A DNA stretch of 22,219 bases, taken from NCBI GenBank assembly GCA_016930515.1, contig JAFGGO010000155.1:1-22219 (forward strand), given 5' to 3'. How positions within the stretch are numbered: position 1 is the first letter of the stretch; the number at the start of each line of letters is the position of its first letter. The stretch is from Promethearchaeota archaeon. Lineage in GTDB: Archaea > Asgardarchaeota > Lokiarchaeia > Sigyniarchaeales > SOKP01. The notes under the pieces are model-generated. The model had not been told where the DNA came from and ran no database searches. It worked only from the letters and a program-made list of their open reading frames with translations. The position numbers and the translations under genes are program-made. Below are positions 1 to 22,219 of the stretch, in pieces.

Positions 1-13
1 AATTAAAATAATA

Positions 14-20
14 TCCTCCT
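14..20 (-). promoter_or_regulatory. Shine-Dalgarno-like AGGAGGA, possibly for a divergent gene starting at or beyond the left window edge
   Basis: + strand TCCTCCT at 14-20; the gene itself is not visible. Confidence 0.35.
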
Positions 21-168
21 TACTAATATCTTATGACTATTTTTTGTCTTTTAATCAATAAAATAATTTCAAAAATTGACCACATGAATTTAAATATCCT
101 TGTACGTAATTTTTTAATTAAAAGGCGAAAATGCTTTTTTGCACTAATTAAGTACATGACGATACATC

Positions 169-1197
169 ATGAAAAATAACAACCTAGAAGTTTTAATAAA
201 ATTTAATAACCTTACAAAAAAATTTGGAACACTTTACGCAGTTCGTAACGTAAGTCTTGAAATCAAGCGCGGGGAAATCGTTGGGTTTTTAGGACCAAAC
301 GGCGCAGGGAAAACAACTACCATGAAAATGATGGCAAACCTCTTAAAACCAAACGAAGGAGAGGTTTTGATACGGGCTAACGGGGAATTTCAAAAATTAA
401 CCAATAAAAACAAGGATTATCTCTTGGATAATATGGGCTTTCTAATTGAGATTCCTGCCTTTTACGAAAGAGTTACTCCTAAAGAGATTTTAGGATATTT
501 CGCAAAACTGAAAGGATATCCACGAAAAAGCATTGACAGAAGGATTGATACGGTTTTAAACATGATGGAAATGCTTGAATGGAAGAACAAGTATATCGGA
601 ACATTTTCCAAGGGCATGAAACAAAAGATCGGTATAATGTCTGCCATCATTCACGATCCGGACATTATTGTTTTGGACGAACCTCAAACGGGCTTGGATC
701 CCGCAGCAAGGAAGGAAGTAAGAGATTTCATATTAAAATTGAAGAAACAAGGAAAAACGGTATTTCTTAGCAGTCACTTACTATATGAAATTAGCGAAGT
801 AGCCGATAGAATCGCAATAATTAACAAGGGAAAATTAATCGCGTTTGACACCCTAGAGAATTTGGAAAGAAAAGTACGCAAGAGCGTGATAAATTTCGAG
901 TTGCTTAAACCACCTGAAGAAAATGTTGAAGTCCTTATAGACAAACTCAGGAGTTTGATAGGTCCACTCACAGGCATTAGCGAGCGAGAATCTTGGATCA
1001 AGTACGATGATAATAGCAAGATCTTTCAAGTCCTATTTGATGGAAATCCCGAAAATCAGGCTTTGATCCTGAAAAAGCTCTTGAACGATGGCCAAGATAT
1101 TTTAGAATATTCCGTGCCAAAAGCTGGTCTTTTAGAGATATTATTCATGGAACTTACTAAATCAGACGAAAGAAAAGGAGGAGGGATTGATATATGA
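169..1197 (+). CDS. ABC transporter ATP-binding protein (ABC-2/DrrA-like)
   Basis: Walker A GPNGAGKTT, signature FSKGMKQK, Walker B IIVLDEP, H-loop SSH. Confidence 0.95.
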   Translation: MKNNNLEVLIKFNNLTKKFGTLYAVRNVSLEIKRGEIVGFLGPNGAGKTTTMKMMANLLKPNEGEVLIRANGEFQKLTNKNKDYLLDNMGFLIEIPAFYERVTPKEILGYFAKLKGYPRKSIDRRIDTVLNMMEMLEWKNKYIGTFSKGMKQKIGIMSAIIHDPDIIVLDEPQTGLDPAARKEVRDFILKLKKQGKTVFLSSHLLYEISEVADRIAIINKGKLIAFDTLENLERKVRKSVINFELLKPPEENVEVLIDKLRSLIGPLTGISERESWIKYDDNSKIFQVLFDGNPENQALILKKLLNDGQDILEYSVPKAGLLEILFMELTKSDERKGGGIDI

Positions 1198-2102
1198 AAT
1201 CGCAAAGTGAAATATTAAAGGAAGAAGTAGCCATAGAAAAACAAGAAGCGGGAATTAGAAGAAATTTGACTCAAATCGCAGATACGATTGTATTTGACCT
1301 CCAAAAGAATCTCAGGATTTTTATGATCATGTTTCTGGCATTTTTGGTTATTTTTATACTTTCTTTTGTTATTCAGGAATTACAATACATGCAAGATGTG
1401 CCCTTACCTGATGATCCAATCGATTACATGCAATCATACCTGAGTTTTTTCGGATTCATGATAATGTTGAGTTCGGCATTCTTAGCAGGTTCGATCATCG
1501 CAGAAGACTTTCAAAAGCAAACATCTAATTTGATATTTCCCAAGATTAGCAAGATTCGCTTGTTTATAGGGAGGACTATTTCAAGATACACGATGTCAGC
1601 GTGCATAATAAGTTTTTATTACTTTCTAATCAGCCTAGTTACATTTATGCAATATGAAGAAACGCCCGTGATTCTGTGGAATTCCCTGGGATGGGCATTA
1701 TTATACGCATTCATGCTATTTTCGTTTGTTACATTTATGAGTAGCTTTATGAAAAGTACGACATTGAGTATAGGTATAAGTTTGGTCTTCTTGCTTATCG
1801 TTTTCGATATATTAACATCAATCTTAATGTTCTCTGGAAGTACGGAGATCGAGCCATTATTCTCTCTAACCTATTACCAAAATATCATTTCACAATGCAT
1901 GGACATGCCCGATCCGAGGTATATGGAAATAGTTTTTAATATTCCGTTTAATATGGAAGAACTTGGTGATTTATCCATAAGATTTGTAAATTGGTTTACT
2001 CCAAGCGAAATTGGGGCGTTTATAGGAATGGTTTCATTTTCGATAGCGTTTATGAGTTTTGCCATGATATTTTACAGGCGAAGGCAGAGTAAGAGCATAT
2101 AA
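1194..2102 (+). CDS. ABC-2 type transporter permease
   Basis: About 6 hydrophobic TM segments; ATGA start/stop overlap with the ATPase; GGAGG upstream. Confidence 0.85.
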   Translation: MKSQSEILKEEVAIEKQEAGIRRNLTQIADTIVFDLQKNLRIFMIMFLAFLVIFILSFVIQELQYMQDVPLPDDPIDYMQSYLSFFGFMIMLSSAFLAGSIIAEDFQKQTSNLIFPKISKIRLFIGRTISRYTMSACIISFYYFLISLVTFMQYEETPVILWNSLGWALLYAFMLFSFVTFMSSFMKSTTLSIGISLVFLLIVFDILTSILMFSGSTEIEPLFSLTYYQNIISQCMDMPDPRYMEIVFNIPFNMEELGDLSIRFVNWFTPSEIGAFIGMVSFSIAFMSFAMIFYRRRQSKSI

Positions 2103-2240
2103 CTCAATATTTTTTTTTATTTTAAATAATTTGTTTAATACTGAAATGTAATGAAATAGCTATTTTTTTATAGATAAAATAAACAATAAAATGAAAGGAA
2201 AATCTATTTTTAAAATCGTTAAAATTATTAGAACAAGGAA

Positions 2241-3599
2241 TTATTCCTCAGTATCGCCGAAATAATCAATGATTTCGAAAATCTCGTCAACTAAGTCTTC
2301 GAGGTTGACAATTTTTTGTTCTTCCGTTTTCATATTTTTTACGGTAACCTTGTTTAATTCCATTTCCTTGGGACCAAGAATGAGCGTGATTAGAACTCCA
2401 ATATCCCCTGCCTTGCTCAATTGATTCTTGAGGTTGTTAAATCTGTAATCGACGATGCAAGGTAGATCTTCTTCGCGGAGTAATTTTGAAATTTTAATTG
2501 CGTAAGAGGATACTTTTTCGTTAATTGAGGCAATATAAATCGTATCCGTGTAGTCTTTTTCGCCAATATAATCTGGTATCAAGCCGTATGTCTCTAAAAA
2601 TAACGATAACATGAGTACTCCCATTCCAAATCCCACACCAGTTATTTTCTCGTTAGAAAACAAGGATAATAAATCATCATACCTGCCACCACCACAAATT
2701 GATCGGATATTTTTACTTCCCGTGTCGAACAATTCGAAAACCGTTCCCGTATAATAATCCAAACCTCTTACAACACTAAAGTTGAGAGAACAATAAGATA
2801 CGATTTCGTTGTCTCGTATGAGGTTTTCTAATTCCGTGATCTCCTTGTATCCAATTGATTCGTAAAATTCTTGAGGAACATTTTCAAAACATTGAACAAG
2901 CTCATCCAAGTTATTAACACCTTTTAATTTCACAATTCCATCGCATATTCTTGCGTCTTTGAATGATTCTTTCAAAAAATCTTTGAATTCTTGTTCATTC
3001 ATTTTTTCAGACTTGTCGATGACTTTATAAACCTTTGAGAGGTCTTTTTCAGGAATTCCAAGCATTATTTTGCACACAGCATCGACCAAACGACGATTAT
3101 TATAGTAGATTTGAAATTGTTTTGAAGTTGCCCCAAAGCTTGTTAGAATATCAATAAGGATTTGAAACATTTCTAATTCCGCGTAAAGACTGGTTTCATC
3201 AAGAATATCGAAATTAACCTGTTGAAAGCTCCTCATCCTCCCGCGCTGTGGTCTTTCGTATCTAAAACAAACAGGATTTGAATACCAGCGTATTGGTCTT
3301 TTCAATTCTTGGCTTTTTCGTGCAACCATTCGCGCCAAGGACGGTGTAAGTTCTGGGCGCAAGATTAACCTCGTTCCTTTTTTTTTTTCCACGATAAATG
3401 ATTGCTCGTTTACCAGTTCTTCTGACGATTTAGCGGCAAAAATGTCAATTGATTCCATTAAAGGAGATTCAAATTCCTCATAATCGTAAAGATTTGCAAT
3501 GTCGCCTATTAGCTCTTCAATCCACCGGACTTTCCTCAAATCAGATGGGTAGAAATCTTTCATCCCCCTGAGGGGTTCTTTTGAAAATTTTTTCGACAT
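2241..3599 (-). CDS. hisS: Histidine--tRNA ligase
   Basis: RGMKD, LRPELT, FRYERPQRGRMRSF (motif 2), RGLDYYTG, GGGRYD, C-terminal anticodon-binding domain. Confidence 0.97.
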   Translation of the reverse strand: MSKKFSKEPLRGMKDFYPSDLRKVRWIEELIGDIANLYDYEEFESPLMESIDIFAAKSSEELVNEQSFIVEKKKGTRLILRPELTPSLARMVARKSQELKRPIRWYSNPVCFRYERPQRGRMRSFQQVNFDILDETSLYAELEMFQILIDILTSFGATSKQFQIYYNNRRLVDAVCKIMLGIPEKDLSKVYKVIDKSEKMNEQEFKDFLKESFKDARICDGIVKLKGVNNLDELVQCFENVPQEFYESIGYKEITELENLIRDNEIVSYCSLNFSVVRGLDYYTGTVFELFDTGSKNIRSICGGGRYDDLLSLFSNEKITGVGFGMGVLMLSLFLETYGLIPDYIGEKDYTDTIYIASINEKVSSYAIKISKLLREEDLPCIVDYRFNNLKNQLSKAGDIGVLITLILGPKEMELNKVTVKNMKTEEQKIVNLEDLVDEIFEIIDYFGDTEE

Positions 3600-3884
3600 T
3601 AATAGGGATATATTTTGATAAGAATTAAGTTTTTACCATTGAATGTCTCTACTATATATTTTATTTAGAATTTTATTACTTTAAAAACAAAAAAAATAAG
3701 AAGCACTTAAAAATAGTGATTGCGTATTATGAATTAGACCATTATTTATAAATTTCGTTGAAAACCACGAGTGCTTTATTCAAGTATTTGGGGATAGAGA
3801 GCACTATAATATCTAATGAATGACTTTTGAATAATATAAAAAATAATCAGACTCCCAACAATATTATATGTAGGAGAAGTTGTC

Positions 3885-5477
3885 ATGAGTTCAAGAGTAT
3901 TGAAAAAGTTATTTTTAAAAGGAGAAAAATGTTTTGAAGACAAAAAGTACGATAAAGCAATAATGTACTACGATAAAATCTTAGAAAAAGACCCTAACGA
4001 GCCACAAGCGTGGCTAAACAAGGGTGCCGCCTTAACAAACCAAAAGAAATACACAGAAGCGATCCAATGCCTTGCAATTTCGCTCAAACTCAATCCAAAA
4101 GATCCCATAGCTTGGTTCAATAAAGGAATTGCCTTGGAACAATTTGATAAGTACGAGGAGGCTCTTGAATCTTACCACAAAGCCAATTCTTTAGACCCCA
4201 CCTTCGAACATGCCAAGCATTTAGAAGAAGCCTTAACAAAGAAATTAGGTAAAGGCCCTGAAATAGAAGCCTTAGAAAAACTCGAAAAAACCCAAGGCCT
4301 GATGATCGAGCTAAATAACTCATTAATAGAAGAAAAAACACCCTCCGATCAACCGAAAGAAATTGCACATATTGAGGAAACATCCATATCAAAAACTCAG
4401 CCTCAATTACAAGTTAAGGAAGAGGAATTAATCCTCAATAGAAAAATTCACGAAGAGTCAGAAATTGAAGCTCCGAAAATTGACTTATCCTTAATAAACA
4501 AAGAGGAAGAGCTTTACTTTTTAAAGCTAGATAAAGAGGATAAAATTAAAAATCCAGTTGAGGAAGAGATGCTCGAACAAGAAGAACTCATCCTCACAAA
4601 AATCGAGATAGAAAAACCGGAAAATCTTTCAAAGATCAAGGTTGTTGTGAGCGAACAAAATGAGTTTATTCAGAAAGTTCCAAATCAAGGTTTACAAATT
4701 GTGAATCAGTTAAAAGAAGAGAGTGGATTTGATCCTGAAACAGAAGAGAGTGAATCGGGATATAACGAAGAATTTCGCGAAAACGATCCATTCTTTATTG
4801 ATAACGACGCACCAATCGAGATCGAAGAAGATAACATGCGTGGAGCTCATCAGGATAATACTACAACTCCGTCGGGTTTTCCTGCACAAGTATACTCCTC
4901 ATATAATCAAGGTTTAAAGCATGTGAAAGAAGGCGATTATTTAAAAGCAGTTCTCGATTTTAACCAAGCTTTAAGCATTGATAATGGTTTTAGCTGGGCG
5001 TGGTATCATAAGGGATTAACACTATTAAAATTGCTAGATTACGAAGAAGCGATTAAATGTTTTGACGAGGCCATTCAACTCAACCCAAAGCTCATTGAAG
5101 CACTTGCTGGGAAGGGGGCCGCGCTTGGAGCCAGTGGAGATTTAGAAACAGCACTAGAATGCTACGAGGAGGTTCTTTTTCTGAATCCTACAAACCATAA
5201 GGTGTGGTGTAATAAAGGTTTAGCTCTCGCTAAGATTGGAAGGCACGAAGAAGCAATAATGAGCTTCGATGAGGCATTAGCCTTAAATGCGAGCTTGGTT
5301 GATGCGTGGACCGGGAAAGGAGTTGCGTTAGGAATATTAGAAAGGCACGAAGAGGCGATATATTGCTTTGATGAGGCTTTAAAAATTAAACCCGATTTTC
5401 GGGCCGCACGAAAATATAAAGCAATTGAAGAAAAAAATCTTCAAAAAGACATCTTGCTGAGAGAAACTACCGTATAA
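3885..5477 (+). CDS. Tetratricopeptide repeat protein (N- and C-terminal TPR blocks, acidic linker)
   Basis: Repeated 34-aa units of type AWxNKGxAL..L..YEEA...FD.AL.LNP; AGGAG upstream. Confidence 0.9.
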   Translation: MSSRVLKKLFLKGEKCFEDKKYDKAIMYYDKILEKDPNEPQAWLNKGAALTNQKKYTEAIQCLAISLKLNPKDPIAWFNKGIALEQFDKYEEALESYHKANSLDPTFEHAKHLEEALTKKLGKGPEIEALEKLEKTQGLMIELNNSLIEEKTPSDQPKEIAHIEETSISKTQPQLQVKEEELILNRKIHEESEIEAPKIDLSLINKEEELYFLKLDKEDKIKNPVEEEMLEQEELILTKIEIEKPENLSKIKVVVSEQNEFIQKVPNQGLQIVNQLKEESGFDPETEESESGYNEEFRENDPFFIDNDAPIEIEEDNMRGAHQDNTTTPSGFPAQVYSSYNQGLKHVKEGDYLKAVLDFNQALSIDNGFSWAWYHKGLTLLKLLDYEEAIKCFDEAIQLNPKLIEALAGKGAALGASGDLETALECYEEVLFLNPTNHKVWCNKGLALAKIGRHEEAIMSFDEALALNASLVDAWTGKGVALGILERHEEAIYCFDEALKIKPDFRAARKYKAIEEKNLQKDILLRETTV

Positions 5478-5484
5478 TTTGGAT

Positions 5485-6312
5485 TTATTGAAGCGCATCT
5501 TTAATTCCTGATACGAAAGAAACCATATCTTGTTCCATTTTCTCAAAATCGTGCAAATTTCTTTCGACAATGTTGACTATGGCGGAGCCTATTATGACCC
5601 CATTGGCTCCTGCTTGAGTAATTTCAATGACATGATCTGGTTTGGATATTCCAAAACCAACCAAGATCGGAATCACATTATTTGTAAGCTTGCTGATTCT
5701 GTGCATTGTATCTATCGTGATTTGGGATGTTGAAGTTCTTGCTCCCGTGACGCCCATAACAGAAATTAAATAGATGAAACCACGCGCAACTTTGAGAATT
5801 TTTTGAAGTCTTTCTTCCGTAGTCGATGGTGCAATGAGAAATATCAAGCATAGATCGTGCTTTTCGCAGGCTTTTAGTGTTGGACCTGCTTCTTCAATAG
5901 GTAAATCTCCTATCACGATTCCATCAACGCCACTTTCTTTCAATTTTTTAATTGTCTTATCTAACGATTCTTCAATCGTGTCTTCTCCTTGAATAATTAT
6001 GTTGTAATAAGTGAGTACGACTATCGGTTTTTCGGTCTTTTCTCTTATTTTTTTTATAGCATTGAGAGCAACCGCGGTGTTAATTCCCGTCTTAAATGCT
6101 CTTGTATTTGCAGCTTGGATCGTTGGTCCGTCAGCAATGGGATCGGAAAAAGGTATCCCAATCTCTAAAATATCAGCATATGGTTCAATCGCCAAGCATA
6201 ATTTTTTAAATTGCTCAATATTCGGATCTCCTGCAACTAAAAATGGCATGAATTTTTTTGCCTTAGTTCTATTGCTTGTTTCAAATAGCTGTATTATTCT
6301 ATTATATTTCAT
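5485..6312 (-). CDS. trpA: Tryptophan synthase alpha chain
   Basis: LEIGIPFSDPIADGPTIQ (catalytic Glu and Asp), GVTG, VGFGIS, IIGSAIV. Confidence 0.97.
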   Translation of the reverse strand: MKYNRIIQLFETSNRTKAKKFMPFLVAGDPNIEQFKKLCLAIEPYADILEIGIPFSDPIADGPTIQAANTRAFKTGINTAVALNAIKKIREKTEKPIVVLTYYNIIIQGEDTIEESLDKTIKKLKESGVDGIVIGDLPIEEAGPTLKACEKHDLCLIFLIAPSTTEERLQKILKVARGFIYLISVMGVTGARTSTSQITIDTMHRISKLTNNVIPILVGFGISKPDHVIEITQAGANGVIIGSAIVNIVERNLHDFEKMEQDMVSFVSGIKDALQ

Positions 6313-6356
6313 TTTTACTTCTTTTCAATTACAATTTGTTATTAGTTCGAATATAT

Positions 6357-6806
6357 TTATTTCAAACCCATTAATTGGATGAACTCCTCAAGATCGATCA
6401 ATTTATCACCATTAAGATCCACATCTTTTACCATTTCTTCAAGTTGATCGTCTGCAAGGTCCTCTCCAACCTCTATCATTATCTTCTTCAATTCCTCAAC
6501 TGAAATTAATCCACTATCATCATTATCGCATATTTTAAATGCTTCTCTTATTTTTAATTCTCTTGCTCTAGAAAGGACCAGCTTTTTATAAAGCTTGATA
6601 AATTCGTGAAAAGTAATAGTTCCATCTGAATTTACATCTATTTCCATCAATTTTCTAAGCTTTTCATCGTTTGGAAGATTTTCGTTAAGTTCGGCGAAGA
6701 CCTTTCCTACTTCCTTAAAAGATATCGATCCACTTCCGTCCTCATCGCAAAAAGCAAATAATTCTCTTATTCTAAGCAACTCCTCATCTTCAAGTTCATC
6801 ATACAT
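6357..6806 (-). CDS. Calmodulin-like protein with four EF-hands
   Basis: Loops DEDGSGSISFKE, DVNSDGTITFHE, DNDDSGLISVEE and DLNGDKLIDLEE starting at D21, D57, D94 and D130; 149 aa. Confidence 0.93.
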   Translation of the reverse strand: MYDELEDEELLRIRELFAFCDEDGSGSISFKEVGKVFAELNENLPNDEKLRKLMEIDVNSDGTITFHEFIKLYKKLVLSRARELKIREAFKICDNDDSGLISVEELKKIMIEVGEDLADDQLEEMVKDVDLNGDKLIDLEEFIQLMGLK

Positions 6807-6826
6807 TTTTATTTTACCTATTTTTT

Positions 6827-8053
6827 TTAATCTTGAATTTCATATTTTTCAGGATCTATCTTAAATTGAATATGCTCTTTCACGATAGAAAGATCTTTTC
6901 CACCATTCCCACTAAGATTTACAACCACGATATCGTCTTTTTGAAATTCTTTTTTGATTTTTTCTAGATACGCTAATGCGTGAGAACTTTCTAAGGCGGG
7001 AATAATTCCTTCATAAAGCGATAAATTCTTAAATGCCTGTAGAGTTTCTTTATCCGTAGCTTCAGCAACTCTCAACCGATGAAGTTCTTTTAAATAACAA
7101 TGCTCGGGTCCAACACCAGGATAATCAAGACCTGCGCTTATTGAGTGTGTCTCTGTTATGTTCCCATATCCGTCCTGCAATAAGTATTGCATTGCTCCGT
7201 GGAGGACTCCCTTGCGCCCTAAGCCCAAGGCAATGGAATGTTTATTAGTATCTTTACCTTCTCCTGCAGCTTCAACACCGATTAAATTCACGCTATCGTC
7301 ATTTACAAAGTCGTAAAAGGCCCCTATAGCGTTACTTCCTCCTCCTATGCAAGCTATGATGGCATCAGGAAGCTTTCCTTCATATCGCAAAATTTGATCT
7401 TTTATTTCTTTTCCGATTACTCTTTGGAATTCCCGAACAATGAGTGGATATGGATGTGGTCCTACTACCGAGCCCATTAAATAATGTGTATCTTCTAAAT
7501 GGGAAATCCAATAGCGCAATCCCTCATTAACAGCATCCTTTAGCGTTTTTGAACCCGATTTAACTGGTATAACTTCAGCACCCAATAACTGCATCCGAAA
7601 GACATTGTACGCCTGCCTTTTAATATCGATTTCGCCCATAAAGACCTTGGTTTCCATGCCAAAATATGCTCCAGCAATTGCGGTCGCAAAACCATGTTGA
7701 CCAGCACCTGTTTCGGCCACTAGCTTGGTTTTTCCCATCTTTTTTGCGAGAAGCGCTTGACCCATGACATTATTGATTTTATGTGCGCCACCGTGGTTTA
7801 AATCTTCCCGTTTTAAATATACCTTGCATCCGATAAATTCACCATATCTTTTAGCGCGATAGAGTGGTGTGGGGCGTCCACTGTATTCCGAAAGAATTTG
7901 CGAAAATTCTTTTATGAAATTCTCGTCTTTTAAATATCTGAAATATCCCTCTTTGAGCTCGTTTAACGCCGGCATGAGAATTTCTGGAGCGAACATTCCT
8001 CCAAATTCCCCAAACTTTCCCAACTCGTCGGGATGCTTGCCAATATAATCCAT
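6827..8053 (-). CDS. trpB: Tryptophan synthase beta chain (TrpB1 type)
   Basis: [15 protein letters not shown] (PLP Lys), [42 protein letters not shown]. Confidence 0.97.
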
Positions 8054-8060
8054 ATTCTAA

Positions 8061-8714
8061 TTATTCACTTCTATTTTTAATTTTATTAATAACGTTTAAA
8101 AAAGCTTTAATTTTTGTAATGCTTTTAACACCTTTTTCAGATTCTAATGAACTGCTTGCGTCAACACCAAAAGGATTTAAAGAATTAGCCAAAGATTCTA
8201 CATTAAATTCGTTTATACCTCCAGCAAGTATTATTTTAGCCCCAGGCGATCGTTTTAACGCCTCCCTCACGAGATCTAAATCCATAAAACACCCTTCTCC
8301 TTCACTATTATCGAGTAAAAACGAAAATACCTGATCACTATATGAATTAATTACATCAATAATGTAGTTCTTATTGAGTTGATTTATTTTTAAAGCTAGA
8401 ATTATTTTTTTTCTTTTGTAGAGCGATAAAGATTTCAAGTCGTTCAGATCAAAATCAGGGTGCACTTGATATAATGATGCTGGAATATTATTCATAGTTG
8501 CATCAATTTCTTCCACGCTTGAAGGTTTAAATACTATAACGGTGATTAATTTATTCTCTATTTTCTGAAGTAACTTTTTAATTTCGTCTTTTTTTAGATT
8601 TCTTGGAGATGTTGGCACATTATAGACGAAACCCACAGCGTTTGCTCCATTTTGGGCGCATAAATCCACATGTTCAAATTCTTTCAAGCCACATATTTTT
8701 ACATATTCAATCAA
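8061..8714 (-). CDS. trpF: Phosphoribosylanthranilate isomerase
   Basis: VKICG, SPR, LLD, ILAGG, GVDASS.LE..KGVK; TTG start 2 nt after trpC stop. Confidence 0.92.
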   Translation of the reverse strand: MIEYVKICGLKEFEHVDLCAQNGANAVGFVYNVPTSPRNLKKDEIKKLLQKIENKLITVIVFKPSSVEEIDATMNNIPASLYQVHPDFDLNDLKSLSLYKRKKIILALKINQLNKNYIIDVINSYSDQVFSFLLDNSEGEGCFMDLDLVREALKRSPGAKIILAGGINEFNVESLANSLNPFGVDASSSLESEKGVKSITKIKAFLNVINKIKNRSE

Positions 8715-8716
8715 TC

Positions 8717-9511
8717 TTATCCCCTTAATTCCAATATCTTTTGCTTAATATTCTTGGATTGCATGATTGAAGCGCCTATCAAGAAAGCATTGGCACCGCT
8801 TGGTTTCAAGGTTTCAATATCCTGTCGGGAATTTATTCCACTCTCGCTAACTATAACAACATTGTTTCCGCAGAGTTTTCTAATTTTCGGGATTAATTGC
8901 TTTGAAGAGTTTAGATCTATTTCAAGAGTTTTAAGATTTCGATTATTAACTCCGATCAGACTAGGAAAAATTCCAGATTCTATTAATTGTTCGATGTCTT
9001 TCAATTCGCTTTCTTCGTGAATTTCTATAAGTGGTTCCATTCCCTCCTTTAAGATTAACTCGCATATTTCTATTAAATTGCATATAGAATTGATCACAAG
9101 CACATTTGAAGCGCCAAGACGGGAAGCGATTAAAATTTGTATTGGATCCACGACAAAGTCTTTCATTAGACAAGGAAGATGCGTGCTTGATAAAGCACTC
9201 TTAAGATTTCCGTATGAGCCGTAAAAATAATATGGTTCCGTAAGCACGCTTAGTCCGACCGCACCCGCCTCTTCCATTTCTATTGCCACGGATTTGACAT
9301 CGATATTTGATCGTATATTACCTAAAGTTGGAGATGCTGGTTTTATTTCTGAAATTATCGATATCGAATTGTTATTTTTGATCGATTCGCTCAAGCTTCT
9401 TCGTAAAATACTCCTGGGTAAAGTGTCCATAGAATTATAATATTCCCAATCCTCCTTAATAAATGCTTTCCTGCGATTTACGATTTCAGCGATTTTATTC
9501 GATATTGTCAT
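8717..9511 (-). CDS. trpC: Indole-3-glycerol phosphate synthase
   Basis: ISEIKPASPT, LSVLTE, LMKDF, IGVNNRNL, VSESGI, FLIG. Confidence 0.96.
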   Translation of the reverse strand: MTISNKIAEIVNRRKAFIKEDWEYYNSMDTLPRSILRRSLSESIKNNNSISIISEIKPASPTLGNIRSNIDVKSVAIEMEEAGAVGLSVLTEPYYFYGSYGNLKSALSSTHLPCLMKDFVVDPIQILIASRLGASNVLVINSICNLIEICELILKEGMEPLIEIHEESELKDIEQLIESGIFPSLIGVNNRNLKTLEIDLNSSKQLIPKIRKLCGNNVVIVSESGINSRQDIETLKPSGANAFLIGASIMQSKNIKQKILELRG

Positions 9512-9532
9512 ATTCGAGTCCTTTTTTCGGGT

Positions 9533-10588
9533 TTACAATAAATTATTTAATTTTTCTTTTTCTCCACCAGATATTTCAACCAAGTGCTTCAATTTTTCCA
9601 TTGCATTTCCCGATTCTATCGAATTTCTTGCGATAGATACCGCATCTGAAAAGTCAGAAGCTTTATTTGCACTTTTTAAAGCTAGTGCCGCGTTCATTAA
9701 CACCGTATCGTACTTAGCATCTCTTACCCGATTATGTAGTATTTTTATCGCAATCTTTAGATTTTCTTCCATTGTACCAGATAACAATTCCTTCGCAGAA
9801 TATTGCGGTAGGTTGAATTCTTGGCTTGTTATAGCATATGATTCAATTTTACCATCCGTTATTTCCGTTACATAATTAATTCCTACTGGAGCTATCTCGT
9901 CTATACCCAGCGAATTATATACTGTAAACGCGTGTTTCGTACCTAACCCGTTTAGTACATTCGCCATAAGAGGGGCCAATTCTTTTTGAAACACCCCAAG
10001 AATATGATATTTAGCGCTAGCAGGATTTGTTAAAGGCCCTAATATGTTAAACACCGTTCGAATTTTTAACGCTCTCCTCGTGGGCATCGCGTGTTTCATG
10101 GCAGGGTGGAATAGGGGTGCAAACATGAATCCTATTCCCACTTTTTCTATGCATTCTCTAACGCCTTCGGGAGGCAAGTTTATTTTAACACCCAATCCCT
10201 CTAATATATCTGCACTTCCACATTTGCTTGTTACAGCACGATTGCCATGCTTTGCTACTGGAACACCTGCTCCAGCTACAACTAATGCGGATATTGTACT
10301 TATATTGAAGGTTTTTATTTTATCGCCACCTGTACCGCAAGTATCCAATAATTCACCTTCAACAGCAGGATTGATCTTGCTTGAAAATTCTCGCATGATT
10401 CGAGCAAATCCCGTAATTTCTTCAGACGATTCTCCCTTCATGCTTAAACCAGTTAAAAACGCCCCAAGCTGAGATTCTTGAACCTTGCCCGTCATTATGT
10501 CCCTCATAACATTTTCTGCTTCATATATTGACAAATTTTCTTTGCATGTTATTTTCCTTAAAGCGTTTACTATCGTTTCTTCTTCCAT
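9533..10588 (-). CDS. trpD: Anthranilate phosphoribosyltransferase
   Basis: DTCGTGGD, FNIST, VAKHGNR, GSADILE, RTVFNILGPLTNPA; AAGGA SD at 10599-10603. Confidence 0.97.
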   Translation of the reverse strand: MEEETIVNALRKITCKENLSIYEAENVMRDIMTGKVQESQLGAFLTGLSMKGESSEEITGFARIMREFSSKINPAVEGELLDTCGTGGDKIKTFNISTISALVVAGAGVPVAKHGNRAVTSKCGSADILEGLGVKINLPPEGVRECIEKVGIGFMFAPLFHPAMKHAMPTRRALKIRTVFNILGPLTNPASAKYHILGVFQKELAPLMANVLNGLGTKHAFTVYNSLGIDEIAPVGINYVTEITDGKIESYAITSQEFNLPQYSAKELLSGTMEENLKIAIKILHNRVRDAKYDTVLMNAALALKSANKASDFSDAVSIARNSIESGNAMEKLKHLVEISGGEKEKLNNLL

Positions 10589-10693
10589 ATTAACCGATTC
10601 CTTTTATATTTACTCGTGATTCGTTATAATATTGGATGTCAATAATTAAAACGCACTTTTAGAAGTAAAAGCTGTTAAATCGTAAGAATTAAT

Positions 10694-10746
10694 AAATAGC
10701 GTGAAAAATAGCTTATTCCATTGAAATAGCGTTACTGCCAACGCCA
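10694..10746 (-). promoter_or_regulatory. Putative trp attenuator region (overlapping hairpins plus U-rich tracts)
   Basis: Hairpin UGGCGUUG-GCAG-UAACGCUA (10746-10727) overlaps hairpin GCUAUUUC-AAU-GGAAUAAGC (10730-10711), which is followed by UAUUUUUC; three GCUAUUU repeats. Confidence 0.5.
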
Positions 10747-10788
10747 AGGCCACTGCCAACCGAAGTGATTTGCGAACGAGATTGTCAT
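10732..10788 (-). CDS. trpL: Putative trp operon leader peptide MTISFANHFGWQWPWRWQ (18 aa, 4 Trp)
   Basis: ATG at 10788, TAA at 10734-10732, four in-frame TGG codons; AAGGA 8 nt upstream; ends 143 nt before trpD on the same strand. Confidence 0.85.
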   Translation of the reverse strand: MTISFANHFGWQWPWRWQ

Positions 10789-10831
10789 GAATCTTATCCT
10801 TAGTGTGGTTGTTTTTTATAATAATAAATTA

Positions 10832-10850
10832 CATATAAACCATTTGAATT
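10832..10850 (-). promoter_or_regulatory. Putative archaeal TATA box (TTTATATG) and BRE region for the trp leader/operon
   Basis: TTTATATG at 10839-10832 would put the TSS near 10810, just upstream of the leader SD; AT-rich context weakens specificity. Confidence 0.5.
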
Positions 10851-10865
10851 ACTCTTAATTAGCAA

Positions 10866-10942
10866 TTCAGATTACAGAAGGGAATAAAATGGGAATTTTC
10901 AAACAAAGATTTATAAAAATATATTAATTTCTTCAGATTACA
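10866..10942. repeat. 11-bp direct repeat TTCAGATTACA x2
   Basis: Exact copies at 10866-10876 and 10932-10942. Confidence 0.7.
10901..10917 (+). promoter_or_regulatory. Putative BRE/TATA (AAACAAAGA-TTTATAAA) for a + strand non-coding transcript
   Basis: Purine-rich run then TTTATAAA at 10910-10917, upstream of the structured region and the C/D sRNA. Confidence 0.4.
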
Positions 10943-11054
10943 ACTCATAGCTCTTAAATCGATCAAAATGAAGTAAAAATCATTAGGCCGGACAATGGAA
11001 TGGAGAATCCTTGGGATTGGCTCCACATTCGTCTAAAATTAAGTAGGATCACAC

Positions 11055-11116
11055 CCTAATGATGATAATTAAAAAAACTGAAAGATGCAAATGAAGAATT
11101 CCTCTCGTTCTGAAGG
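11055..11116 (+). ncRNA. Archaeal C/D-box 2'-O-methylation guide sRNA
   Basis: C ATGATGA 11059-65, 12 nt, D' CTGA 11078-81, 9 nt, C' ATGAAGA 11091-97, 12 nt, D CTGA 11110-13; terminal CCT/AGG stem with k-turn geometry; D guide antisense to conserved 23S sequence. Confidence 0.85.
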
Positions 11117-11148
11117 TAGAGACGAATTTCCGTTAAATTATAATAACT

Positions 11149-11505
11149 TTATTTTTTTGAGTCAAATACCTCTTTTAACAAGCTTGGAACTTTTTTTTCG
11201 GTTATATCTCCAACTTCAGTAATCAACATGTATTTTTTATCTTGTTCCACTCCGTCTAATACTCGATGAGGATCGAGAATTCCATCGAAAAACCCAAATT
11301 TGACGTGTTGATTTGGATCCTTCTTAATAAAACAAACTTTTCCATCTTTTTCGTAAATAGGAATATCATTTCTAAAATTTTCTCCTATATCTGGAATTAA
11401 ATCAAAAATAAGCGCCCTAAGCTCCTCAATAATCGCTCGAAACGGGGGAGGTACCTTTCGTATGTATTCGATAGCGTCCATATTAATATTTGCCATTTTA
11501 CCCAC
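11149..11505 (-). CDS. DUF1801 (YdhG-like) domain protein
   Basis: Pattern YI...P...R.I.EELR.LI....PD..E.....P.Y...G..C.I.....HVKFGF; true start may be ATG 11496. Confidence 0.75.
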   Translation of the reverse strand: MGKMANINMDAIEYIRKVPPPFRAIIEELRALIFDLIPDIGENFRNDIPIYEKDGKVCFIKKDPNQHVKFGFFDGILDPHRVLDGVEQDKKYMLITEVGDITEKKVPSLLKEVFDSKK

Positions 11506-11552
11506 ATATAATTATTTCATCGAGTTAAAGGTCTAAAGTCGAATATTAAAGC

Positions 11553-11867
11553 CTAATTGTTATTCCTATCAAATTCTAGTAAAGCAAAAATTCCGGGATT
11601 ACCGTATTCCTTTAATAATTCCATGCCATTCGCTTTAATTGAAGGAATACTGGGATCAACAACTATCCTTGTTTTATTTGATCTAACGAGCACTGCCACG
11701 CAGTCCATCTCATCTAAATTAACGAAGGCGAATATTCCCTTTTCTGAATCGTATTCGAACTTCTCCGATCCAATAGCCAAGACTATCCAATTTACGCCGT
11801 CAAAATGAATCGAATGGCCTATTTCTGGTATGAACATGGTGTTGCCCAGCAAATTATATATCGACAT
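11553..11867 (-). CDS. Hypothetical protein
   Basis: 104-aa ORF with protein-like composition, co-oriented with neighbours. Confidence 0.6.
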   Translation of the reverse strand: MSIYNLLGNTMFIPEIGHSIHFDGVNWIVLAIGSEKFEYDSEKGIFAFVNLDEMDCVAVLVRSNKTRIVVDPSIPSIKANGMELLKEYGNPGIFALLEFDRNNN

Positions 11868-12011
11868 TTGGTAGGAAAATAATCGCTAGTTAAAAAGGTT
11901 TTATTTGGTTTAAAATAGCAACTTTCCTTCCCATATAATAATACAATTCATATAAAAATCAATGCTTGCTAACTTTTGTTATTGACAAAGAGGACAAAAA
12001 TATATTTTGGA

Positions 12012-12731
12012 TTAATTCGGCCTAAAACTTTTACCTAACAAGTATGTTCCTATTACGAGTATGAATCGAGGAATAAAGACAAAGGCGTGAATAAAATGAC
12101 CTGGAACAACTGTATCCGCTAAAACAACACATCCAAAAATTGGGATTGCAATAATTAGAAAATTAGTTCTTTCCTTTAATTTTCCCGTAGAAAGCTTCCT
12201 AAACTTATGCCACCCCAATGCACAAATTATAGTTGAGATCATCGTTTGTAGCCATATAAATACGAAAAAGAACGACATTGGATTAACCCAATCGTCGTAT
12301 ACTTCGTTAATAGAATCAAGTCTGGAAATATGGATTGCATATGGGAATTCTATAAAAAAAGTGATATAATATATCACAGATATGATTATTGCAACGATTA
12401 ATATATGCTTTTTATTCATTGGGCTTCCTACTAGATCCCAAGAGGAACTCGTAATTGCAAAGGATCCAATAGGAAGAGTACAATAGGAAAAAAAAAAGAA
12501 TACAGATCTTATCCAAGGAGCATTTTGTCCAAGAAACAAAACCGATAAAAAAGAAATGCTAATTCCTGACCAACCTAAAGCCATAGATAAATAGATCATC
12601 ATTCCGTTAATATATATGGAATTTTTATGATTCCTATATCGAAAAATATCTCGAATAAAAAAAATCCAAGCTATTACAACGATTACAAATGCGCTAAGTC
12701 CATTGACCCATGATAGATACACATTTGTCAT
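12012..12731 (-). CDS. Seven-TM membrane protein (paralog 1)
   Basis: Seven hydrophobic segments; shares NG.SA, RD..RYR, APWI, VYDDWVN and RT motifs with the neighbour. Confidence 0.85.
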   Translation of the reverse strand: MTNVYLSWVNGLSAFVIVVIAWIFFIRDIFRYRNHKNSIYINGMMIYLSMALGWSGISISFLSVLFLGQNAPWIRSVFFFFSYCTLPIGSFAITSSSWDLVGSPMNKKHILIVAIIISVIYYITFFIEFPYAIHISRLDSINEVYDDWVNPMSFFFVFIWLQTMISTIICALGWHKFRKLSTGKLKERTNFLIIAIPIFGCVVLADTVVPGHFIHAFVFIPRFILVIGTYLLGKSFRPN

Positions 12732-12874
12732 AGATAATTATTATCTCAATATCATATATATTTATTTCCTCAACATACAATATGATAGAGAAATTCTTTT
12801 TTATCTTTATCAGATTAAAATAAGTCGGAACTAATTATATAAAGGACTTTTTAGTTTAATTTAAAAAACCCAAA

Positions 12875-13597
12875 TTAGTGTTCAGCAGTAGGTTTATATC
12901 CCTGGCTTAACAAAATAAGCCCGAGAACCTCTATAAATCTCGTAAGGAATAAAGACGAAAAGATTAAGTAATCTGGGACTGTTGCATCAGTCGTAAATCC
13001 AATTCCAATTAAAAACGATGATATTAATATGAGTTTGGTTCGCTTTTTTATTGTTCCTGAAGATCTTTTTATCATGTGATAAATACCCATTATGGCGCTA
13101 AATCCCGGTACAGTCATTAAAACGAGTGAAACTATATAAAATAAGGACCTTATATTAACCCAATCATCATAGACCGAGTAAGGTAATTCAAGTGAGTTAT
13201 GACGGATAGCGTCTGAATATGTGGAAAATAACACGATATAATAGATAATGGAAAGGATTGCAGAAATTAACATTATTATTTTCATTTTTTCAGGTTTTCC
13301 GTCCCACGCACCTTTATTAATTACAAAAGCCACAAAAGGAAGTCCAGAAAAGGAAAAATAACCTGCCACACCCACTATCCAGGGCGCAGTATATCCAAGT
13401 GCAATGACTGAAATGAAAGAGAGAACCACACCTATGAAACTAAATGCGGTCACGATATATATGACCATACCATAAATATATAAAGTGATGTTATAAAACC
13501 TATACCTGTATAAATCCCTTAAGAATAAGAACAAGGCGGTTATAAAGAGTACTAAAGCACTAAAACCATTGATAATGTTAATTAAAATATTCGTCAT
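12875..13597 (-). CDS. Seven-TM membrane protein (paralog 2)
   Basis: Colinear with the 12012-12731 product, 240 vs 239 aa. Confidence 0.85.
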   Translation of the reverse strand: MTNILINIINGFSALVLFITALFLFLRDLYRYRFYNITLYIYGMVIYIVTAFSFIGVVLSFISVIALGYTAPWIVGVAGYFSFSGLPFVAFVINKGAWDGKPEKMKIIMLISAILSIIYYIVLFSTYSDAIRHNSLELPYSVYDDWVNIRSLFYIVSLVLMTVPGFSAIMGIYHMIKRSSGTIKKRTKLILISSFLIGIGFTTDATVPDYLIFSSLFLTRFIEVLGLILLSQGYKPTAEH

Positions 13598-13709
13598 GAT
13601 GTTGCATCACTATCTCCTTTTTCCTTATTAAGTTTTTTTTTGCTTGTGATTTTAAACATATTGAGCAAGATTTCGGACTTTTTCACATAATTTTGAGAAT
13701 TATTAATTT

Positions 13710-14318
13710 TTATTTAGTAACTGTTCCTTTCACGAGGAAATTAACCAAATCATTAATATACTCATCATCTGAAAGTTCAAAACCTGTCCTTGTCCAATAG
13801 CTAAATGTTTGGAACAATAAATCGACCCATATCATTGCGGTTAATTTTGGGTTTTGGGGACGAATATAACCGACATCCAACAACTTATTGATTATTTTTT
13901 CGACTGTTTTATACCCTTGTTGAAGATAATCTTCCTTCATTTTTGCGTATTTTTGATTTATTCCGCTCATTTGATCGACAAATATTAAGGCAGCGTTGCC
14001 ATGTTGCTTGAAAACTGTCACATATTCCCTGTAAAGAGCCTTTATTAGTTTCACGGGAGGTATATTGTAATTTAGAAGTTTTTCTAATTTATCCATAATG
14101 TCAATATAAAATTCTTCAATTAGAATCTCGAATATCTCTTCCTTACTATTGAAATACCTGTAAAAATTTCCAACGGAAGTGCCAGCTAATTCAGTGATAT
14201 CTTTCACTCGAGTGTCGTTGAAACCTTTTTTTTGAAATGTTTCGACAGCTGCGATGAGGTATAAGTTTCTTTTTTGTTCCTTGGTTTTTTCGGTTCGTTC
14301 CTTTCGAGTAGTCATCAC
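13710..14318 (-). CDS. TetR/AcrR family transcriptional regulator
   Basis: N-terminal HTH AAVETFQKKGFNDTRVKDITELAGTSVGNFYRYFNSKEEIF. Confidence 0.95.
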   Translation of the reverse strand: MMTTRKERTEKTKEQKRNLYLIAAVETFQKKGFNDTRVKDITELAGTSVGNFYRYFNSKEEIFEILIEEFYIDIMDKLEKLLNYNIPPVKLIKALYREYVTVFKQHGNAALIFVDQMSGINQKYAKMKEDYLQQGYKTVEKIINKLLDVGYIRPQNPKLTAMIWVDLLFQTFSYWTRTGFELSDDEYINDLVNFLVKGTVTK

Positions 14319-14361
14319 AGATCAGCCTAATTTGAATAAAAAGAAAATATTTCAAGCATGT

Positions 14362-14387
14362 AAAGAAAAAAGTCCTCGCAAGAGGCT
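14362..14387 (-). terminator. Terminator-like hairpin plus U-tract upstream of tetR
   Basis: Minus strand AGCCUC-UUGC-GAGGACU-UUUUUCUUU. Confidence 0.35.
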
Positions 14388-14689
14388 TCCCTTCTTCAAA
14401 TATTATTACTTTTTATTCCTTAATAAAATTTATGTATCCTTAGCAGGGGTTTTATCTTTAAAATGACTTTTTATTCAATTTTTAAAATTTTTAAAAAATT
14501 AAAATATAAGATTTGCATGGAAAAATTAGTTATTTTAATATCTACATTATTCCTTGCCCGCTCTGATTACTTAGATAAAGAAATTAAATTTAGTTTTTTG
14601 ATTACTATCATAATATTAATTCATGTGAAAAAAGGGCTTCATTAGAAAAATTTATTCAAAATTAGCTTCGGCAATATCTCTAAGTTTTT

Positions 14690-14851
14690 TTAAAACATAC
14701 TTTCTGGATATGGATAAATCGCTCGAACATTGATGATAAACTCCCAGTCGTCATGTTTCACCCAGTGCGGACGATATGGAGTAATAGCACTTACAAAAAT
14801 TAAACTAAATGCAAGAACTGAGGTGGCTATTTTATGTTTTTCCATTTCCAT
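14690..14851 (-). CDS. Small ORF (53 aa) with signal-peptide-like N-terminus, or gene remnant
   Basis: MEMEKHKIATSVLAFSLIFVSAITPYRPHWVKHDDWEFIINVRAIYPYPESMF; shorter than any ORF in the track. Confidence 0.4.
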   Translation of the reverse strand: MEMEKHKIATSVLAFSLIFVSAITPYRPHWVKHDDWEFIINVRAIYPYPESMF

Positions 14852-15256
14852 TTTTATCACTTTTTTTAGATTGGTAAATTTTTACAAATATGTGAATTTC
14901 GGCATTCAGTTGATCATTGTTTGTTTAAAAAGTTTTTGCATAAGTAAAAAACCACTTGTTGAATAAATTCTAACATTTTATCTGATTAGATTTGTTGAGA
15001 TAGCCATTTTCATGATAAACTTGATATTAGGATTTAATCTGTTCTAGACGCACAAATATAATCTCAATATAATACTAAAGACAATAAAAAAATCTAAATA
15101 GTAATTTTTTTTTAAATTATTAAATGATATAGCTAAAGATTAAAATGTGTTGAATAGAAATATTTGAAAAAGAGATTATGAAGATATTTTTATCATAAAT
15201 ATGCGAAACATACTTAAAATCTTACTTAATAAAAAACCGTTTAAATAGGGATTTAA

Positions 15257-15925
15257 TTGAATCAGAATGAATACCTTCAATCAAATGAATTTTTTGATTT
15301 CAATAAAAAAAGAGTAAAGCAAAAAGCATTCGAAATTGTGAAGGATTTGTCAAGTAAAAAGGAGATGTTAATTGCATTATTTTATTGGGTTCGAGATAAC
15401 ATAAAATATAATATGATGTCTTATGTACCAGAAATAAAAGCTAATTTCAAAGCAAGCGTGACTCTCAGAAGAAAATACGGTTTTTGCTTATCAAAGTCGG
15501 TTTTACTCTCCACTTTTGCGCGAGCAATAGGTTTACCTGCTCGCATTCACGCTGTCGACATTATCAACCATAAAATTTCTCCTAAGGTCATTGACCTAAT
15601 GGAAACGAATGTTTTCCATTATCATGCATACAGCGAAGTGTATATTGGTGGAAAATGGATTAAACTAGCACCAGTATTTGATAAGAATACAGCAGTAAAA
15701 GGAGGTTTTTTACCATTGGTAGAATTTGATGGTGAAAACGATGCGTTGTTTTCTTCAACAGACCTCGAAGGTAAGCCGTTTGTAGAATATGTTAAAGATA
15801 GGGGAACCCACGAAACAGTTCCTATAGAAGATATTAGAAGATTATTTTCAAAAAAATATAAAAAATTATCAGACATACCATTTCCTCCGAGACCAATGAG
15901 GAACGACGCTATGAGTTATAAATAG
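15257..15925 (+). CDS. Transglutaminase-like superfamily protein
   Basis: LFYWVRDNIKY, GFCLSKSVLL...ARAIGLPAR (Cys), HAYSEVYIGGKW (His). Confidence 0.88.
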   Translation: MNQNEYLQSNEFFDFNKKRVKQKAFEIVKDLSSKKEMLIALFYWVRDNIKYNMMSYVPEIKANFKASVTLRRKYGFCLSKSVLLSTFARAIGLPARIHAVDIINHKISPKVIDLMETNVFHYHAYSEVYIGGKWIKLAPVFDKNTAVKGGFLPLVEFDGENDALFSSTDLEGKPFVEYVKDRGTHETVPIEDIRRLFSKKYKKLSDIPFPPRPMRNDAMSYK

Positions 15926-16092
15926 AATACTTCAATCAAGACATAATAACAATTTTATTTATTTCATCCATATCAAACAAGACCTAAAAGGCTTAAAAGT
16001 TTAATATTATGAGCCATAATCCCATTCTTTTTAAAAAATCTTAAGTTAATATGGTATAACCCATTTAAATTATTAAGTAAAGATAAAATACC

Positions 16093-16842
16093 ATGAAAAT
16101 CCTCATACTGACTGATGGAAAATACGGCGATCGAGCGGTAAAAGTAATAAAGAAGAAATTTCCTGAAACAAGCCTCGTTACAGTCAAAGAGGAGGACGCT
16201 TCAATGATCTTGGATTATGTTGAACTCGAACCAGAAGTAGAAATAGCAATTGAAGGAGCAGATCTCATTATTGCCTACGTGCGACACCCAGATGTCGTAA
16301 GCGAAATTTGTTCCAGACAAAAACCCACCATTCTCCCCATTGATTTTGGAGAGGGTTTTCTAAATCAAGAGAGAAATACTAATCCACGCATAGTAATGCC
16401 AATAAGCATGTGCAATGCTCTTCCAAACACGGGAATTCAAGAAATCGACAACTATTTTAACAAATTTGGAATGCCTATTTACAATGTAAAAGTAGATTTT
16501 ACGAATAATAATAAGCCGATCGTTAAAGAGGCTACGTTATCGGTAGAAAGCCCATGTGGGGCCTCATTTGTGAGCCTTGATTTCATTCTGGGTAAGGAAC
16601 TATCCGTTGGAACTCTTAACTCATTTGCAATAAATGTTAGACAAGAATGCAGGGAACCCGTATCTTTCCTTCTTTCTCACAACGATATGAGCGAGTCTTC
16701 CGCAGCACTTCATTTAATAAATCTATTAAAGGCAATCGAAAAAGTGGCTCCATCACTTTTCAAACCAGGCACAAGCATCGGAGAATATGCAAAACAAAGA
16801 AGGGAAGAATTCAATACAAAGAACTTAAAACACTTGTTTTAA
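16093..16842 (+). CDS. DUF166 family protein
   Basis: GKYGDRA, HPD, P..MC, FG.P and SPCGAS motifs recalled for this archaeal family. Confidence 0.7.
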   Translation: MKILILTDGKYGDRAVKVIKKKFPETSLVTVKEEDASMILDYVELEPEVEIAIEGADLIIAYVRHPDVVSEICSRQKPTILPIDFGEGFLNQERNTNPRIVMPISMCNALPNTGIQEIDNYFNKFGMPIYNVKVDFTNNNKPIVKEATLSVESPCGASFVSLDFILGKELSVGTLNSFAINVRQECREPVSFLLSHNDMSESSAALHLINLLKAIEKVAPSLFKPGTSIGEYAKQRREEFNTKNLKHLF

Positions 16843-16848
16843 AGAAAT

Positions 16849-17778
16849 TCATCTAAAATATTGTTCGTCTAGTCCTAATTGCTTTAAATATATATTAAAC
16901 TTTCCTAATTTTCCACCGTAATTTCCCGCAGATATTTTAACTAATCCATTTATGTCTATTAGTCCCTGAATAACGGTTTTCATGGTATTTTTAATTGTAT
17001 CAAGGTCTAAGGCGTTAAAAACGAGTTCGGGGATCGAAAATACCCCCTCTGGAACCTTAAATTCTTTAGAAGATAACCTATTTCTCAAAGTGGGACAAAA
17101 TGAGTGGTTTGTAGAAGGGCCAATTTCAGGATATTTCGCGTTTAGGGGCACGGGTTTCGATCCCGCAGAACACACATCAAAGGTGGTGCATACATCGTTT
17201 ATTTCCGCCATAATTTTTACTCCTTCCCTTCCTATTTTAATTCCAGAGCTAACTGAATCGCAAAATAACCATAAATTTCCACCCATTACGCCTTTGTCAT
17301 AAGATATTGCTTGCTCGATCAAAAAATCAGCGCCCATCATTATGGGAACATTAATTAGGGTGCGTCCGTATTCGTGTACTATCCATTCGTATCCATCCCC
17401 GCAATGACCTACATTTTCCATTACATCAAATTTAGCTTCAGTTAATCTTGGAAAATAATCAAAAACCGCTGTAGTGGGAACGACTAGAATTCCCTGTCTC
17501 ATCCTTCTTCCAAATTGTTCGTAGAACTTGCTAATTGCTTTCTTACCCGTTCCAGTTACCCATAATTGCACGATAGCTCCAATTCTTCCGTCGATAGTCT
17601 CAGTTTTCGGAAGCCAACGCACCACACCTCCTTCTGCATCTCCAAAGACGGTAGAAGGAAGTGATGTAAAGGACTGAACGGCTCGATTTAAGAATTGTTC
17701 GTCACTAGCGGTTACTTGCAATTGAACTACTAATCCTTCAAATGCCTCGCAATAAGTATCTTCGATAAATGCGCCCAA
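16849..17778 (-). CDS. ftr: Formylmethanofuran--tetrahydromethanopterin N-formyltransferase
   Basis: IEDTYCEAF, T.DGR.G, PTTAVF, GGN, SAGSK, STNH.FCPTLR, ISAGNYGGKLG. Confidence 0.93.
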   Translation of the reverse strand: MGAFIEDTYCEAFEGLVVQLQVTASDEQFLNRAVQSFTSLPSTVFGDAEGGVVRWLPKTETIDGRIGAIVQLWVTGTGKKAISKFYEQFGRRMRQGILVVPTTAVFDYFPRLTEAKFDVMENVGHCGDGYEWIVHEYGRTLINVPIMMGADFLIEQAISYDKGVMGGNLWLFCDSVSSGIKIGREGVKIMAEINDVCTTFDVCSAGSKPVPLNAKYPEIGPSTNHSFCPTLRNRLSSKEFKVPEGVFSIPELVFNALDLDTIKNTMKTVIQGLIDINGLVKISAGNYGGKLGKFNIYLKQLGLDEQYFR

Positions 17779-18006
17779 ATTATCAACATCTTTTATTATT
17801 GAGTTTTAACTAATTTAGAAGAATAATAAATATTTATTATTTACTTATAAGCTTGAAACATATCTATTCCAACTAATTGCAAATAAATCCCCATCAATTA
17901 GCTTAGAAAATGAATTTATAATAAGTATAATATAAAACAAATCATTTATTTAGATCAATAATAATATTAACACATATGGTAATTACAATCGGTAAGTAAC
18001 AACATC

Positions 18007-18936
18007 ATGTCTCCTAACGCAGTTTTTTTGTACGAAATTGATAAGTCATTTGGTCCGAACCTCATTGCAGAGTTCAACTTGACTAAAACGAAGATTTCAA
18101 AAGATTTTTTAATTGAATTAGCTAAAAAACACGTTGAAAAAGAATTAACAGATGCCACCGTCGTGAAGGACGATATAAAAGGCTATTCTAGCAAGATAGA
18201 AGGAGAATCTATAAAGAAAGATAACCTTTATCTTGGATTCATAATGAAAGACGAAGAAGAGTTAATATCATTGAAGAGCTTGGTTGAAAAAATGGAATCA
18301 AATGTGATTGAAAATTACTCCACTGATAAAAACAAACTAACTCAAGTTCTCAAACAAAATCTCACTTCTATCTTGGGTTTAATGGAAAGACTGAAAGAAC
18401 CAAAACTGATTGTTGAAACTATTAACGAAAAAACGAAAAAAATGCTTGACGATGGTAAGATACAAGAAGCCCGAGAATTAATTGATCTAGGAGAGAAAGT
18501 TCCCGAAAAATTAGCAGCAGAAATGAAACTAGCAGAAGAACTTTTTAAAGCAAAAGAGTTTAAAAAAGCCAAGAAAAGTTTCGAAAAAGCAGCAGATTTA
18601 GCAGCGCAAATACAAGAAGACGAGATCGTATCTTTTTTAAAAAATAAGGGCGAACAAGTAGGAACCTATCCAGATTTGCTCAAGGAGAGAGAAACCATAA
18701 CGAGAGAAATGAAGAAAGTTTTTATTGATTTAAGTGGAGCTGAATTATTTAAAAATACTTACGAAAAAATAATGCCTTCCGTCGAGAAAATTGTTAGTAT
18801 TTCCAATAACTTGGAAGACGAGAAAGCGGTCGAAATTTTTAACGAATTACGAAAGAACGCAAGAGAAGCATCAGAACTTGCAAAGAAATTATATTTACTC
18901 GATAAAACGATAAAAAGACTCTTGTTAAAATTTTAA
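18007..18936 (+). CDS. Hypothetical protein with longin/uDENN-like N-terminus and helical C-terminus
   Basis: N-terminal beta-hairpin AVFLYEIDKSFGPNLIAEF, helix, beta strands, then K/E-rich helices. Confidence 0.6.
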   Translation: MSPNAVFLYEIDKSFGPNLIAEFNLTKTKISKDFLIELAKKHVEKELTDATVVKDDIKGYSSKIEGESIKKDNLYLGFIMKDEEELISLKSLVEKMESNVIENYSTDKNKLTQVLKQNLTSILGLMERLKEPKLIVETINEKTKKMLDDGKIQEARELIDLGEKVPEKLAAEMKLAEELFKAKEFKKAKKSFEKAADLAAQIQEDEIVSFLKNKGEQVGTYPDLLKERETITREMKKVFIDLSGAELFKNTYEKIMPSVEKIVSISNNLEDEKAVEIFNELRKNAREASELAKKLYLLDKTIKRLLLKF

Positions 18937-19084
18937 AAATTTATTTATATAGATTTTTTCTAGTGTTAGAATGCGATTATTTATTTGCTTTTTTTAGAGT
19001 GTAGTTATTTTTAATTTCTCTTTATGAAATTTAAATTAAAAAATTATGAAAAGTAATAAAAATAAATAAATAAATAAAAATTTA

Positions 19085-20884
19085 TTATTGATTTTCTTGG
19101 TCTGCACCTTCCCCTTCAACTATGGGAGGAACATAATCACCGATATCAGAAAATATAATTTTTGCTATTTCCCATCCTTCCCTCGAAGGATTTTTCATTG
19201 CACTCATAATGAGTTCTTCACCTTGATCGTTATCTAGTTCAACCTTGTGAATTTCAGGAGTATTGTTCAAGATGAGTTCGAATTTAGCGCCACTACTTCC
19301 TTTAGGCGTGATTAAAATACCCTGATCGATTGCTTTTTCGTTCATTGCATCTTTCAGTCGCTTCGCTGCGTAATAACCGGCAACTCCAGCACTTCTATCG
19401 AACGATTTACACGAAGGGATTACCATGCCCCATTTTACATTGTCATATACCACCAAAGCGGCAAGTGTTTGGGATTTTTTTCCAATCTTAAACTTAAATT
19501 CCATCTCGTGTTTGAATTTTTTTCCTTTTTCTTCACCAATCTTAATGATGCATTTTAAAGCCGCTCCAGCGACACTCTGAGGATTAACATTGATATTATA
19601 TACTTCTTCATTTAAAATGTCTTCGATCGTCGCTTTGGCTTCTCTTGGTTTCGAGAAATCCACGATTTCTTCGGCTTCAACAGGGGGTTTCGCCGTAGCA
19701 ACAATATCAACGCCTGCTTTCATCAGTTCGTCCACACTCATTTCTTCCATCACGATCATATCAATAAAACGCTTGCATAATTTTATGGAATTTCTCTGAT
19801 TTCCCTTGGTTTTATCGAAAATCATTTCTATGAGCTTTTCGTTGAGAGGGAACAATGGATACAGGGGAGGACTTAGATTATTGTCGTCCCAAAAGACTTC
19901 CATAGATTTGGAAAAGAATATTTTCAAATCATTAAGACTAAATGGTTTTAATTCTTGCTCGGGTTCCATCCTGCTTCTCAACGGGTCATCAGAAATTTCT
20001 AATATCCTTGGCCAAATTTCTTTTAGAATTGCTATAACGATGACTAATCCCTTCACTTCGTTATAAAGTCTTTTTAGTATTTCCAACAACTTTCTTTCGG
20101 CTACTTCGCCATGCATTCGGAAGGGCGATTCAAGCTCGTCAAAATAAAGGATGAGAACGCGATCAATGTTTTCCGTTATAATTTTTATCATTGCGAGACA
20201 AATATCATCTTCTTCAATGACAGAATTGATTCCAAGCTCGTTTAATTCCTCTGGTTCTAAATCTTCCCCTAAAAGCCATCGTTCAGCCAGAGCTCTTTTG
20301 GATTTATCTAATTGATAAGAGACGAGTGCTTTCACGCAATCTGCAAAAACACCTGGAAATTCTCGAATGCCAGTCTGAATGATTTCCTCGATCTTAGGCT
20401 TCTGAAATATTCCTTTTTTTACACCGCCCCATTTTTCAACCAACTTTCCGGACACCATGTCCAAAATTTCGGGACCAACTTCCTCTATGATACATGTGTA
20501 CACGTGAAGAAGCACGCGAATACTGGCAGGAGGACTGGGGACATATATGATAGTCCAATTCACGGGTTCGACTTGTCCAACCTCAATTTCTTCCGTTTGC
20601 TCTAATTTTTTACGGTTTTCAATTTCTCTATCTTTAAAACTCCAGAAAGCGTGCGTTTTTCCGGTTCCAGCAGAACCAATTATGGGAATGAGCCTTGAAG
20701 ATTGGTCTCTCCCGGTTTGTTTAACTAAACGATAGATCTCCTTGTCTATCACTCCTCGAGGGCGCGATACATCTATACGATCCCTAATATCCCCTCTCGC
20801 CACGAAGTTGCTAAAGGGCATGATAGGAGCCTCTCGAAGCACATCAAGATACATTAACTTCTCATCTTCATTTAAATCTTGCAT
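19085..20884 (-). CDS. P-loop/AAA+ ATPase (BrxD/DUF2791-like features) with extra C-terminal domain
   Basis: Walker A GSAGTGKT, Walker B LILYFDELE, RWLLGE, PLRSR (Arg finger-like), GNQR (sensor-2-like). Confidence 0.8.
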   Translation of the reverse strand: MQDLNEDEKLMYLDVLREAPIMPFSNFVARGDIRDRIDVSRPRGVIDKEIYRLVKQTGRDQSSRLIPIIGSAGTGKTHAFWSFKDREIENRKKLEQTEEIEVGQVEPVNWTIIYVPSPPASIRVLLHVYTCIIEEVGPEILDMVSGKLVEKWGGVKKGIFQKPKIEEIIQTGIREFPGVFADCVKALVSYQLDKSKRALAERWLLGEDLEPEELNELGINSVIEEDDICLAMIKIITENIDRVLILYFDELESPFRMHGEVAERKLLEILKRLYNEVKGLVIVIAILKEIWPRILEISDDPLRSRMEPEQELKPFSLNDLKIFFSKSMEVFWDDNNLSPPLYPLFPLNEKLIEMIFDKTKGNQRNSIKLCKRFIDMIVMEEMSVDELMKAGVDIVATAKPPVEAEEIVDFSKPREAKATIEDILNEEVYNINVNPQSVAGAALKCIIKIGEEKGKKFKHEMEFKFKIGKKSQTLAALVVYDNVKWGMVIPSCKSFDRSAGVAGYYAAKRLKDAMNEKAIDQGILITPKGSSGAKFELILNNTPEIHKVELDNDQGEELIMSAMKNPSREGWEIAKIIFSDIGDYVPPIVEGEGADQENQ

Positions 20885-21253
20885 GGGTTTTCCTTCACCA
20901 TTAGCTTTTTTTTTTTATTTTCATACATGTATTTTTTCGTGTTTTTTGTTTTTTTAAACCACGCTTATTAAATAATTAATCGCTTTATGTTATTAAATGT
21001 ACCTAAAATAACGAATCACTTTAAGTTTATTGAGGAGGGAACGCTTTTGTCCGTTTTATTAAAAATTATAATATCTCATTTTAACAAGTGTAATATATAT
21101 TTTGAATAATTTTTTTTATCTAATCCCAAATTACTGAATAAAATTTTAATAACATCGTACTTATGCTTCATTTGAGGATAGCATTTTTTACATGTAATTT
21201 TATTGTGCTTGTTTTATACATAATTTAAAATTTAAAAAAAAGTGGATAATATT

Positions 21254-21889
21254 ATGCCTAGAGATGACGAACAAGACGACGACGACGACGAGGAAGAAAA
21301 AGATTTTGAGAATCCTTTTGATTTTTCCAATATATTTAATAACGAAATGTTCAAGTCAAAAGAATTCCAGAAGATATTCAAGGAAGTTTACAAGAAAATA
21401 TCCGAATTTCTTCCTCAATTTCAGAACCTCGATCCAGAAGAAATCCAAAAATGGTTCACAAAAAATCAATCCAAGCTATTTAAAGGGAATCCTTTTGTTG
21501 CTGGATTTAATATAAACTTCAAACCAGATGGTACACCCATTATTGAACAATTTGGAAATCTAAAACCTACTAGAGGTGTTGGAGGCGAAGTAAAGCTCGA
21601 TCCCGCAAATACTAGGGAACCATTGGTTGATATCAATGAAGAAGAAAAACAATTAATAGTCATTGCAGAAATGCCTGGCGTGGTCAAGGAAGATATTGAA
21701 TTGAAAGCAACAAGTCATTCCTTAACGATCTCAACTAAGGAAAGTAAAAACAGCCGTAAATATTATAAGGAAATAGAGTTACCATGTCCTATAAATTCTG
21801 ATTATGCAAAAGCACGTTATCAAAATGGACTGCTCGAAGTAAAGCTCAAAAAAATAACAGAAAAACAAACAAATATTTCTATTGATTAG
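21254..21889 (+). CDS. hsp20: Archaeal small heat shock protein Hsp20
   Basis: PFVAGF.I...PDG.P.I.QFGN, REPLVD, AEMPGV.KEDI, A.Y.NGLLEV, C-terminal IxI; ATG 21254 preferred over GTG 21242. Confidence 0.93.
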   Translation: MPRDDEQDDDDDEEEKDFENPFDFSNIFNNEMFKSKEFQKIFKEVYKKISEFLPQFQNLDPEEIQKWFTKNQSKLFKGNPFVAGFNINFKPDGTPIIEQFGNLKPTRGVGGEVKLDPANTREPLVDINEEEKQLIVIAEMPGVVKEDIELKATSHSLTISTKESKNSRKYYKEIELPCPINSDYAKARYQNGLLEVKLKKITEKQTNISID

Positions 21890-21945
21890 AAATATAACCC
21901 AAATAAAAATCATATTTAAAAAGGTTTTAAAAAAGTTAAATATGA

Positions 21946-22218
21946 TTACATGGAAGCAATGTTTAGATTATTCCTTGAGCTTTTATAAAGAACTTCACAT
22001 TCTCTCTCACTTATCTCTTTTTGCAATGCCTCGTTTACTTTTAAGACATCGATATCTTTAATATCGGCAAAGAGCGCCGGAACTGTAGTAATATAGATAT
22101 CGTCCCTGAACTCGTGTCCAATTACTTTTTCTAGTTTCAATTTTACAACCCCGTGAGTTTTATTAACAAGTAAGAAATGTAAGATATTATTAGAAAAGAG
22201 ATATAAAAAGTACGAATA
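21946..22218 (-). CDS. 3' end of a hypothetical CDS truncated by the window edge
   Basis: The 64-aa ORF frame stays open upstream of TTG 22140 to the window end (YSYFLYLFSNNILHFLLVNKTHGVVK-LEKV...). Confidence 0.65.
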   Translation of the reverse strand, partial: YSYFLYLFSNNILHFLLVNKTHGVVKLKLEKVIGHEFRDDIYITTVPALFADIKDIDVLKVNEALQKEISERECEVLYKSSRNNLNIASM

Positions 22219-22219
22219 T

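Follow-up and report, generated by a model that had tools for sequence, protein, structure and literature searches.

A calmodulin-like gene between trpB and trpA in a Lokiarchaeial tryptophan cluster

In a Lokiarchaeial genome, the genes for the two subunits of tryptophan synthase, trpB and trpA, are separated by an open reading frame resembling calmodulin. This raises the question of whether a Ca2+ sensor is a partner of the enzyme or a passenger on its messenger. The window, by which we mean the whole 22,219-nt stretch of DNA that was analysed, carries on its minus strand six co-oriented genes in the order trpD-C-F-B-x-A behind a Trp-rich leader:

10732..10788, minus strand: Trp-rich leader peptide upstream of trpD, MTISFANHFGWQWPWRWQ followed by a stop; 18 codons, four of them Trp
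9533-10588, minus strand: trpD (Pfam Glycos_transf_3 and its N-terminal domain)
8717-9511, minus strand: trpC (Pfam IGPS)
8061-8714, minus strand: trpF (Pfam PRAI)
6827..8053, minus strand: trpB, 408 aa (Pfam PALP, 1.8e-40), 84-93% identical to the TrpB of relatives
6807..6826, minus strand: spacer between trpB and the calmodulin-like gene, 20 nt, with a Shine-Dalgarno-like AGGT 10 nt before the ATG
6357..6806, minus strand: calmodulin-like gene, 149 aa, ATG start, stop codon 6357-6359, four EF-hands (ORF list and Pfam)
6313..6356, minus strand: spacer between the calmodulin-like gene and trpA, 44 nt
5485..6312, minus strand: trpA, 275 aa (Pfam Trp_syntA, 1.2e-80)
5389..5447, minus strand: probable end of the transcription unit, with T5 at 5443-5447, T7 at 5431-5437 and a GC hairpin with T-tail at 5405-5389

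The 149-aa reading frame matches Pfam EF-hand_7 (4.9e-30) and, in four stretches, EF-hand_1, with scores far above the cut-offs for the EF-hand superfamily (PF13499, 104.1 bits against 30; PF00036, 84.8 bits against 25.4). It is single-copy and the sole EF-hand_7 gene of the 4.0-Mb genome. Compared with its orthologues it has a dN/dS of 0.09-0.18 at saturated synonymous sites, similar to trpF, and is thus a real gene under purifying selection; dN/dS is equal in the trp-linked and the other copies of its family, with no shift in constraint. Outside that family its best matches are all eukaryotic, as might be expected of an assembly chimera or of eukaryotic contamination that had brought a foreign reading frame into an archaeal genome. 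The chance of this is negligible, however: four other assemblies repeat the gene order with archaeal genes on both sides, the trees of TrpA and of the calmodulin-like gene agree, and both GC (0.336, against 0.342 for the window) and GC3 are host-like. Because the same order recurs, selection is evident and composition matches the host, the reading frame is not an artefact, and we reject contamination or chimerism on the synteny and the host-like composition. The gene also lies more than 5 kb from both ends of the window. The original prediction had raised the possibility of a chimeric assembly, and this caveat can be set aside.

We then asked what kind of protein the gene encodes. The ORF list, Pfam and an alignment with calmodulin all agree on 149 residues with EF loops opening at D21, D57, D94 and D130, as had been read from the DNA beforehand:

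6711..6746, minus strand: EF-hand loop 1, residues 21-32, DEDGSGSISFKE; canonical ligands D1, D3, S5, G6, I8 and E12
6603..6638, minus strand: EF-hand loop 2, residues 57-68, DVNSDGTITFHE; D1, N3, D5 and E12 invariant in 52 family members
6492..6527, minus strand: EF-hand loop 3, residues 94-105, DNDDSGLISVEE; canonical, with Gly at position 6
6384..6419, minus strand: EF-hand loop 4, residues 130-141, DLNGDKLIDLEE; D1, N3, D5, D9 and E12, with Lys rather than Gly at position 6

Loop positions 1, 3, 5 and 12 hold the ligand residues D/D/S/E in EF1 and EF3 and D/N/D/E in EF2 and EF4. All 52 family members have D1 in every loop and E12 in EF2-EF4; at E12 of EF1, 51 of the 52 have Glu and one has Asp. 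Gly at position 6 is present in EF1-EF3 of the window protein and is replaced by Lys in EF4. Most other family members lack Gly6 in both EF3 and EF4, most having K, Q or R at this position of EF3, where the trp-linked sub-clade has the canonical Gly. EF loops without Gly6 can still bind Ca2+. From these ligand residues, Ca2+ binding by the protein is predicted.

The arrangement of the loops is that of the calmodulin-type (CTER-like) sensors: about 149 aa in two lobes, with four loops at spacings of 36/37/36. AlphaFold2 models the protein as a dumbbell (pLDDT 78.8), in which residues 66-93 form one unbroken helix. When this model was used as a Foldseek query, calmodulins were the top matches (36-38% identity, TM up to 0.81), followed by centrins (33-34% identity, TM 0.80) and troponin C (33%). 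As modelled, then, the protein has the architecture of calmodulin, its two lobes being connected through a long central helix.

A phmmer search of the PDB likewise returned calmodulin as the best match (E about 1e-30), with residues 1-148 aligned to residues 1-148 without a gap. The two proteins have the motifs IREAF, GE.L.D and EEF.Q.M in common, and identity to canonical calmodulins is 34-40%, which bears out the gapless alignment at roughly 35-40% identity that the original prediction had given. Vertebrate CALM1 and Paramecium calmodulin (PDB 1EXR/1CLM) have the same 149 residues and the same loop starts (21, 57, 94 and 130, Met1 counted), and the window protein also resembles calmodulin in its dumbbell fold, long central helix, acidic pI (4.35) and want of Trp. 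The differences foreseen from the sequence, a basic and hydrophobic linker, a Met-poor N-lobe and Lys at position 6 of EF4, all hold in the alignment. Calmodulin's acidic, flexible linker KDTDSEEE is replaced by the basic, hydrophobic KKLVLSRARELK; there are 5 Met against 9-10, those of the C-lobe being kept (M110, M125, M146) whereas the N-lobe positions have become F37, L72, Y73 and V77; and Cys stands in place of calmodulin's Phe before EF1 and EF3. Between canonical calmodulins of different eukaryotes, identity is much higher than 34-40%. Given the low identity, the placement outside a 36-row calmodulin cluster in our tree (see below), the Met-poor N-lobe and the non-acidic linker, sequence comparison indicates a protein that is calmodulin-like in architecture and is not a calmodulin orthologue.

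Other EF-hand proteins are less close. Centrins have an N-terminal extension, and troponin C has an N-helix and a longer linker. The window protein has none of these; human centrin 2 (PDB 2GGM), mouse centrin 1 (5D43) and troponin C share its two-lobe four-EF-hand fold and score slightly below calmodulin. Actinobacterial and cyanobacterial calmodulin-like proteins are also prokaryotic, with calmodulin-like EF-hand pairs, which are mostly fused to other domains (PMC7016017); the window protein, in contrast, stands alone and is collinear with calmodulin. No named bacterial protein occurred among the profile matches at E<1e-8 or among the ten phmmer matches checked by name.

The protein belongs to a Lokiarchaeial family of about 50 distinct sequences of 148-154 aa, which are named 'EF-hand domain-containing protein' at NCBI and show 42-61% identity to the window protein. 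An alignment of 14 members (A1) has no internal indels, and three linker residues are missing from the divergent member P0131. A profile search with A1 returned about 45 clusters of 148-154-aa proteins at 180 bits or more, the named ones being Loki-type Asgard proteins; below a gap in score there followed only eukaryotic calmodulins and calmodulin-like proteins, at 160 bits or less. A phmmer search over 1.8 billion representatives gave the same pattern, with eukaryotic proteins as the nearest outside relatives, and the structural look-alikes in the Atlas were all eukaryotic. The eukaryotic affinity that had been proposed for the gene is therefore upheld, since its nearest relatives outside the Lokiarchaeia are all eukaryotic. 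Among 400 Asgard genomes the tight family is present in 10, all in three genera of one family: 2 of 6 genomes in g1 (the window's own counted), 4 of 4 in g5 and 4 of 10 in g10. Three further genomes of the 400 gave weak, distant EF-hand matches only.

A quick maximum-likelihood tree of 118 rows, which holds no centrin, calcineurin B, myosin light chain or named bacterial EF-hand protein, recovers the Lokiarchaeial family as monophyletic (SH-aLRT 98, stem 0.56) and outside the canonical calmodulin cluster, on a poorly supported backbone. A phylogeny had been proposed with the original prediction. Two histories can be weighed against these data. The family could be an ancient Asgard gene, directly ancestral to the calmodulin-type proteins of eukaryotes and inherited vertically as a 'eukaryotic signature protein'. 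In favour of this, no known phylum is closer to eukaryotes than that of the host, calmodulin can be aligned from end to end without a gap, and the monophyletic family (SH-aLRT 98) is not nested in any one eukaryotic group. We nevertheless consider this unlikely. The tight family is confined to 10 of 400 genomes, from three genera of a single family, and vertical descent would imply a great number of losses; the tree that might speak for it has a weak backbone and no centrin, calcineurin B or bacterial EF-hand outgroups; and published work derives the calmodulin-like EF-hands of eukaryotes from bacteria rather than from Asgard archaea (PMC7016017). In view of the narrow spread and the all-eukaryotic nearest matches, we favour the reading that this archaeal family would have acquired the gene long ago from a eukaryote.

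Elsewhere in the family the gene has other neighbours. In three g10 genomes (G044-G046) and in P0131, from a contig of Logan SRR28370465, it comes immediately after a co-oriented proS, at a distance of 23-44 nt, and proS is one or two genes from the family member at L007 and L052. The vicinity of proS is probably the older neighbourhood of the family. Within g5, a nikR-like gene (RHH_1 and NikR_C) precedes it in G035-G037, three of the four genomes, and this neighbourhood may be metal-related. The copies in G038, L050 and L051 are flanked by other genes or are solitary. The copies linked to proS and nikR are located as follows:

L041 6479-8447, L042 7986-9966 and L047 629-2610: proS-linked copies, genus g10
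L043 2397-7786, L045 5731-11057 and L048 1134-5687: nikR-linked copies, genus g5

A 665-aa P-type ATPase adjoins the nikR-like regulator in G035 and G036, and the G037 contig stops just past nikR. After the gene in g5 come two paralogous proteins of about 240 aa and then one of about 220 aa, with no Pfam match. The window also has two tandem paralogous multi-pass membrane proteins of about 240 aa without a Pfam match (12012-12731 and 12875-13597, minus strand); a relationship between these (12012-13597) and the g5 pair was considered and rejected, as they do not cluster at E 1e-8.

How the gene came to lie between trpB and trpA can be read from the relatives. The order trpB-x-trpA recurs in GCA_016839425.1, GCA_048938565.1, Logan SRR30758826 and Logan SRR11241199, so that the position, for which synteny in other Lokiarchaeia had been suggested as a check, is not unique to this genome. 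These four assemblies represent two further species, giving three diverged species with that of the window, and the orthologues are 79% and 61% identical to the window protein. The downstream TPR and HisRS neighbours are shared as well, wherever a contig extends that far. In a TrpA tree the three insertion-carrying operons form a clade (100/99) nested among members of the genus that lack the gene, which confines the trp position to one sub-clade of the window's genus; in the tree of the calmodulin-like protein the three trp-linked copies also form a clade (99), with the same internal order. The gene was not found in the same-genus genomes G031 (90% complete), G032 (96%) and G034. trpB and trpA are 31 nt apart in G032, and trpF-trpB-trpA is contiguous in G032, G036, G045 and G046. 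Because the trp-linked copies form one clade in both trees and relatives keep trpB and trpA adjacent, the simplest account of these sequences would be a single relocation into the junction, with vertical inheritance thereafter.

The junction of trpB and trpA appears to be easily rearranged. In G038 the gap is 173 nt with no gene between (L053 1316-1488), and this spacer holds a short ORF ending in VIVKLSGSG, like the C-terminal region of TrpB, which is perhaps the scar of a duplication. In G034 (L025 213-2331) trpE comes after trpA and no trpB precedes trpA, so that trp order is fluid in this family. Insertions at the same junction have bacterial precedents: F-B-X-A split trp operons of Burkholderia and Flavobacterium, in which unrelated genes lie between trpB and trpA, are described by Kagan et al. 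2008 (PMC2395257; after Xie et al. 2003), and the inserted genes are discussed there as possible 'morons'. The window resembles these operons in that an unrelated gene of the same strand, not known to act in Trp synthesis, stands precisely between trpB and trpA, and differs from them in its Asgard archaeal host, its calmodulin-like EF-hand insert and its Trp-rich leader peptide.

We next consider how the inserted gene would be expressed. The spacers measure exactly 20 nt on the trpB side and 44 nt on the trpA side, with all three genes on one strand, which confirms the first reading of the locus, as does the absence from either spacer of a run of at least five T or a terminator-like hairpin. 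A run of at least five T is the usual archaeal termination signal, and terminator-like signals (T5, T7 and the GC hairpin) occur only after trpA. The Shine-Dalgarno-like motif recurs in the orthologous spacers after trpB (GAGGT in 2 of 3 inspected; GAGGT or AGTGA overall). The Trp leader named in the original prediction corresponds to the leader ORF upstream of trpD. In the window this ends in GWQWPWRWQ before the stop (10732-10788, minus strand), and in L002 a counterpart upstream of trpD ends in CWQWPWCWQ (about 2030-2089, plus strand); since the L002 relative carries the orthologue of 61% identity, the leader is conserved in insertion-carrying genomes. The only chorismate-binding (TrpE-type) gene of the genome is on another contig (G000 contig C34 18989-19744), so the leader-controlled cluster is without trpE, and no trpG was seen in it. 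A search of Rfam over 5000-11600 found no known RNA family. Sites in a sigma-70 promoter scan were no more numerous than in shuffled sequence, the sigma-70 model not being meaningful for an archaeon.

The gene could instead have its own promoter in the 3' end of trpB and be independent of the leader. Internal promoters are common in archaeal operons, AT-rich coding DNA offers many TATA-like sites, and the family members at L050, L051 and L007 have upstream regions of 140-210 nt of their own. Against this, read-through from trpB would be expected anyway, given the 20-nt spacer, the Shine-Dalgarno-like motif and the lack of an upstream terminator; moreover, the family also sits close behind proS, at 41-44 nt in three g10 genomes and 23 nt in P0131. 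A separate promoter therefore has only a small chance of accounting for expression here. Co-orientation, the short spacers, the lack of a terminator before trpA and a position kept in relatives all mark the gene as a probable member of the operon. Because of the 20- and 44-nt spacers, the AGGT motif and termination signals only after trpA, it is most probably co-transcribed with the trp genes under the leader, as far as the nucleotide sequence can tell.

Does shared transcription reflect a shared function? The original prediction had linked Ca2+ signalling to tryptophan synthase or indole flux, the protein binding TrpA or TrpB in a Ca2+-dependent manner and tuning the alpha-beta complex or the channelling of indole. 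Some observations agree with such a role. The position between the subunit genes has been kept under purifying selection in three diverged species, and the persistence of the insertion while synonymous sites became saturated fits inertia and also a selected link to Trp metabolism. The authors who discuss the bacterial F-B-X-A operons raise the possibility that the inserted genes aid Trp synthesis (PMC2395257). TrpB also has a short C-terminal extension only in the insertion-carrying operons: an extra tail of 4-8 residues (window 6827-6850, minus strand), for example PEKI, is present in all three and absent in G032, and could be a contact site or mere drift.

The distribution of the genes argues the other way. 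An accessory subunit would be expected to accompany its enzyme, and the calmodulin-like gene and TrpA/TrpB do not co-occur across genomes: G031 has TrpA, and G032 has both TrpA and TrpB, with no calmodulin-like gene found in either, whereas g5 and g10 carry the family far from the trp genes with trpB and trpA still neighbours. Nor was a clade-specific amphipathic or IQ-like segment seen in TrpA or TrpB, and the trp-linked copies are under the same constraint as those found elsewhere. A complex prediction for TrpB, TrpA, the calmodulin-like protein and four Ca2+ scored 0.00, below the mark, which speaks neither for nor against binding. As the enzyme is found without the protein in close relatives and the protein away from trp elsewhere, no dedicated role in tryptophan synthase is indicated. 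The comparative data thus leave the proposed Ca2+ link unsupported and Ca2+-dependent binding to the enzyme improbable; the protein probably neither belongs to tryptophan synthase as a subunit nor regulates it.

These data allow us to propose a model, which we hold to be moderately probable, in which the gene hitch-hikes on the trp messenger and its product serves as a general Ca2+ sensor or buffer, not as a partner of tryptophan synthase. In the ancestor of one sub-clade the gene would have moved into a trpB-trpA junction of 30-45 nt and then been inherited vertically in that position. As part of the trpD-C-F-B-x-A messenger and behind the Trp-rich leader, it would be expressed at levels that rise and fall with the trp genes. 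In the cytosol, the four loops would take up Ca2+, and hydrophobic pockets would thereby open in which helices of target proteins are held. The trp position itself would be a neutral or expression-driven hitch-hike, like those of the bacterial F-B-X-A trp operons. We place little credence in more far-reaching readings: that relocation was adaptive, giving a sensor induced by Trp starvation through the ribosome-sensed leader that modulates TrpA-TrpB or passes a Ca2+ signal to starvation responses, or that the family is not borrowed and comes from an Asgard stock ancestral to the calmodulin-type proteins of eukaryotes. If the adaptive reading were true, the archaeal lineage that is nearest to eukaryotes would have linked calmodulin-type signalling with amino-acid control.

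Sensors of the calmodulin type, with four EF-hands, count as a hallmark of Ca2+ signalling in eukaryotes. For this reason, and because eukaryotic calmodulin-like EF-hands have been traced to bacteria (PMC7016017), a stand-alone Lokiarchaeial protein collinear with calmodulin is a useful object whether it is borrowed or native, and can reveal the function of such a sensor in cells that lack the eukaryotic targets. The sub-clade with the gene probably on the trp messenger also provides a natural experiment, in which Trp-dependent expression is predicted. A full-text literature search for calmodulin and EF-hand proteins in Asgard archaea found no paper describing this family. The kind of protein is known and trpB-x-trpA insertions have bacterial precedents, so that this is not a new system and the locus is notable rather than revolutionary; the combination, in which an Asgard host carries a calmodulin-like gene within a trp cluster that has a Trp leader, is a neat curiosity that can be tested.

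A further feature of the family is the presence of cysteines beside its loops. Cys occurs just before EF3 in all 14 aligned members (residues 93-99; window 6510-6530, minus strand), and a second Cys is found at EF3 loop position 2 (C-D-C-D-G-N) in 35 of 52. In the trp-linked sub-clade and P0003 a Cys also precedes EF1; the corresponding pre-loop residues of calmodulin are Phe. Judged from these residues, a redox or soft-metal role for the loop-flanking cysteines is conceivable.

Follow-up and report, generated by a model that had tools for sequence, protein, structure and literature searches.

A Trp-codon leader ORF heading the trp operon of a Lokiarchaeia archaeon as a probable ribosome-read tryptophan sensor

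The window analysed here (22,219 nt; contig JAFGGO010000155.1 of the Promethearchaeota archaeon assembly GCA_016930515.1) carries on its minus strand a trp operon headed by an 18-codon leader ORF with Trp at codons 11, 13, 15 and 17, which is very likely to be a ribosome-based sensor of Trp. This reading, already put forward in an initial annotation and borne out by the comparison of sequences, is based on conservation of the leader, its reading frame, its tracking of operon heads, the presence of other cognate leaders and covariation in the leader RNA. Trp-codon sensing combined with premature termination at U-tracts by aCPSF1/FttA as the output is given a slightly better than even chance, while premature termination is moderately probable once Trp sensing is granted. 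We infer that the leader is translated, that ribosomes stall on it and that the output step proceeds via transcription-translation coupling. The features of the locus are as follows.

10832-10839, minus strand: TATA-like box TTTATATG of the leader/operon promoter, with similar boxes in 27 of 48 leaders
10789-10808, minus strand: 5' segment with the AAGGA Shine-Dalgarno (SD) sequence (10801-10797), pairing long-range (helix P0) in relatives
10732-10788, minus strand: leader ORF, identified by translation, conservation and an ORF-blind frame test
10728-10745, minus strand: hairpin H1, with the codons of Trp15, Arg16 and Trp17 as its 5' arm and a 3' arm beginning in the stop codon
10665-10727, minus strand: U-rich linker, with two runs of at least four U within 10703-10710 and 10665-10671
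10616-10656, minus strand: distal hairpin H3 with a 3-nt bulge, identified by covariation and RNAalifold
9533-10588, minus strand: trpD, first gene of the operon (TIGR01245)
8717-9511, minus strand: trpC
8061-8714, minus strand: trpF
6827-8053, minus strand: trpB of the TrpB1 type (TIGR00263)
6357-6806, minus strand: calmodulin-like EF-hand gene between trpB and trpA (locus comparison)
5485-6312, minus strand: trpA (TIGR00262)

The gene order is trpD-trpC-trpF-trpB-(EF-hand gene)-trpA, and all six operon proteins together contain only two Trp residues. The nearest relatives of its trpB are 78-90% identical and bear the labels Promethearchaeota, Promethearchaeia or uncultured archaeon, which identifies the host as an Asgard archaeon of the Loki type. 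Translation reproduces the alternating W-x-W-x-W-x-W run described earlier for the 18-aa peptide, and the same agreement was obtained for the 143 nt separating the leader stop from the trpD ATG and for the Trp count of the operon. The earlier judgement that four TGG in 18 codons are unlikely to arise by chance also holds, as only 3 of the 7,247 intergenic ATG ORFs of 8-40 aa in the 4.0-Mb genome contain four Trp, two of which head trp units. Intergenic sites of the form TGG-N3-TGG-N3-TGG occur only twice in the whole genome, heading the trpD operon and the trpEG unit, respectively. The latter is preceded by a second Trp leader of 23 codons with four Trp, situated 143 nt upstream of the separate trpE-trpG unit (contig C34), while no Trp leader was found upstream of trpB2 on contig C100.

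L046:1286-1357 (G000 C34:18063-18134), plus strand: second Trp leader, of an RNA subtype different from that of the window leader

The TATA-like box reported earlier is present at 10839-10832, and comparable boxes lie 51-60 nt upstream of the AUG in 27 of the 48 leaders; transcription is predicted from this box to start about 25 nt upstream of the leader AUG. The AAGGA that had been assigned as the leader's own SD is likewise present, but it is a weak SD, because AAGGA is only about 3-fold enriched upstream of genes in this genome (105 versus 32; about 10-fold for GGAGG/GAGGT) and is not conserved among the leaders of relatives. A 16S rRNA gene was sought in the assembly and not found. An internal promoter may exist upstream of trpD, although the conserved block in that region shows the covariation of a hairpin.

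A Trp leader is found in all 23 family relatives with sufficient upstream DNA (24 relatives with trpD were collected), so that conservation of the Trp codons, on which the initial annotation had staked its reading, is established within the family. Nearly all of these leaders comprise 16-26 codons with two to five Trp codons just upstream of the stop, the last Trp lying one to three codons from it. Metagenome contigs yielded further Trp leaders, the other families of the class contain leaders with two to four Trp, one lacking a standard start codon, and two or more of the more distant Asgard families have Trp-rich ORFs ahead of trpD. The single-contig 6-Mb genome G055 of a Loki archaeon possesses both a leader with two Trp and a Leu leader. 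In the leaders of one genus (L004, L031 and L041), some Trp codons are replaced by Cys (TGG to TGT), with two or three Trp left and H1 kept. Families with the order trpE-G-D possess TRP-box-like pairs or single-Trp ORFs in place of leaders: paired TGTACA-like boxes, the consensus of the TrpY operator, were identified upstream of trpE in such operons of other Asgard families (L169, L171-L174, L177, L179 and L184), several of them with a single-Trp short ORF next. In one distant Asgard family (L176-L178), operons of the order trpE-G-aro-aro-trpD are preceded by a short ORF whose R-R-D-C-x-W end is conserved.

The reading frame was assessed by locating the TGG repeat blind to ORFs and asking whether a start codon lay 8-45 codons upstream of it and a stop codon no more than four codons away. 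Both were present in the TGG frame at 35 of 37 distinct loci and in each other frame at none of the 37, these loci being kin and not independent, so that the counts do not amount to a p-value; among background intergenic TGG, 3% have such a start and stop. From the aligned AUG to the Trp run, lengths differ between leaders by whole codons, whereas distances upstream of the AUG differ by single bases.

The leader also follows the head of the operon rather than a given gene. In the six genomes in which trpE heads its own unit, a Trp leader lies upstream of it in each, but none is found where trpE stands behind trpA or another gene. Where an ORF of 80-99 aa precedes trpD in some relatives, the leader is kept and lies upstream of that ORF. 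The encoded 80-99-aa protein, with a conserved GPEKS-like motif, is the product of the first trp operon gene in several relatives and may be a regulator or accessory protein; it has no Pfam match and was not found in this genome. Its loci are given below.

L002:1200-1499: 80-99-aa ORF
L003:1228-1500: 80-99-aa ORF
L009:1251-1493: 80-99-aa ORF
L040:2547-2828: 80-99-aa ORF

The initial annotation had proposed that other amino-acid operons be scanned for cognate leaders, and such leaders exist. An unbiased scan across 2,946 upstream short ORFs of this genome placed both Trp leaders in the top five, and a leader with a Leu run before leuA and one with an Ile run before cimA in the top nine.

L078 (contig C134, before 20521), minus strand: Leu-run leader before leuA, kept in most family relatives
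L077 (contig C47, before 28299), plus strand: Ile-run leader before cimA, kept in most family relatives

Among relatives, Trp makes up 30% of the final 12 codons in the trp leaders, Leu 62% in those of leuA and Ile 50% in those of cimA, and this agreement of amino acid and pathway in three operons gives the strongest indication that the codons are read. The leuA leader is followed after its stop by two overlapping hairpins. The Phe and His codons of the Trp leader, to which cross-pathway sensing had been ascribed, give no such match: His occurs in 6 of the 20 leaders of the subtype at varying places, and Phe accounts for 6.8% of the residues in leaders but 9.2% in background short ORFs, so this suggestion was dropped.

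The same scan ranked sixth a Gly-enriched ORF of 28 codons (L082; contig C54, before 2919, minus strand), 176 nt upstream of a gene for a 215-aa protein without NCBIfam match at E 1e-15. Four further leaders (L076 on C122, L080 on C61, L081 on C126 and L079 on C175) comprise Val/Leu/Ile-rich ones, which precede genes for an acyl-CoA dehydrogenase, a methylmalonyl/isobutyryl-CoA mutase-type enzyme and a 2-oxoacid:ferredoxin oxidoreductase gamma subunit, and an Ala/Val-rich one, which precedes ilvE. One might speculate that the Val/Leu-rich leaders follow a reversed logic suited to catabolism, or that these enzymes make branched-chain amino acids via reductive carboxylation.

The leader RNA contains the conserved hairpin H1, the 5' arm of which consists across leaders of a Trp codon and the next codon, while the 3' arm starts from the stop codon or just after it. 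The core pairs of H1 are complete (4 of 4) in 29 of the 36 leaders; G-C and A-U replace each other between subtypes, as do C-G and U-A, and the leader's own 3' arm folds better than a swapped arm in 27 of the 36 (the 3' arm being placed by best fit). The regulatory Trp codons thereby sit within a hairpin 5' arm, as in trpL hairpin 1:2, and a ribosome on the Trp codons or on the stop would prevent H1 from forming. A start-site helix, formed by long-range pairing of the segment that directly precedes the AUG, has z < -2 in 29 of the 48 leaders; the partner of this segment is a block 15-30 nt past the stop in the subtype of the window and, in the trpE subtype, the first Trp codons. In this genome, helix P0 is degenerate (-0.9 kcal/mol, z -0.7), and other folds close the start site.

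Downstream of H1, the linker contains 47% U across leaders, compared with 40% downstream of convergent genes and 37% in upstream control DNA, which is a modest enrichment in an AT-rich genome. Its U-tracts lie 10-25 nt after H1, and the linker is a candidate zone for aCPSF1/FttA-dependent or intrinsic termination. The distal hairpin H3, a candidate pause or protective stem, has 97-100% of its cells paired and four pairs changed on both sides, was predicted independently by RNAalifold, and is followed by A-rich sequence and not by a U-run.

Over the 33 pairs of the named structure, 92% of cells are paired, and 15 cells are changed on both sides as against 4.8 in shuffles, these scores having been computed on the sequences from which the structure was derived. 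The fold of the whole window leader has no extra stability over shuffled sequences (z -0.08), and RNAalifold with the first short alignments recovered the structure only in part; the structural support therefore comes from comparison among relatives and not from folding energy. A covariance model run on the collected loci matched only the trp leaders of this clade, with no match to bacterial, Leu/Ile or distant Asgard loci, and within the genome it matched only this site. A search of the leader against Rfam returned nothing relevant at E up to 1 and no T-box match.

Under the proposed mechanism, the leader peptide would act in cis, sensing charged tRNA-Trp and controlling read-through into the trp operon, with the leader being translated during its own transcription. 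At low Trp, the ribosome would stall on the UGG codons and remain on the transcript, covering the 5' arm of H1 and, in the trpE subtype, the start-site helix too; both would stay open, and RNA polymerase would proceed into trpD. At ample Trp, the ribosome would reach the stop and depart, H1 and the start-site helix would fold and block reloading, and typically 140-220 nt of U-rich RNA would be left ribosome-free, on which aCPSF1/FttA, or intrinsic release at the U-tracts, would terminate transcription. Ribosome occupancy would act as the switch, in place of a terminator/antiterminator pair. The folding models gave no RNA switch that links stalling to the U-tract; by hypothesis, the link would run through occupancy.

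As for the factor, aCPSF1/FttA is a homolog of the eukaryotic cleavage factor CPSF73, and its gene is encoded in this genome; together with the modestly U-rich target after the leader stop, its presence is what factor-dependent attenuation calls for. Archaeal termination employs U-tracts and aCPSF1/FttA and needs no hairpin, and the Lokiarchaeota ortholog acts alike, functioning with U-tracts in vivo (PMC8716108). Spt5 bridges RNA polymerase to FttA and, by hypothesis, to the ribosome (PMC13681488). A ribosome lingering on the leader could exclude FttA, because Spt5 both recruits FttA and is the proposed ribosome bridge. Counting against the mechanism, there is little direct evidence of coupling in archaea (PMC13681488), this genome has nearly lost the start-site helix of its subtype, and the Val/Leu-rich leaders before usually catabolic enzymes would need the opposite logic. 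Extended to the genome, the idea that archaea of the Loki type possess a set of leader sensors for Trp, Leu, Ile, Val and probably further amino acids, with occupancy of short ORFs gating aCPSF1/FttA termination, is put forward tentatively, at somewhat below an even chance.

The same Trp-codon sensor might act instead on translation of the first gene or on mRNA processing or stability, with polarity down the operon, for which mycobacterial translational attenuation is a precedent (bioRxiv 10.1101/834739). The extended H3 fold of the window indeed pairs the SD region of trpD (unpaired probability 0.30; 0.17 for trpE), and H3 could serve as a protective 5' stem following cleavage of the linker. 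This output is nonetheless considered unlikely: over 42-43 leaders the start region of the first gene is no more paired than controls (0.51 versus 0.49), the Trp/H1 segment is not complementary to that region (median z 0), the accessibility of the region hardly shifts with ribosome position (0.43-0.50), and spacer length and first-gene identity vary between leaders. Pairing of a leader segment with the first-gene SD, typical of translational attenuators, was not found across the leaders, and single loci, including the window, have a paired start. A classical terminator/antiterminator whose helices are too weak or AU-rich for folding programs is very unlikely. The freed 3' arm of H1 in the window forms a competing hairpin when the ribosome is at Trp13/15, and the overlapping hairpins of the leuA leader would fit such hidden attenuation, but relatives do not conserve the competing hairpin, the search for terminator-like sites found none, and the only conserved distal hairpin precedes A-rich sequence. 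No GC-rich terminator hairpin with a U-run was detected in the leader region, and no conserved antiterminator formed on stalling was found by thermodynamic folding; folding with ribosome footprints left the U-tract unpaired at 0.37 in all four states, without change. Pairing of the 3' arm of H1 with H3 as an antiterminator was tried as well and is not conserved.

Two further explanations concern the sensor itself. The nascent peptide, with its conserved W-x-W-R-W-H/Q-A end and a conserved distance of one to three codons from the last Trp to the stop, could arrest the ribosome in response to free Trp and not to tRNA charge, in the manner of TnaC or the fungal arginine attenuator peptide. The conserved tail, however, coincides with the pairing of H1: residues between the Trp codons vary widely, those retained use fixed codons that pair in H1, the N-terminus is unconserved, and at the Leu and Ile operons the leaders simply repeat cognate codons, which speaks for decoding speed; peptide arrest is considered improbable. 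It is very improbable that the TGGC repeat is a binding site of a DNA- or RNA-binding regulator or a plain RNA structure with an incidental ORF. TGG is mostly followed by C, the repeat has a period of 6 nt, and mutation of the regulatory codons had no effect in look-alike leaders of Streptomyces (PMC1262725), a precedent of non-functional codons that also counts against the main reading. An incidental ORF would hardly give the outcome of the ORF-blind frame test (35 of 37 against 0 of 37), the whole-codon length changes restricted to the stretch from AUG to Trp run, or an enriched amino acid that fits the pathway at three different operons. As to known regulators, neither TRAP nor TrpR was found in the 94% complete genome, no TGTACA TRP box was found upstream of either trp unit, and a rough search via ACT domains and an N-terminal Met-Trp gave no TrpY candidate.

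The leader resembles enterobacterial trpL and the actinobacterial trp attenuators: a short ORF lies between the promoter and the first gene, is conserved where it heads the operon and has its Trp codons near its end in a hairpin arm, the operon proteins are almost free of Trp, and there are parallel Leu and Ile leaders. It differs from trpL in its archaeal TATA promoter, its alternating rather than tandem Trp codons and its AU-rich spacer of 140-220 nt with a distal bulged hairpin, and also in that no GC-rich terminator with U-run, antiterminator or Rfam match was found for it (enterobacterial trpL being Rfam RF00513, Trp_leader). The likeness to trpL drawn by the initial annotation therefore stands for the sensor and not for the terminator and antiterminator, and the leader, though it would work like trpL in sensing, is not filed as a classical attenuator because neither of these elements was found. 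Archaea are not known to possess Rho. The leader is more akin to those bacterial leaders that lack an intrinsic terminator (PMC1262725; bioRxiv 10.1101/834739). Escherichia coli tnaC, a Rho-dependent leader, and the cys and leuA leaders of actinobacteria (PMC1262725) share with it cognate codons near the stop, the absence of a classical terminator, and an output thought to hinge on ribosome occupancy and a termination factor, the Asgard candidate being the nuclease aCPSF1/FttA instead of Rho; TnaC, unlike what is proposed for the Asgard leader, responds to free Trp and switches on a catabolic operon. The poly-Cys attenuators of mycobacteria (bioRxiv 10.1101/834739) likewise consist of a short ORF with a codon run as sensor of tRNA charge in several independent leaders, but their codon tract pairs with the downstream SD, a pairing not found in the Asgard leader.

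Xie and Reeve reportedly suggested in 2005 that TrpY senses charged tRNA-Trp through a lone Trp at its residue 2, which is a different device. Trp control of archaeal trp genes is otherwise known from TrpY of Methanothermobacter and the activator Tar of Thermococcus, DNA-binding proteins that act at initiation (PMC6737238), in contrast to the two trp units here, which have no TRP box before them. No report of an amino-acid-sensing leader peptide in archaea was found in the literature searched, archaeal Ribo-seq papers and reviews included, outside which most subscription papers lay. Leader-peptide attenuation is regarded as bacterial. If the occupancy-gated set is real, amino-acid attenuation would here operate without terminator or antiterminator hairpins, and the archaeal lineage nearest to eukaryotes would provide functional evidence that transcription and translation are coupled. 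The leaders also have a bearing on how eukaryotic uORF-based amino-acid control originated. They offer a short, defined cassette for testing coupling and the competition between ribosome and aCPSF1/FttA, for which a Methanococcus strain living on Loki aCPSF1 exists (PMC8716108), and the enriched amino acid labels what the genes behind each leader do.

The window contains two further gene groups of note. The calmodulin-like protein encoded between trpB and trpA (6357-6806) comprises 149 aa with four EF-hands; no second copy of its gene was found in the genome, and among the Asgard trpB loci mapped the insertion occurs only in this genome and its closest relative (L250). Positions 12012-12731 and 12875-13597 (minus strand) encode tandem, similar-looking hydrophobic proteins of 239-240 aa, which are probably multi-pass membrane proteins and whose genes adjoin that of a TetR-family regulator (13710-14318).

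Follow-up and report, generated by a model that had tools for sequence, protein, structure and literature searches.

A free-standing box C/D sRNA gene in a Lokiarchaeia-type archaeon with a guide predicted to address A2660 of the sarcin–ricin loop

Assembly of L7Ae, Nop5, and fibrillarin into an RNP on box C/D RNA is an established pathway, and the standard archaeal guide geometry consists of ten pairs starting at D+2. Few RNA elements in life are as conserved as the sarcin–ricin tetraloop, and its residue A2660 is the base contacted by elongation factors and removed by ricin-type toxins. Predicted archaeal methylation sites are concentrated in domains II, IV, and V, and the cryo-EM model of P. 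abyssi contains only two 2′-O-methyladenosines in 23S rRNA, both of which, by their numbering, lie far 5′ of the loop. The sRNA lists for seven archaea include no guide that covers the GAGA tetraloop (PMC4644070 supplements), and the plant sarcin–ricin loop seems to be unmethylated according to a review (PMC11542601).

The closest described systems are RNAs directed at helix 95. Methanopyrus kandleri sR80 is an archaeal C/D guide predicted to act on this helix (PMC4644070 supplements). Read from its sequence, which is unrelated to that of the sRNA described here, sR80 aims at the 3′ strand of the stem just past the loop and not at the tetraloop. In vertebrates, the C/D RNA SNORD91 guides formation of Gm4618 in helix 95 (PMC12288042). 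This site belongs to the stem and follows the ricin adenine by about 13 nt on the 3′ side, and SNORD91 is not homologous to our sRNA. In human rRNA, we take the ricin adenine to be A4605. Finally, Tetrahymena TtnuCD32 matches helix 95 over a long stretch that takes in box D; its predicted site is not methylated, and the RNA acts in rRNA processing (PMC6315972). Our literature search, provisional in that it covered subscription papers and modification tables sparsely, returned no report of a guide or of ribose methylation at the sarcin–ricin tetraloop in any organism and no report on Asgard sRNAs.

A four-box sRNA gene upstream of a trp operon

The window, by which we mean the whole 22,219-nt stretch of DNA analysed, is contig C24 of a host assembly (G000) of 4.0 Mb that is 94% complete. 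The host is a Lokiarchaeia-type Asgard archaeon, as the relatives sharing the element are named Promethearchaeia or Helarchaeota. All features of the sRNA gene lie on the plus strand. Box C (11059–11065) matches the consensus perfectly and is followed by an A-rich D′ guide (11066–11077) and a perfect box D′ (11078–11081). A 9-nt loop then leads to box C′ (11091–11097), which has one mismatch to the consensus, and to the D guide (11098–11109) and a perfect box D (11110–11113). By sequence, a terminal stem forms between 11055–11057 and 11114–11116, the latter strand being supported by homolog comparison as well, and a 3-nt k-turn bulge is placed at 11058–11060. The terminal kink-turn thus follows the sequence rules of a 3-nt bulge, tandem G–A pairs, and a 3-bp stem; folding programs do not model k-turns. 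A T-rich run at 11150–11159 is, by its sequence, a possible archaeal terminator of the sRNA transcript.

The archaeal order C, D′, C′, D is therefore present near consensus at 11055–11116, with spacers of 12 and 12 nt and 55 nt from box C to box D (54–57 nt in intact homologs). An earlier note on this DNA had described this complete layout, with its two equal spacers and closing stem, and every element was found in place. At the level of sequence, the locus is confirmed as a free-standing box C/D sRNA gene of ordinary build and about 62 nt. A strict four-box pattern occurs once in the host genome, at this locus, and in none of eight simulated genomes. The loose four-box pattern occurs at three places, compared with about 2.6 per simulated genome, or 0.4 when a 3-bp stem is also required; among the three places, only 11055–11116 has both the stem and a guide match of at least 10 nt. 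Both patterns miss guides whose boxes have drifted. Rfam gave no family match at the locus up to E = 5.

The gene is intergenic. On one side is trpD, which ends at 10588 on the minus strand, and on the other is a minus-strand DUF1801 gene (11149–11505). Upstream of trpD-trpC-trpF-trpB, the minus strand at 10732–10788 encodes a trp leader peptide of 18 codons with four Trp codons near its end, and the Trp-rich stretch is kept at other trp loci. This leader is a candidate ribosome-mediated attenuator. The upstream leader showed no significant fold, and no paralog of it was found elsewhere in the host genome. The 3′ flank of the sRNA (11117–11130) is able to fold back onto the D guide in a precursor and is not kept in homologs. 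Farther along, the minus strand carries two tandem paralogous membrane proteins that are 36% identical (12012–12731 and 12875–13597), the first without a Pfam match.

[quoted passage not shown]

The host assembly contains two 23S 3′ fragments, on contigs C11 (locus L002) and C72 (locus L003). The C11 fragment is assigned by sequence to the host itself because its helix 95 is identical to that of the same-genus genome G012 and because it is 81–90% like those of family members. The C72 fragment was rejected as the host's; it is about 66% identical to C11 and relatives, its upstream ORF looks by eye like a LAGLIDADG endonuclease, and the contig is probably a contaminant. This divergent archaeal fragment and endonuclease-like ORF are accompanied by an RNase P RNA and a transposase, and its sarcin–ricin loop is the same as that of C11. 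Many 16S and 23S genes of the host's family break at contig ends. Compared with relatives, the 3′ portion of 23S carries inserted sequence near 5870–5940 of L002 in the host and 5095–5217 of L088 in G026, which may represent introns or expansion segments.

The earlier note had proposed, from the guide alone, that the D guide is complementary to the sarcin–ricin loop and that T11105 pairs with the A2660 equivalent. The exact target is indeed present in the host 23S sequence on C11, and the register is right. Positions 11099–11108 form 10 Watson–Crick pairs from A2657 onward, T11105 (D+5) stands opposite A2660 (C11 position 6065, minus strand), and T11109 (D+1) is unpaired. Archaeal C/D guides have 9–12 nt of complementarity with a Watson–Crick pair at D+5, and here the match spans 10 bp. 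With a duplex energy of −16.2 kcal/mol, this site ranks first among all 23S and 16S sequence compared. For the host 16S and the middle of its 23S, which are absent from the assembly, other targets were checked on relatives, the 16S check using partial Lokiarchaeia sequences. The D guide has no match in tRNAs. A random 12-mer finds a 10-nt rRNA complement 0.9% of the time.

The host has the genes for the modification machinery, with fibrillarin and Nop5 adjacent on contig C58 and L7Ae-family genes also encoded. In the proposed mechanism, L7Ae would bind the C/D and C′/D′ kink-turns and recruit Nop5 and fibrillarin, the D guide would form its 10 pairs with the unfolded sarcin–ricin loop of pre-23S rRNA, and fibrillarin would then place a methyl group on the ribose of A2660, which occupies the second position of the GAGA tetraloop. 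In this scheme, the D′ half would act as a scaffold with a dead guide. Transcription, RNP assembly, and methyl transfer are all inferred steps. Two metatranscriptome contig sets from the same study yielded nothing for the locus, which counts neither for nor against transcription. In a GNRA loop, the 2′-OH of the second position lies outside the hydrogen-bond network of the loop, which makes Am2660 structurally plausible. We favor, with moderate confidence, a reading of the sRNA sequence as a guide for Am2660, which would be an accessory stabilizing or fine-tuning mark and is probably dispensable, given that most close relatives are without the gene. The prediction that the sRNA 2′-O-methylates A2660 thus stands as regards a genuine C/D guide, D+5 on A2660, the machinery genes, and a register kept in homologs, and the methylation itself keeps the status of a prediction.

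The suggestion in the same note of tuned elongation-factor function or altered ribotoxin sensitivity is unsupported, as most relatives do without the gene and the antisense strand of rRNA alone gives the A2660 register. For the latter reason, aim at the ricin base is not necessarily a product of selection for A2660. No ricin-family (PF00161) genes were found in 161 genomes, a weak result in that the control genomes were blank too, and a link of the sRNA to ricin is likewise unsupported.

Homologs, origin, and alternative roles

The homolog search in Asgard genomes that had been proposed returned copies with box C, box D, and this D guide in three other genera of the host's family (G004 of genus g2, G026 of g10, and G016 of g5) and in one Helarchaeales genome, G262. 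Carriers make up 4 of the 135 genomes of the family, so that the gene is missing from 97%. We found no copy in the two largest genera of the family (96 genomes) or in near-complete congeners of the host, and other trp loci, including those of the same genus, have no sRNA gene. Across 400 Asgard genomes, no convincing copy appeared outside Lokiarchaeia, and other archaea gave no true copy when 185,579 genomes were scanned once for a pattern demanding a perfect box C and this D guide. A search allowing a noncanonical box D added no homolog in 161 genomes, its anchors costing about 30% loss. A covariance-model search served for leads only, since it scored just 34 candidates per genome and missed the Helarchaeales copy.

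Several candidates were set aside. Bacterial and viral pattern matches have no D′ or C′ boxes and are attributed to chance, as are the matches in G015, G177, G200, G000:C57, and L071, which are inside ORFs or without boxes. Those in G288 and G290 are real C/D RNAs with a similar core and a different target. L019, L020, and L007 (G288, G290, and G139) hold complete C/D sRNAs that belong to other Asgard families and have no relation to the loop guide.

The G026 copy is syntenic with that of the host, upstream of the same trp operon, yet alignment is confined to the boxes, the D guide, and the trp leader. The host and G004 copies are 82.5% alike over 63 nt in different neighborhoods. Among the homologs, the D′ guide, loop, and flanks diverge, and the boxes and D guide are kept above flanking DNA. 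The closing stem has the same 3 bp in G016 and G004 and 4 bp with a G–U pair in G026. Box C is identical in G004, G026, and G262 and has one change in G016 and in G014, which holds a decayed copy at the G016 position. Box C′ is variable among homologs, being degenerate in G016 and G262, and the internal boxes of the G016 copy are degenerate. At G026 (L094:4630–4660), a second perfect box C begins 8 nt past box D of the copy and is perhaps a relic of a tandem sRNA. In G008:C166 (L012:1499–1523), a single unit of box C, a 13-nt guide with one mismatch to the loop, and box D precedes a hairpin and a T run; from its sequence, it could be half an sRNA.

A2660 stands at D+5 in all five copies, and every intact D guide finds its best rRNA site in the sarcin–ricin loop. 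D+1 varies across the copies (T, G, T, A, A) and has become nonpairing in G000 and G026, with box D invariant; the only change within the guide core, at D+4 in G016, retains a U–G pair. Taken together, this pattern is consistent with a C/D guide. The duplexes of G004 and G262 extend to 12–14 pairs.

In another reading, the expressed RNA would be a chaperone or checkpoint of 50S assembly that pairs with helix 95 and keeps the loop from closing, and stable methylation would be slight or absent. Pairing in the host can run on through box D, which lowers the duplex energy from −16.2 to −21.4 kcal/mol, and isolated helix 95 folds with only −3.3 kcal/mol by standard energies. TtnuCD32 provides a precedent (PMC6315972), and A2660 is functionally critical (Clementi 2010). 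However, the loss of pairing at D+1 in G000 and G026 while box D stays is as for a methylation guide, and the two guides of the G262 copy are offset by exactly one base, each set by its own box, an arrangement that is sensible only if D+5 matters. A needed assembly step would also not be absent from 97% of the family. We regard a chaperone role as rather unlikely.

The G262 copy (L056:5503–5559, minus strand; G262:C3, about 629503–629559) is the strongest member of this family of sarcin–ricin loop guides. Both of its guides address the loop, the D guide at A2660 and the D′ guide, ahead of its own box D′, at G2661. It lies within a chromosomal tRNA array flanked by ordinary metabolic genes and not viral ones, and the G016 copy adjoins an AT-rich accessory region; a provirus context for these two copies is not supported.

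The D′ guide of the host (11066–11077) had been said to look degenerate in the earlier note. It indeed has no target in the assembled host rRNA or in tRNAs, but it is not simply degenerate, being identical at 9 of 12 positions to the D′ guide of G004. The latter is a perfect 12-nt complement of the 3′ strand of helix 76 in all four g2 genomes with 23S; G004's own 23S is unassembled, and the match is read on these relatives. The helix-76 stretch differs in other genera, and the host strand mismatches the host guide at D′+5. A-rich 12-mers match by chance 0.3% of the time. As judged from these comparisons, the host D′ guide is probably a nonfunctional relic that may have come from a g2-like donor. 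The G026 D′ guide matches a site some 800 nt upstream of the 16S of a congener, which we attribute to chance.

Such transfer signs, with the host D′ guide fitting the rRNA of genus g2 and not that of the host, would also suit a mobile RNA-guided defense mark carried by some Lokiarchaeia, in which 2′-O-methyl groups at A2660 and G2661 would keep nucleases or glycosidases from attacking the loop, whether these come from competitors, from viruses, or from toxin modules of the cell itself. Cleavage 3′ of G2661 requires its 2′-OH. Both predicted sites are classic toxin sites, A2660 being the classic depurination site (PMC10281472). The distribution is patchy and position-shifting with decay, and the placement of the G262 copy inside a tRNA array and of the G016 copy beside an accessory region fits as well. 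Patchy gain and loss are, however, normal for archaeal sRNA guides (PMC6009581), no toxin or defense gene flanks the G000, G004, G026, or G008 copies, and the genes around the G262 array are metabolic rather than viral. A defense role thus appears quite improbable; if true, it would mean that snoRNA machinery is used in biological conflict, with ribosomes protected from loop-attacking enzymes.

The guide may owe its origin to the rRNA gene itself. Box D (11110–11113) is also complementary to the four 23S bases directly 5′ of U2656 in the host's family, so that the rRNA gene, read on its antisense strand, supplies a guide followed by box D and set to A2660; this holds for most of the family, with 38 such loci among those examined. 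An A2660 guide would thus result from capture of an antisense 23S fragment even if that base were never selected for, and the copies in Loki and Helarchaeales genomes could have separate origins. Taken to its limit, this origin would make the gene a nearly neutral by-product, a fragment captured behind a C′ box that is drifting or silent, and the decayed G014 and half G008 copies, like the 38 antisense loci, agree with such a fate. Yet ten guide positions and the boxes are kept over four genera and a second order in which flanks, loops, and D′ guides are unalignable, and conservation of this kind, like the likeness between the G000 and G004 copies, needs selection. Retention across genera and a second guide for G2661 do need selection too. 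We consider near neutrality highly improbable as an account of the gene today, although capture may explain how it began.

Relation to known C/D guides

If the favored Am2660 reading is true, a natural methyl group at this position would mean that a ribose mark is tolerated or put to use where translational GTPases dock, and it would offer a simple test of the effect of the mark on factor activity and toxin attack, for which close relatives with and without the gene form a natural comparison. The locus also suggests a route for new guides, in which an antisense rRNA piece brings its own box D.

Compared with TtnuCD32, the host sRNA is alike in that complementarity to helix 95 covers its 3′ end together with box D, whereas TtnuCD32 pairs at the base of the stem and is a eukaryotic RNA of the U14-like kind. 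Sulfolobus acidocaldarius sR127 (PMC4644070 supplement), which is expressed, has a very similar A-rich D′ guide but another D guide, and the likeness is probably compositional. The archaeal dual-guide box C/D sRNAs (Dennis et al. 2015, PMC4644070; Lui et al. 2018, PMC6009581) resemble the host sRNA in length, in their four boxes, and in their 12-nt spacers, and also in the short terminal stem, the 10-bp guide, the presence of one orphan guide, and the restriction to a lineage. Unlike the listed archaeal C/D sRNAs, the host sRNA has the helix 95 tetraloop adenine as its predicted target and is without an Rfam match. From its sequence and that of its homologs, it is a real, conserved but rare C/D guide, of a known kind and with an unusual predicted target.
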